From an uncultured Nitrososphaeraceae archaeon (GTDB lineage Archaea; Thermoproteota; Nitrososphaeria; Nitrososphaerales; Nitrososphaeraceae), in assembly GCA_963837175.1 (NCBI GenBank), contig CAWIMJ010000057.1, forward strand, positions 32,001 to 96,000: DNA of 64,000 nt, given 5' to 3'. Below the pieces are notes generated by a model. That model had not been told where the DNA came from and did no database searches. It worked only from the letters and a program-made list of their open reading frames with translations. Positions 1 through 64,000 of the stretch are shown in pieces; within the stretch, counting starts at the first letter, position 1, and every line of letters starts with the position of its first letter. A program made the position numbers and the translations under genes.

Positions 1-40
1 TGTTTCAGCTTTTATGTACTATCTAAAGAATTAGTATAAT

Positions 41-259
41 ATGCATGAATATCTTTCATATACTAAGCTAGTTTATTATGATTGTATTGAATGTAAAAAG
101 AGAACTCCTCATGTCTGTATTAGATGTCATTATTGCTATTCATGCCATCCTAAAATTGAAAGAATAGAAAAAGAGATAAGAGTAAAGATGAGATCAAATT
201 ATAAAATGCAAAAATCGACATTTCTTATGCATACTAAAAGTGATAACAAATCCAACTAA
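41..259 (+). CDS. Small Cys/His-rich putative zinc-binding protein
   Basis: 72-aa ORF with CxxC...HxCxxCxxCxxCH cluster; TATA-like TTTATG upstream. Confidence 0.6.
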   Translation: MHEYLSYTKLVYYDCIECKKRTPHVCIRCHYCYSCHPKIERIEKEIRVKMRSNYKMQKSTFLMHTKSDNKSN

Positions 260-922
260 TCATATACCAGTAGCAGTAATAAGAGAAGCCAGACAACATT
301 ATTCTTTTTCATGCAATCATAACAATGATGTTTGAACCATTTGACCATCACTCATTTTCCTTCCAAAATTTAAAGTTGTTCATAATTTCATGAGAATGAG
401 CGAAGGATTTTGATTGCAGTTGTAATTCATCCTGCCAGAACTAAGTACTATTACACAGGTAGATTTTCAAATCCCCACACCAGATATACCTTATACTGAA
501 GTGTGCGATTTAAATTCAGAAATTATTTAAAATAATATACTGATATGAGGTCTCTCATATTATGGGGGTTAATAGTTTAGTAATGACAGCTTTAAATTGG
601 CAGAACTGATTTTATTATGGGATTGTCTAAAATATGTATAAAGGATAGAATGAGGGGGAAGGTGGAGCCGTTTTATTTATATTGAGTCTATTGGCTACCC
701 TCATAATAGGCTCATGCCTTTATTTTTGACTTAATCTGTGTTCAAACGAAGCAACTATTTCTGCTTTTTATTAAATAATTTAGATTAGGTAATCTTTAGT
801 TTAATTATCTTTGATTATGAGAAGCAAAAAGGCTTTTTTCCTTATTAATAAAAATTTTTATAATAACCCTTATAATATATTTTCAGTTAGTACAATAGGT
901 TGTGAGATATTAAATAGTAAGA

Positions 923-2731
923 ATGAAGAAAAAGGAAGAATCGTCGATGCATAATTCATTGTTCAATCTGCAATTTGGTAAGTACGATACTCTAATCAAA
1001 TACACACTTGTACCCTCAATTCCTCTTTCAATAATAGCTATTCTATCTTTTAATTCTAATACATGGATGACATCTGAAATTCATCATTTTTATATTGAGT
1101 TGTTTGCAGTTTTACTTGCTGCTATTTTATCATTTTACTACATGGCACGTGCTTATACATTAAATGATAAGTTCAGTTTGTTTATAGGTATAGGATTTCT
1201 TGTTAACGCTTTAATTGACTTGTTGCATGTCATAGTATCTTATACTTTTATGGATGAATTTCTCTTTCTCAAGTACTTTATACCACAGACATGGTTTGCA
1301 GGAAGAACATTTCTCAGTGCTATGTTCGCAATAGCAATTGCAGCATATCCTGCATTAACTGCTTCTGGAATTTCTAAGAAATCATCTTCCTCATCCTCAT
1401 CACCTATTATTAGTTCTACCTCCTTACCATCATCACCACCACCACCATCATCATCATCAGCCCGCCGCCTACAAGCAGCAGAATCCTTACCACTACTACC
1501 ATCTCTGCGAGAAGATAACAACAAAAAACAAAAAATACCAAAATTCCTTGTTGCATCTCTAGTTATACTTACTATTGGTTTTGCGTACGTAGCACTTAGT
1601 TCACTTTTTATAATTTATCCTGGTTCTGTAATAGATGATTTTCCTATACATAGGCCCTATGAGCTGCCTGGACTTGCTTTATTTTTAGTAGCTTTATTTT
1701 ATTTTTATAAAAATCAACTTTATAAGAAAAGTGATGTTTTCTATAAAGGAATAGTGGGTTCACTAGTTATAGATATTTTTGGACAAATTATAATGTCATA
1801 TTCTACTACCTCATTTGATACAGCACATAACGTAGCTCATGCTTTAAAGGATGCAGCCTATTTTGTTAATATTATTGGATTGGCACTATCAAGTATTCAA
1901 TATAATGAAAAATTAAAAGAAGCTAATTGGAATTTAATAGAAAGAGAAGAAATAATTCGCTCTCAGTTAGAGAAGTTAAAAGAATCAGATAAGATGAAAG
2001 ATGATTTTATCAATATAGCAGCTCATGAACTGCGAACACCTATACAGCCTATACTTGGTTTATCTGAGTTTATCCGGCCTAAAGTAAATTTTAAAGAGCG
2101 TGAATATATCGATGTTATTATAAGAAATGCAAAAAGACTAAAACGCCTTACAGAAAACATACTAGATGTCACAAAAATGGAGAGCCATTCGCTAAAACTA
2201 AACAAGGAAAGATGCAATCTAAATGATGTAATAACAAATACTATAGATGATATGATACTAAATAGAGAATTTAAGAATAAAAGGAATAATGATAATATTG
2301 ATGATATAAAATTATTGTATGAACCTAAAGATATGTTTGTAGAAGCAGACAGAACCAGACTGATGCAGGTTATTTACAATCTGTTAAGCAATGCCATAAA
2401 ATTCACAAAAGAAGGTAGAATCATTATTACAATAGAAAAGAATGATAACAAAGAGGAAGTTGTCGTTAGTATTAAAGATACTGGTGAAGGTATAGATTCT
2501 GAAATATTACCACAACTATTTTCCAAATTTGCTTCAAAGTCTTATCAAGGGACTGGATTAGGATTATTTATCGCTAAAAGTATTGTGGAAGCCCACGGTG
2601 GCAAGATATGGGCTGAAAATAATAATGATAATGATAATAATAGTATTGCTGATAGCAAAGAAAAAGGATCTACTTTTTACTTTACCCTGCCACTTATTAA
2701 TCAACAACTAAATGTAAATGTGGTTGATTAA
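923..2731 (+). CDS. Membrane sensor histidine kinase (MASE3-like N-terminal domain, HisKA, HATPase_c)
   Basis: Multiple TM helices starting HHFYIELFAVLLA; H-box FINIAAHELRTP; N-box NLLSNAIKF; G1 DTGEG; G2 GTGLGL. Confidence 0.93.
   Translation: MKKKEESSMHNSLFNLQFGKYDTLIKYTLVPSIPLSIIAILSFNSNTWMTSEIHHFYIELFAVLLAAILSFYYMARAYTLNDKFSLFIGIGFLVNALIDLLHVIVSYTFMDEFLFLKYFIPQTWFAGRTFLSAMFAIAIAAYPALTASGISKKSSSSSSSPIISSTSLPSSPPPPSSSSARRLQAAESLPLLPSLREDNNKKQKIPKFLVASLVILTIGFAYVALSSLFIIYPGSVIDDFPIHRPYELPGLALFLVALFYFYKNQLYKKSDVFYKGIVGSLVIDIFGQIIMSYSTTSFDTAHNVAHALKDAAYFVNIIGLALSSIQYNEKLKEANWNLIEREEIIRSQLEKLKESDKMKDDFINIAAHELRTPIQPILGLSEFIRPKVNFKEREYIDVIIRNAKRLKRLTENILDVTKMESHSLKLNKERCNLNDVITNTIDDMILNREFKNKRNNDNIDDIKLLYEPKDMFVEADRTRLMQVIYNLLSNAIKFTKEGRIIITIEKNDNKEEVVVSIKDTGEGIDSEILPQLFSKFASKSYQGTGLGLFIAKSIVEAHGGKIWAENNNDNDNNSIADSKEKGSTFYFTLPLINQQLNVNVVD
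1381..1460 (+). repeat. TCA/CCA trinucleotide tract encoding a Ser/Pro-rich insertion in the kinase
   Basis: tcatcttcctcatcctcatca...ccatcatcaccaccaccaccatcatcatcatca translating to SSSSSSSP...SSPPPPSSSS. Confidence 0.8.
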
Positions 2732-2734
2732 TAA

Positions 2735-3050
2735 TAACCAAGAGAGAGTCTTGTTGGTAAATGACGGACGAATCCGATGCTATTTTAGCAATAAAGATAG
2801 TTTTAAATGAAAAATTGAATTCCAAGTTGATTCCTTTACTGATCCATTTGTTGGTATTGGAGAAGCTTAAAGAAGCCGGGTCTGTATGAATTCTAATTCT
2901 TAATGTTAAAATGCCAGATATGATATCCTTGAGTCATATAGCCAAATAAAAAGAAGAAGATTGATAATAAGTTAAGGTTTATTTTCTGACGGCAGGTTAG
3001 ATGTATCTAGGTATATAGAGATATGTTTGAAATATTGAATATTAAATGTT
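2735..3050 (+). pseudogene. Degraded response-regulator receiver gene
   Basis: Fragments across frames read ERVLLVND / DESDAILAIKIVL / FQVDSFTDP / LILNVKMPDM / KVYFLTAG*MY, the receiver-domain pattern, with several frameshifts and stops; directly follows the kinase. Confidence 0.75.
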
Positions 3051-3306
3051 TTATTCAGAAGCCAATTGAATATATAGCATTGGTCGCTCGATTAAACAAA
3101 ATATGATAATAGATCAACAACAAATAAATATATACAAGATTATAAAAATATGAACTAAAGTTTGATAGGTTTGTTGCCCTGTACAAATCAGCTAGATCTG
3201 AGAACTTAAAGTTTGATTGATAGCCAGAACAGAAGAGCAACAAAGACCAATGATAAACGTTCCTTAAATTGGGATTCCTCATCATTCATTTATAGGAAAT
3301 TATGTA

Positions 3307-4176
3307 TCATAACAATTTAGAATTAATGTTTAAAATTGCCTTTGCTTGTTTATAATGAACGGCGTCTATCATTTTTCCTTCAAGCTTGACTGCGCCTCTA
3401 CCGCTTCCTCTTTCCATTGTTTGGCCTAATGCTTCTATTACTTTCTTTGCCCACTCAATTTCATTTTTTGTTGGTATGAAAATCTTATGTACAGGTTCTA
3501 TCTGACTAGGATGAATAACGCTTTTGCCTGAATAACCTAGGCGTTTTGCAACAATCGCATCCTTAATTAATCCATTAGTATCGTCTACTTTTTGCCAGAT
3601 GGCATCAATAGCTGACACTCCAGCAGCTTTTGCATCCACAGGGATTTTTCCACGAGCATACATGTATTCAATACCATCATTTTCAGCGTAATCAAGACCC
3701 ATATCATAAAGAAAATCAAAAACTCCGAAAATTACTGTATTTACTCTCTGATCCGCCTTTGCTATAAAAAAAGTATTTACTACGCCTTTTGCAGTTTCTA
3801 TAGACGGCATCAATTTAATACTTCCCTTTTCGATTCCTCTTTCATCTTCAAGGATAGAGATAAATCTAGTAATGTCGACGATTTCATTTTCATCATTCAC
3901 CTTTGGTATAACAATGCCATCAACTCCATTCTGAATAATCTCTTTTAAATCTGAGAAAGCCATCCCAGAATTTAATGAGTTTATCCTGATGTAGAGATTT
4001 GTTTTATATTCTGTTCTATCTTTAAGTGTCTGAGTAATCATCTGTCTTGCTGCAGCTTTTTCATTCATTGGAACAGAATCCTCTAAATCAAAACATGTTA
4101 TATCGGCAGTGAGTGTCTTGGCTTTATCAATAAAACGTCTGCTGTTGCTTGGGACAAAAATGAGACTTCTAAACAT
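3307..4176 (-). CDS. CoA-ester lyase, HpcH/HpaI / CitE (citrate lyase beta-like) family
   Basis: RSLIFVP, DLEDSVP, IRINS, IETAKG, GKSVIHPSQI, GKMID motifs. Confidence 0.9.
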   Translation of the reverse strand: MFRSLIFVPSNSRRFIDKAKTLTADITCFDLEDSVPMNEKAAARQMITQTLKDRTEYKTNLYIRINSLNSGMAFSDLKEIIQNGVDGIVIPKVNDENEIVDITRFISILEDERGIEKGSIKLMPSIETAKGVVNTFFIAKADQRVNTVIFGVFDFLYDMGLDYAENDGIEYMYARGKIPVDAKAAGVSAIDAIWQKVDDTNGLIKDAIVAKRLGYSGKSVIHPSQIEPVHKIFIPTKNEIEWAKKVIEALGQTMERGSGRGAVKLEGKMIDAVHYKQAKAILNINSKLL

Positions 4177-4200
4177 CTCAATATTAAAAGTATGTTAAGA

Positions 4201-5250
4201 TTAGAGTTTCTGTGGAGTAGTAAGAATTTTTCCAATCTGTTCAGCATTGGCCATCAAGGCATGACCTTTTACCATGTCATTGAAGGGTAGAGTTGTATAA
4301 ATAAGAGGTTTTATCTTATCTTTACCTGTCCAATACACTACTTCTTCGAGCTCAGCTCTAGTTCCCTGCGTAGACCCTAGCCAATTTGTTCCTTTGAAGA
4401 ATAGGTATCTCAAGTCAATAGTTGAATCATACCCCGTCGTAGCACCAGTAGCAACAAGCGTTCCTCCCATTTTCAAAAGACTGACTTCTTGTGGAAATGT
4501 GGCTTTTCCGATATGCTCAAAGACAACATCAACGCCTTGTTTCTTTGTAATTTCTCTTACTTTTTTATACCAATCTGCTTCCCTGTGATTAACTACATGG
4601 TCCGCACCTATCTCCAAACATTTATCCATTTTTTCCTTATTTCCCGCGGTAGCGATAACATTACAGTTGTATAACTTTGAAATCTGAATCCCAGACATGC
4701 CTACACCACTAGTTCCTCCCATTATCAGAACCGTTTGACCTGGCTTTATCTTGGCCCTACCGACTAACATATGCCATGAAGTCATTCCTACCATTGAAAT
4801 TGCTGCTGCCGCATCAAACGATACGTTATCTGGTATTTTTACCACATTGACCTCAGGCAAATGAGTGTATTGAGCAAAACCTCCCCATAGTGGGCCTGTC
4901 TGAAAACCCCATATCGTTCTATCATTACAATCGTACTCTCTGCCAGAGGTACACATATCGCAGACCCTACAGCTCATATTGGAATGAGAGACAACCCTGT
5001 CTCCGATCTTCAATTTTGAAACATCCTCGCCAACTTCTACTATGGGTCCTGCCACATCACTGCCAGAAATATGCGGCAGTGGAGTCTTTATGGGATCACC
5101 CCAAATAGCCCACAGGTCATTATAATTGTAGGATGCTGATTCTACTTTTATCATAACTTCATTTGCTTTCAACTTTGGCATGTCAATATCTTCAATCTTC
5201 ACAACTTTTGTTGGATCTTTATTATATTCACGAAAGACGGCTGCCTTCAT
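4201..5250 (-). CDS. Zn-binding medium-chain dehydrogenase/reductase (candidate enoyl/acryloyl-CoA reductase)
   Basis: PHISGSDVAG, structural Zn CxxCxxC-x7-C, GGTSGVG nucleotide motif; reductase-type NYND instead of catalytic Zn Cys. Confidence 0.85.
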   Translation of the reverse strand: MKAAVFREYNKDPTKVVKIEDIDMPKLKANEVMIKVESASYNYNDLWAIWGDPIKTPLPHISGSDVAGPIVEVGEDVSKLKIGDRVVSHSNMSCRVCDMCTSGREYDCNDRTIWGFQTGPLWGGFAQYTHLPEVNVVKIPDNVSFDAAAAISMVGMTSWHMLVGRAKIKPGQTVLIMGGTSGVGMSGIQISKLYNCNVIATAGNKEKMDKCLEIGADHVVNHREADWYKKVREITKKQGVDVVFEHIGKATFPQEVSLLKMGGTLVATGATTGYDSTIDLRYLFFKGTNWLGSTQGTRAELEEVVYWTGKDKIKPLIYTTLPFNDMVKGHALMANAEQIGKILTTPQKL

Positions 5251-5423
5251 AAAGTTGAAGGATTGTTTAATACTTAATATATTTAACTAGACTTTTGTGT
5301 AGCCAAAGTAGTTTCTCAGGTACGAAGTCCATCACTGCGTGTATATGATGGATCCGCACTAGAATGATACGAAAGTTGAATAAAAGGTTGTGCATTCAAA
5401 AGATTAGAAGTAATTGCATATCA

Positions 5424-5714
5424 TTAACGTCTATTTATTTTGAAATCTCTTTTTGGTTGCTGTAGACTAAGTAAAATCTGTTTCAATTCGTCATCTGTAA
5501 GAGCTCTATTCAGTCTTCCTGTTGATGCTGCATTTATAAGATAATTTTCTACAGCAGCAGCAAGTTCTGGTTTTACTATTCGTACATTCATTAGCCTCTG
5601 ACGAGCTGCAGGATCCAGCAGAACTAGTAAAGCGCGTTGTCGCATAGCTGTGGCTTCAGCCTCTCGTCGCCTTGCTTCCTCGTCATTTGGTTGTGGTGTT
5701 TGAGGGGTTGACAT
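5424..5714 (-). CDS. PDCD5-like dsDNA-binding protein
   Basis: LDPAARQRLMNVRIVKPELAAAVE motif; typical position after rps19e. Confidence 0.9.
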   Translation of the reverse strand: MSTPQTPQPNDEEARRREAEATAMRQRALLVLLDPAARQRLMNVRIVKPELAAAVENYLINAASTGRLNRALTDDELKQILLSLQQPKRDFKINRR

Positions 5715-5733
5715 ATACCTTCAAGGAGAAAAA

Positions 5734-6186
5734 CTACGCATATCGTTGCAACTCCGGTGAGGTCTTGATAATTTCATTATGAATTTCAGTGGCTAACCTA
5801 TCCATTTTTTTCGTCCCGTCATCTGTCATTAATCTACCTTTATTTTTTTTGGTTATGTAGCCAGCTGACTCCAATTGTTGTAATCCCTTGCGGATAATTG
5901 CCCCACCAGCATCTTTATGATGATCCAAATTATATCCAATCCTTTTTCTACCGCCATACGCACTTTTCAAATCAGAAATTCCTATGGGACCGTGCATGTA
6001 AACTTTCCTTACTAAAGAAGCACATCTAATGTACCACCAGTCTTTATTTTGGGGAATTTTTTCAGTGTGAGGACCGGTCTTGACAAATGCTGACCAACTT
6101 GGAGGTTCAATTTTTTTATCTTTCTTTAGCTGTTCAGCCAGTCTGGCAATGAGATAAGTGGCTGGAATATCATAAGCCTTAGCCAT
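5734..6186 (-). CDS. rps19e: 30S ribosomal protein S19e
   Basis: VKTG...DWWYIRCASLVRKVY...IIRKGLQQLE. Confidence 0.97.
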   Translation of the reverse strand: MAKAYDIPATYLIARLAEQLKKDKKIEPPSWSAFVKTGPHTEKIPQNKDWWYIRCASLVRKVYMHGPIGISDLKSAYGGRKRIGYNLDHHKDAGGAIIRKGLQQLESAGYITKKNKGRLMTDDGTKKMDRLATEIHNEIIKTSPELQRYA

Positions 6187-6247
6187 AGTTATTACTGAAC
6201 TATCACGCGATAGATCCCTTATAAATCCTTATTCTCATTTGAGAGAA

Positions 6248-6559
6248 TTATTTTCTAGGTACTAAGACTTTACGATAAGTGTGGTTACATTTCATACAAG
6301 TAATTCTTAATGCTTTTGTATTAGATCTCCCTATTCTTACTCGAGCATTTCTTCCTGGAACAATAAAATATTTGCACTTTTTGCAGTATAACTGACGTAT
6401 ATGATAGGGAAGTTTCAGCCTATATCGCATGGCAATTTTTTTGGCAAGCATTGCTTGGTCATCTGCAAGCTTTTCATTAGCTCTGACTTCTACTAAAGCA
6501 TTTGCTATTAAAAGATCAATTCTTTCTTTTGCAATCTCTTTTACAATTTGTTTTTTCAC
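6248..6559 (-). CDS. rnp4: RNase P protein component 4 (Rpp21)
   Basis: IAKERID, YCKKC...PG...RVR...ITCMKC zinc ribbon. Confidence 0.92.
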   Translation of the reverse strand: MKKQIVKEIAKERIDLLIANALVEVRANEKLADDQAMLAKKIAMRYRLKLPYHIRQLYCKKCKYFIVPGRNARVRIGRSNTKALRITCMKCNHTYRKVLVPRK

Positions 6560-6669
6560 AATCGCTAAATGGTATATTAAATAACCGTTATAAAAATACT
6601 GGTTGTTAATATAAGTTATAAAGATTTAATAAAGTAAATAAGTTGTTAGATTAATAGAAATTTGACAGA

Positions 6670-7065
6670 ATGGTAGATTTTGACAAATTAGAGGAATTAG
6701 CGAAAGAATATATAGATTTGAAAAAGCATGACGGAGAATCCATGAGGAATAATTTTGCACTTACGCTTATAGGTCTCATATCATCAAAGGATTTCGCTTT
6801 TCCACTGAAGAAGGAAACAGTTGAAAGTAACGGAACGACAACATTTATTTATATGAATAATGATACTTATCCAAATCTAATCGAGTTTATTGCCGAGACA
6901 TTGCATCTAAAAATACCTATTATGATCAATAATGCAAAGTTTGGACCAGGAGAAATTATAGTAAACAATGACAATGAAAAAGAAGCAAAACAAGACTTAG
7001 TTTCTTCGGTTATGGAATTACAAAAATTGATTATTGGAAAGAAGAATAAATTTTTTGCGATATAA
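6670..7065 (+). CDS. Hypothetical protein
   Basis: 131-aa ORF with globular composition, divergent from rnp4. Confidence 0.7.
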   Translation: MVDFDKLEELAKEYIDLKKHDGESMRNNFALTLIGLISSKDFAFPLKKETVESNGTTTFIYMNNDTYPNLIEFIAETLHLKIPIMINNAKFGPGEIIVNNDNEKEAKQDLVSSVMELQKLIIGKKNKFFAI

Positions 7066-7703
7066 AGGTGAGTTGTCTAGCATACAGATTTGGTCTTGTT
7101 AGAATATTAATATATATTTTTGTAATGAGAATTTGCTAGCCTGATTTAAGATAATATATTAAATCACCTCGCATCCTACCTTTATTTATAAAATATATAA
7201 AAAATCAATATTCGATCTTTTATGCCGAACTTGAAGATACGCACGAAGCAGCCTGTTTACTAGAGTTTGGATTTTATATATGAAGAATATATAGATTTGA
7301 ATATGATAATTAAGATTTATTCTTTTTAAAGTCAGATTGTTCCAAAAGACTTTATAAATGGTCACAGTTTTATATAGTTATTTTCATTTCTATGTTTTTT
7401 ATCTTCTCATTTTATTATTATAGAATATTACCGTATGCTATAACATACTAATTTTTTTTTGAAACGATAAAACTATCAAAATCTATCATAATTAGGCAAT
7501 AAACACATATTGAAGTAGAATTGAAGAAGAATCTCTTATCTTGCTATCTATTGTATCTCCTCTCATTATTATATTGCAAAACAGCAAGTCCGACATAATT
7601 TGTGTTAGATTCCTATTAAATAGTATTCATTATCTATATAATAAATCTTGGCAAGAAATATGAAAGATTATAAACATCTCATTAGTTATCAAAGAAAATT
7701 AAA

Positions 7704-8933
7704 TTGTCTGCGTACAAAAAATTTCAAAAACTCGTTGAATTAGAACCATTGCATTTGACTGGGTTGATAATAGGATCTATTTTATCTACAATGTTCTTGT
7801 TATTTTCTCAAAGTTCAGTTGTAGCTCCTTGTATTACCTATGACTCATCTAGTAATATAATTACAGTTACCTGTAGTTCTGCAAGTCTTACTGACATTAA
7901 TAATCAATTAAACGACGATAACATTCTCTCTAAACAACAACAAGAGTCTAATGTAATATGGTTATTAAATGCAGGTATTGTAGTTGCTAATAACGCTGCA
8001 TTATATATCAATTCTACAGATACTACCTGGCTTAAGATTAATGCCTATGGAGATACTGCTAATGGAATAGATGTCCATGGTAGATTAAAGATTGATTCAG
8101 TAAAGATAACTTCATGGAATATGCAAACAAATGATTATGCTAAAACTGATGTACAAGGAAAGATACCTAGACCATATATATTCGTCGGAGATGATGCAAC
8201 AGGGACTACAGATATTATCAATTCCGAATTGGCATATCTTGGATATGAGGGTGACTATCGTACCCCTGGTCTTAGATATGATGGAGGTTCTGCAAGTCTG
8301 GTGAAAGGTAATCATATACACAATCTTCAAACTGGTTTCTATTCAGATGGAGTAGGTGGAATGATTATTGAAGGTAATCTCATCCATGACAATACCATTT
8401 ATGGACTAGATCCTCATACTGGGACACATGATATGATAATTCGCAATAATGTGGTTCATAACAATGGAGAGGAGGGAATAATCTGTTCACTAGATTGTTA
8501 CAACATTACAATTGAAGGTAATAAAGTATACAATAATTCAGATGCAGGTATAATGTTTAGTAGAAATATGTACAATTCAGTAGCAAGGAACAACTATGTA
8601 CATAATGAAGTTAAAGGGATATTTGTATCAGCATCAAATAATAATCAAATATATAATAACACAATTTCAGATAGTATAGATGGAATTTATGTAAAGGCAG
8701 AAGCTGCAAACAATAAAATATATGATAATACCATCACAAATGCTAAATCAAATGGCATACTTGTCAATACAGGTGCACATGATAATACATTTAGCTCTAA
8801 TACAATAACCAATGCTACAAAATTTGGCATAAATGTTGCTCCAGATTCAAATAATAATATATTTGAAAACAACAAGCTAATTAATTCTAAGGCCGCAGGC
8901 CAACAAGAATCGGTAAAGTATGAATATCGGTGA
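7704..8933 (+). CDS. Secreted right-handed parallel beta-helix protein (NosD/AlgG-like)
   Basis: N-terminal hydrophobic segment; repeated IxxNxIxxN PbH1 repeats; SELAYLGY and YGLDPHT motifs. Confidence 0.85.
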   Translation: MSAYKKFQKLVELEPLHLTGLIIGSILSTMFLLFSQSSVVAPCITYDSSSNIITVTCSSASLTDINNQLNDDNILSKQQQESNVIWLLNAGIVVANNAALYINSTDTTWLKINAYGDTANGIDVHGRLKIDSVKITSWNMQTNDYAKTDVQGKIPRPYIFVGDDATGTTDIINSELAYLGYEGDYRTPGLRYDGGSASLVKGNHIHNLQTGFYSDGVGGMIIEGNLIHDNTIYGLDPHTGTHDMIIRNNVVHNNGEEGIICSLDCYNITIEGNKVYNNSDAGIMFSRNMYNSVARNNYVHNEVKGIFVSASNNNQIYNNTISDSIDGIYVKAEAANNKIYDNTITNAKSNGILVNTGAHDNTFSSNTITNATKFGINVAPDSNNNIFENNKLINSKAAGQQESVKYEYR

Positions 8934-9237
8934 TGATAATGATAATGATGATCGTATCTGAAATCCTTTAAGAATATCCTTCAGACTTTTTTTTGTTATT
9001 ATATCATACTAAAAAATTAATTCTGATGCCAGTGGGGCTCCGGACGACTGATTAATGGCAAAGATGGATAAATTATTCCTAATATAATTTTCAGTATAGG
9101 AATGCTGATTAGACAGCAGCATTCATTAGCAAAAATAAAAGAAAATCCTCTTAATTATTGGTTGCTGTCGTACAGGATAATCTACATTTTTTGAGTCAAG
9201 CGGTTTACGTGGAGGTTGTGGCAGTAACTTCTCCTGC

Positions 9238-9738
9238 CTATTGTTGTTGTCGTCTTTGTTTTTCTTTTAAGCCTGGCAGAAAGTTTTCCCATTCTTCTTC
9301 ATCAGAGACCTCGTCTACCAGTAAATCCTCAAATATCTCATGAGTGACAAGGTCTTTCATATGATATTTTTTTGCTAACTTGTTATACTTTTCTATTGCA
9401 CACCTTTCGCCTTTGAGGACACGTTCTACTATGCTGGCAAGATCTGCTCTGTCATCCGGTGGCTCAGAAAAGCCGCATGTAGAGGCATTCATGACATCAG
9501 TCGTTGGTTCACCACCAAGCTGAAGTATCCTCTCTATTAGTTCCTTTGCGTGATTCAACTCGTCCTTTGATTGTTCCTCAAGTTTAGATTTGAGTGCCTC
9601 CGCATCTATGCCCTCTATCACCTGAGCATAAAGAAAGTATTGATAATGAGCTAACCATTCGTCTGCATACGCTGAATTAAGATCCTTTATCACTTCATCT
9701 ACATCCATTTCTACTATTTCTCGTCCCTTTTGTCCCAT
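9238..9738 (-). CDS. Dps-like / ferritin-family protein (DPSL)
   Basis: AYADEWLAHYQY, DELNHA...ERILQLGG, ERCAI, DEVSDEE di-iron ligand pattern. Confidence 0.88.
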   Translation of the reverse strand: MGQKGREIVEMDVDEVIKDLNSAYADEWLAHYQYFLYAQVIEGIDAEALKSKLEEQSKDELNHAKELIERILQLGGEPTTDVMNASTCGFSEPPDDRADLASIVERVLKGERCAIEKYNKLAKKYHMKDLVTHEIFEDLLVDEVSDEEEWENFLPGLKEKQRRQQQ

Positions 9739-10467
9739 AGTAAGAACAGTATGGAATATGAGATTTAATAGTTATATAGACTGAGTACAAATAAAACGGT
9801 AGTAGTACAGTTAGAAGGCTTTGTTGAATTATCTATATTACTATTACTATTACTATTAAAATTCTATATGGTTTAATTAATCGATAGTAAGGAGAAATTA
9901 GGCTGAAGTCGAAAATACAATTCACGTAAGTGATTTTCTCTTGATTTAGTAGCACTAGCAGATAACGATGACGACCTATTTCTGACATTTTGATAAAAGG
10001 ATTACATGTATTACAAGTTTCTATTATTGCTAACTTAGATAAAGCTGATGAGGATAGCAAGGTATTTTCCTTTCCCGTCTTTTCCATCTGTTGTGGTTAT
10101 TAATATTTTAAGGTTGCAATCAGAGACTTTTTCATTCTCATTGGAGTAGTTTCATGAATTTCTGATGCTCTTTTAGAAAACCAATTATTAAGAATTCAAT
10201 TTATCACTCCAACCCCATGAATTTTATATTATTGAAAGGGGATAAAATGATATTATGTGCTTTTAAAAGTATAGCTCAGAAATATATATAAAACTCCAAA
10301 ATTTAACAAAAGATTGCAAAAAACTCTATAAATATAGATGAATGTCCATGTCAAAAAGAGGATTATGTGGATATAATATACTCAGTAATTTTTTGCAGAT
10401 TCTTCATAACAATGAGTAATAAAATCAATAACCAAGCCATTAATAATGGATGCTAAGATGATATCCT

Positions 10468-10791
10468 ATGGAAAATATAATGTTAGAACAGTTGGACAAA
10501 TTATTGTCTTCAGGTGAGAAAGCTGTTGCAATGTTTTATGCAGATTGGTGTCCCTTTTGCAAGAAATTTCAACCAGTTTTCGAATCTGTAAAGTCGAAAT
10601 ATAAAAAGATTCAATTGAAACTGAATGAAGATGAGAATCCAATGTGGGATCGGTTTGCAATATCCGCAGTTCCCACTGTGATTGCTTTTGATGGAAATAA
10701 CATTGTTGCAAGAAAAGATGCCAGAATGGGCGTAGGTCTAGATAAATCAGACATTGATTCACTGCTGAAAGAACTAAAGTGGAATCGATAG
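10468..10791 (+). CDS. Thioredoxin-family protein
   Basis: FYADWCPFC active site and cis-Pro VPT motif. Confidence 0.9.
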   Translation: MENIMLEQLDKLLSSGEKAVAMFYADWCPFCKKFQPVFESVKSKYKKIQLKLNEDENPMWDRFAISAVPTVIAFDGNNIVARKDARMGVGLDKSDIDSLLKELKWNR

Positions 10792-11034
10792 ATCACACAG
10801 CTTTGTTGTACAAACTGTATCACTTTTTTTTAGAATTGACATTTTGGTGTGTAATGGTAATTTGTGATTGACAATTGGAATTTGCCAAAAAAGCAGCCAT
10901 TAGAGGACCTCATAATTGATTGAGGGTTTTTTGATGTTTCTTATAGTAATAATAACAATAATAATAATTGATCATAACCTAGAACCTTGTCATTAGATTA
11001 ATCGGTAGACTAATCAATTATTTTATCCTCTAGC

Positions 11035-12424
11035 TTAGTGAGAGATATAATCTGAAAGTTTGATGTTCTCTTCACCAGGAATCTTTGCAATCTCAAATCT
11101 CTCTCTTGGTTTGATAAGAGTGGCAGTAGCATCGATTCCTACTTTCGTTGTTAGCAAATTTTCCTGATCACTTGATGGGTCGAGACTTGATCCTTTAGCA
11201 TTGGTGATTATTAACAACCCTTTATCCGCCTGACATCGGGTAGACATTGCATATTCTACAGAAACAGGGCTGGTTGGATCGATATCGTCGTCTACCACAA
11301 TCGCCATCTTCAGTGAAGGATGAGCCGCAAAAGCTGCTAACAAAGCATTTTTTGGCTCGCCTTCTAGACGTTTTTTAATCTGTATTACTGCATCAAGCCA
11401 GTTGCTTCCACCATCCGTGAGATGTACTGTCTTTGTAGATGGAACGACGTTCTTTATTACCTCAAACATCTTTGATTCAACTGGCAATCCCATCAATAGA
11501 CGATGTTCTGCATATCCTGGTAATATATCGTAAAAAATTGCATCATTTCTATATCTTATTCTGTCGAGCTCAAAAACAGGCTGTTTACGTTTAAAATCAT
11601 AAGTTCTAAGCATTTCTACCATCCATTCCTCTTCAGTTCTATCCTTGAGAATTTTGCCCTCAAGAACAATTTCAGAATGGGTGGGAACATATAGTCCAGA
11701 GAAATTACTTATACTCAATGTAAGATCATTTCGAAGTAATGAATTCGCAATTAACATTTCATCAATACCATATGCCGCCTGATAGGCTGCAGCTATACTA
11801 ACCGCCGGATGTACTCCAACTACGATTGCAACTTTTAGATCTTCCCCATGCTCCTTTGCGAATGAATAACACTTGTGTAGATGCCTGCCTTCTACCATTC
11901 TAATCGCCATGTGTTTTTTATCGAGTAGCAACAGTCGATGTGTGGAGGAATTCTGGTTATCTTTTTCTTGGTCCTTAGCAAAAACTATTGAGGAAGTAAT
12001 AAAGGCACCTGCGTCTTTCTCAAAGTGAGTAATCACCGGCAGATCTTTCAAATCAGTAGAAGAATTCTCATAGAAAGGAGCATCAGAGGAGACTTTTCTT
12101 GGCGGAGATGCCTTTGCAATTGATTGAATAATATGAGTATGGATTGAATTTTCGTCAATAGCTCCAATGGCAAGGGCAAATCTTTTCCTTGTTCCTAGAA
12201 CATTGGATGCTACATATATCCTGCTATCTTCCACATTTTCAAATAATGCTGCCTTGTTTTCTTTCAAGCTTGCTTACAAGCGCTGCAATCTCAAACTTTG
12301 TGCTCACAGTTTTGTTTATTCTTATTAGATCGTTTTCTTTCTCCAACACATTCAAAAAACTTCGAAAATCATTGTTTTTCTTAAATACTCTCTTTTCGTT
12401 GCTTCCTTCTATCGCCGTTTTCAT
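11035..12424 (-). CDS. UbiD-family prFMN decarboxylase (likely anhydromevalonate phosphate decarboxylase); split by a +1 frameshift near 12255
   Basis: N-terminal DFRSFLNVLEKENDL...FEIAA in ORF 12239-12424 joins ORF 11035-12267 (EIVLEG, VVDDDID, GSSLDPS, KVGIDAT); pathway role from knowledge of the archaeal modified mevalonate pathway. Confidence 0.85.
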
Positions 12425-12776
12425 TATCGTTATCTCCTATTAAATTCATAATCTCTCCCATAATTGCTTTCATGTCATCCAGTTCTAGTTGTGTTAAACT
12501 ATGGAGAGAAATCAGGCAAATACCATTTATCATTGAAGATATCCTTTCAGAAATAGTACTAATAAACATGGGATTGAACTTGCTTGGTATAACTTTGGCT
12601 GTATTGATCTGGTTAGAAGAACTTATTGATACTGAAATAGATCCTATCCTATCCAATGATTCAGATACAGAAATAAAACACCCGTTTTCATATGATAGAA
12701 ATTTTATAAGGAATGTTCTTTTATCTTTTGATGTAATCATTCGTGTAGTAAATGCATTGTGTCCACCGTTCTGCAT
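12381..12776 (-). CDS. Conserved hypothetical protein (possible proteasome assembly chaperone PAC4-like)
   Basis: 131-aa ORF overlapping the ubiD start; YENGCFISVSE...RIGSISVSI pattern. Confidence 0.55.
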   Translation of the reverse strand: MQNGGHNAFTTRMITSKDKRTFLIKFLSYENGCFISVSESLDRIGSISVSISSSNQINTAKVIPSKFNPMFISTISERISSMINGICLISLHSLTQLELDDMKAIMGEIMNLIGDNDNENGDRRKQRKESI

Positions 12777-12964
12777 TATAACATAACCAAATATCCATAA
12801 ACTGAAAAGTCTTTCTCCACACTACTTCTTACTGTTTCTTACTTATCTATAATTTCTCCTTATACTTTAGATTTTTGTTATTATTCTGGTTCTTAATCTG
12901 TTTATACACAGTAAAGTACAACCAACTTTGATTTGATAATAATCCCAGTTTTGACCATATAAGA

Positions 12965-13609
12965 TTAAGCTGGAGGTTTGAAGAGTCTGCCCCTTCTAAA
13001 AGCAATTGCTCTTGCTGACGCTATGTCTCTAGCACCCCGCCTGTTGGCTTCTGTTTTTGGAGGTAGTGAGGTACCGCGTTCATCAACAATTTCAATTTCA
13101 ATTAGTTCTTGGAATTTTGTTTTTAATATCAGGGCGATTTGCCTAGCCATAGCAATATTACCGTTACCGATTCTTACAATTTTCTTATTAGACGTGATTC
13201 TAGAAAGTAAATGTGATACTAGTTTTATAGCTGCTTCAGGTGAAGATTCTACTATACTTTCTATTTCATTATGAAGAAAAATGACTGATATACCTATTCT
13301 AACTCCAGGATCGATTCCTATTGTTAACTGATCATCGTGATACGGGCCCATGATATTACGCAAAATTTTTGCTTTCGTAAAGACAGGATAGTCATCTAGC
13401 TCAGTGTCAAGTAGGACGTCTTTTCTTCTAACAATTTCTGCTTCGTCTCTTGTAGTTATAATAATTTTAGCATTGGATAATGCTCCTTCTTCTGGAGAGA
13501 GCGACTCAAATTGCATTTGCATTGACTTTAAAGCATTAATAATTTTGTAATATGGTCGGCCATAAACAGTGGCAACAGTAACTTTATTTTGGACGACCTC
13601 CCTACTCAG
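12965..13609 (-). CDS. Conserved archaeal RNase H-fold / YqgF-like protein
   Basis: IGIDPG, VRIGNG, IVDERGTS, DIASARAIA motifs; frame stays open upstream of 13522 to a CTG at 13609 (VATVYGRPYYKII). Confidence 0.7.
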   Translation of the reverse strand: MSREVVQNKVTVATVYGRPYYKIINALKSMQMQFESLSPEEGALSNAKIIITTRDEAEIVRRKDVLLDTELDDYPVFTKAKILRNIMGPYHDDQLTIGIDPGVRIGISVIFLHNEIESIVESSPEAAIKLVSHLLSRITSNKKIVRIGNGNIAMARQIALILKTKFQELIEIEIVDERGTSLPPKTEANRRGARDIASARAIAFRRGRLFKPPA

Positions 13610-13823
13610 GGGCGTTTCATCATATCAAATTTGAACAAAAATTGTTATTAAACCTTGTGGTTAAGTTCTGCATAAGAAACTTTCTTCTTGCCATCATATT
13701 TTGGCTAATCCTATCTTTATCTCTAATAACTTTTAGAGAGCAAACAATCTGTAAAGTTTAAAGACTATTTCCCATATTCTCTGCTAAAGCTTAATATCAT
13801 ATTCTAAAAGGATATGCAATCCA

Positions 13824-14879
13824 CTATTTTTCTTCCCTAGTGAGTAACCTAGGCATGATCGTTTTTGAGCCAACCTTTTGTTCTACACCGAAAGCGATTG
13901 CTCCGAGGTTTCGGACTTCAATTGATTTGAGTTTGACTGCCGCAATCATTGTAGAATAACTAAACATCTTTGCATAGGAAGTGACAGCTCGTCTATAGAT
14001 TAGGCGTTCAAAACCTGCCTCCAATTTTGAAATCATTTCAATTTCATCAGAGTCACTTGGCACTATACTCTTATATACGGTACTCGAAAATATCGAAATT
14101 GCTTCCTTTACGTTTTCTGCATTAATCATTTTATCCAATATATCTTCCTGTACTCTGAACGTGGGTTTAATTCTTAAAGATTTGATATGCAATTCAGATA
14201 AACCCCAATATTTTGCACGTAGTGTGCTCAATGCATTATAGGAATCCACGTCTAATCCAATTAGTGGATGAACATCCGCAGGTTTACCAATTACAGTGTA
14301 GGCAGTAGCGAGAGCTTGATAATAAGAGTGGTCTAGATAGACATCAAAGATCTGGATATCTCCTTTTTCTTTATATGCCTGGGCAGCTCCCGCAACGTCA
14401 GCCCCAAATTCTGATGGTTGCAATGTAGCTATAGCCTCATCTAAATCTTTTGCAACAAGTGCTTTCACAACTATGTCTCTTCTACCGATAAGCTCTTCCG
14501 CACGCATGTTAACATGGGGTAATATTTCTTCATACGTTCTACCCATTGCTTTACCTTTAAGGATTACCTTAAGATTCCAGATTATATATTTTGTATAATA
14601 AGCATTAAGTAAATCCTGTCTTGTTACTATCTTAGCCATGGACGCATGAAAATCAACCAGATCCTCCCGCAAGAGATTTTCAATTTTTTCTGCATTGAAT
14701 GGTTTTTGCAACTTGGCCATAACTTCTGTATACGCAGTATTCTTTAATTTTGTCACGAGCTCATCGAGATCCCTTGAATCGGTGAGTGATTCTAACTCAA
14801 TTTTTGAAAGCATCTTTCCTTTTTCAGCAAAAGCTCTTACAGTGCCAAAAATCCTCTGTGGCTTGTTGATTCTACTCAA
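13824..14879 (-). CDS. atpC: A/V-type ATP synthase subunit C
   Basis: WNLKVILKGK, LDHSYY, EVRNLGAIAFG; 351 aa typical of subunit C. Confidence 0.88.
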   Translation of the reverse strand: MSRINKPQRIFGTVRAFAEKGKMLSKIELESLTDSRDLDELVTKLKNTAYTEVMAKLQKPFNAEKIENLLREDLVDFHASMAKIVTRQDLLNAYYTKYIIWNLKVILKGKAMGRTYEEILPHVNMRAEELIGRRDIVVKALVAKDLDEAIATLQPSEFGADVAGAAQAYKEKGDIQIFDVYLDHSYYQALATAYTVIGKPADVHPLIGLDVDSYNALSTLRAKYWGLSELHIKSLRIKPTFRVQEDILDKMINAENVKEAISIFSSTVYKSIVPSDSDEIEMISKLEAGFERLIYRRAVTSYAKMFSYSTMIAAVKLKSIEVRNLGAIAFGVEQKVGSKTIMPRLLTREEK

Positions 14880-15367
14880 GGAATCTTACTCTCATTAGAT
14901 ATTTTGTCTGAAGGAGATTTATTTGCTCTATTTGCAACCTTAGTCGACCCTTTTGGAATATTCTCTGTTTTTTCAGGTTCTATAATATTATTATTATTAT
15001 TTTTTTTATTTTTATTATCATCGTGACGTGAATCGTTTACAGTCAGAACCATTTTGACTACGGTGTCTACTGCTTTGTTAAATGAAGAGTCAATATTTTT
15101 TTTTATTCTTGCAATTTCTCTTTCCCCTTCTTCTACAATTAATGAGGCTTCTCTATCTGCTTCTGCCTTCGCAGCATCAACTATTTTTTTCGCTTCATTG
15201 CCAGCTAGAGCAATAATTTGCTGATTTAACTTTTCAATTTCCTCATCTGAATAAACCATAAGACGCTTTTCCATTTCTACTGCTTTGGAGTTAACATTAT
15301 CGATATCTTTTTCAAGTTCTGCTAGTGCATTTATAATACCTTCAACTGATGACGTCTTTTGTCCCAA
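14876..15367 (-). CDS. Putative A-type ATP synthase subunit H/G (peripheral stalk)
   Basis: Coiled coil EAKKIVDAAKAEADREA...KAVDTVV; 4-nt overlap with atpC. Confidence 0.65.
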   Translation of the reverse strand: MGQKTSSVEGIINALAELEKDIDNVNSKAVEMEKRLMVYSDEEIEKLNQQIIALAGNEAKKIVDAAKAEADREASLIVEEGEREIARIKKNIDSSFNKAVDTVVKMVLTVNDSRHDDNKNKKNNNNNIIEPEKTENIPKGSTKVANRANKSPSDKISNESKIP

Positions 15368-15601
15368 ATCATTGGGAATGCAAGAGTACGGCTATTAAAC
15401 CCTTTACCTCATTAATAAATTAAGAACAGGATTTTATAATAGAAAAGGCACAATAAATAATAAAATTGACGTATAGACCTAAACGAGGGCTATAACCACG
15501 AATTTTTCAATTCTACAAAATAGGACATTTTAGTTATTAGTATTCGTATCTTTTTTAGTAATATGCTATACTATTAAACTTAAATGACTTTGGGTCTTCT
15601 C

Positions 15602-15955
15602 TTATGTTGTAAGACTCAAAATCGCCTGAGCCATATCTCCTTTTGACTCAGTTAATGCACGGATAGCCTTTTCTTTTGAAACATTTGCTTGTTGCATAAC
15701 GAGAATGATATCTTCTTCCTTAATTGCGGGAATGTCTCTTTGCTTTTCTTCTATATCAGTAGCAACCACTTGAAAGATGGTACTGTCTTTTCCTTTCATT
15801 TCTAACACTTGAGGATTCATCAGATAAAGCTCTTTGGTCTCTGTTTTGATAATTACCTCTTCAATACTGCCTAGGTCTTTCATTTCTAGTCCCATCTTGT
15901 CTAACATACGTCTCATTTCACGGTTGCCACCACGCATCATGTCATTATTACTCAT
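15602..15955 (-). CDS. nac: Nascent polypeptide-associated complex protein
   Basis: MRRMLDKMG...IEEVII...EEDIILVMQQANVS...GDMAQAILSL (NAC + UBA). Confidence 0.93.
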   Translation of the reverse strand: MSNNDMMRGGNREMRRMLDKMGLEMKDLGSIEEVIIKTETKELYLMNPQVLEMKGKDSTIFQVVATDIEEKQRDIPAIKEEDIILVMQQANVSKEKAIRALTESKGDMAQAILSLTT

Positions 15956-16433
15956 TCAAGCGGCTTTTTATTCCTTCTCTAACCTTAATAGCAACGCCAT
16001 TATGATATTTTTTCATTATGCTGCATCCGAATTGTGCTCTCCCTGTCGCTATAACAATGTTATCTTTATTTATAATTGCAACGTCTGAACCCACATTAAT
16101 GTACGAACCACACCACTCAACATGCCTACAAAATAGTGATCTACCTTCACTAACAAATAGGATTGCCTCAGGAGTTGGTATGACACAATTTTCTCTGAAT
16201 TGTTTACTTTTTAACAATTTTTTTGCTCCATATATTGTTAATGCGAGTCCTCCATCGGTGCGAAAGGTAGCTACCAACTTGTTATTGAGGCTGAAATTTT
16301 TGATTCTGCCTGTTTTTTTGGAAAATTCATATTGGAGATCTTCTCCTTCAAGTGCAGTACTCACTCCGTCCCCGAAGATAGCGTCAACATGACAATATAT
16401 CTTATTTGTCCAGTTCAGTGATAAAGGCTTCAA
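15948..16433 (-). CDS. PUA-domain protein (TGT C-terminal-like)
   Basis: SKKTGRIK, FVSEGRSLFCRHV, IATGRA, GVAIKVREG. Confidence 0.85.
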   Translation of the reverse strand: MKPLSLNWTNKIYCHVDAIFGDGVSTALEGEDLQYEFSKKTGRIKNFSLNNKLVATFRTDGGLALTIYGAKKLLKSKQFRENCVIPTPEAILFVSEGRSLFCRHVEWCGSYINVGSDVAIINKDNIVIATGRAQFGCSIMKKYHNGVAIKVREGIKSRLNE

Positions 16434-16443
16434 ATATCATGAA

Positions 16444-16465
16444 AAATGTATATACGTATACATTT
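16444..16465. promoter_or_regulatory. Inverted repeat in divergent promoter (possible operator)
   Basis: AAATGTATA-TACG-TATACATTT, perfect 9-bp arms, between the PUA gene and the AbrB-PhoU gene. Confidence 0.4.
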
Positions 16466-16512
16466 ACTTTTCATATGTCTATATAGTGAAAGTGAAAATA
16501 TATATAGAATAA

Positions 16513-17601
16513 ATGTTTTTTATTGTATATATGCAGAAATCTTATGATAGCAATATAAGCGATCAAAACGAGGAGACCAGAAAAATACAATATACAGGGG
16601 GCTCTTCATACATAGTATCTCTTCCTAAAAAATGGGTTCAAGATCTGGGACTAAAGCAAGGTGATCACGTCTTAATTCGTAGAGAAGGAAATTCGCTTCT
16701 ACAACTCACACCTGCATCAAAGCATTTTTCAAAGGAACAAAAAGAAGCGACCTTAGAGGTTTCAAAGAATAATGATCCGTACTTTCTTGCACGTAAATTA
16801 ATTTCGCTATATTTCTTAGGATTTAATCTTATAAACGTCATTCCCAAAGACTTGGGAAGATTAACCAGCGAACAACGAGAGGTAATGAAGGATGTTGTAA
16901 AACGAGTTTTGATGGGAACAGAGATTATTGCAGATTCTGCAGGCGGCATAACGTTGCAAGTCCTGATTAATTTACTCGAGTTATCGGTAGATGCTGCATT
17001 TAAAAGAATGTTGTTAATTTCAAAATCCATGCATCGAGATGCTGTTCTATCGTTGCGAGAGAACAATCTTGAATTGGCAAAGGAAATAGTAAAATCTGAT
17101 GATGACGTAGATCGTTTTAGCTTTTATATAGTTAGGCAGTTAAATATTGCAATAAAGAATGAACATCTATTAAAAGAAATTGGATTGGATGATTCACGTA
17201 ACTGTCTTGGCTATAGATTAATTACCAAGTCAACTGAAAGAGTTGCTGACCATGCAACAATAATAGCTAAAGATATTATTGAGATGAGACAGCCTTTGAA
17301 TAAAGACACGGTCGAAAATATTGCTCACATGAGCAATTTTGCACTTGAAGTGTTGGATGAAGCATGCCTATCAATGTTCAAGCGGGATTACAATTCTGCT
17401 GATAGAGCCATAGAAAAGGCCCGTAAAATTGAAGCTCTAGAAAAGGCTATCTTAGATACATCAGATAAAGCCAAAGATGTTAATGAAATGTATAGAATTA
17501 AAATGATCACAGAAAGCATACGTCGAGTAGCTGAATATGCTAGCGATATTGCAGAAATAGTTCTTAATATGACTGTAGAGCAAACTTTAAGAAAAGACTA
17601 A
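16513..17601 (+). CDS. AbrB-PhoU family phosphate uptake regulator
   Basis: RKIQYTGGSSYIVSLPKKW (AbrB) plus PhoU repeats DDDVDR, ERVADHA, RRVAEYASDIAE. Confidence 0.92.
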   Translation: MFFIVYMQKSYDSNISDQNEETRKIQYTGGSSYIVSLPKKWVQDLGLKQGDHVLIRREGNSLLQLTPASKHFSKEQKEATLEVSKNNDPYFLARKLISLYFLGFNLINVIPKDLGRLTSEQREVMKDVVKRVLMGTEIIADSAGGITLQVLINLLELSVDAAFKRMLLISKSMHRDAVLSLRENNLELAKEIVKSDDDVDRFSFYIVRQLNIAIKNEHLLKEIGLDDSRNCLGYRLITKSTERVADHATIIAKDIIEMRQPLNKDTVENIAHMSNFALEVLDEACLSMFKRDYNSADRAIEKARKIEALEKAILDTSDKAKDVNEMYRIKMITESIRRVAEYASDIAEIVLNMTVEQTLRKD

Positions 17602-17627
17602 ATTTACATTAATCAAATATAATCACA

Positions 17628-18050
17628 ATGTCATCGTTTTGCGAATTATGTGGACGTCAAGTTATTGACGGCAAAAAAACAGTCTTGATAGACGGCACGG
17701 TTTTCAATGTATGCATGTCATGTTCAAAACGTGGCAAACCATATGTACCTGCACAAACTGCCAAACAGAGATCTATCGGTACTTCTGCACCTAAGAAAGT
17801 GATTAATCCTCTTAGAAAAATTTCAATGACAGATGACGTAATACTTAATCCTGAATTTGCTAAAATAATTCGAGAGGCACGTATGAAAAAAGGTTTGACA
17901 CATGAACAACTGGGATTAAAGATGAATGAAAAGGCAACATTACTCCGAAAATTTGAAACAGGTACATTGAAACCAGATGAAATATTGGCAAAAAAACTGG
18001 AAAAGTTTCTGGAAATTAAATTGCATGTCAGCATAGAAGAGATAGAATAA
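17628..18050 (+). CDS. mbf1: Archaeal multiprotein bridging factor 1
   Basis: CELCG...VCMSC zinc ribbon plus HTH IIREARMKKGLTHEQLG. Confidence 0.93.
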   Translation: MSSFCELCGRQVIDGKKTVLIDGTVFNVCMSCSKRGKPYVPAQTAKQRSIGTSAPKKVINPLRKISMTDDVILNPEFAKIIREARMKKGLTHEQLGLKMNEKATLLRKFETGTLKPDEILAKKLEKFLEIKLHVSIEEIE

Positions 18051-18053
18051 TAA

Positions 18054-19184
18054 TCTGATAATAATAATAATAATACAGAATTTAATTCAAAGACTTGCTT
18101 CTTAGCTACCTATCCTTTAGAGGAGGTAACAAAAGAAGCTATTTCTCTAGCAGACGCAGCTGGATATTCTATTATTAAAATAGTAAACCAGCGTAATCTT
18201 ACACAGTCAAAATATGGAATCGGTAGTGGGAAAGCAGAAGAAGTAAAGGAATTAGTTGAGCAATTAAAACCAGGAGTAATTATTTTTGATGAGGTGCTAA
18301 AGCCAAGTCAACAATATAATTTAGCAAAAGTCTGTAAAATAGACATACTAGATAGAGAGCGCTTAATTCTAGATATCTTTGAATTAAGAGCAAGCACTGC
18401 GGAATCAAGAATTCAGATTAAACTTGCACAGTTACGATATGACATGGTTAGAGCTCGAGAAAAAGTTAGACTCGCAAGAGCAGGAGAACAGCCAGGATTT
18501 TTTGGTATGGGAAAATATGATGCTGATGTCTATTTTCTAGATATCAAGAAACGATCCGCTATCTTGAAGAAGAAGTTGGAAAGAGAAGAGAAGAGAAGAG
18601 AACTTTTTCGGATTCAACGATCAAGAGCAGGTTTGCCTACCATTTCTATTGCTGGCTATACTTCTGCAGGAAAGACGACTCTATTCAATACTTTAACAGG
18701 AGAATCAAAAATGGAAGGAAAAGAGGTATTTACTACTCTATCTACCTTTACTCGAGCAATTAATTTGAAAAATGATAAGAAGCTGTTAATTTCAGATACT
18801 GTCGGATTTATCAGCAAGCTTCCAGCTTATATGATCGATGCATTTAAATCAACACTTCAGGATATAACTTATTCTGATCTTGTTTTGCTTGTAGTTGACA
18901 TTAGCCAGTCTATAGAAGAGATTAAGAAGAAATTAGACAGTTCCATACATATATTATTAATTAGAAGCTTTAAAGTTCTTTACTTGTTCAAGAGGACATA
19001 TATGAAAAATTTCTATCATGAAGTTTATACGTTGGTTCATATTGGGATGCTATCTTTACCACAACAGCAGATTTTGTTAATTGCGCTAAAGACAGGTTTT
19101 AACATAGAACAGTCAAACGACTTTATGTCATTACTTGTCGTTCCTAAGGTTGATAAGATAAAAACAGAAGAGTTGCTTTATTGA
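18054..19184 (+). CDS. hflX: GTPase HflX (start codon unresolved, C-terminal G4/G5 degenerate)
   Basis: Frame open from 18054 (FLATYP...YGIGSGKAEE); DRERLILDIF, AGYTSAGKTT (G1), FTTL, DTVGFI (G3). Confidence 0.85.
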   Translation, partial: SDNNNNNTEFNSKTCFLATYPLEEVTKEAISLADAAGYSIIKIVNQRNLTQSKYGIGSGKAEEVKELVEQLKPGVIIFDEVLKPSQQYNLAKVCKIDILDRERLILDIFELRASTAESRIQIKLAQLRYDMVRAREKVRLARAGEQPGFFGMGKYDADVYFLDIKKRSAILKKKLEREEKRRELFRIQRSRAGLPTISIAGYTSAGKTTLFNTLTGESKMEGKEVFTTLSTFTRAINLKNDKKLLISDTVGFISKLPAYMIDAFKSTLQDITYSDLVLLVVDISQSIEEIKKKLDSSIHILLIRSFKVLYLFKRTYMKNFYHEVYTLVHIGMLSLPQQQILLIALKTGFNIEQSNDFMSLLVVPKVDKIKTEELLY

Positions 19185-19745
19185 TGGAGGTCGGTAATTA
19201 TAATATTAAAAATAACAGTTCTTAGAATAGGACACAGATTAGTACGAGACGATCGGATAACTACCCATGCAGCTCTCGTTTCAAGGGCATTTGGTAGCAA
19301 CAAAATATTCATGACACAGGTAGATGATTCTATACTAGAAACAGTAAAAGATGTAAATAAAAGATGGGGAGGAGAATCGGAATTTGAAATTGAGATAATT
19401 GAAGATTGGAAAAAAGTGATCAAGAACTGGAAGAAAGACGGAGGAAAAGTAATTCATCTGACAATGTATGGTATCAATATAGATGATGGTTATGTATTAG
19501 ACAATATACAGAAAGAAGAAAATGTCTTAGTCATTATTGGTGCAGAAAAAGCTCCAAGAGAAATATATGGACTTGCGGATTACAATATTGCTATTGGAAA
19601 TCAACCACATTCAGAAATAGCCGCTTTAACAATATTCTTAGATAGAGTCTTTAAAGGAAATGAATTGAAAAGAGATTTTAAAGGTGGAAGATTCAAAATA
19701 ATTCCGATGACAAAAGGCAAAAGACTCCAAGAAATAGAATATTAA
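19184..19745 (+). CDS. trm56: tRNA (cytidine56-2'-O)-methyltransferase; apparent +1 frameshift in A5 run at 19208-19212
   Basis: VLRIGHRLVRDDRITTHAALVSRAFG upstream of the listed ORF; HLTMYG, IGAEK, NQPHSEIAAL; ATG at 19184 overlaps the hflX stop (TGATG) but is one base out of frame. Confidence 0.88.
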
Positions 19746-20169
19746 ACTTAATTGGTTCACTTTTTAAGATCAACCTAAGAGCATTGTTTAGATTCAATCA
19801 ATGCTGAGTTGAAAAATAGCCGTACAGAAATTTATAGTATCTAACTACTGCTACTTCTAGTAATGTTATTATTATTATTTTAGTAATGAAAATAAAAGTA
19901 ACTTAAATTGGTCTCTTCTGCATTCTAAAATGCAGCTTAATCTGTGGCTTTAATAAATAAAATTATAATATACGGTACTATTGTGTCTTTTCCTTCTTTA
20001 AGATATCATACAAGGGTTACTATTTGATTTTATTCTTTATTTTTTATATCTTAATTATCTTTATTTCTTTTAAACGGTGGTATCCATGTTTTTATGTTCT
20101 ATAAACTAAATCTTCATTACAAGACAAGAACAGACATATTTAAAGACTGGATCTGATAAATTATATAGC

Positions 20170-20919
20170 ATGTCGTCATCATCAACTTCAAAGTCAGCAG
20201 TATCGGTCAAAAACTCTCTGGACTTGATATCCAAAAAGTGGAATATAGATTCTGAAGTATATGATCTCCACATCGGAAGAAGGGATGATGTAGCCGACAC
20301 AATAGTAAATGTCAATGGCGTTTTATTTCATATTCCCACCCTTACCAAAGATAATCTGTACGTTTTATGGAAATGTTTATGGCCAGATTGTCATAATTGT
20401 TGCGAACGACAAGGAAGACTTCCGTTGACAAAAGACGATATTAGAATTATTGCCAAAAAGATAGGATATGACTCAAAAGCAGAATTTGTTAGACATGAAA
20501 CAAGAATATCTAGCTGGCAAGAACAAGAGCCATTTGGCAATGTTATTACTACCATTACTATGCTCTCGCTTAAGAGAAAATCTGACGAGAAAGAAGAAGA
20601 AGATGGTACTCCCATCACATGTAGATTCTTGAATAAGAACGGAGACTGCAGAATCCATCCAGAAAAACCTGGAGTTTGCTGGCTGTATCCATTTGCTTCC
20701 TGGTTAGAATCAGACAAAGGAAGAGCTATAGTACATGCCACGTTTCAACTAACCGGAGATTGTCCTGGATTCTATGTAAGCAAATCGATGTATGACATGA
20801 TGCCCGTGTTAGAGGAATATTCAAAAAAAATATACAACTATAACATGTCTGTCAATAGGACAACGAGAGAAAATTATGGATCTATCAATTTTGTTGATAT
20901 AAGAAAAGAAACAAGGTAG
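20170..20919 (+). CDS. YkgJ-family cysteine-cluster (Fe-S/Zn) protein
   Basis: CLWPDCHNCC...CRFL...CRIHPEKPGVCWLYPF...CPG. Confidence 0.85.
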   Translation: MSSSSTSKSAVSVKNSLDLISKKWNIDSEVYDLHIGRRDDVADTIVNVNGVLFHIPTLTKDNLYVLWKCLWPDCHNCCERQGRLPLTKDDIRIIAKKIGYDSKAEFVRHETRISSWQEQEPFGNVITTITMLSLKRKSDEKEEEDGTPITCRFLNKNGDCRIHPEKPGVCWLYPFASWLESDKGRAIVHATFQLTGDCPGFYVSKSMYDMMPVLEEYSKKIYNYNMSVNRTTRENYGSINFVDIRKETR

Positions 20920-21935
20920 GTAGGTAAAGTTGCTGTTGTATGAAAAAATACGTATATGCATCTATGGAGATATTTATACTACTAATACTTATCAACGATT
21001 TTTATAACGTGTTTGGCAGTAATTCAATGAAGTGTGATGAAAGATATTTTCTCCATTTAACGATGGTTAAAAAGTGTAATAATCAGTTTTCAAAAAGTAT
21101 TGATAGTGGAATGGTTAATAGCTTACTAAATAATAGCGGTGAGTGACGAAAATACTATTGTCGTTTATAAAGTATAGACTTATACGAATTAGAAGGATAA
21201 CAAAAAACAGAATTTATTTAATCATAAAGTATATTTTGTTTTTATATATCAAGTTCAAAATAAGGTTTGGTTGGTATTAGGAATAAATTATTATTTTTTT
21301 TAATAGATTATAGATAAACAAATAATGATATCAACTATCTATCCAGCTTGGGAAGGAGTGAAAACAGGTATAACCAATACAAGTATAAAATCAGCTAACT
21401 TAAAAAGACTATATTATCCAGCTCTTTCATACAATCAAGAATTTCCATATAAACGAGCCAAAAAATGAAGATCACAAAAAACTGCTTATAAGCGTATAAA
21501 CGTTGCCTAAAAAGACCCACCTTCACTGGTATTCAGTTTCCCATTTATAATCGAGGGTGGAACAAGGTTGTAATCTAGGACAGTTATAGCTTCTAGTAGT
21601 AGCACAGGGTCGCAAACTCCTTTAAGTCGTTGGACAGTTAAAAAAGTTGTCAATATAAAGTAATTCAAATTAACACACAAATAAAAGAAAACCTTTTTGC
21701 AGACTGATCTGGAATTACGACAACCGCACCTTTGATAATATTGAAATCGGTTCTAGTGTGACAGCATTGGTGCTACTGCTGCGTTGTACACATCTAATAA
21801 GCTCTTTTTAGATAACCTCCTTAAGTCAATGCTCATATGATAAATTTTTAATGGAGTTTCACTCAAAATTCTCTCAAAAGAAATGTATCATTACAATAGC
21901 AGTTTCAAATTGGATTCGTTCAACATTACTCTTTA

Positions 21936-23072
21936 TTAGTAACCTGTAAACTCCTCAACTTTGATTCTTTCCTTTGGAATTTCTAAATCGTCTTCGAGCA
22001 AAGCTTGCATAGCTTTTAGCATGCTAGGAGGACCACAAATATAGAATATAGAATTATTCAATTCGTTAGTATCTACGTACTTCAAAATCATTGCTTTGTT
22101 TATTCTCCCATATTCTCCATTCCAATCATTCGTAGTAGATGAAGATTGTTCATGTCGTTCTTCTTCACCATCTTCACTAATAGTATAGATAATCTTGAGA
22201 TTTTTATTAAGATTCGACCAGTCATCAAACTCCTTTTTGAATAAGATGTTGCTACGGTTCCTGTTGGAATCAAACATTACTATTTTTACTGGCAGCCTCT
22301 TATCTGTAGCATACTTTATCATAGTTCTAAATGGAGTAACACCTATGCCACCAGAAAGAAATACAGCAGGCTTTGAATAATCTTGATGTAATACAAACTG
22401 TCCTTCAGGACCTCGTACCTTAACTTTTGTACCTTTCTCTAAAGTTGAAAGTCTCCTTTTGTATGGTGTATCTCTGATTCGAGTGCTGAACATTATAAAA
22501 TTCTCAGTTGGAGAAGATGAAATAGTAAAATGTCTGATCGGTCCTTTAGGATCATTATAGACTCCTCCTATGTCAAAAAAAGCGAATTGCCCTGCAGTAT
22601 GATCTAATGGTGATTTGTCTTCTTCTTCTCCTTTATGATTATTTGGCTTACTAAACTTAAATGACGTTACATCAGTATCTTCAACTTTATCTTTTTCTAC
22701 CAGTATGACTTCGAACTGGGAAGAGGATTTATTTTTACTTTCTCCCTTCTTAATTAGTATGTTATTGCCATCTACTTTTACCTCATAGGCTGGTTCTGGT
22801 TCACTTGCAGGAGGGTTTCTCACCTCTCCTGTTCTTACATCAAATTTGGATCCATGCCAGGGACATTCAACTTCATAGCCCTCAAGAGTGCCATCAGCTA
22901 GAGGACCACCTTCATGCGTGCAAATACTGCCAATAGCGTAGTATTTTCCCTCTATATTTACTACACAGATATTTTCACCATCAACTTGAACTTCTTTCAT
23001 ATGCGACGGCTGAATATCCTTTGTATCGGCAACCTTAACAAAATCCTCACTCAATATGAAGACCATTTTCAT
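21936..23072 (-). CDS. Rieske [2Fe-2S] ferredoxin fused to FNR-type FAD/NAD(P)H oxidoreductase
   Basis: CTHEG...ECPWHGSKFD Rieske motif; RHFTISS, GGIGVTPF, YICGPP, EEFTGY FNR motifs. Confidence 0.92.
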   Translation of the reverse strand: MKMVFILSEDFVKVADTKDIQPSHMKEVQVDGENICVVNIEGKYYAIGSICTHEGGPLADGTLEGYEVECPWHGSKFDVRTGEVRNPPASEPEPAYEVKVDGNNILIKKGESKNKSSSQFEVILVEKDKVEDTDVTSFKFSKPNNHKGEEEDKSPLDHTAGQFAFFDIGGVYNDPKGPIRHFTISSSPTENFIMFSTRIRDTPYKRRLSTLEKGTKVKVRGPEGQFVLHQDYSKPAVFLSGGIGVTPFRTMIKYATDKRLPVKIVMFDSNRNRSNILFKKEFDDWSNLNKNLKIIYTISEDGEEERHEQSSSTTNDWNGEYGRINKAMILKYVDTNELNNSIFYICGPPSMLKAMQALLEDDLEIPKERIKVEEFTGY

Positions 23073-23167
23073 TTTAGAATCCGAACCCTATATGCCTTTC
23101 TATTTGATTCTCATATATCTTAAGAAATAATATATTTCTTATAACTAACTTGATAATAACATTCTAT

Positions 23168-23317
23168 TTAGCCTACTCCTGCAGGTCGTTGACTTTCCTG
23201 ACTATGATCCATTTTCTTATGAGAATTTAATGTTTCAACACTATCAAAAACTCTACCACAGAAACTACATCGATATTCCTTAGGAGGAGGACGTTTGGAA
23301 GTTGAAGCTGTAGCCAT
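23168..23317 (-). CDS. 49-aa C2H2 zinc-finger microprotein (below ORF-track cutoff)
   Basis: Hand translation MATASTSKRPPPKEYRCSFCGRVFDSVETLNSHKKMDHSQESQRPAGVG*; C-x2-C-x12-H-x4-H. Confidence 0.8.
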   Translation of the reverse strand: MATASTSKRPPPKEYRCSFCGRVFDSVETLNSHKKMDHSQESQRPAGVG

Positions 23318-24701
23318 CACTCATCATCGTATTTAATATGGACAAACATGTAATTAACACTTAGCATACCAATAGAAGAACTCTGACTACAAAAAGAGAT
23401 AAAGTAGAAAATCCGAAGGTTATCGCAAATTTTCAGAAAATGGTCTAACGATTTTATGCTTTATTTTTATTCTCTGTCAGTTAAAATACATATAACAGGT
23501 AAACAAGAATTTTGATATGTTAATATGTTAGATGATTAAAAAATACTACATGCAGTTCGTAGAGAGTTATTTGATAAGATTAAGAATGGATCTACCAAAG
23601 CCTAAGCAAAGATAAAGATTTAGCAGTAATATTTATCCCTGTCAATCACTTTGCCAAAAAACCTATTATTATTTCAAAATCATTTTGGCAGTTGGCCAAA
23701 AGTTAATTGCATCAGAATTTGCTCTTCTACATCATTCTATAATAGCATTCGCTATTCAAATTACTACCAAATAATCGTACCTAAGAAAAGGAGGCCAACC
23801 AAAAACTTTAATTTTTCATGCAACTAAGGCTTAAGTTTTGAATGTTAATGCCTTATTTCCTTTCAAAGATGGTGAGAATAATAGTGAAGTATTACATTGC
23901 ATATTCTTTTCTTGTTTTTAATGTCCATATTTTTATTAGTAGTTCTTTTTATGAGGAACAATATATATCTTATAAATTAATAAAATATTGTCAACATAAA
24001 TTTTTTACTATTAACTTATGTTATACCAATACACAATATAGACTAATTATTTAACATAACCAATTTAAGATAATTATTGGTCTTAGTATAAGGTTTTAGA
24101 ATCATATATAGTATTTGCAGCTCTCAACAATATGACATTATATCACTATATCTTATTAACAGAGGTCTTTAGACTTAGTCTTTGAAATTGTTAGAAGATC
24201 TGCAATATGGAATAAAAATGGTAAAATAAAATTTAAAAAAAATTACATCACCTAAATATAATATCAATGAATTTGTTAATAAAAATAAATCGTTATTATA
24301 TATTGGTAAATCAAAGCTCTACTTAGATTTCTTTCTTGGATATTATAAGTTATTATTGATCGCTAATCTAAGTGAAAGGATTATGTATGTTTCATTAATC
24401 AAGAACAAAAGCAGATTCTATGTATGTAAGTTACATTCTCACTACTATAACAATAATAATAATAATATGGCAATTTCTTTACTCTTAACATTAATTTGAG
24501 GATCGGAATACCAAAACTGTAAAGTATTTTATTATTAACAAAAAGTGCGGATCAATTGAATCAAATGTTACTTGACTATTCTAAACCGCTCTTCTGTTGT
24601 AGAAATTTATTATTCAAATATATAAAAATATATAGCATAAATAACTATCCACCTATTTTTTATATTTATCACTTTATTATATAGTACTAATTTATTATTA
24701 T

Positions 24702-25031
24702 GTGGTAGACTTTGTGTTCCCAAAACAGGAAGAACTTAAAAAAATAGGCGATAAGGAAAGATTAAATGTATTTAGACGTTACTTTGCTGCCAGTCGTTAC
24801 AATCGATTAATAATTCAACAAAATTTAATTAGAACTGCATTCGATAGATCGCTGATTTCTAGAGTCAATAAACTAGAAAGAGCTTATAACAAAAATTTTC
24901 TTGAAATGGTCAAAACCGTAAGATCATATGGATATTTAGAGGAATTCTTAGCTGCAGTAAGGGAAGAAGATGAAGCACTCAAAAAGATAATTGAAGCATA
25001 TGAGAAGAGGATGAGCCAATCACTCAAGTAA
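24702..25031 (+). CDS. Hypothetical alpha-helical protein
   Basis: 109-aa ORF with protein-like composition in AT-rich flanks; TATA-like element upstream. Confidence 0.7.
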   Translation: MVDFVFPKQEELKKIGDKERLNVFRRYFAASRYNRLIIQQNLIRTAFDRSLISRVNKLERAYNKNFLEMVKTVRSYGYLEEFLAAVREEDEALKKIIEAYEKRMSQSLK

Positions 25032-25750
25032 GGTATTTATGAATTTACTTATTCTCTAATATACCTTTTTACGATGAATAGCAGCAAAACCGGTGAATAT
25101 AATTTATTGATTTGATGGTGACATCTATTGACATTAAAATAACTTTATTCTAACGAGAAATTATGTTTTACTTTTAAGCGACGTTAGAAAAAGAGTCAGT
25201 TCCGGGAAGCGGGGGAGAAATTATCTTCTAAATAATACATCTTGTTATTTATTAATATCTAATGTTCATTTATGTTTTTTAAATATTAAATAACTAGATA
25301 AATAAAGGATATATTCATAGTTCAATAAAGAATTTCTTCAACAAGATGCGGAACATCTAAACTCTGTTAGTATATCGACGCATCTACTTAATTTAACCGC
25401 TCTTTACATTGATCAACTTTTGCATTTATTGCAGTAGATATGTGACAGATTCAGAACGTTGCTGTCCTTTTTTATTGGTCTATATTACAACCATGTATGA
25501 GGATCATTATTCTTTGTCTTTGCAATATTGCAAATTTTATTAAATTCTTTAAACCTGTTGTATAATATTGTTCATATACTTAATCCTAGCAAGTTTCTGA
25601 CGGCATAGAATATTGGATAGGCATAGAAATATTCCATTATGTATATGTGACTTTCCTTTTACTTCCTAAATACTATTATTTATCTTCAACGCCTTTTATT
25701 AACCGTGAGAGATTATGCGACAAAAGAATAATATCAAAAAATTGCATTGT

Positions 25751-26269
25751 TTATTGTGGCCGGTTCGTTGTTGATTCTTCCAACATTTTTGCAGCATTCA
25801 CAGATACTCTCGACATCTCACTTGTATTTTCCCTTGTATATTGCATAAACATTTTTGTTGTTTCAGTATTTGTAAACATCATATTATTTCCCATGCGAAT
25901 GGTCGCTATTGTGATATCTGACAAGCCGCTTACCAATCTTGCATATGTTTCTGTAATCCTTTTCGGTGACATCCAGAAATAATTATCAAAAAATGAACTC
26001 CATGCAGTTTGGAACGAATTGCTTATCTTTCTTTGTGATTCTAGGTAATTTTCTACCGAATCTCTAGCTGCAAGGACAGCCTGTTCTTGATTATCGGTAA
26101 CTATCTGCATATATCTAGGCAGCCCTCTATGTGTTTCATCTACTGCATTCCTAACATTCTTCTTTGCATCATCGAAAGTTTTATTGATTATTCTTTTTGT
26201 TGTGTTGTTATCGTATGTAGAGTTGTTTTTAATATTATCCTCTTCATTAAATCCTGCAGACATAAACAT
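25751..26269 (-). CDS. Hypothetical amphipathic helical protein (phasin-like composition)
   Basis: 172 aa, A/Q/N/T/S-rich helices, no Cys; ENYLESQRKI...AWSSFF...WMSPKR. Confidence 0.7.
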   Translation of the reverse strand: MFMSAGFNEEDNIKNNSTYDNNTTKRIINKTFDDAKKNVRNAVDETHRGLPRYMQIVTDNQEQAVLAARDSVENYLESQRKISNSFQTAWSSFFDNYFWMSPKRITETYARLVSGLSDITIATIRMGNNMMFTNTETTKMFMQYTRENTSEMSRVSVNAAKMLEESTTNRPQ

Positions 26270-26469
26270 CTTAGGCGAACATTACAGTTAAACGTTATTC
26301 TTAAATTGGTATTATGAATAATAAAGATATAATAAAGATTTGTTCTTGTCTTTATTATGCTATTATGGGAACGATATATACCAATGTTGTTTACTAGAGG
26401 TTGTTAACAAACGCAAACTAGCTCAAATTATAAGCTACTCCTTTCCAGAATTTTCTAGCAAAAATTACT

Positions 26470-26990
26470 GCATCGTATTTATCCAAAAGATCCTTTATCC
26501 AGGATCTGTTAACTTAAGGAAAAGTCTATAGCTAAAGACATCGTATTCTTTCTTTCTCTTGTTATCTAAAACAAGAAATAGGACATCATTTGAAGATATC
26601 GCTTATGGACTGTACTTATGCTTGTACCTTCTAGGTCTTCTTTGATTCATTTAGAAATGCATCAAGCATTATCTTCAAGAATTATAAAAAGAAACAAGTC
26701 ACATTTCAATATGGAAAGGGTTCAGCATTACAGACCAGAATGAACCTTATAATCAAAAACCCAACCTGTTGTGGAAAAATAACCAACTTGAGCATCCAAA
26801 TCTGAACATTTCTTTTCTTTATGAAACAAGAGTATACTTTCAATGATGTAGAATCGACAGCAATTATATTACCATCATAATGAACCATAGATTTTATCTT
26901 TAATATTAAAGTTCTAAATAGCTAATATCCATATGGTCACGATATGGATATAATATATTTATGGTTTGGATTATTTCCGACAGACTATAT
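26470..26990 (-). mobile_element. Decayed DDE transposase remnant (IS5/IS4-like)
   Basis: IIAVDST(S)LKVY then, after a frameshift, SDLDAQVGYFSTTGWVFDYKVH, resembling the DST...D-A-GY...GYKLH N2/N3 region; downstream IKDLL; stops and frameshifts; ends approximate. Confidence 0.65.
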
Positions 26991-27274
26991 ATATTAATAC
27001 TCTAAATGAAATTGCAATATGAGCCAAAGGTCAAACTTAGGCCAGGTAGATAACAGTTGTAAAGTAACTATTCTTACAGATATAATTGAATATTTATACT
27101 TGAAAGAGTGCGATATACTTACTATTGGTGGTTTAAAAGCAAATAATAAACTGATAATCTATAAAAATAAATGATTTTCGCTACACTATTCATTGTCGTT
27201 CGCAGCTATTGTGTTAGATTGACTCCAACTGAACTAAAATATAATAACATGGTTTTAATTCAAAGTACTCAGGA

Positions 27275-27688
27275 ATGGAACAATTCTTCCAGGAATTTTG
27301 TGACCTAGTGATCGAAGTCGATTCATCAATTAGGTTTATCGGTGTAGCCGATGGACACGGAAGCTTATTAGCCACATCAGAACGGAAAGGTTTGAAGCCT
27401 TTGTTGAACGAAGAAGAAACAAAACAATATGCAATCACTGCTGCAACCCGTCAATATACAAGGATTAGATGGCAGCCACTTTTAGGTAAAATTGATTATA
27501 CTTGCTCTCATTATGATAAACTGCTTCGAGCAACTATTCCGCTTACTGACAAAGACAATCATCTTTTATATGTAATTATATTTACATTTGATGTTCAGAC
27601 GGACAATTTTCACCAAATTATAATGAAAAAGATAGTCCCATTGATCCGTAAAAATGAAAGTATTTTCCTTGGTGAGATTAGTAATTAA
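27275..27688 (+). CDS. Thaumarchaeal roadblock/profilin-like protein (DUF6659-type)
   Basis: IRFIGVAD..G...RKGLKPLL..EE...LGKIDY....YDKL.RATIPL. Confidence 0.75.
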   Translation: MEQFFQEFCDLVIEVDSSIRFIGVADGHGSLLATSERKGLKPLLNEEETKQYAITAATRQYTRIRWQPLLGKIDYTCSHYDKLLRATIPLTDKDNHLLYVIIFTFDVQTDNFHQIIMKKIVPLIRKNESIFLGEISN

Positions 27689-27991
27689 GATCTTTAGAAA
27701 TAAGAGTAAATATACATCAATAATCATTACGCTTCAGGAATCAGTAAACATCCTACTACAAACATTTAGACTTAAGGATTGCAGAAAGCTTATGTAATAA
27801 GAAAATCAGACGCCTGTTCCACCGCCTTTTTCCACTCTTGTACCCAACTTCCACTATGATTTTCCACTCGTTGCCGTTATTTCCCCCATCTCTTTCCACC
27901 TATTCCATTAGGAGTAAAAAGTAGAGCAATAAATGAAATAGACATAAGATATATATAGAATATTATTATAGTACACAACCATAGACAAATT

Positions 27992-28449
27992 ATGAAAAGT
28001 CACTCACGAGGTTAGATTCAAGTTAGCACATGAAGAATACCTGTATTTAGAAGGATTGGCGAAGTTCTATTATGATCATCGAATCATCTCAAGACCGACT
28101 GTTCATTCCCTAACTAAGTTTGCTACAATCAAAGCGAGCCAATGAATGGATACAACAGCAGTCGCTAGCCTTAGAGGCGAGAAAACAAAGACAGAAGACA
28201 ACATTCCCTTACACATTATAAAACATAATAGACTATCTTAAGCAACAATATCATCACAAACGACATCACCGATCGAGAATAATGCCTGTAGAATCAAAAA
28301 AACAGCAACTAGAAGTAGAGATTGAACACGAATAAGATCCCATAGATGTTTTTTACTCACCTGAAGAGGTAGAAGCGACAGTCAGGTTTATCAAAGGGGC
28401 CTTATCCAAAGAGCAGCAAGCTTCTATCTCGATTCTTTCTCGACTTTAA
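27992..28449 (+). pseudogene. Two small disrupted ORFs of unknown function
   Basis: 27992-28221 reads MKVTHEVRFKLAHEEYLYLEGLAKFYY...ANEWIQQQ...TL* only with two +1 corrections; 28282-28449 MPVESKKQQLEVEIEHE*DPIDVFY...SRL* has an in-frame TAA at 28333. Confidence 0.4.
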
Positions 28450-28853
28450 GTTATCATATACTACAACTAACAGATTTATTTCATGAATGTGTTGGCAAGT
28501 TTAGAATTGAAGATATTTTAAAATTATCCTCTGTAGGAGTGAATGCAGATTAATCCTCTAACAACCATTTATATATATTTATTATATCCAGTAGACCTTA
28601 TAACTATACCTATATTGTATCTATAATTATCTGCTTTAACTTATTTTGCTATTCTCGTTTCCTACAACTGTATACAGGCTGTAGACAATTAATGAAACGG
28701 TCTTGTGTCAATATAATCTTTCAGAGCCTAAGTAAATTCTCTGTTTAGCTTTTATTTAAGGCGAATTCAACATCGATTATGTTAGAACAAAATCATATTT
28801 TCATTTATCTATTATGGCTGATGATAAGTCAAATGTCATAGAATTTACCACTA

Positions 28854-29040
28854 TTATTCCCACCTTCCAAATCGCTTATTCAGATATTCAGATATTGCAA
28901 CTTTCTGATCCTCTATATCTTGGTAGAATCTATTAGCACATACATATGACGTTATTCTTTTGTTTAAATTTCTTTCATTTGGGTTTAAGTATGGAACCTT
29001 CTTTGGAAGATAAATTATGGTTAGCCATCTTTCTGGTTGT
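28854..29040 (-). mobile_element. IS630-family transposase C-terminal remnant
   Basis: IIYLPKKVPYLNPNE matches the IS630/Tc1 LPxYSPxLNPIE motif, followed by ANRFY..IED; N-terminus missing. Confidence 0.7.
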
Positions 29041-29425
29041 TGATATATTTTCGTACCGCCATACTCATATGGAATGAAGCTCTCCCCATCGCAACACTTG
29101 ATGACATGATCCGTAGTGGAATCAAAAAGAAGAAAGTGGAAATGCACAAGTCAAATGAGAGAGCTGTGACAGATTAGCTCTGGACCGAGATAGAGACATT
29201 GTAATAGATCTTGGCACAGATTCTTACTATGAGAAGAAGAGGGCTGGGTAAGGCGGGCGATATTACTAATAGGAGTACTAGGGATGGTGAAATAAAAGAG
29301 AGAGGAAAAGATAAGATAGAAAAATAGAATGGCTGAATGTTCCCATTCGCAGTAGTTGTAGTTACCATATCGGCTACTATATATTACTCGATCATAAACT
29401 AAAATAGACTAGACTTTCGGTTTTC

Positions 29426-30307
29426 TCATAATCCTATGTTGGTCTGCAGGTATGTCTCTGCATGTTCTAATATTTTTCTTTCATTCTCTGGCAACGGAGT
29501 ATTAGAAATCATTTCTTTAAATTGCAATGCGTTGACAACAGCCTTTCCGCCCCAATGGTTATTAAAATATGCACGGAGGACCTTAGTTTCTTTTCTTATT
29601 TTTGAGACTTTTTCAACCCAAGGTTTTAGTTCTTCTTTTGTATACAAATAATTATACCAATAATGTCCTTTAGTGTTTCTTCCATGAAATCTTATAAAAG
29701 AATGGTTTGCTGTAATAATGACGTCTGACAGAAAACGAAGATTCTCTATTGGTGGTGAATCTGTAATGACTCTTGCAATATTATAATGTTTTAGCATTTC
29801 CCAAGGTCCTTCAGTTTTCCATGATGGATGTCTGAATTCAACAGCATAGTCATAATTATTACTATTTGGCAATCGATCAAGAAATGCTTCTATATTTTTG
29901 AAATCATTAACATTAAAACTTGGAGGAAGTTGAATCAATATGGCACCCAATTTCTTTGCTGTCTTTAATGGTGATATTTTGTCAAGAAATTCTTCAAAAT
30001 CTGTGATAGCTCCTCTTCTTATATCTAATCTTTTTTCATGTGTAATCATTTCAGGTACTTTAACTGAAAATTGAAACTTATCTGGAGTTGCTCTGATCAT
30101 TCCAATAAACGTTCCCTTTGTCATATTGGAATAGAATTTGTGATAGAAGGTCGAGTCCATCTCTACAGTATCGAAGAATTGGGAGTAATACCGTAGCTTT
30201 TTAGTATTCGCGTCAGGATAGAATACTTCTGTCCATCCGCCTTTGTCAGGCGTATCAGCATAACTCCATCCCGAACACCCTAATAGGAAGTCTCTTTGTG
30301 ACGACAC
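29426..30307 (-). CDS. DUF72 (UPF0759) family protein
   Basis: GCSGWSY, VEMDSTFY, FSVKVP..ITH, LIQLPPSF, AVEFRH, IRFHGR, YFNNH. Confidence 0.92.
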   Translation of the reverse strand: MSSQRDFLLGCSGWSYADTPDKGGWTEVFYPDANTKKLRYYSQFFDTVEMDSTFYHKFYSNMTKGTFIGMIRATPDKFQFSVKVPEMITHEKRLDIRRGAITDFEEFLDKISPLKTAKKLGAILIQLPPSFNVNDFKNIEAFLDRLPNSNNYDYAVEFRHPSWKTEGPWEMLKHYNIARVITDSPPIENLRFLSDVIITANHSFIRFHGRNTKGHYWYNYLYTKEELKPWVEKVSKIRKETKVLRAYFNNHWGGKAVVNALQFKEMISNTPLPENERKILEHAETYLQTNIGL

Positions 30308-30599
30308 TCTACCATTTAATGTTCTCTTAATCTTTTATATCTTGATTGTATTGCAGCCATTATTTGATTAATAAGCAGCTTCTCTACTGCTGATGAATAT
30401 TAAAGTCATAAACAATCAATAATTCAGATGACAAGAAGTATTCATCTTTAATTGGATTATTGTATACATCTCAAATACTCTGTCATGTATTTTTAATTCT
30501 ATATCTATAGCTATCTATATATTCTAGAAATCTCTCATTATTTCTATACGCTTCTATCCTTTACTGTCACTTCATACGTGAGAAAAGGATATAATATAC

Positions 30600-30832
30600 C
30601 ATAAGTTAGAATAGAAATTATTTTAGCAAGTACTTCGATTACGAATCAAGTGATCCAGAGAATAGGAAGAGTCATAAGAAAATATGAAGGTAAAGAATTA
30701 GCCTCAATTTATGTAGTTTATGTTTCCGAGACCAAGGACAATAATCTAGTAGCTTTGATAAATAAGGGAGTAGATATAAATCAAGAAGAAGAGAAAGGTC
30801 AAGAAATAGGTGGAGCATATTCTAGTTTGTAG
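30600..30832 (+). pseudogene. C-terminal fragment of an XPB/Rad25-like SF2 helicase
   Basis: IEIILAST...NQVIQRIGRVIRK (motif VI QRxGRxxR); no upstream helicase core. Confidence 0.6.
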
Positions 30833-30958
30833 AATCATGCGATAATATTTCTTCCATTCTGATATATTACTCCTTATATATTATTAACAATGTTTGTAAA
30901 ATATTCAGACCAATTCTACAATTCCGTAATTTTCGTTGTTAGCCAAGGTGAATCATAT

Positions 30959-32182
30959 CTAATTAGCATTATCATTATTCTCATCATTATTACTAAAGAA
31001 TGCCGTTATTCTCATTTGTTCTTTCCTATTTCTGTAGATTTTACTATTTCTGATCCATTCATTTTTATGTACCGATAAATCCATACATGCAAAGGATAGT
31101 GCTTTTTCGAAACTCTCAAAATGTTTTTTTTGACCCTTAAACGCTTCTCTGATTCCTTCTCTTATCTGCCATACTCCTACTGGCATAACATATTCTGGAT
31201 GAATTTCTCTTAGAACTAATGCCGCTGCTTTTCGTTCTACTCTTGACAAGTGTTCGGCTACGCCTAATCTGGCAGCAAAATATGCTCCTGCTATGGAAGG
31301 ATAATGATCCAAACCTTTGGCATTTTCAAAATCTACTCCTCTTCCCAAATTTCCATTGTTGTCAAACCATGCTTCTTGCATTTCGAAGCTCCATACATCA
31401 TCAGGAATTAATATAATACTGTAATAATTACCCAAATGAAAATATTTGTAAAGTTCAAAGAAATCTATTGTTGGATAGATATCTATGTCTTTTATCAAAG
31501 AGGCAGAAATAATGTCATCCGTAGCTGAGATGCTCCATCTAGTGGGCACCAGCCTTCTTCTTTTTTGTAATCCTAACATTCCTAAACTAAGAACACGATG
31601 AATCCTGCTAATTTCAAGTCCTTTTTTGTAAAGCTCCACTACCGCTTCAGATGCACGCAAATCCTTATCATAATAAGCATTTTCCAATCTTTGATCTACT
31701 GAAAGGAAAGAGGAAGTTTTGAAAGTCTTTAAAGGTGCAACTGGGCCAAATGGAGCAGATTCAGTATCAAGACCTATATCATTTTCATGCTCTATTTCTG
31801 CGATAGGTATTTTTTCGAATGTTGCTTCACTTTCAACTGATTTTAAAGCTATTGCCAATTCCTGTAAAGATTCTATGTACTTTCCAGATGTCGTATGGAT
31901 ATCGATATCAGATACTCCTCTAACAAGCGACATGCGATAGTTAACAATTTCTTCAATACTTTTACCAAGCCATATCTCTGGCCTATCTAATATTGTAGTA
32001 TCACCATGGAATGGCGGTACCATTGGTCCGACCTTTACTTTAGGGTAGCCATATCGTCCAACAAAAACTGAAGGTGGTGTCGCGCCAGCAAATGTTTTCA
32101 ACGATAATTTGGCAGAATTTGCGTTAAGGAACTGAATCCAATTTTGTTCTAGCTGCTTCTTGATTTCATTAGCTGTTGGCAC
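30959..32182 (-). CDS. nreA: NreA-family PCNA-interacting DNA repair protein
   Basis: PPSVFVGRYGYPKV, LVPTRWSISATD, GAYFAARL, PVGVWQIRE; C-terminal PIP box QMRITAFF. Confidence 0.9.
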   Translation of the reverse strand: MPTANEIKKQLEQNWIQFLNANSAKLSLKTFAGATPPSVFVGRYGYPKVKVGPMVPPFHGDTTILDRPEIWLGKSIEEIVNYRMSLVRGVSDIDIHTTSGKYIESLQELAIALKSVESEATFEKIPIAEIEHENDIGLDTESAPFGPVAPLKTFKTSSFLSVDQRLENAYYDKDLRASEAVVELYKKGLEISRIHRVLSLGMLGLQKRRRLVPTRWSISATDDIISASLIKDIDIYPTIDFFELYKYFHLGNYYSIILIPDDVWSFEMQEAWFDNNGNLGRGVDFENAKGLDHYPSIAGAYFAARLGVAEHLSRVERKAAALVLREIHPEYVMPVGVWQIREGIREAFKGQKKHFESFEKALSFACMDLSVHKNEWIRNSKIYRNRKEQMRITAFFSNNDENNDNAN

Positions 32183-32304
32183 AGCTTATATCTTGTTGTG
32201 TTTCAATTTAGAATTATTTGAATATATATGTATAAGTTAACGTTCAAAATGAGTAATAAGCTTAAAGTATGTAATTTATTGATATATAATAGTTCTGTAC
32301 TATA

Positions 32305-32416
32305 GCACCGCTCATCTGGTCGAGATCTTCCAAATTGAGTGCGTGACTAATCAAAGTTTAAAGTCTACAGACTTTTACTAATTTTATTGATACCTTGTCG
32401 TCACATCGGGAGATCT
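32305..32416 (+). ncRNA. Candidate structured RNA / 5' leader upstream of ABC permease
   Basis: Nested stems 32323-31/32408-16, 32343-47/32400-04, 32350-54/32387-91, 32360-65/32370-75; possible pseudoknot 32309-14/32336-41. Confidence 0.4.
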
Positions 32417-32482
32417 GCATATCTGTGTATATCTTAGCATTTACGAAAGTTTTTTAGATTAAAATACGACAAACTATCAAAC

Positions 32483-33262
32483 ATGTATTTATTGATAACT
32501 GCAATTTTTTCATTGGTATATCGGAATCTTATCGCTTCAATCGATAAAGTGTTTTTAATATGGCAAGTAGTATTTCCTATTATCTACATATTTGTAGCGG
32601 GTTATTCATATTCTGCATTACTAGGAGAGCAGCCTATTAGATTCGGCAATGCCCTGATCACATATCCTTCATATTTAGCAGCGGGCATGATCGGTTTTAA
32701 CGTTATGAATAGCAGCACAGTAGCTGGGAGCATTATTTGGAACGATAAACGAAACGGAATGTTTCAACAAATATTGGTTATGCCGTTCACGCGGATGCAA
32801 TATATCATTAGTAATCTTGTCACCATTATGCTAATGGGGCTTGCTAGTGCCTCACTCATCGTGGCAGCCGGTATTCCAACTATGCTCGGAAATGCAAATC
32901 CTACTCTCTTGACTATGCCTTATACAATATTCGCACTACTTTCCGGAGCAATATTTTTCGGTTCAATTACTATTATCATCTCAACTAAGCTTAAAAGTAG
33001 TGAAGGATTCAATGTGATTATTAATGGAATATTTCTTTTCTTTGCGTTTGCTAGTTCAGCATTTTATCCATCAGATGGAGTGCCTGAACCATTACGTACG
33101 GCATTCTACCTCAATCCATTGACATATATAGTAGATATTACAAGAGCAGGTATCTTTTCACAGATTAGTATGCTTACTACAATTGAGGTTGTTGTAATGG
33201 CAGCTCTTTCAGCAGGAGCATTTCTGATGGCCACCTTGTCATTGATTAGAATGAAAATCTAA
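32483..33262 (+). CDS. ABC-2 type exporter permease
   Basis: Six TM segments; YLAAGMIG, SSAFYP...P, LNPLTYIVD. Confidence 0.9.
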   Translation: MYLLITAIFSLVYRNLIASIDKVFLIWQVVFPIIYIFVAGYSYSALLGEQPIRFGNALITYPSYLAAGMIGFNVMNSSTVAGSIIWNDKRNGMFQQILVMPFTRMQYIISNLVTIMLMGLASASLIVAAGIPTMLGNANPTLLTMPYTIFALLSGAIFFGSITIIISTKLKSSEGFNVIINGIFLFFAFASSAFYPSDGVPEPLRTAFYLNPLTYIVDITRAGIFSQISMLTTIEVVVMAALSAGAFLMATLSLIRMKI

Positions 33263-33287
33263 AGCTTAATAGAAAAACACTATATAG

Positions 33288-34238
33288 CTATTTTTCGTGA
33301 TTTACTATAGTTAGGAATACCTCTTCTAGAGACGGCGGAGATATACTAATACTTTCAATTTGAACGCCATTCTCTGAAAGTAATTCAAATATTTTAACCA
33401 CCATTTCTTGCGCATTAACAGAACCTATGCTGAAAGTGTTTGTTTCTAAAATGTTAATATCTGAATTATTAGCAACTCTATTTACTAAATGTAAAACTGA
33501 TTCGGCTGAAGTATCTTTCAACTTAATCTCAATAGCCTTACTCCCTCCATACTTTTGTTTTAATCCAGCTGGAGTGTCAAAGGCAAGTATTTTGCCTTTG
33601 TCGATAATAGCAATTTCGTCGCAAAGATATTCTGCTTCTTCCATAATATGCGTAGTAAAGAAAACAGTTAGGCCAGCCTTTACTTGCTCTTTTATATAGT
33701 CTAACAGACTTCTTCTAGCAGAAGGGTCCAAGCCTACTGTGGGCTCGTCAAGAAAAAGCAAGTCCATATCATGCATAAACTCACGTGCAACTTGCACTCT
33801 TCTTCTTTGACCAATCGAAAGTTCGTCATTCTTTGTATTTCTGAGACTCTCTAAATCAAAGGCATGAAAAAGTTCTCTTAACTTATACTTTCTTCTTTCG
33901 GTTCCAAGTCCCCATAGAAAACCGTATAGATCGAGAGCTCGTTCTACTGTTAAGTTTGCCTCAAAGCTGGGTTGTTGTAAGACAACCCCAATTCTTTTTC
34001 TAACTTCTGATGAATCCTTTACAATGTCTTTACCGAAGACATGAACTTTTCCAGAAGACGGACGAATAAGAGTAGTAAGTACTTTTATTGTTGTAGTCTT
34101 GCCTGCTCCATTGGGACCAAGAAAGCCGAAAACCTTTCCATATTCAACATTAAAGGATATTCCATCTATAGCGCGTATGTCATTTTTATAATATTTCCGA
34201 AGTTCATGCACAGAAATGCAATGTTGCTCTCGTATCAA
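33288..34238 (-). CDS. ABC exporter ATP-binding subunit (DrrA-like)
   Basis: Walker A GPNGAGKTT, signature LSIGQ, Walker B LFLDEPT, C-terminal PSLEEVF. Confidence 0.93.
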   Translation of the reverse strand: MIREQHCISVHELRKYYKNDIRAIDGISFNVEYGKVFGFLGPNGAGKTTTIKVLTTLIRPSSGKVHVFGKDIVKDSSEVRKRIGVVLQQPSFEANLTVERALDLYGFLWGLGTERRKYKLRELFHAFDLESLRNTKNDELSIGQRRRVQVAREFMHDMDLLFLDEPTVGLDPSARRSLLDYIKEQVKAGLTVFFTTHIMEEAEYLCDEIAIIDKGKILAFDTPAGLKQKYGGSKAIEIKLKDTSAESVLHLVNRVANNSDINILETNTFSIGSVNAQEMVVKIFELLSENGVQIESISISPPSLEEVFLTIVNHEK

Positions 34239-34359
34239 AATTGTATGCTACTATCAAATATGTCTAATTTTTGTGTTTATTATTATTGGCTATTCTCAAA
34301 GCTATTGTTAAAACATATAGGCAAGTTATTTATTGATATATTAATAATAAGGAGGATGT

Positions 34360-35808
34360 TTGCTGGCTTTGTCTGCTGATTTTCAAAAGATGGTTGAAGT
34401 ATTGTTAAGTCAAAAACCGGAAGTCAGCGCTGAACAGATTAGAGATATGATTGATGAGAAGAAGCGTAAGATTGGTGCAGGTTATTTGACAGATCAGGGA
34501 GCATTATTTCTGGTTGCTGCTGATTTGGGCATTTCTTTTGAAAATGTTCCCAAGTCACAATTAGACATCAAGGATCTTTACATTGGTGCAAAAGATATCA
34601 CGGTTACAGCCAGAATAATGAATATTTATCCAATTCGTAAATTTAGAAAAAAGGATACTAATGAAGAATCTCAAAATCGAACTTTAACTATTTATGATAA
34701 AGAATCAAGCGTAAAACTGAAGCTTTGGGATAATCAAACTAGTATCCCTGATAAAATGGGGCTAAAACCGGGGGACCTTGTAAAAATTTCACAAGGGTAT
34801 GTTAAATCAGGCCTAGATGGAAGGCCCATTATCAATCTGGGTTCTAATGGAGTAATTGAACCATCGAATGACAAAGACAGCGCTATTCCGGATATCGACA
34901 CTAAATTGACTAAAGTGGATGATGTTAGAGAAGCTCAGGATAATGTTGTTATTGTTGGTAAGGTTAAATCCAACCCGAGAATCTCAGAATTCACAAATAT
35001 TCGTGGTGAACAAAATAAGTCACTGCAAATGCAAATCTCTAATGAAGACGGTTCTCGTACCTTACGCGTTGTCATTTGGAATGTTGAAGAACAAAAAATT
35101 CCAAAAGTGTTTAACACAGGTGCAACAATTAAATTTATTGGAGTAAGAATAAAACAAGGAAATCCACAATATGGCAAAGGCGACTTTGAAATTCACGGTG
35201 ACGAAGGAACATTATTAGAATTTTTTGGATCACAAGAGGAAGTAGAAGCCATGCCTTTGCGGATACTATCGGTAGGCAGAGAGAGCGGAAGAGGTAACGT
35301 TAACTGCTTAGCAATAGATAGAGGTGGCAAATTTGTAACTCTCGTAGTTGATAGTATTCTAATAAATGAATTAATAATTCCTGAAGCCATGATTGAATGT
35401 GTTCCGAGTAGAATCTTCGGTTCGAACATTACGCTAACTAAAGATGAGTCATATATTAGAACAATAGATAATGATCCATCTTTTCCAAAACTTGCCACTT
35501 TAGAGTCGAAAATAAAAGACATTCAATTATCTGACAACCCCTTCATTCTAGAGGCTATTGTTTTACAATCACCGAATATAACCGATGTTAATACTAAGAC
35601 CGGAGAAATTGTGGCTGTGACTGATACGTTACTAGGTGACGACACGGGTGAGATAAGATTGGTAGGTTGGCGATATCATAGCTCTACAATTAATCAATTG
35701 AGCGTAGGCGACAGGATAAAGGTAATTGGTGCCACATCAAATAACGGAAGAGAAGCAAAAGTAGAACTTACACTAAAGCCGTATTCTTCCATCATAAAGA
35801 TAGGTTAG
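34360..35808 (+). CDS. rpa: Replication protein A / multi-OB-fold ssDNA-binding protein
   Basis: GYLTDQGALFLVA N-terminus; repeated OB folds (KLKLWD, RVVIWN, DDTGEIRLVGW). Confidence 0.85.
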   Translation: MLALSADFQKMVEVLLSQKPEVSAEQIRDMIDEKKRKIGAGYLTDQGALFLVAADLGISFENVPKSQLDIKDLYIGAKDITVTARIMNIYPIRKFRKKDTNEESQNRTLTIYDKESSVKLKLWDNQTSIPDKMGLKPGDLVKISQGYVKSGLDGRPIINLGSNGVIEPSNDKDSAIPDIDTKLTKVDDVREAQDNVVIVGKVKSNPRISEFTNIRGEQNKSLQMQISNEDGSRTLRVVIWNVEEQKIPKVFNTGATIKFIGVRIKQGNPQYGKGDFEIHGDEGTLLEFFGSQEEVEAMPLRILSVGRESGRGNVNCLAIDRGGKFVTLVVDSILINELIIPEAMIECVPSRIFGSNITLTKDESYIRTIDNDPSFPKLATLESKIKDIQLSDNPFILEAIVLQSPNITDVNTKTGEIVAVTDTLLGDDTGEIRLVGWRYHSSTINQLSVGDRIKVIGATSNNGREAKVELTLKPYSSIIKIG

Positions 35809-36297
35809 TAATAGTATGGTCATACCATTTTTGGAATTTGTCTAGCTTATCTAAATACTATGTATTCCTGACTTTAATAAACAAGTTTTTATACGTCTTA
35901 GTATGATTTTTGACGAATGCCCCGAAATTATGCTATTCTTAAAGAAACTAGTTTCTTTTAAAACTTAATATTTTATTCTCAGAAAATTATAAAATCAATT
36001 AGCGTATTAATAAATATAATTCAACTTAAACGGAAATGCATAAAATATAATATTCCTAGGATTTCACAGAATTCTGATTCCAGATAAAAATGACTTCAGA
36101 TGAAAATACTCTATAGAAGAATTTTAGCCAAAGGGAAAAAACATTTTTTTAGTATATCCTATACATATATACATAGTTGGTAATTCTGATTGCTTGAATT
36201 ATTCCTACATGTATAGAAGTAATCCAATTAAGCCAGTCATTATTCTATATAATATAATTATAGCTTAAGGTTGACTATATAATCTAAGAATATCTAA

Positions 36298-39045
36298 TCA
36301 ATCCCAAAAGCCTCGGGTAGTTACGTATTGTCTTTCTGCTTCATATATGCTCTTGTATATTTCGTTCTCGTCTACGCAATTACGTAGAATGCGTGCAGCA
36401 GTGTCCGCACCGATCCCAAAACCGGCTAGTACAACGATCGCTGTCTTACCAAAATTGTTGACTAATGAAGAAACTTTCCAGGCACGCTCGAATTTGTGAT
36501 TTTCCTCTGCTGATAGCTTGTTTCCTGTGAGTCTTTTCCCAATAATTTTTGTCAAGTCATAGTCATATGAAGATGTTCTTGTTATAAGTCTAGATCGGCA
36601 TTTCGGGCAAGAAAGGTTTTCTGGAGTTTCTCTCGTTTCAACAGTCCTTTCCCATTTTCCACATCGGATGCAAATCAATCTATGCTTGGTCTTTTCAAGT
36701 CTTTCCTTTACAAGTTCCATTACACCTTTTTCAATGCTTAATGGAGTAGCAGAGAATTTTGCAGAATGTTCCAGAATAGGCTTTGCTAAATCAGAAAATT
36801 CATTAGTTTCAATCCAATATATTTTTATTACATCATTTTGTATATCATGTATTATTTTTTCTGTCTGGCTAATGTCATATTTATCGTGTATAATCTCTCT
36901 TATTGATTCTCTGCTTATAGGAGTTTTAGCATATCTATCATAAATCATACGTGCTACCTTTTTGTCATATATCGCTTCTCTGCTTATCATCCCGAATCTT
37001 TTTGCCACCATCCAAACCTTCCAATTGATATTGTGAGTGCCAGTAAAAGAAGCAATGATTACAGCTTCCAGATCATATGTATCTTTTAGCATCCTCTCAA
37101 CATGATCTCTTCCTATTCTAGCAGTTGAAGAGAGCATAATTCTGTATGCATCAGATCTTGTTTCTACTAAGTATCCCAATTGCGACGATAGTATTGTAGA
37201 TAATAGCGACGCTATTGTATTATTGACCTTGGAGCCAAAGGTAGAATGAACAATGACAGTATTTCTTGAGGTTAAATTTTCTATTACAATATTTTTAGAA
37301 TCAGGAATAACATTTAATGACTTGATGCTTTCATCTATTATAGAAGTAGAAATCTTAATGTGGTTCATGGCCGCTTGATTTCGGATAGAGCCTACTTCTT
37401 CCGCGGTCTTAAAGTCTACAGGAATCATCTCCCCTACCCAGTAAGGAATATTAATTGCAGTACCATGTAATGGTTCAACATTCACTTGCATTCTACCTTC
37501 ATCTATTGAAAGAATGCGCCATTGCGAACCTTTTAAGACAAAAACGTTTCCTTTCTCCCCGTAGTCTCCCACAAATTGCTGATCCAGAGTTCCAATTTTT
37601 CTTTTGCGAATCGAATCTATAACCTCAAATTTTAAAACATGGGGAATCATAGAAAGATTCTCAAAGTAATACTTGTATGCCTTTATTCTGCGCTGATACG
37701 TGTGATCTTCTCTGTTATATGCAATTATACGATTACCATCAAGTAAATTTATGCATTCTTTAAGATCATTAAATGTGATCAGGCGAAATGGATACGCCTT
37801 TGTTACCAAATCAAAAGCAATTTCAACTCTAATAGGCTCTCTTGTTTGCATAGCTAATCCTACGAGATGATGAGCCAAGACATCAAAAGCGCACGTGTGC
37901 ATCGACTGTTGTTCTATTGAACCTTTTTTCATCCTTCGAATAATTGCAAGAGACTCTATTTCATCGTCTGGAATGTTGGTTACTATCAAGCCCTTTGCAG
38001 AACTTCTCTGTCTATGTCTACTACGACCAATTCTCTGCATTAATTTTGAAACTTGTCTTGGTGAACCATAATGTACTACCAATTCTACAGAGCCTATATC
38101 TAAACCAAGTTCTAATGATGAAGTACATACAACTATGCCAGCAGACCCCTCTCTTAATCTGATTTCAGTCTCTTCTCTCATATCCTTTGATAAAGAGCCA
38201 TGATGAACATCTATTTCAATATAGTTTTGATTTTTGAGAATAGTACCAAGATATTCTGCTTCGTCTCTGGTATTGGTAAACAGCAAAATGGAACCTTTGA
38301 TGTTATTGTCTCTAACATAGTCGATTATGAAATGAGCGACATTGTTAAGAGAACCTTTTATAAACCTGACATCTATATCATATATCCTCATAGAATTATC
38401 GGTAAGAATAGCACATTTTCTGTTAACGCCTGAAATAAATCTAGCAGCCTCTTTTAAATTACCTACTGTCGCTGAGAGTCCGATCCTTGTAACAGATAGA
38501 AGACTCGCGGCCTGTAATCTTTCCAGACTAATTGATAAATGTGAGCCTCTTTCATTTGATACAAGCTCATGTGCCTCATCAATTATGACCCACTCCAAAC
38601 TATCTAGTGCCTTAAGCATTTTACTGCTGGTCAGAACTACTGCAAGAGATTCGGGAGTTGTGATCAATACTTCAGGTGGGTATTCAACAATTTTTCTTTT
38701 GTCGCTAGTGGTAGTATCGCCATGTCGTATTTGTACTCGAAGATTCTCAGATTCAGCATATTTGATGATTCTTCGAAGAACATCATTATTCAATGCACGT
38801 AATGGAGTGATATAGATTGCCTTGATTTTTCCCCTATGATGTAGCTTGTGGTTAGATAAATGTGTAAATACTGGCAGAACAGCTGCTTCTGTTTTGCCAG
38901 AACCAGTTGGAGCAATTAGCAGACAGTTTACTTTTCTTGAAATGACTGGTATTGCTTTTTTTTGAATTGGAGTTAGTTCCTTGAAACCTTCTTTTAGAAA
39001 TTTTTTGCTAACTAACGTTTCACCTTTAGTCTCTTTTAATGTCAG
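36298..39045 (-). CDS. lhr: Lhr-like SF2 helicase (true start upstream of ORF-track call)
   Basis: Frame open upstream of 38793 encoding Q-motif LTPIQ, Walker A APTGSGKTEAA and YITPLRALN; DEAH, SATVG, SSLELGLD, QRIGRS; C-terminal Zn finger. Nearest in-frame near-cognate start is CTG at 39045. Confidence 0.9.
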   Translation of the reverse strand: MTLKETKGETLVSKKFLKEGFKELTPIQKKAIPVISRKVNCLLIAPTGSGKTEAAVLPVFTHLSNHKLHHRGKIKAIYITPLRALNNDVLRRIIKYAESENLRVQIRHGDTTTSDKRKIVEYPPEVLITTPESLAVVLTSSKMLKALDSLEWVIIDEAHELVSNERGSHLSISLERLQAASLLSVTRIGLSATVGNLKEAARFISGVNRKCAILTDNSMRIYDIDVRFIKGSLNNVAHFIIDYVRDNNIKGSILLFTNTRDEAEYLGTILKNQNYIEIDVHHGSLSKDMREETEIRLREGSAGIVVCTSSLELGLDIGSVELVVHYGSPRQVSKLMQRIGRSRHRQRSSAKGLIVTNIPDDEIESLAIIRRMKKGSIEQQSMHTCAFDVLAHHLVGLAMQTREPIRVEIAFDLVTKAYPFRLITFNDLKECINLLDGNRIIAYNREDHTYQRRIKAYKYYFENLSMIPHVLKFEVIDSIRKRKIGTLDQQFVGDYGEKGNVFVLKGSQWRILSIDEGRMQVNVEPLHGTAINIPYWVGEMIPVDFKTAEEVGSIRNQAAMNHIKISTSIIDESIKSLNVIPDSKNIVIENLTSRNTVIVHSTFGSKVNNTIASLLSTILSSQLGYLVETRSDAYRIMLSSTARIGRDHVERMLKDTYDLEAVIIASFTGTHNINWKVWMVAKRFGMISREAIYDKKVARMIYDRYAKTPISRESIREIIHDKYDISQTEKIIHDIQNDVIKIYWIETNEFSDLAKPILEHSAKFSATPLSIEKGVMELVKERLEKTKHRLICIRCGKWERTVETRETPENLSCPKCRSRLITRTSSYDYDLTKIIGKRLTGNKLSAEENHKFERAWKVSSLVNNFGKTAIVVLAGFGIGADTAARILRNCVDENEIYKSIYEAERQYVTTRGFWD

Positions 39046-39283
39046 ATGAAGATCCCACTTCTTGCCGTTTTTGTTGTTGTTGCTGCTCCTGTCTAGAGTG
39101 TTTTATCTTTGAATTTGATATCTCATAGATCATTACGGTAAATAGACCAATGATAAACAATGCTGCCAGCAAGCCAGGCATATGAATCGAAGTTTGCAAT
39201 TCCCTCAGCTGCCATCTTTTCATTGTAGTCCGCGCGGCGGCAATAAATATATTCGCTTTAAGAACTAAATTTAATAATAGCAA
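39026..39283 (-). CDS. Small putative membrane protein
   Basis: One TM helix (GLLAALFIIGLFTVMIY) plus polyQ tail; start uncertain. Confidence 0.4.
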   Translation of the reverse strand: MLLLNLVLKANIFIAAARTTMKRWQLRELQTSIHMPGLLAALFIIGLFTVMIYEISNSKIKHSRQEQQQQQKRQEVGSSSDIKRD

Positions 39284-40357
39284 ATGAATTTCAAGCTACT
39301 AATGTCAAGCAATACTCCTACTATAGAAGACTCAGAATTCAAGGAAAAAAAGAAGGCAAAGGCAGTGGCATTACTATCAGGTGGTTTAGACAGTAATTTA
39401 GCGGTTCGGATGATGTTAGAGCAGGGAATTGAAGTAGAGGCAATTGCTATCAAGACTCCATTTTGTGATTTTGATTGTGGAAAGGGTTGCGGTCATAGAG
39501 TTAAAGAAGTTGCCTCGGAATTAGGCGTACAATTGAAAACTGTATATTATGGTGAAGAGTATCTCAAAATGCTAAAGCATCCCAAATATGGGTATGGCTC
39601 TGGAATGAATCCCTGTATTGATTGTAGAGGAATGATGTATAAAACTGCAAAAGAGCATATGGAAAAAATAGGGGCTGATTTTATCGTTACTGGTGAGGTT
39701 CTATTTCAAAGGCCGATGAGTCAGAATAATCGTGCTTTAAATATAATAGAGGAAGAGACAGGGATGGAAGGTAAAGTCTTAAGGCCTCTTTCGGCAAAAC
39801 ATCTAACTCCTACAGAAGCTGAAAAGTATGGATTGGTTGAGCGGTCAAAATTAGGTGATATCAGGGGAAGGTCGCGCAAAAGTCAAATTGCTCTAGCAAA
39901 TTATTTTAAAATAAGCGATCCACCTAATGCCGCCGGTGGATGTTTGTTAACCGACCCCGCATTTTCAAAAAGAATCAGAGACCTTATGGAGCACAGCAAA
40001 GGTATTCCAAGTATCAACGATGTAGAACTCTTAAAGATCGGGAGACATTTTAGATTGTCTCCTGAAGCAAAGCTGGTTGTAGGTAGAGATGAGGATGAAA
40101 ACGATATGATCGAAGCTATGATTATAGATGGTGACATAAAAATGGAGGCAACCGAATATGTAGGACCTAAATGTATTTTGAGATGCAAAAAATGTGATAG
40201 TAGAATATTGAGTATGGCTGCAAGAGCTGTGTTGCGTTACTCTGATGCCCCTAGAGGAAATCCATCTAAAGTAAAAGTTGAAATTAATGGTCTTCAAGAA
40301 GATGAAGTATTGGCTTTGTCTGCAAACGAGACCGAGCTTGAAGGATTACGAATCTAA
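39284..40357 (+). CDS. PP-loop tRNA thiouridine synthase-like protein (ThiI/MnmA-like with DUF814-type C-terminus)
   Basis: ALLSGGLDS PP-loop, NPCIDCR, TGEVLFQRPMSQ, AGGCLLTD, GRHFR. Confidence 0.85.
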   Translation: MNFKLLMSSNTPTIEDSEFKEKKKAKAVALLSGGLDSNLAVRMMLEQGIEVEAIAIKTPFCDFDCGKGCGHRVKEVASELGVQLKTVYYGEEYLKMLKHPKYGYGSGMNPCIDCRGMMYKTAKEHMEKIGADFIVTGEVLFQRPMSQNNRALNIIEEETGMEGKVLRPLSAKHLTPTEAEKYGLVERSKLGDIRGRSRKSQIALANYFKISDPPNAAGGCLLTDPAFSKRIRDLMEHSKGIPSINDVELLKIGRHFRLSPEAKLVVGRDEDENDMIEAMIIDGDIKMEATEYVGPKCILRCKKCDSRILSMAARAVLRYSDAPRGNPSKVKVEINGLQEDEVLALSANETELEGLRI

Positions 40358-40440
40358 AATCAACCAGTCTGTTAACGTCTTTTGACCAGTATGACTATTT
40401 GTTGATTCTTGTGGATTTGTCTATAATTGATATAGGATAA

Positions 40441-40728
40441 ATGGATTTCATGCAAACACAAAAGACACCAATTTATTTGAAAGCAATAACTTTGCGCGAT
40501 ACGAGCGACGTAGCCAGTATAAAGAATGATGCCAAGAAGCAAACAATCGTTATCTTACGAGTTACTCCATTGGCACAAAAAGATGTAGAGGGTTTACGTA
40601 AGGCAATTGATGAACTCTATGGATATGTCCAGTCAATTGGTGGTGATATTGCAAGACTAGGAGAGGAGCGAGTTGTATTAACTCCGCCTGGTGTAAAAAT
40701 ATGGCGTGGTGCATATGACATGAAATAA
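40441..40728 (+). CDS. sepF: Cell division protein SepF
   Basis: IVILRVTPL...GGDIARLGEERVVLTPPGVKI. Confidence 0.85.
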   Translation: MDFMQTQKTPIYLKAITLRDTSDVASIKNDAKKQTIVILRVTPLAQKDVEGLRKAIDELYGYVQSIGGDIARLGEERVVLTPPGVKIWRGAYDMK

Positions 40729-41245
40729 ATATTTTTCATTACCCCTCATTCACTCATAATGTCGTTAAATGTACTAATATCTATAGCAACCGCGGGCAAA
40801 ATAGTCTCGATCTCTTCCCATGTTTGCATAAGTAAAGATTTTCTATAACATGTATAGGGTAATAAGAATTGTTAAAGATCAATGACGTCTTAGTGCCATA
40901 CAAATCTATCATACAATTAGTGAAGTAAATTTTTTACATGTTATTCTATTATTCTGAAGCTTGGATGTGTTTACAAATTGGAAAATCGAAGTGGATAACG
41001 GGGTGGATCTTTAGATACAAATAATATTTTTAAGATAATGCTATCCTCATATTATTATATTTTATTTCTTCTTGTTAGTGTAATCCCATAACAGTAGAAG
41101 GGTCACGGCTAACATTTTTTCAACAGCAAATAGTAGTATTGTTATTTACGAGTTCTATTAATATAATCTTTATAATGAATTGACTCTTGCAATTATTTTT
41201 TATAGTACCATTCGCATTACAAAAAAAAGACGGACGACCAGAGGT

Positions 41246-43138
41246 TTAGAGTAATTTTATTGCTTCTTGTACTAATGGCTGCTGCGTTGGAATCTTTAAC
41301 ATCTTATTGATTGAATTCGCAAGATTCTGTCCATTAGCTCTCTCTCCATGATTGACTAATACTCGTTTCAGTTTAGGTCTTAATCTACTTATATATGCTA
41401 TCAATTGATTATAATCGCTATGCATACTAAAACCCTCTATTTTTTGAATTTGGCAGTCTATATCGATACTTTGGGTTCCGATTGTAATTTGTCGATTTCC
41501 ATCTTGGATATATCTACCTGGAGTATCCAAAACTTGATACGAAGCTAGTATTAATTTATTATTCGGATCATTACATATTTGCTTGAGGTATTCCACCGAA
41601 GGACCACCTAGTAACATAGAAGAAGGAGCTAAAATTATTGCAGATTCATTCTTTTCTATAGTTGTATATTCACTAACTTCAAAATGATTAGATTGAAGAG
41701 GAGTCTCTTCCTCCTCCAGAATCCCCTTCTTTAGATCTTTTGAAAGGTATTCTGGATACGTGTCATATATTGAAGTTGCCTCTAAAATGATCTTTTCTAC
41801 CAATATTTTTGTGTCATTAATTTTACCAGCTTTCATATACATATTAATCACAAGCATAATTTCTTGAGACAATCCAACAGCAGGCACTGGAATCAAGACT
41901 TTTCCTTTTCCATTTATTGTGCTATTTATGCTATCGATAAGATGCATCTCAGCCTCCTCGCGTTGAGGGAACACATCTTCCTTGCCCCCATGTGTGCTTT
42001 CTATAATTATCGTTTCAACTCGGGGAAAGTTCCATGCTGCATTTTCTAGAGATAATATCTTTGCAAATTTCAGATCTCCCGTATAAACAAGATTGTGATC
42101 GCCGCTACCGATATGTAAGTGAATCGATGCAGAGCCTATCATATGACCGGAATTACCCAAGACAAGTCTTATATCAGGAGAGATATCGGTAACTATTCCA
42201 AACGATAAGGGAATGGTATGCATCACCGCTGCATCAATGTCTCGAACGGAAAATAATGATACGTCGTCGCTATTCTTAATATACTGTGTTTGCAACAAAT
42301 TCATTAACGGTAAGGTTGGCTCAGAGCAGTATACAGGCCCATGATATCCATATTTGAAAAGAGCCGGCAAAAAACCTGAGTGGTCAAGATGAGCATGGCT
42401 TAAAATTACCGCATCAATTTCATCCATCTCAAGTCCAGTGATATCGAATCTTGGAAAAGAGCATAGTGCATTTTTAGCAGCTATGTTAACTCCACAATCT
42501 AGTAAAATTTTACTTTCATGAGTAGTAAGTAAAATAGATGAACGACCTACCTCGGAGAACCCGCCAAGAGTAATTAAACTTGCTTCTGCTATTTCATTCA
42601 ACTTCGATCTAAAAATTTTCTCTCCAACTTCTTTGTAAAAACGAATTCTCTCATTTACTGTATTATGAAGAATTTCGTTTATATTTCTGATAATATCCAT
42701 TATTAAAGGAGCTTTTCTTATCCGTATTCTCCAACCAGTTTTTTCAACAAGATCAATATTATCATAATCCTCCCCTAACTGGAGAAGTAAAGAGGGTTTT
42801 CCAACAAAAACTGTCGCTTCACCTAATGCTGGATCGAAGAATGTTTCAAGTATTCTTACTTCTTTTGGAATAAATTCGTGTAATATTTGATTTGCTTCCT
42901 CTTCTGACTTACGTATAGATTCATCGATTCGAATCACAATTCTTTTTTTTATCGTATTGACTATATTAGAAACAAGTTGAGCATTTTGCATTAGATATCT
43001 GGGATTTTTAGAGTATAAAGCAATACGTGGCCCTTCATATTCAATTTTGGTCAGTCCTGATTCCTCAGGAAGATTTTGAAGTATTGTTGTCATAATATGT
43101 TGACTAGTATTTTCGTTGTAGGATGTCCTGCGTTGCAT
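41246..43138 (-). CDS. KH + beta-CASP ribonuclease, aCPSF1/FttA family (possibly a divergent paralog)
   Basis: IEYEGP KH region; LGGFSEVGRS, SHAHLDH, GHMIGS, YTGD, FSMHSD, NHGE. Confidence 0.88.
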   Translation of the reverse strand: MQRRTSYNENTSQHIMTTILQNLPEESGLTKIEYEGPRIALYSKNPRYLMQNAQLVSNIVNTIKKRIVIRIDESIRKSEEEANQILHEFIPKEVRILETFFDPALGEATVFVGKPSLLLQLGEDYDNIDLVEKTGWRIRIRKAPLIMDIIRNINEILHNTVNERIRFYKEVGEKIFRSKLNEIAEASLITLGGFSEVGRSSILLTTHESKILLDCGVNIAAKNALCSFPRFDITGLEMDEIDAVILSHAHLDHSGFLPALFKYGYHGPVYCSEPTLPLMNLLQTQYIKNSDDVSLFSVRDIDAAVMHTIPLSFGIVTDISPDIRLVLGNSGHMIGSASIHLHIGSGDHNLVYTGDLKFAKILSLENAAWNFPRVETIIIESTHGGKEDVFPQREEAEMHLIDSINSTINGKGKVLIPVPAVGLSQEIMLVINMYMKAGKINDTKILVEKIILEATSIYDTYPEYLSKDLKKGILEEEETPLQSNHFEVSEYTTIEKNESAIILAPSSMLLGGPSVEYLKQICNDPNNKLILASYQVLDTPGRYIQDGNRQITIGTQSIDIDCQIQKIEGFSMHSDYNQLIAYISRLRPKLKRVLVNHGERANGQNLANSINKMLKIPTQQPLVQEAIKLL

Positions 43139-43346
43139 ATTAATTTATCACTAATTATCGGTTGTTAAATCACGGCAATAGCCAGATTTTTCAAGATTCG
43201 GTCTATCATTTTAGCTAACCAATTAAAGAATGTTTCGATCATTTATAAAAATATCAACAAGAATACAACGGAGGCTGCACAAATTTCAATTGATAAAACA
43301 TTAATATTGAAATAGTAAGACGATTATACTAATTTGCTGATATAGG

Positions 43347-43883
43347 TTGGAAGAAACAGATTCAGACGTTACTACTACTACTAAGGGAGCAAGTTATGGA
43401 AGTGGCGGAGGGTATCGTGGCAGTGGATATGGAGGCGGTGGATATGGAGGCGGTGGATATGGAGGCGGTGGATATGGAGGCAGAGGACGAGGCGGAGGCT
43501 TTGGAGGTCCAAGACCATTTCGACCAGCACCAGTTAAAGTTGGTGACGAATATGATGTCAAAATTGAATCAATGAGCAAACGAGGCGATGCAGGAGTTGC
43601 AAAAGTTGAAGGGCTTGTTATTTTTGTCTCTGGTACCAAAGTCGGAGACAGCGTCAGAATAAAAATCACCAAAGTAGGTAGAGGATATGCTACTGCCGAA
43701 ATGACAGCTCAATCTTCAGGTGATAGTGGAGAATCAAGACCAGAAACTTCTTCATCTGAAGGACTAGAAACGTCTTCATCTGAAGGACTAGAAACTTCTT
43801 CATCTGAAGGACTAGAAACGTCTTCATCTGAAGGACTAGAAACGTCTTCATCTGAAGGACTAGAAACGTCTGAGAAAACATGA
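43347..43883 (+). CDS. TRAM-domain RNA-binding protein with Gly/Tyr/Arg-rich N-tail and acidic repeat C-tail
   Basis: PVKVGDEYDVKIESMSKRGDAGVAKVEGLVIFV...GDSVRIKITKV TRAM core. Confidence 0.9.
   Translation: MEETDSDVTTTTKGASYGSGGGYRGSGYGGGGYGGGGYGGGGYGGRGRGGGFGGPRPFRPAPVKVGDEYDVKIESMSKRGDAGVAKVEGLVIFVSGTKVGDSVRIKITKVGRGYATAEMTAQSSGDSGESRPETSSSEGLETSSSEGLETSSSEGLETSSSEGLETSSSEGLETSEKT
43425..43481 (+). repeat. 15-bp tandem repeat (GGATATGGAGGCGGT x3.8) encoding GYGGG
   Basis: Read directly; in frame in the TRAM gene. Confidence 0.95.
43743..43871 (+). repeat. 24-bp tandem repeat (GAAACKTCTTCATCTGAAGGACTA x5.4) encoding ETSSSEGL
   Basis: Five full copies differing only at a synonymous Thr wobble position; no spacers. 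Confidence 0.95.
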
Positions 43884-43970
43884 GAGTCTTATAAAAATAT
43901 CGCTAAATACCTCATTTTTATTTAGGGCTAAATATTTTAATCATTTTTAATTAAAAACTACAGGATTTTT

Positions 43971-45059
43971 ATGTGCCACACTAGCAATTTTTCAAAGAGT
44001 TCATCGCCAATCCATCTAATGGAATTACCAAGAAAGATATTGATAGGTGATGGTGTAATTTCTCAGCTTGGCTCTATTATCAGAGACTTGGATGCTAATA
44101 TTTCAAAGGTTGCGATCATAACTGGCTCAATAGTAAAAACAATGATGGAAGCGATCTGCATGTCTACTTTTCTTGAATCGCATTTGGAAAATTTTTGGTT
44201 CATATCAACAGACGCATCAATGGAATGTGTTCATAGGTTACAACGAATAATCGAAGATCATTCTGCTGATCTAGTCATAGGTCTTGGCGGAGGGAGATCT
44301 GTTGACGCGGCCAAGATGACGGCATTTCATCTAAAGAAACCATTCATTAGTGTCCCTACCTCAGCTTCCCATGACGGGATATCTAGTCCTTTCGCTTCTA
44401 TAAGGGGAAATGACAAACCTCATTCTGTCAAAGTAAATACTCCTGTTGGAGTAATCGCTGACACTCTTTTGCTTGCTAAAGCACCCCACCGTTTATTGGC
44501 AAGCGGGTGCGGAGATCTTGTCGCTAAAATTACTGCTGTCAAAGATTGGGAGCTTGGACGTGAAGAAAACAACGAATACTTTGGAAGTTATGCTGCTAAT
44601 CTCGCATATATGAGCGCAAAAATAATTCTGGATGAATCATCGAAATTGCGCGAGAATAATAAATTTGGAATACGAACAATTGTTGAAGCATTAATTAGTG
44701 CAGGGGTCGCATCATGTATAGCAGGAAGTAGCAGACCGTGCTCAGGCGCAGAACATCTTTTCAGTCATGCCGTCGAGTACACAGTAGGCAATAATTGTGG
44801 ACTACATGGAGAACGCGTCGGACTGGGCACTATTATGATGGCCAAGCTTCATGGTCTTGACTGGGAAATAATTGCTGAAACTTTAGAAAACGTAGGTGCG
44901 CCAACAACAGCAAAACAAATCAAGCTAAATGCACACCAAGTAGTCAACTCTCTATTGATTGCACAATCATTAAGACCAGATAGATATACAATCCTTACTA
45001 AGGTAAAATTAGATAAACATTCTGCTATGGATTTAGCCAAATCTGTAAAGGTACTTTGA
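43971..45059 (+). CDS. egsA: sn-glycerol-1-phosphate dehydrogenase
   Basis: GLGGGRSVD, VPTSASHDG, SRPCSGAEHLFSHA, LHGERVG. Confidence 0.95.
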   Translation: MCHTSNFSKSSSPIHLMELPRKILIGDGVISQLGSIIRDLDANISKVAIITGSIVKTMMEAICMSTFLESHLENFWFISTDASMECVHRLQRIIEDHSADLVIGLGGGRSVDAAKMTAFHLKKPFISVPTSASHDGISSPFASIRGNDKPHSVKVNTPVGVIADTLLLAKAPHRLLASGCGDLVAKITAVKDWELGREENNEYFGSYAANLAYMSAKIILDESSKLRENNKFGIRTIVEALISAGVASCIAGSSRPCSGAEHLFSHAVEYTVGNNCGLHGERVGLGTIMMAKLHGLDWEIIAETLENVGAPTTAKQIKLNAHQVVNSLLIAQSLRPDRYTILTKVKLDKHSAMDLAKSVKVL

Positions 45060-45121
45060 TGCTTTTTTACAAATAATAATTTCTAATTAGATATAGAATA
45101 AAAAATTTAGTTATCTTTTAC

Positions 45122-45907
45122 TTATTTCTGACTGTTTCTCTCTTTCTCTTCAGATTTAAGGTTTGTCTGCTGCTCTACGTTTGAATTTTGATCATTTTCT
45201 CGCTGATCTTGTGGCAATGATGACGACGAGGATTTGAAGCTTTCAATAAACTTAATATCCTTCAAACTTGGTACAAATTTAAAAACATCATTAGCAGCTG
45301 CGCGTTTGATAATTTGCAATCCTTCTGTTAGGAAAGTTTCTTCAGGTAGTTCTATCTCTAAAGAGAATCCTTTAAGACTGATTTTAATTTTCTCATCCTC
45401 TAACGGTAGCCTTCTTTTTATTAACGATCTTATTTTATCATCATCACTCTCAAGTTTCTTTACTATATCTATATCGTACTTGAGAGTTCGGCCTGCAAAT
45501 CGATGGTTAAAATCGACTTGAACTCTTCCAGATCCTACATATCTGACAATTCCAGTACGATTATCAATTTCAATCACATCCCCTACTCTGACCTCATCAG
45601 CCTTCTCGCCTAGCTTTCGTTGTGCAACCATTCTAACTTTATTAGGATCTCTTTCTCCAAAGCCTTTATCAGGAGAAATTTCAACATCAAATTTGTCGCC
45701 TATATTTGCAGCTGCCAGAGTCTCATCCAATCCTCTTAAAACCCAGCCTTCACCTATAGATATAAGCCTTGGCTCATATTTGCGAGTAGGATCAAAGAGA
45801 TCAGATTTCTTTGCCTCCTCTTCACGAGTTGTTTCAAAAATTTCGTTACTATCTTTAACTTTAGCAGTATAATCTACCAGTATAAGAGAGCCTCTCTCCA
45901 AAGTCAT
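45122..45907 (-). CDS. slyD: FKBP-type peptidyl-prolyl isomerase (long archaeal SlyD type)
   Basis: VDYTAK...FETT, GFGERD, VDFNHRFAG. Confidence 0.9.
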   Translation of the reverse strand: MTLERGSLILVDYTAKVKDSNEIFETTREEEAKKSDLFDPTRKYEPRLISIGEGWVLRGLDETLAAANIGDKFDVEISPDKGFGERDPNKVRMVAQRKLGEKADEVRVGDVIEIDNRTGIVRYVGSGRVQVDFNHRFAGRTLKYDIDIVKKLESDDDKIRSLIKRRLPLEDEKIKISLKGFSLEIELPEETFLTEGLQIIKRAAANDVFKFVPSLKDIKFIESFKSSSSSLPQDQRENDQNSNVEQQTNLKSEEKERNSQK

Positions 45908-45984
45908 AAAATTCGCTATAAATTTACCTTATATTAAGATTGATAGTTCTTCAAACAATAGCAAAACGTTTTAGATGCACTCGA

Positions 45985-47130
45985 TTATTCTAACTCCTTG
46001 ACTTTTTTTAAAGCAACAGAGATGACCTCAGGATCCACCTTAAGATCTAATATATTCATGGCAGATATAATCGATGATAGCGTTCTCATTACGTGGTATC
46101 TGCTAACTTCTCCCATGCTTCCTACTCTGAATACTTTACCCTTTAAGTCTCCAAATCCACCTGCTACAAGAACCTTGAATTCATCTGATAACAATCCTCT
46201 GAACTTCTTATCATCCATACCAGGAAGATAATTGACAGCGATTACCAAGTTACTTCTGGCATCAGGCTTAGCAAACGGTGTTAATCCCATCGCACTTAAT
46301 CCTGAATAGAATGCGTCAGCACAAATCCTATGACGTTTAATTCTTTTATCTATTCCTTCTTCTAAAACTAAATTGAGAGCCTCATTGAAAGCATGGAAGA
46401 GGGGAAGAGCTGGTGTAAAAGGTGTTTCATAATTCTCTTCATAATACTTGAAATATCGCTTAAGATTAAGATATTGGGTTGGTGGGGGGTTAGATTGCAT
46501 ATGTTGTTTAGCTCTGGGACTAATAGATATGGGCGATACTCCAGGAGGTGCGGCAAGAGCTTTGTGTGAGGCTGTTACACAGATATCAACATTCCATTTG
46601 TCGACAGGCAATTCGTCTCCACCCAAAATTGAAACAGCATCGACAATGAAATAAGTTCCCTTTTTGACTGACAGCTCACCTATTTTATCCAAGTATCGAA
46701 GAGTAGTCCCAGTGGATGTTTCATTGTATACTGTGTATATTGCTTTGATATCATGATGTTCATCAAATATATCTTCTATCTTATCAAACGGAGGATTCTC
46801 TCCAAAAGGAGCAGATATTCTGATTGCCTGACCTCCCCAACTGTCTATCAAATCTGCAAGGCGGTTTCCGAATTCGCCATTTACTGGGATAACTATCTTG
46901 TCACCTTTTTTAATGAGATTAACAACTGCTGCTTCTACAGCACCCGTTCCTGAAGTAGTTAACAATATAATATCATTGTTAGTAAGAAACACTTTCTGGG
47001 TCTTTTCTATGATATCTTTGTATAAAGTGCGAAAATTATCACTCCTGTGATTAATTATAGGCGCAAGCATTGCATTCATTACTCTATTTGACACGTTTGT
47101 AGGACCAGGAAGCATAACTAAGTATTCCAT
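45985..47130 (-). CDS. Class V PLP aminotransferase (serine-pyruvate / alanine-glyoxylate type)
   Basis: MLPGPT, NETSTG, VDAVS, SHKALAAPPG, FRVGSMG. Confidence 0.92.
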   Translation of the reverse strand: MEYLVMLPGPTNVSNRVMNAMLAPIINHRSDNFRTLYKDIIEKTQKVFLTNNDIILLTTSGTGAVEAAVVNLIKKGDKIVIPVNGEFGNRLADLIDSWGGQAIRISAPFGENPPFDKIEDIFDEHHDIKAIYTVYNETSTGTTLRYLDKIGELSVKKGTYFIVDAVSILGGDELPVDKWNVDICVTASHKALAAPPGVSPISISPRAKQHMQSNPPPTQYLNLKRYFKYYEENYETPFTPALPLFHAFNEALNLVLEEGIDKRIKRHRICADAFYSGLSAMGLTPFAKPDARSNLVIAVNYLPGMDDKKFRGLLSDEFKVLVAGGFGDLKGKVFRVGSMGEVSRYHVMRTLSSIISAMNILDLKVDPEVISVALKKVKELE

Positions 47131-47189
47131 GCTGTTTCATTAGACCAGCATACCCTCGGATATTTATAATTACGTCGACCCTAGTAAAA

Positions 47190-48305
47190 ATGATAAATCT
47201 GATTGGGAAATGCTTCCTTATGATAAAATCACATCGCTTCAAGGTGTTACAGCATGCCAGCAAATTAGGATGTAATGTCATTGCTGCCTTTCAACCTGAA
47301 AATATTTTTTACCTTACCGGCTTCTGGGGAGAAGCGATCGCGATATGTACAGAAGGCCATGCTAGTCTTCTTGCTCCTAAGTTGGAAGTAGGAAGAGCTC
47401 TTCAGGAATCAAAAGAATGTGACGTTATTCCTACAGAACGAGGTAACGGTTTGATCGATAGTCTTATTTCGAAAATCCATAAAAAAATCACATGTACGGA
47501 TTGTAACGATCAGGATATCATCAGAAGTATTCAAAATCAAATTGGAACAAGATCGTTCGTGGTCAATGTCGAACCATTCTTCCTTACTCGAATAATCAAA
47601 GATGAAGAGGAAATCAAAATGATCGAAATGGCAGCTAAAATTTTAGACAGACTCTACAATATTTGCAAAGACGAAATCAAATCTGGGTTATCAGAAAGAG
47701 AGTTGCAGGCAAAGCTGCTCTTTGAAGCGATGATCATGGGAACATATCCAACGTCTTATAAATCATCACTAAATCCCTTCATTATTGCTGGAGGACCAAA
47801 TGGGGCTTTACCTCATGCACAGGTTTCAGACCGCAAATTTATAAAAGGTGACATGATTATTGTAGATCTTACATTAAGATATAAGGGCTATATAGCTGAT
47901 GCAACCAGAACCTTTGTTTTGGGTACACCAACATCTGAAATGAAAAAAGTATATGATATAGTCAAGAGATCCCAACAGGGGGGTTTGGATACATTGCGTG
48001 ATGATGTCACATGTAGTCAAGTTGATGCTATTTGTCGAAAGATAATCTCTGAAGAAGGCTATTCAGAATGCTTTATCCACTCAACAGGGCATGGAATTGG
48101 TCTAGATGTTCACGAACCTCCATGGCTTCGAATAAAAAATGAAGAGATATTGAAAGCGAATATGGCAGTAACAATTGAACCAGGAATATATTTGCAAGGC
48201 AAATTTGGAATAAGAATAGAAGATAGTGTCATAGTTACTAAACCCTCCGATGGAAGCGCAAGGATACTAAATGCATTCACAAAAGATCTAATCGAGTTGG
48301 ACTAG
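47190..48305 (+). CDS. pepQ: Xaa-Pro aminopeptidase/prolidase (M24)
   Basis: GYIADATRT, HSTGHGIGLDVHE, TIEPGIY, GIRIED; start may be 47220. Confidence 0.9.
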   Translation: MINLIGKCFLMIKSHRFKVLQHASKLGCNVIAAFQPENIFYLTGFWGEAIAICTEGHASLLAPKLEVGRALQESKECDVIPTERGNGLIDSLISKIHKKITCTDCNDQDIIRSIQNQIGTRSFVVNVEPFFLTRIIKDEEEIKMIEMAAKILDRLYNICKDEIKSGLSERELQAKLLFEAMIMGTYPTSYKSSLNPFIIAGGPNGALPHAQVSDRKFIKGDMIIVDLTLRYKGYIADATRTFVLGTPTSEMKKVYDIVKRSQQGGLDTLRDDVTCSQVDAICRKIISEEGYSECFIHSTGHGIGLDVHEPPWLRIKNEEILKANMAVTIEPGIYLQGKFGIRIEDSVIVTKPSDGSARILNAFTKDLIELD

Positions 48306-48397
48306 GAAATCAAACTCTAGAATAGAGTGGTTAGATCACAGGTAGGTAAAATTTCGCCTTGGAGTAAATAAAGGGAAATGTGTATATTTTATTGAGC

Positions 48398-49687
48398 CTA
48401 TTGTGACATTTTATTTTGAATAATCAAATTCTCAATAACATTAAGCAAATTTCTGGCTATGCTGAATTTATTTTGAGTAGGTAGATGTAAAATATTTTTA
48501 TGCTTATCTATCACGAATACCTCATTATCATCTGAGCCAATCTCGGAATCTTTTCTTCCAACATCGTTTGCAACGATTAAATCACCTTTACACTCCTTCA
48601 ATTTTCTATAGGCTCTTTCGATTATATTAGTGTCTGATACATCATACTCTGCTTTAAATCCGACTAAAAAAGTTTGTTTGCTTATATGCTTAACTCTGTT
48701 TATGATCTTTCGAGTTGGCGAAAGAGTCAAAAGCACTTTTCCTGTACCCGTCGTAATTTTCTTTATGGATTTTCGTTCGGGAGTAAAATCAGCGACCGCG
48801 GCCGATAAAACTGCAATATCATATCTTTTTAAAGAAAGTTCGGACATTACGATATTATACATTTCTCTACTTGTATTCACTCTAATGATATTTAGATTAG
48901 GCGAAGATTTAGGGTTATAAGTTCCATGACCATATACAAGTGTAACCTTTGCACCCAATCTAAGCGCTTCTTCAGCAATTATATTTCCCATTTTACCCGA
49001 GCTAAGGTTAGTGATTACCCTTATTGGATCTATATATTCAATAGTACCGCCCGCTGTAACCAAGATGTTTTTTTCATAAAAGAAAGATTCAGTAAACTTT
49101 GTAAATTTGTTTATTATTGATTTTAGTATTTGTTCTGGAGAGACAACCTTTGCCTTTCCCTCTGTAATTATGGGCTGCAGAAAGTCTACTCCTTGATCTT
49201 TGACCCTCTGGATATTTTCCTGGATGAGGCGATTGTCATACATTGACTCATGCATAGCAGGTGCAATAATTATGGGAATTCTAGACCCTAGTGCTACACT
49301 CAGAACAGAAGTAACAGCTGTGTCATTGATTCCATTTGCAATCTTTCCTATTGTATTGGCAGTACATGGATATACAACAATTAGATCAGACATATTGTAG
49401 TTTGCAAGAGCAATGTGTTCGAGACTTCCTGTTATCTTAGTAACAACATTATTCCCTGTAGCCCATCTCATCATATCTGGTGTGAGTAGTGTGGATGCAA
49501 CAATCTTTGACATTACCGGATAGACGTCAGCACCATGCCGTATAAGTTGACGGGCTAAATCAATCGCTCTGTAGGCGGCAACGCTACCTGTAATACACAA
49601 AACTATTTTTTTCCCTTCTATTTCGCCTCCATCTATGCCTGCAATATCTTGTGATGAGTGAAATTCTGTTTTCTTTTCTGTATCCAT
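48398..49687 (-). CDS. coaBC: Bifunctional phosphopantothenoylcysteine decarboxylase/synthetase
   Basis: ITGSVAAY, PCTANTIGK, PAMH, TAGGT.E.IDPIRVITNLSSGKMG, GFKAE. Confidence 0.95.
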   Translation of the reverse strand: MDTEKKTEFHSSQDIAGIDGGEIEGKKIVLCITGSVAAYRAIDLARQLIRHGADVYPVMSKIVASTLLTPDMMRWATGNNVVTKITGSLEHIALANYNMSDLIVVYPCTANTIGKIANGINDTAVTSVLSVALGSRIPIIIAPAMHESMYDNRLIQENIQRVKDQGVDFLQPIITEGKAKVVSPEQILKSIINKFTKFTESFFYEKNILVTAGGTIEYIDPIRVITNLSSGKMGNIIAEEALRLGAKVTLVYGHGTYNPKSSPNLNIIRVNTSREMYNIVMSELSLKRYDIAVLSAAVADFTPERKSIKKITTGTGKVLLTLSPTRKIINRVKHISKQTFLVGFKAEYDVSDTNIIERAYRKLKECKGDLIVANDVGRKDSEIGSDDNEVFVIDKHKNILHLPTQNKFSIARNLLNVIENLIIQNKMSQ

Positions 49688-49695
49688 TTCTTAAT

Positions 49696-50574
49696 TTATT
49701 TTTTCTCCTTTAACATCTTCCTTAATTCCTCAAGATCAGAGGGACATATATGAAAGATGTTTTCTTCTTCTGGAAACTTACTTGACTTCACCTCATTAAT
49801 ATAAACTGAGACTGCATCGAAAATTGATTTAGATAATTCTGCATATCGTTTTACAAATTTGGGTTTAATGTCTTGGTAGATTCCGAGTAGATCATGCAGG
49901 ACAAGTACTTGGCCGTCGCAGCTCGAACCAGAGCCTATGCCAATAATGGGTATAGAAATAGTTTTACATATGATCTCTGCTACCTCGCTTGTAACCATCT
50001 CTATTACAATGCTAAACACCCCTGCTTCTTCAAGTGCTCTAGCTTCTTCAATCAATTTTAATCCTGAAATTTTTGTTTTTCCTTGGAGTCTATATCCTTC
50101 CCATAAACTAGTCGTCTGTGGTTTCAAACCAATATGGCCCATTACAGGAATTCCTGTATTTACAATAGCCTTGATTGTTTCAATTATTTCAATACCGCCT
50201 TCAAGTTTTACTGCATGACATCCAACCTTGATAAATTTAACAGCATTTGTTATTGCCTCACTTATAGAAATTTGATAAGATCCAAAGGGCATGTCAGCAA
50301 TTATCATTGCTCTCTTTGCTCCTCGTGAGACAGCACTGCAAAATATCAGCATCTCTTCCATGTTTATCTGATTTGTAGCAGCATAACCAAGCATTACCAT
50401 CGCCGCGCTATCTCCAACTAACAAGATGTCAACTCCTGCCCTATCACAGATCGAAGCAGTAGAATAGTCGTAAGCAGTTAGAACAGAGATTTTTTGTAAT
50501 TTTTGCTTCATTATCGCAATATCATTTATATTAACTCTTTTAGTATTAAAATTCCTGCTATCTTTGTCTTGCAA
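49696..50574 (-). CDS. panB: Ketopantoate hydroxymethyltransferase
   Basis: LTAYDY, LVGDS, ADMPFGSY, VKLEGG, MGHIGLKPQ, DGQVLV; start placed at TTG 50574 to limit overlap with pps. Confidence 0.93.
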   Translation of the reverse strand: MQDKDSRNFNTKRVNINDIAIMKQKLQKISVLTAYDYSTASICDRAGVDILLVGDSAAMVMLGYAATNQINMEEMLIFCSAVSRGAKRAMIIADMPFGSYQISISEAITNAVKFIKVGCHAVKLEGGIEIIETIKAIVNTGIPVMGHIGLKPQTTSLWEGYRLQGKTKISGLKLIEEARALEEAGVFSIVIEMVTSEVAEIICKTISIPIIGIGSGSSCDGQVLVLHDLLGIYQDIKPKFVKRYAELSKSIFDAVSVYINEVKSSKFPEEENIFHICPSDLEELRKMLKEKK

Positions 50575-51325
50575 TCGCGCCACACCGGATAATTTTAAGT
50601 GATTCTGAGAGATTCTTGCTGTTGTCAAATTCATCTACTATCCTTTTGAGAATCTTGTCATCTTTTAGTTTCAGCTGCTCCATTTCTACAATCATCGCGG
50701 GCAAGGCTCGAGTAGCATTGTCTATGATTGTGATTGTCGCAGCCTTTGATGTTCTTGACAGAGGATTAAGATCTATTGCGATTACTTTTTTATGCATTTT
50801 AACAAGAGCTTCTGTTCGATCTCCATCTTCTAATGGAACAAGTATGCTGTCAGCATTATAGATTCCATCCTGATCTACTGTTCTACGTTCGCTTCGTAAT
50901 TCAGGAATTCTAACTGAATATTTGCTGCGGATACCTCGAACTGTCTTTGCCCCCATTTTTTTTAGTTCTTTTTCAATTGCTAACTCTCGTTCTCTTGTCC
51001 AATAGAATAGATTGATTTCTATATCAGCATTGAGTAAGTTGCTTAATTCAACAATTTCTCTTGGACAGAGTGCGACAAGGTTACCATTAACTGAAATGAC
51101 AGGATGGATTGCAAGTAAAAGTAATGAACATGACGCCTTTATAGCGGTACGGGCAGTTTCGGTTGTATTTTCACCCAAAAGATAATCAAAAGTCTCTCCT
51201 CTACCATGAGCGATTAAACCCTCTGGTACCACAATACCATTTCTATATCCGTTTACAAGCAATTCTCTTATATAAAGAGATTCTGCTCGCGGGTGACTTG
51301 ATGGAATAATACTACTTCTAGGCAT
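50558..51325 (-). CDS. pps: Phosphopantothenate synthetase
   Basis: HPRAESL, GLIAHGRGE.FDYLLGE, VPLEDGDR, IDLNPLSRT. Confidence 0.93.
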   Translation of the reverse strand: MPRSSIIPSSHPRAESLYIRELLVNGYRNGIVVPEGLIAHGRGETFDYLLGENTTETARTAIKASCSLLLLAIHPVISVNGNLVALCPREIVELSNLLNADIEINLFYWTRERELAIEKELKKMGAKTVRGIRSKYSVRIPELRSERRTVDQDGIYNADSILVPLEDGDRTEALVKMHKKVIAIDLNPLSRTSKAATITIIDNATRALPAMIVEMEQLKLKDDKILKRIVDEFDNSKNLSESLKIIRCGAIARQR

Positions 51326-51331
51326 TATTAT

Positions 51332-52243
51332 CTATAGAACTCTCGCTCCAGTATTATCTATATTACATACGATCAAGGTGCCTTCAAAATTCTTCAAATA
51401 TTGTTTCACATAATTTACCATGTCTAAAGATACGATAGTAAAAATCGTCTCTCCGAATAATGCAACCCCTGCTTGAATTCTGTGAGATTTTAAGCGTTCA
51501 AGTGGTTCTTTACACCTTAGTTCTGTTAAGCCAAGAGAACGGGCAAATTGGTAAGACATCCTTTGGAATTCATCAATATCTTTGGATACTCTTAATCTTT
51601 TTAACATCTTTTCACCAAGCGGATTTGCCAATGTTAAATTATTCATAAGAAATGCTTTGGTAGAAAGCGGGGCAATGCAAAAAATTACAGCTTTATAATC
51701 TTTGAGATCCATACTTTCTATATGTCCTACTCCCGGAGCACCAATACTAGTCCGTATTTCAAATCCTCCTGAAAATTCTGCAATCACGGTTCCTAAACCT
51801 GTTTTGCAGGCGATCTCCGCACAGTGTGCGATTTGTCCTACCTCGTACTTGGTAAGTTTTCTATCAAGCGCATCATTAAGAGCATATGATAGACTTAGGG
51901 CTCCTGCTCCACTTGAACCTAATCCAAAACCTATTGGTATATTAGTTTCATGCTTAATATTAATATAATATGGCTTGTGGAGGTCTTTAAGGTATTCCTC
52001 TACAACCCATCTGGATACATTCGCATCTTCGACTTTACCATTAATAGAAATCTGATAATTTGTTGTCTGAGATTCAAACACTTCTACGGTAGTCGTAATG
52101 CCGCGAGCAATAGAAAAACCCGCGCCCTTTGAACCAGCAGAATGGTAATCCAAGCAATTATCAGGTTTTATGACAATACCGGTAATGTGACCAGGACTGA
52201 ATGCCTTTGCCGTGGCAACTGGGGTTGCGATTACTGATACCAC
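51332..52243 (-). CDS. pok: Pantoate kinase (GHMP family)
   Basis: AFSPGHITG, GSKGAG, PIGFGLGSSGA, AHCAEI..KTGLGTV; operon with pps. Confidence 0.9.
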   Translation of the reverse strand: MVSVIATPVATAKAFSPGHITGIVIKPDNCLDYHSAGSKGAGFSIARGITTTVEVFESQTTNYQISINGKVEDANVSRWVVEEYLKDLHKPYYINIKHETNIPIGFGLGSSGAGALSLSYALNDALDRKLTKYEVGQIAHCAEIACKTGLGTVIAEFSGGFEIRTSIGAPGVGHIESMDLKDYKAVIFCIAPLSTKAFLMNNLTLANPLGEKMLKRLRVSKDIDEFQRMSYQFARSLGLTELRCKEPLERLKSHRIQAGVALFGETIFTIVSLDMVNYVKQYLKNFEGTLIVCNIDNTGARVL

Positions 52244-52313
52244 ACATGATAATAGACTACCAAAAAATATAAAAATATTGTTTAATTAGTTTAAACAGGT
52301 ATAAACAAAATTC

Positions 52314-53327
52314 ATGTCACGCTATGCAAGAAGGTTACAGAAAATAGGAAGTAGTATGTTAATATCTTTGCCTAGTGAATGGGTCAAGAATAACAACTTA
52401 AAGAAAGGCAACATGGTAATGATCGAAGTTAATAGAAACAACTCAGTATCATTATATCCTTCTGATGCAGAAGCTGAAGATGTAAAAGAAGTAAATATAC
52501 CGTATCCTGTACGACCTACGGAGAGCCTCATAAATCAGATTTATGGTGCTTATCTGTTCGGATATAATATCATACGTATTAAAGGTAGGTCTCAAATATC
52601 TTTTGAAGATCGAGAGCTTATTAAGCTTGCAATGAGAAAACTTGTAGGACTGGAAATCGTTGATGAGGATGGATCTAATATAATTTCCCAGTTCCTACTC
52701 GATGCAAATACGTTAGATGCAGAGAAGATTCTTAGACGAATGAGTTCAATCGTAGCAGGAATGTATAAAGATACGCTATTGGGATTTCAGAAAAGGGAAA
52801 ACGGCATTGAGAAATTGATTGCGAGTAGAGATGATGAAGTTGACCGACAATATTTTTTACTAGTAAGGTTGATACGAAGTGCAATGATGGATCAGAAACT
52901 GGCAAGCAAACTCAATTTAAGCAATATTGATATTTTAGATTATCGAATAGCTGCAAATCATCTGGAGAGCGCAGGTGATTACATTACCGATTTTGCGACA
53001 GCTCTGCCTATCATTTCTCATGACAAACTAATCAAAGAGATAATTCAGGCTGGAACATTAATTGAGAAAATGCAAGAGAAATCTGTTGCTGGTTTTATAA
53101 GCAAGAATAGAGTTGAATCAAATGAGGTTGTTAATATGTATAGTACATTTAATGAGCTATTTAATTCAACAAAGGCCCTAGCGGCAAAGACAGAAATCTA
53201 CAAACAAGAATCAACTGTTGCAGTTCTTATTTCGATCTTTTCAATGGATAAAATTGCACGATGCTGGGTTGACATAGCTGATTTAATAAAGCCTGTATAT
53301 TTAACAGCGCCTTTGAAGAATGCATAA
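52314..53327 (+). CDS. AbrB-PhoU family regulator (second paralog)
   Basis: RRLQKIGSSMLISLPSEW, RDDEVDRQYFL, LESAGDY. Confidence 0.88.
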   Translation: MSRYARRLQKIGSSMLISLPSEWVKNNNLKKGNMVMIEVNRNNSVSLYPSDAEAEDVKEVNIPYPVRPTESLINQIYGAYLFGYNIIRIKGRSQISFEDRELIKLAMRKLVGLEIVDEDGSNIISQFLLDANTLDAEKILRRMSSIVAGMYKDTLLGFQKRENGIEKLIASRDDEVDRQYFLLVRLIRSAMMDQKLASKLNLSNIDILDYRIAANHLESAGDYITDFATALPIISHDKLIKEIIQAGTLIEKMQEKSVAGFISKNRVESNEVVNMYSTFNELFNSTKALAAKTEIYKQESTVAVLISIFSMDKIARCWVDIADLIKPVYLTAPLKNA

Positions 53328-54259
53328 GATCGTAAATCCAAAAATCGGTTCTTTTTCATAGATGTACTTAAACTTGCGATTTATAACTATAAAAAATAAT
53401 CACTTTGCAGAAAATGAATTATTTTATTTCATCATAATGTTAATTCAAAAATGAGATTGTCTGTTGTTCCCATTTTTTATCAGTATCTTGTGTATTAGAA
53501 AATAGAAGTCATTGAATTAGTAGTGTCATCTATGCATCTTGCATTTTTTTCTTAAGGCTATCGCAATAGAGAGCAGACACAATCATAATAATTCGATAAT
53601 GTTAAATTATGTTATAATAATTGCACGGAAAATAATAACCCATAAAATTGCTATGTTTGTGTTATTAGCGACAAGCTGAAATCTAAGGAAAATTCTTTCT
53701 CCTATACAAAAAAATCTCTACTCAAGTTAATTCATTAGAAGTAGCGAACTTTCTACTGAGAGAATTAGATAACTTTAACAACCTAATCGGTACTCGAGTT
53801 TTCATAGGACTTATGAGTAGTGAAGAATACAGAAAATCTTTGTATAATTATTTGGTCTGCAGAATATCTCTATGATAAAAAATATGATGAGAAATCAATA
53901 GATGCCTGTTCTATCAAGCTTCGAGAATTATTAAATCAGCAACACAAACAATAGATGTAGTAGATACCTTTACAGTCCAAGATGTTTATACAATCAATTA
54001 TTGATCTTTTAAATGAATTGAAAATTATAATTCATCTCCTTTAAAGATGGGCATCGTCTTTATCACTGAGGAATCCTTAGAGCACATATGAGGAATCTAA
54101 GAAAATATGAAAAGATAATAAATATAAAGGATTTAATGAAATGATCTTAAACAATTGGAAGTTAGCCGTACAGAGTACAGTTTGAGTGAACTAATGTTAA
54201 ATGTACTTTTCTTCAAAGTCTAAACGGATTTACTTTTATAACAGAGTTTTGTTAGTAAG

Positions 54260-54712
54260 TTGATGTCAAATCCAGAGATTACAAATACAAAAGGTCAGAA
54301 TAAAACAACAAAAATTGCTATAAGAGATATGACTCCTGAACAAACTGCTGAAACCATTAAGAATATTGCTAAAAATATTCGCGAAGGATCACACAAGATG
54401 CGAGAAGCAGTAAAAGTTCTCCGCGAGAGTGGTGCGATTGACGAACTTACAGAGGCAGTTCGTGAAGCTACGGTAGCAGCACGTGATACTGTTAAAGAAA
54501 TTAGCGATACTGCAAAGGATATGAAAGAGCGTGGTGTAATAAAGGAGACTATTAATGCTGCGGAAGAAACTACTAAAGCAGCTCGCGAGACTGCAGAAAC
54601 CGTAAAGGATAGTGTAAGCAGAAGAACACAGCAGCCACAAACATCAACAAGTCAAGCCGAACTGACTGGAAAAACTTCGCGAACAAAAACATCAGAAGTT
54701 TCCTCTCGCTAG
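54260..54712 (+). CDS. Hydrophilic helical-repeat protein (LEA/apolipoprotein-like composition)
   Basis: Internal repeat (ESGAIDELTEAVREAT.AARDTVKEI / ERGVIKETINAAEETT.AARETAETV); no aromatics or Cys. Confidence 0.7.
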   Translation: MMSNPEITNTKGQNKTTKIAIRDMTPEQTAETIKNIAKNIREGSHKMREAVKVLRESGAIDELTEAVREATVAARDTVKEISDTAKDMKERGVIKETINAAEETTKAARETAETVKDSVSRRTQQPQTSTSQAELTGKTSRTKTSEVSSR

Positions 54713-55475
54713 TTTTTTTTAGAATGGCAGCATTGTGAAAAGGCTACTTTGCTTATTTTTTTAAAGGCTCATATCCACCTCGCTTGCTAGAGAAGCATAT
54801 AATTAAATAATATACTCACATTTGATCATATTTCTTTCTATTCTATCAAATCGAACCCTCAATTGATGTCAGAACCGCTGACAGTCATTGGAGATAAAAC
54901 TCGAGTTTCTTTCATTTTATTATTTGAAAGCAGCTTCCTATTCACTGGATTACACCAGATGTTAGTGTTAAAATATGGGTGGGAATCTTTCTTACTTCCA
55001 AAGAGCCTTATACAGATAATATGATGATTAATTAAGATTAAATATCCTAATCTTATATCAAGAACTATCGTTGTGTTGGCTAAGCCTATATCTGAACATC
55101 TTGAAATTTCCGCATGGATCATAATGTCTTAACATTACTAATCCTTCGCCATGCATTGGATTATAAAGCAGTTTGGATAAGAAGAGTCTTCACCTCTATT
55201 CATATTTGACAATATGTAACATTGGCATATTTTTCCTCAGCTATCACTTAAAGTTCGTGAACTGATTACCGAATCATTGGCGGAGCAAAAAGAAAATCTA
55301 GCAGAGTGTTGAACAAAAATGCAAGCGTCATTTAAAAACAAAGAAGGTCAATTTATAAGACTTCAGGGTTATTGACTGCCTATTTGTTAATAAATTTAAA
55401 ATGAAATTGAGAATGTTGTCTTTTCAAACTTTGTCAACAGTTAAATTATATTAAATTTAGGATATTAGAAAGTAT

Positions 55476-55736
55476 ATGGTTAATTTGTTTAAACGCTGGA
55501 AACCAAAAGGTAAGATGTATAGTTTAAGATGTTTTCAATGCGGTTCCGGTTTTCTTTCAAGTTACGATCTCGAAGCACCAATTTGTAGTAAATGCCTACA
55601 GAAGGCCAAATCGTTGGATTCAACTATTGATAACGAAAAGATTTGTAGAAAATGTGGGAAAAATGGCGTTATCTACGGAAAACAAGAGTGTCACTCTTGC
55701 TATTTTGGGTTTGAAAAGAAAGAATCACCTCGATAA
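55476..55736 (+). CDS. Small double zinc-ribbon protein
   Basis: Four CxxC pairs (CFQC, CSKC, CRKC, CHSC) in 86 aa. Confidence 0.7.
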   Translation: MVNLFKRWKPKGKMYSLRCFQCGSGFLSSYDLEAPICSKCLQKAKSLDSTIDNEKICRKCGKNGVIYGKQECHSCYFGFEKKESPR

Positions 55737-56337
55737 ACCCAAGGTCCTAACCTAGGTTGTAAACTATTAATCTGATATATAAAATATTGAGTTTTACTGT
55801 GGACTTATATACAAATAATAGATTATATGTTTATTGGTAACAATTACTCCTAGAGCTGCTAATATAATAAAATTTAGTCCTATCGAGTCATCAAAGCATG
55901 AGGAGGAAATAGATAGAGCAACTGATAGATGGAAGTAAGTATCATAGAAATACTTAATTTACTGAATTTATTCTTCTATGCGACCTTGGAGGAGATAGTA
56001 AAAAGAGAGTAAACACTAATGAAAAGTGGAGGTTATCGCAATATCTTGGAGAACTAATCGACTAAATCTAGAATGGCAATGCAGTAAACCTATTCTACAA
56101 TTGTTCAAGTTGATGAACACAAATCTTTAGAAATTTATTTTAGATGATTGTTTCTATTATATGCTTTGCCATTGTACAGTGGTTGGATCCAACTAAACCA
56201 AATGATATTCAGGTACGCATACATTAGAATTGGAGGTTGATATATAGACTAATACTTTGATTGATGACTTTGTTTTATTACGGAGCAATTAGCACTAAAC
56301 TCACATCATTTTGAAATTATTTTTGCATATGAACATG

Positions 56338-56856
56338 TCAGCTAATGTTTAGTCTATCAATTAATGAAAATATTTCATTTATTTGAAAAGAGTATAAATG
56401 CCAATCAATATTTGATAGATGAAGAATGGCATGGTGGTTAATTACATTTCCAGTACTGGTAAAAGCGTTAATCATGAATAGAATCACGATTAATGCACCG
56501 ATAACTGACGTTAAAATTATAATTCTCAATTTTAAGTCATTTAATTTGATCCTCTTTTTTCCTTTTTGTGATTGCTCCCTGATTTTCTTCACTGCTTCCT
56601 CTTTTCTCTTCTTGGCTTTCTTTGAATTTAGTATAGGTATCTTCTTCAATATAGATCCATCTGTAATGGATTTTTGAATCTCATATAGTAAAACTTCTCC
56701 TTGTTTAGATTTTTCATCGAAGAGTTCTAACGCTAAAGAGTAGTCATCTTTTTCTTGGCGTGATCTTTTACCTAGAGTACTAGTCCATTCTATAATCCAG
56801 GTTTTAGTGAAATCTTGTGGACCTCCCTCTGAATTGTTATCAGTGCTAGTATTCAA
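56338..56856 (-). CDS. Hypothetical single-pass membrane protein
   Basis: Soluble N-domain, basic linker, TM IIILTSVIGALIVILFMI. Confidence 0.6.
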   Translation of the reverse strand: MNTSTDNNSEGGPQDFTKTWIIEWTSTLGKRSRQEKDDYSLALELFDEKSKQGEVLLYEIQKSITDGSILKKIPILNSKKAKKRKEEAVKKIREQSQKGKKRIKLNDLKLRIIILTSVIGALIVILFMINAFTSTGNVINHHAILHLSNIDWHLYSFQINEIFSLIDRLNIS

Positions 56857-57741
56857 TAGCTTTCTTAAGATTTAATATACAACAATAATTTATAAATACA
56901 TACGTTTTCAATAATTCAATTATTCATTCTATTATAAACGTAGAAGCGGCAGAATTAATAATTGATTATCTTGAGGAAAGTTGAAATTAAGGAATTCGTA
57001 TTATATATTTTATATTAAATAGCATAATTATTTGTTTGACAATGGTGTGCTATTTCAAAAAACTAGTACATAATTACTAAAATTATTTGTACACTTACTA
57101 TGTCTACCATATGTTATGATGATCTATTCTAGTTCTGTTAATAAAATTTTATCTCAAAGGAGCCGTCAGATTTAATAAAGCGTTAGAATCTACTTCCTGT
57201 ATTAGATTCATATCAACTTCGTAAGTGATTGTTATGATCTCCTTTGTTCGCTTTAGCTACGGAAGAGCGGTTGTTAGAATAGTTAATAATAATTACTTTC
57301 AAGTTCTCCTTAACTGCACTTATATTTTGTATATCAATGTAGATGAATAGTCAAGCTTAACTAATCCGCTTAACTAATCTACTAATTGTGTTTCCTGTTC
57401 AGTTTGTAATGATATTGTATTAAGAAGAAATATCAATCATTATAGCTATACTAGGGCAGTCAATCTCTCGTATCCTATGTTGGAAGAGGACCAAAAAATT
57501 TTGTCTATATTATATAGGATACCAGATAAAACATTAATGATCCATGTAAATAAACCAGGGCTTATTTTATAGAGTTAATGGATATAGAGAAAGATATATC
57601 GTTAATTGTTTCTTGAATCGTCTTTGAAGCATCAGTAGAATAACAATATTCTTGATTAATTTTCCGCGTTGTTGTCCAGGGTAAAGCAACAAAAGTATGA
57701 ACAGATAAATTTTTAGTGTCCGAAAACTATCGGCATATCTT

Positions 57742-58293
57742 ATGTCGGGTATCGGAGCATCAAGAACTGTTGCTATTGATGTAGATTCTGTTTTAGCTGA
57801 TGTCATATCCATATGGACACATGAGTATAATAAACGCAGGCACACCAGAATTACTAAAAGAGAAATTATAGCTTGGGATATTACCAAAATTCTACCTATT
57901 AGTCCAGATGATATATATCGACTTTTTAGTTATATATGGAAATATCGCTGGAAAGAAATCCCTCCCACTGAGCCTCAAATAGGAGAGATCACGCGAAAAA
58001 TTCATTGTAAAGGTTATAGGATCTCCATTCTGACAAAGAGAGAAAGGCCAACAGTAGCATATGTTGCAAAATGGCTTGACTTTCATGATATTTATTCTGA
58101 TGATTTGCTATTCGTTTATGATGCTACACCTAAAGCTGAATATCCATTTGATATTCTAATAGATGATGCTCCAAAAAACCTGTTAGATATAGCTCCCCCA
58201 AAGTCTGCAATCTTATTCAATCAACCATGGAACAGAGATTTTGACTGGCCAGTAAGAGTAACTTCATTGAGTGATGCAGAAAAAATGCTCTAA
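57742..58293 (+). CDS. HAD-superfamily 5'(3')-deoxyribonucleotidase (NT5C-like)
   Basis: AIDVDSVLAD motif I, ILTKR, K.EYPFDILIDD, FNQPWN. Confidence 0.85.
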   Translation: MSGIGASRTVAIDVDSVLADVISIWTHEYNKRRHTRITKREIIAWDITKILPISPDDIYRLFSYIWKYRWKEIPPTEPQIGEITRKIHCKGYRISILTKRERPTVAYVAKWLDFHDIYSDDLLFVYDATPKAEYPFDILIDDAPKNLLDIAPPKSAILFNQPWNRDFDWPVRVTSLSDAEKML

Positions 58294-58804
58294 ATAAGGC
58301 CGAATAGACTTTGAAAATGCAAAAGCAAGTTTGCTGTCAACTATCTGTATCGACTCACAATAACTGGCTGTGGATAACCTTTGCGAATAGAAGTTAGACA
58401 TTTCCTAATTAATTGAATTTATCCCAAATTGAAATGTCACTGATTGGTATATAAATTTAAAGCGGAATGCGACAAAAAAACAAATCTATAACTTATACTG
58501 CTAAACTTTATTATTTCTATTATTTTTGGTTTACTTCTCTATTTTATAAATCCAGAAACGTTTAGTAATCAAGAATTTAAAAATAATTAAGTTTAGTTTT
58601 CAAATGCTACATTAACCACGACAATGAGTTATCTATTATTATTTATCCAAGTAAATGGACAGGTAGATCGATATATTCAACTAGAAAAGGGTTATTAAAT
58701 AAATTTGTCACAGATGTATATGCATTGGATAATTGATAGCTATAAAATCTCACTCATGTTACCTGATATTTGATGCCTTTGGGAATGTCCATCCATGGTT
58801 TACT

Positions 58805-58946
58805 AATTAGCCGAGTAAAACTAGTCTCTAACGTCAAGATTAACGTTTTAAAGGATACTTCATATCCTAAAATCCTAAATCTGGCTAGGATCTAAAATTC
58901 GCCACGGCTGTTTCATTGCCGTAGTTATGAGACTAGTTTTCTAACT
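58805..58946 (-). ncRNA. Candidate structured non-coding RNA (multi-branch: closing stem plus four hairpins)
   Basis: Perfect 12-bp arms 58817-28/58929-40 enclose four 7-8-bp hairpins; six A/C oppositions on + strand become G-U pairs on - strand; no ORF. Confidence 0.6.
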
Positions 58947-59075
58947 GAGGCCTCCATCTTGTCAATTTATACTGATAAGGTGCGTGTATTTCTTATAATC
59001 CTCATCTACCTTTTGACCAATTACTAAGTATGCGAAGTACTGATTCGATTCGACTAACCATTGCTTCTTTTTTAA

Positions 59076-60453
59076 TCATTTAACGTAATCTAAAAATCTT
59101 ACCCACTCGGGGAACCAGAGGTCATTTTCTGAAACACCTATACCACGTGCGAGTATTGCAGGCGAATTATAGTACACGGCATCTGCTTTGATGTCCTTTT
59201 TCAATGAATTGTTTAGACCGTCTATTGATGAAACTTTCCCGATATACTTATTTGCAATTAATTCCCTATTTTGCGTATAAAGACCAACCTGACGGCCATC
59301 TACTGTTGGAACATAACATACTATAACATAGATGTGGCTTACGCCAGCTTGACGTAAATAATGGATTGTCTCTTTGACTGTGCCTCCAGTTTGAATGGTA
59401 CCCTGGATGGTCGCTATTTTCCTGTTCTGAACAAGATTGTTTATTACAAATTTTAGCGATTTACCAGTTGTGAGTAATTTATTTTTGCTAATCTGTTCTG
59501 AAAAGTCAATCATATGATCAGAATCGTCATATCTATCTTTAATTATGCCCTCAGAAGCCTCAAAAGTTTTGGAATATTTTTGATACTCTGTGCTAAAGCC
59601 TAAAGTCATTGGACGAGTATAATCAGGTTCAGCATATGCTGAATCAAGCGCTATATCATTTGCTAGAAAATTAGCCTGTTCTTTTCCAATATTTTTTCTA
59701 ATGGCGTAAATACTTTTCCCATTGACTATTGCTGTAACATGAGATTCTCGGATAAATTCAAAGGGATCCATCATCACTCGATCTTTTGAGAGATGAGCAA
59801 GAAGTTCCAATCCATTTCTCTTACTCAATTTTAATAACTGACCAGGCTCTACATCATTAAAATGCATATTAATCAAAGATGTCCTTAATGAATTTTCCGA
59901 TGCGATAATTCTCAAAGTCTTGGAATTATTGGTAGCACTTACAAGTGGCTTGAAACCACTGCTATTTCTATAAGCATAGATATCATCATGCAATTTTAAA
60001 ATCATGTTCCCTTTCAAATGCCTATCTAAGAACTCTGCTGCCTCGTTCTGGATTTTGTTTTTTGATTAATAAATCTACAAATATGTAATATATCTTAAAA
60101 AGAGAATCTGATTCCTTGCCTTGTCCAATATTAGGATGCAAGTGTAACTTTTCAGTATCTACAAGGAAGCCATCAAGTAATACCTGTATTACCTTCATAC
60201 TAGGAAATTGCGGCGGTCTCTTAGAAAGGTATCCTATTCCATTATCACCACGTAATTTTTCATTCTCAACAATTTTCAAAATGGTATCGTCTTGGGGAAG
60301 TGATCCTTCTCTTTCGGCTACTATATTTCCTATAGCCATTTTCCAGTATGCTTTACCTCTATGCTGAAGCATTCGCATTGAGTGTGCAAGGTAATAGATT
60401 GCGTCCTTGGACGCGTCTGCACCAAGATTGTAAACAGCGACAATTCCAGCCAA
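59076..60453 (-). CDS. PurF (amidophosphoribosyltransferase)-like paralog with degenerate catalytic motifs; split by +1 frameshift near 60045
   Basis: MAGIVAV, LQHRG, YRNSSGFKPL, IASEN, DVEPGQ, FEFI...NGKSIY..RKNIG, GIIKDRY follow PurF order; two ORFs join by removing one base. Confidence 0.75.
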
Positions 60454-60706
60454 CTAGAGTTACTATGTAGTGTTAATTATGAAATGGATAAAAATCTTGT
60501 CTACATTCACGAATTCTATCTTCAAGAGGTTAATTTTTATCTCTAGAAAATGGTCTATATTTTTCTTCAGAAAATAGATTAATCAATTTTGCCTGGATGT
60601 AACATGCTAGTTAGTTGTATTATGATAATGTTATTATGATAATTAATAATTTAATTTTGGTATTGAAAGATATTAATCAGGCATATCATTTTCTTATAGT
60701 ATTATT

Positions 60707-61909
60707 ATGCTCATTGGTATTGTTGGCAAAGCCAATGTTGGAAAGTCCACTTTCTTTAACTCAGCAACAGAACTTACTGCGCAGGCTGCAAATTATCCCT
60801 TCACAACCATTAATTCAAATTTTGGAGTAGCGTATGTCAGACAGAATTGTGTATGTACAGAATTTGGTGTTCAGGACAGTCCTGTTCATTCGATATGCAT
60901 TGAAGGCAATAGATTTATTCCAATAAATTTGATTGATATTCCTGGCCTGGTACCGGGAGCTCACGTAGGCAAAGGCCTAGGAAACAAGTTTTTGGATGAT
61001 GCGAGACAGGCGGACGCTCTGATCCACATAGTCGATGCATCTGGTTCTACAGACAGCGATGGTAAACCTATTAGTCCAGGTACAGGAGATCCCATATCAG
61101 ATGTTAGGTTTGTAGAAGAAGAGTTTGATATGTGGCTCGCCTCGGTTGTTAATAGAGACTGGAATAAAGTTTCCAGAGAAGTGGAAAGTCAAGCACAAAA
61201 ATTGGAACAAATGCTTGTTAAACGATTATCCGGACTAGCTATTAGGCCGGGTTTCATAGCAAATGCTCTAGATGAAACGGGCCTATACAATAAGAAAGCA
61301 GTTTCATGGACACAAGATGATATTTTTAATTTCTGTAAAATTCTTAGGTTAAAATCTAAACCAATTGTTTTAGCTGCAAATAAAGCAGATCTTCCAACAG
61401 TAGACAAAAATATTAATGCATTTAAACAAACAGGTCGTGATGTCATTGTCTGCGCTTCTGAAGCAGAAGTTCTACTCAGAAGAGCTGCAAAAAAAGGGGC
61501 TATTCATTATCTTCCAGGGGATAATTCTTTTAATATCAAACCAGGAGCCGAGTTAAATGATAAGCAAAAAAAGGCGCTCAGCGTGGTAAGTAAGATAATT
61601 TCAAAGTATGGCTCAACAGGGGTACAAGAAGTGATAAATTATGTCTGCTTCAAACTTTTAAATTTGATAGTGGTTTATACTGTAGAAGATGAGTTTAAAT
61701 TATTAGATAAAAAAGGTAATATTCTTCCTGATGCACGATTATTGCCACTAGGAGCCACTGCTAAAGATTTGGCTTATATGATTCATGCTGATTTGGTAAA
61801 GGGTTTCCTCTATGCTATAAATGTACGAACTAAACAGAGACTAAGTGCAGAGTATAAACTCAAAAATAATGATGTTATCAAAATTGTTTCTGCTACAAGT
61901 AGAGGTTGA
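60707..61909 (+). CDS. ychF: YchF/OLA1-related Obg-family translation-associated NTPase
   Basis: GKANVGKST, ANYPFTT, DIPGLVPGAH.GKGLGNKFL, ANKAD, C-terminal TGS domain. Confidence 0.92.
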   Translation: MLIGIVGKANVGKSTFFNSATELTAQAANYPFTTINSNFGVAYVRQNCVCTEFGVQDSPVHSICIEGNRFIPINLIDIPGLVPGAHVGKGLGNKFLDDARQADALIHIVDASGSTDSDGKPISPGTGDPISDVRFVEEEFDMWLASVVNRDWNKVSREVESQAQKLEQMLVKRLSGLAIRPGFIANALDETGLYNKKAVSWTQDDIFNFCKILRLKSKPIVLAANKADLPTVDKNINAFKQTGRDVIVCASEAEVLLRRAAKKGAIHYLPGDNSFNIKPGAELNDKQKKALSVVSKIISKYGSTGVQEVINYVCFKLLNLIVVYTVEDEFKLLDKKGNILPDARLLPLGATAKDLAYMIHADLVKGFLYAINVRTKQRLSAEYKLKNNDVIKIVSATSRG

Positions 61910-61918
61910 TCATATAAA

Positions 61919-62932
61919 ATGATATCTCTCGGATTAGAAAGTACTGCCCATACATTCGGTTGCTCTGTTGTGGAAAAGAAACCAACTAATAGTAATATTG
62001 GCAAAGTGCTTTCAGATAAAAGAGATGTTTACAGACCGCCTGAAGGTTCTGGAATACATCCACGTGAGGCATCGAGACATCACACCGAAAAATCTATCGA
62101 TATTTTGAAGCGTTCACTAGAAGAAGCACGAATCACTATAAAGGATGTAGATATTATAGCCTATTCTGCAGGACCGGGCTTAGGGCCTTGTCTAAGAATA
62201 GGCGCGGTGATCGGAAGAACATTATCTACTTTCTACAAAAAACCACTTATCCCCGTTAATCATGCGTTGGCGCATATAGAATTAGGAATTATGCTTTCAC
62301 GTGCTTCAGATCCTCTGGTATTGCTCGTTTCTGGTGGCCATACAATGATACTGGCCTTCTCAAAAAATAAATGGAGAGTTTTTGGAGAAACTCTTGATAT
62401 TACTATAGGACAACTGCTCGACCAATTTGGACGATCATTAGGTTTTTCCTCTCCATGTGGAGACAAGATAGAACAACTTGCAAATGGATCCTCCCAAAAA
62501 TACATGTCTCTACCTTATGTTGTCAAAGGAAATGATGTCTCTTTCTCAGGATTGCTTACATTTGCAAAGAAGCTTGTTCAAGATAAAAAAAATGAATTGT
62601 CAGAGATCTGCTATTCAATACAAGAGACGGCATTTGCCATGCTCACAGAAACGGTAGAACGTGCTCTGTCATTTACTGGCAAAAGAGAAGTGATGATCGT
62701 GGGAGGAGTTGCAGCAAACAAGAGACTTGTACAAATGCTTGAAATCGCATGTAAAAGACAAAATGGAAAATTTTACGTTTGCCCTCTCCAATTCGCGGGA
62801 GACAATGGAGCCCAAATCGCGTGGACTGGAATTCTTTATTATAATAGGATCAAGAAGGGTGTAACTATAGAAGAATCCTTTATAGATCAATCCTGGAGAA
62901 TTGATACTGTAGATGTTTGCTGGCGTGATTAA
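61919..62932 (+). CDS. kae1: KEOPS t6A threonylcarbamoyltransferase Kae1
   Basis: GLESTAHT, GIHPREA, GPGLGPCL, VNHALAHIE, VSGGHT, DNGAQIA. Confidence 0.96.
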   Translation: MISLGLESTAHTFGCSVVEKKPTNSNIGKVLSDKRDVYRPPEGSGIHPREASRHHTEKSIDILKRSLEEARITIKDVDIIAYSAGPGLGPCLRIGAVIGRTLSTFYKKPLIPVNHALAHIELGIMLSRASDPLVLLVSGGHTMILAFSKNKWRVFGETLDITIGQLLDQFGRSLGFSSPCGDKIEQLANGSSQKYMSLPYVVKGNDVSFSGLLTFAKKLVQDKKNELSEICYSIQETAFAMLTETVERALSFTGKREVMIVGGVAANKRLVQMLEIACKRQNGKFYVCPLQFAGDNGAQIAWTGILYYNRIKKGVTIEESFIDQSWRIDTVDVCWRD

Positions 62933-62939
62933 CGATCGC

Positions 62940-63260
62940 TTATGTTGTCAATTTTTGCTTCTCGATTGCCTTTGCCCACTTGCCATTATTAAAAACGCCA
63001 AATTTGTAAGATGTGTGATCAACAATAATTGTAACTTTTTTTATCAAAAAGCCTTCTGTCTTTACAGATGATATTTTATCAAGGCGGATGTCTAAGACTA
63101 CGTCTCCAGTTTTTTTTGAGAGAACAACCATACTTCCCTCAGTCTTTTCGAAGATGAGCCTTCGGTTAGTTAAAGTGAGTATACCATTTCTTAATTTATC
63201 TTCTGCGCAATCTTCTTGTAGGATTATTTTCTCTCCACTTCCTCGTTCAACAGAACTCAC
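62940..63260 (-). CDS. Small PH/GRAM-like domain protein
   Basis: GEKII...NGILTLTNRRLIFE...IRLDKISSV...W.KAI pattern typical of PH-like folds. Confidence 0.65.
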   Translation of the reverse strand: MSSVERGSGEKIILQEDCAEDKLRNGILTLTNRRLIFEKTEGSMVVLSKKTGDVVLDIRLDKISSVKTEGFLIKKVTIIVDHTSYKFGVFNNGKWAKAIEKQKLTT

Positions 63261-63269
63261 ATTTTTATC

Positions 63270-63914
63270 TTGATGCGCAATGATATATTACTATTGCATC
63301 AGACAAAGAAACTGCTTAAGAGAGGAGCCGAGGCGGACATTTATCTTCGAAGCTGGTATGGTAAATTAACGATCTCAAAGGTTAGGAATGTAAAGCCATA
63401 TAGGCATAAATCATTAGATGATCAAATTCGCAAAAGTCGAACAATCAATGAAGCCAATATGATTTCCGCTTCTAAAATAACAGGCGTTGTATCCCCCTTC
63501 TTATATTTTGTAGATCCTTTTTATGCAGAAATCATAATGGAATTCGTAGATGGTAAAGTTGCAAAGGATGTGATAACTCCCAGATTGTGCGAAGAGATTG
63601 GAAAATATACCGCATTGCTTCATACAAATGATATTATTCACGGAGATCTGACAACATCAAATTTTATCATCAGTAAAAAATTAGTGATACTTGATTTTGG
63701 GTTATCTTATTATTCTCAGCGTAGGGAAGATCGCGCAGTAGATATTAGATTAATTAAGGAGATATTTAGTAGCGCACATGTGTCATACTATAAAGAAATT
63801 TATGAAGGCTTTCTACGAGGATATTCTGAGATATGTGGAGAATATGAAACTCAAAAAATCTTGAAAAATGTTTCAGAAATTGAAAGGCGAGGAAGATATA
63901 CACAATTCATTTAG
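63270..63914 (+). CDS. bud32: KEOPS kinase/ATPase Bud32
   Basis: RGAEADIY, K.R..KPYRH..LD, HGDLTTSN, DFGL, VDI, RRGRY. Confidence 0.95.
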   Translation: MMRNDILLLHQTKKLLKRGAEADIYLRSWYGKLTISKVRNVKPYRHKSLDDQIRKSRTINEANMISASKITGVVSPFLYFVDPFYAEIIMEFVDGKVAKDVITPRLCEEIGKYTALLHTNDIIHGDLTTSNFIISKKLVILDFGLSYYSQRREDRAVDIRLIKEIFSSAHVSYYKEIYEGFLRGYSEICGEYETQKILKNVSEIERRGRYTQFI

Positions 63915-64000
63915 TAATGAGATTATCTTAAAACTTTGGACCTTCATTGCATATGCATATGTTGTGTTACCATGATACATATGTACTACAAACCTTAATT

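Follow-up and report, generated by a model that had tools for sequence, protein, structure and literature searches.

The segment encompassing positions 58805 to 58946 of the 64,000-nt stretch of archaeal DNA analyzed in this work (referred to as the window) forms a rare multi-hairpin fold, which is present in a single copy, is restricted to one species, and is located in a lineage-specific insert between a PurF-like gene and a convergent nucleotidase gene. The explanation which we favour, at a probability of roughly 0.4, is that this element represents a young, species-restricted module of nested palindromes, residing in an inserted or expanded spacer and being transcribed within the 3' tail of the purF-like mRNA. 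It is not a conserved new class of RNA, but at best an RNA element of very recent origin or what remains of an insertion of DNA.

Architecture and genome-wide rank of the fold

The element has a length of 142 bases and consists, on the minus strand, of an outer 6-bp stem, a 6-nt bulge, a 12-bp closing stem and four hairpins, which together constitute a five-way junction. The perfect closing stem is formed by a left arm, AAAACTAGTCTC (58817-58828), which on the minus strand supplies the UUUU that ends the fold, and a right arm, GAGACTAGTTTT (58929-58940), the two being retrieved by a repeat search as 12-nt sequences that are 100% complementary and located 100 nt apart. Between these arms, RNA folding of the minus strand places a hairpin with a 7-bp stem and a 4-nt loop (58830-58847), a second with a 7-bp stem and a 3-nt loop (58852-58868), a third with a 9-bp stem (58870-58893) and a fourth with a 7-bp stem and a 9-nt loop (58902-58924). 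The four palindromes are all unlike one another, and A4 and T4 flank the closing stem in both directions. Arms, hairpins and outer stem had been proposed in a preliminary description of this DNA, and the repeat search and RNA folding recovered them with the same coordinates, sequences and topology.

The minus-strand RNA (58800-58950) folds with a minimum free energy (MFE) of -48.7 kcal/mol into the closing stem and the four hairpins, and its centroid structure possesses the same topology. This fold is well defined (MFE frequency of 0.05) and has a z-score of -5.59, with none of 200 dinucleotide shuffles being equally stable; the corresponding values for the plus-strand RNA are -39.8 kcal/mol and a z-score of -4.13. 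In a local fold scan, the element represents the top minus-strand fold of the window (z-score of -6.44), and the four-hairpin fold is real and exceptional. Other strong folds in the window, with z-scores from -4.5 to -5.5, are located at 10140-10299 and 18089-18147 on the minus strand, and at 2644-2794 and 11315-11365 on the plus strand.

The nested palindromes are reminiscent of rolling-circle single-strand origins and of hairpinned termini, and this, together with the location of the element in acquired DNA, brings into consideration a site acting at the DNA level, where an integrated replicon could have its single-stranded DNA origin or undergo recombination, or where several palindromic operators could be grouped. 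Against this, the two strands of the element when folded as single-stranded DNA are alike and diffuse (-21.3 and -20.5 kcal/mol, with an MFE frequency of at most 0.0006), no replication or recombination gene is present near the element, its neighbours being housekeeping genes, and no related mobile element was retrieved. The four palindromes, differing as they do from one another, do not point to one common binding protein, and we consider a DNA-level site to be barely plausible.

The standing of the fold within the genome was assessed by means of a scan based on windowed MFE and z-scores of all ORF-free DNA (2148 regions, corresponding to 1,625,258 nt, on both strands), which identified 603 distinct loci with a z-score of -4.5 or lower. 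Among these loci the element (z-score of -6.44) ranks 21st, while it ranks 2nd among the 26 loci that contain at least four hairpins, its fold thus being in the top few percent of a genome that is rich in strongly folded, mostly repeated spacer DNA. That there are as many as 603 such loci, and that approximately 130 perfect 12-bp inverted repeats with this spacing would be expected per genome from composition (a rough estimate), is in favour of inverted repeats having come together by mere chance in an AT-rich spacer. The outcome of the shuffling, the two ranks, and the fact that the space between the perfect arms is filled exactly by four additional hairpins argue against such a chance origin, which we therefore deem highly improbable.

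Of the 20 loci outranking the element, 12 occur more than once in the genome, the highest copy number being 29. Strongly folded spacer repeats of this genome include C34:92299-92448 (29 copies), C8:90889-91027 (22 copies), C36:26181-26236 (15 copies) and C56:59349-59435 (12 copies), and the genome thus seems to be heavily colonised by small palindromic repeats. Two further loci, C57:230448-230582 and C22:34485-34619, carry identical folds of 135 nt. Archaeal SSU and LSU rRNA were identified with Rfam on the contig of the window itself, which shows the organism to be an archaeon, and because the C57 copy is situated between these two rRNA genes, the 135-nt fold presumably corresponds to a processing stem of the rRNA spacer; its occurrence at two loci suggests either two copies of the rRNA operon or a duplicated contig end.

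A search of the window against Rfam 15 at the gathering threshold returned no match, and the more permissive E-value mode (E of up to 10) returned only three chance matches with E-values from 0.6 to 6.6. The best of the permissive matches for the element is to mcrA, with 14.3 bits as compared to a threshold of 57.6 (E-value of 0.6), and ARAGORN detected no tRNA or tmRNA in the element, both searches thereby agreeing with the earlier reading, in which it resembled neither a tRNA nor several other well-known RNAs. When the loci outranking the element were searched in the same manner, none of the 19 short ones tested produced an Rfam match at the gathering score, the remaining one being located in an rRNA spacer. 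Considering the 603 comparably folded loci and these 19 negative results, the missing Rfam match of the element carries little weight. This outcome is of corrective value, as a striking fold lacking an Rfam match is, in this genome, no evidence for a new class of RNA.

A species-only insert and the search for copies

The element is located 129 nt downstream of the stop codon (59076) of a divergent PurF-like gene on the minus strand (59076-60453; TIGR01134 purF, E-value of 1.7e-15, with a score of 57 bits where the cut-off is 350), for which no Pfam family match was obtained. On its other side lies a convergent plus-strand gene specifying an NT5C-type 5' nucleotidase (57742-58293; Pfam PF06941, E-value of 5.4e-17), and nothing co-oriented with the element is present between the two. 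The arrangement that had been described, with the element downstream of and co-oriented with the PurF-like gene at a distance of approximately 130 nt and convergent with the nucleotidase gene, is thus correct. The purF-like/NT5C gene pair is syntenic in relatives, and a PurF-like ortholog is present in all 24 family genomes sampled, nearly all of which also possess a second paralog with approximately 30% identity.

The spacer between the aligned gene blocks measures approximately 731-761 bp in this genome (734 bp in the alignment with L043), as opposed to 257, 257, 355, 369 and 372 bp in five genomes of the same genus. Alignment with these syntenic purF-like/NT5C spacers revealed that a segment of approximately 430 bp that holds the element (approximately 58612 to 59043, the boundaries being approximate) has no counterpart in any of the five. 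Furthermore, the best 150-nt fold in the syntenic spacers of 10 relatives has a z-score between -0.5 and -2.8, as compared to -6.45 here, and no fold comparable to that of the element is present in any of these 10 spacers.

This restriction was also observed outside of the syntenic spacer. The element was not found by sequence searches in 40 relatives, nor by a covariance model in 100 family genomes, where a single match had an E-value of 0.54, while the same model did retrieve the element from its own genome; this model was built from a single sequence aligned to itself and is therefore without covariation information. The insert, searched as a 531-nt sequence against 237 family genomes, produced only chance matches of 22-41 nt in four of them, and was not found elsewhere in its own genome. 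The element is carried by a metagenome contig of the same species, L075 (98.5% identity across 7.4 kb), and its other carriers are soil DNA sequencing runs, 14 of which contain at least half of the sampled words, while runs with at least part of the stretch derive from 12 studies.

The preliminary description had proposed that a single syntenic copy across relatives, exhibiting covariation, would indicate a non-coding RNA. As no copy is present in the relatives searched, this expectation is not borne out and, there being no homolog in any of them, neither conservation nor covariation is demonstrable.

A location within a species-only insert, combined with perfect 12-bp terminal inverted repeats, is also what would be expected if the element were a neutral relic of inserted or mobile DNA (a solo MITE-like element or the end of a hairpin-rich element), with the RNA fold being a by-product. 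This explanation gains from the abundance of repeated palindromes in the genome, as illustrated by the multi-copy nature of most loci that outrank the element, and from the occurrence in the same genome of a true MITE family of approximately 140 bp with a similar fold. The latter family, present at no fewer than five loci (C15:7972-8111, C35:7253-7392, C16:45371-45510, C13:3155-3294 and C50:104064-104203), is characterized by inverted ends of 16-18 bp (TGCTTTGTTGCAT...), clean 8-bp target-site duplications, and a fold in which an outer stem encloses hairpins, its multi-hairpin interiors being variable. The element resembles members of this family in that it is non-coding, approximately 125-145 bp long, bounded by perfect terminal inverted repeats, composed of an outer stem around small hairpins, and located in a spacer position that is unoccupied in relatives. 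It differs from them in being single-copy, in lacking a target-site duplication, in having arms that are shared with no other locus, and in that the indel boundaries do not coincide with these arms.

These differences are based on several observations. Sequence searches of the element's own genome return the element alone, in agreement with the absence of a target-site duplication that had been remarked upon earlier and in disagreement with the dispersed copies that had been proposed as the sign of a MITE. The 12-nt arm word, allowing up to one mismatch, occurs 21 times in the genome as compared to 31 times for a control word, while arm pairs with up to two mismatches in each arm occur 30 times as compared to 42 times in the control, so that both are at chance level. 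No target-site duplication is present at the 12-bp arms, whose flanks AGCCGAGT and CTAACTGA have nothing in common, nor at the outer stem, whose flanks TGGTTTACT and GAGGCCTCC likewise have nothing in common. Finally, the breakpoints between presence and absence (approximately 58612 and 59043) are far wider apart than the 124-142 bp of the element. A classical MITE was consequently rejected, despite the terminal inverted repeats.

The longest ORF of the insert specifies 41 amino acids, and none of the 23 six-frame peptides of at least 15 amino acids had a tblastn match elsewhere in the genome, there thus being no coding remnants; in addition, the insert of approximately 430 bp has neither terminal repeats nor a target duplication. 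Two candidate insertion marks, namely a direct repeat at 58490-58504 and 58964-58978 (D1; 13 of 15 positions identical) and a TGGTTA repeat located close to either edge of the indel, were rejected because relatives possess part of the sequence that separates these repeats from the edges. No donor of the element or the insert was retrieved from phage and plasmid collections, from viral contigs (searched with three patterns) or from reference genome contigs (searched with two patterns), which speaks against a neutral relic, as do the single copy, the chance-level arms, the lack of a target-site duplication and the indel boundaries. On balance, we regard such a relic as a serious contender, albeit at less than even odds.

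A scan of metagenomes with the arm pattern yielded five loci, where about two would be expected from composition (a rough estimate), and only one of these, L075, represents the same locus. The others were rejected as relatives and are judged to share a 12-nt inverted repeat by chance. L073 is a long, GC-rich hairpin, while L074:320-442, L076:4957-5079 and L077:1334-1456 belong to an unrelated repeat of approximately 123-194 nt from one metagenome which possesses the same 12-nt inverted arms and an unrelated interior; L077 contains no ORF of more than 117 amino acids in the 5 kb examined. Apart from a published survey of mobile elements integrated into Thaumarchaeota (PMC6563490), the literature searches retrieved no work on structured RNAs or MITEs of this lineage, which is not to claim that none is in print.

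Strand asymmetry and variation between strains

The fold contains four internal non-Watson-Crick oppositions (58806/58945, 58835/58842, 58871/58892 and 58903/58923), each of which is an A/C opposition on the plus strand and thus a G·U pair on the minus strand, the odds of four out of four being about 0.025 (a rough estimate). It had been claimed that there are six such oppositions, all favouring the minus strand. This holds for the four internal ones, while the other two (58858/58862 and 58878/58885) merely close loops, and the plus strand can itself gain G·T pairs at helix ends (58901/58925 and 58808/58947). The accompanying argument that this asymmetry reflects selection on an RNA is likewise sustained only insofar as the internal wobbles are concerned, since the strands differ in folding energy by 8.4 kcal/mol, a gap ranking just 200th among the 603 structured loci. 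That the two strands fold alike and diffusely as single-stranded DNA likewise counts against this argument. Such an ordinary gap is uninformative with regard to RNA selection and is compatible with a neutral relic.

Comparison with L075 revealed differences at three of the 142 positions of the element, i.e. 58811 in the bulge, 58897 in a linker and 58916 in a loop, none of which is paired in the fold. For the adjoining insert DNA the count is 15 of 361 positions, the lower divergence of the element not being significant, while coding regions differ by 0.3-1.2%.

A contig from a soil DNA run, X1, covers 58000-59105 (1106 nt) and exhibits only three differences from the window, all of which are inside the element. 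Two of these, 58824 G>A and 58873 T>C, convert Watson-Crick pairs into minus-strand G·U pairs, while the third, a 1-nt deletion at 58864, shortens the hairpin at 58852-58868 from 7 bp to 4 bp. The X1 variant refolds to the same topology at -45.9 kcal/mol, and because L075 agrees with the window at the three sites, the X1 states are probably derived. The odds of three differences (58824, 58864 and 58873) clustering within 50 nt are about 0.002 (a rough estimate), and this cluster could represent a hairpin mutation hotspot, relaxed constraint or a contig artefact.

Taken over both strains, five out of five substitutions fit the minus-strand fold, with odds of about 0.05 (a rough estimate), one deletion damages it, and no double compensatory change was observed among the three haplotypes. 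The clustering of the X1 changes in the element, one of them breaking a stem, is in line with a neutral relic, against which the agreement of all four internal wobbles and all five substitutions with minus-strand pairing has to be set. Taken together, these observations lend modest support to pairing of the minus strand as RNA, and are suggestive rather than decisive.

Transcriptional context, possible role and known counterparts

According to our favoured explanation, approximately 430 bp would have entered or expanded the purF-like/NT5C spacer after the species split from its relatives in the genus, and RNA polymerase leaving the purF-like gene would then read the element into the 3' tail of the mRNA. 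No minus-strand run of four or more T's separates the element from the stop codon of the purF-like gene (correspondingly, no plus-strand A4 run at 58947-59075), and the first minus-strand T4 run encountered after the stop codon is that which specifies the UUUU ending the closing stem (58820-58817). Beyond it are a minus-strand T5 run at 58583-58579 and a T7 run (58474-58480, minus strand), the latter being located beyond the insert and aligned to T4-T5 runs in the same-genus spacers, and likely marking the ancestral end of the purF-like transcript. Since no T4 run precedes the element, and since a T-run conserved in the genus is situated beyond the insert, purF-like transcription should run into the element. 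Transcription of the element, the strand concerned and any function that it may have are inferred.

On the minus-strand RNA, the element would form a five-way junction, closed by a stem that terminates in UUUU. Its most likely role would be that of a 3'-end structure blocking 3'-to-5' decay. Alternatively, it may help to stop transcription before collision with that of the convergent NT5C gene; however, archaeal termination is not known to require hairpins, and T4 is a weak termination signal, both of which count against a terminator role. The element may equally have no role yet and, as relatives manage without it, any role would be dispensable.

RNA contigs from three metatranscriptomes provide none that lies on the element, and the neighbouring genes are covered only 2-4x by contigs that are without strand information; at such coverage, the lack of a contig on the element says little either way. 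RNA contigs are present on the body of the purF-like gene (59161-59547), and the 8-13% of words shared with RNA sequencing runs trace to the neighbouring genes and not to the element.

The main proposal of the preliminary description was an independent gene for a small non-coding RNA with its own promoter, acting in trans or as a sensor. The sequence TATAAAT is indeed present on the minus strand at the position given (58971-58965), suitably spaced at approximately 20-25 nt upstream of the fold, and this putative promoter, the strong and well-defined fold without an Rfam match, and the pattern of wobbles and variants fitting the minus strand all suit such a gene. This same site is, however, the most variable spot between the two strains, with four differences to L075 in the 14 nt around the TATA-like box, the L075 version still being AT-rich. 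In addition, no homolog exists in any relative searched, no RNA contig lies on the element (which is weak evidence given the coverage of its neighbours), and the absence of an Rfam match is uninformative for the reason set out above. Nothing was found that ties the element to purine or PRPP sensing, and the nucleotide-sensing role that had been suggested is thus without support; the element is also situated 3', and not 5', of the PurF-like gene and so does not occupy the position of a riboswitch. An independent small RNA gene is, in our assessment, distinctly improbable.

A related possibility is that of a newborn structured RNA under selection, in which the minus-strand five-way junction would serve as a species-specific small RNA or as a device in the 3' untranslated region of the PurF-like gene. 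Here, the host would be a soil archaeal species resembling ammonia oxidisers, the insert would be either foreign or the product of expansion, and the RNA would have been born de novo. We consider this scenario unlikely.

With respect to known systems, REP/BIME sequences and the Correia-type inserts of Neisseria are bacterial, highly repeated elements that can protect the 3' end of the upstream mRNA or terminate transcription. The element is similar to these in forming a stable palindromic structure that follows a gene and separates it from a convergent one, and differs in being single-copy and archaeal, so that any effect on mRNA would here be by analogy alone. The lysine riboswitch, as a five-way-junction RNA, shares with the element a closed junction of several helices and a length of about 140-180 nt; the latter, however, is positioned 3' of a gene, has no Rfam match and is not conserved outside one species. 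Lineage-specific orphan small RNAs of archaea and bacteria share with the element an intergenic location, a structured nature, a possible promoter of its own and restriction to one species, from which the element departs in that its putative TATA box is variable within the species and that it is known from DNA sequence. We regard the element as a single-species case of a familiar kind, be it that of structured spacer inserts with palindromes or that of candidate orphan RNAs; it falls outside described families, yet is without the marks of a new class, namely conservation, covariation, associated genes and a demonstrated transcript.

If the fold is used, the element would constitute a dated, single-species example of inserted palindromic DNA becoming a structured part of an archaeal transcript, few such cases being available in archaeal 3'-end biology. 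The lack of a homolog in the searched relatives and the unsupported link to nucleotide sensing add to the corrective value of the analysis.

Two minor observations concern the neighbouring genes. The PurF-like gene of the window is split into frames of 143 and 313 amino acids by a single additional C (GCC in place of GC) near 60041 (60018-60060). The L075 copy is an intact ORF of 458 amino acids and most orthologs in relatives are open over 456-490 amino acids, while a frame of 329 amino acids is also seen in G021; the split stems either from an error in the assembly or from recent pseudogene formation. For the NT5C gene, two RNA contigs from two metatranscriptome studies cover the 3' end (X15 at 58172-58393 and X16 at 58205-58405). 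They stop at 58393 and 58405, i.e. approximately 100-112 nt past the NT5C stop codon, and these contig ends may correspond to the 3' end of the NT5C mRNA.
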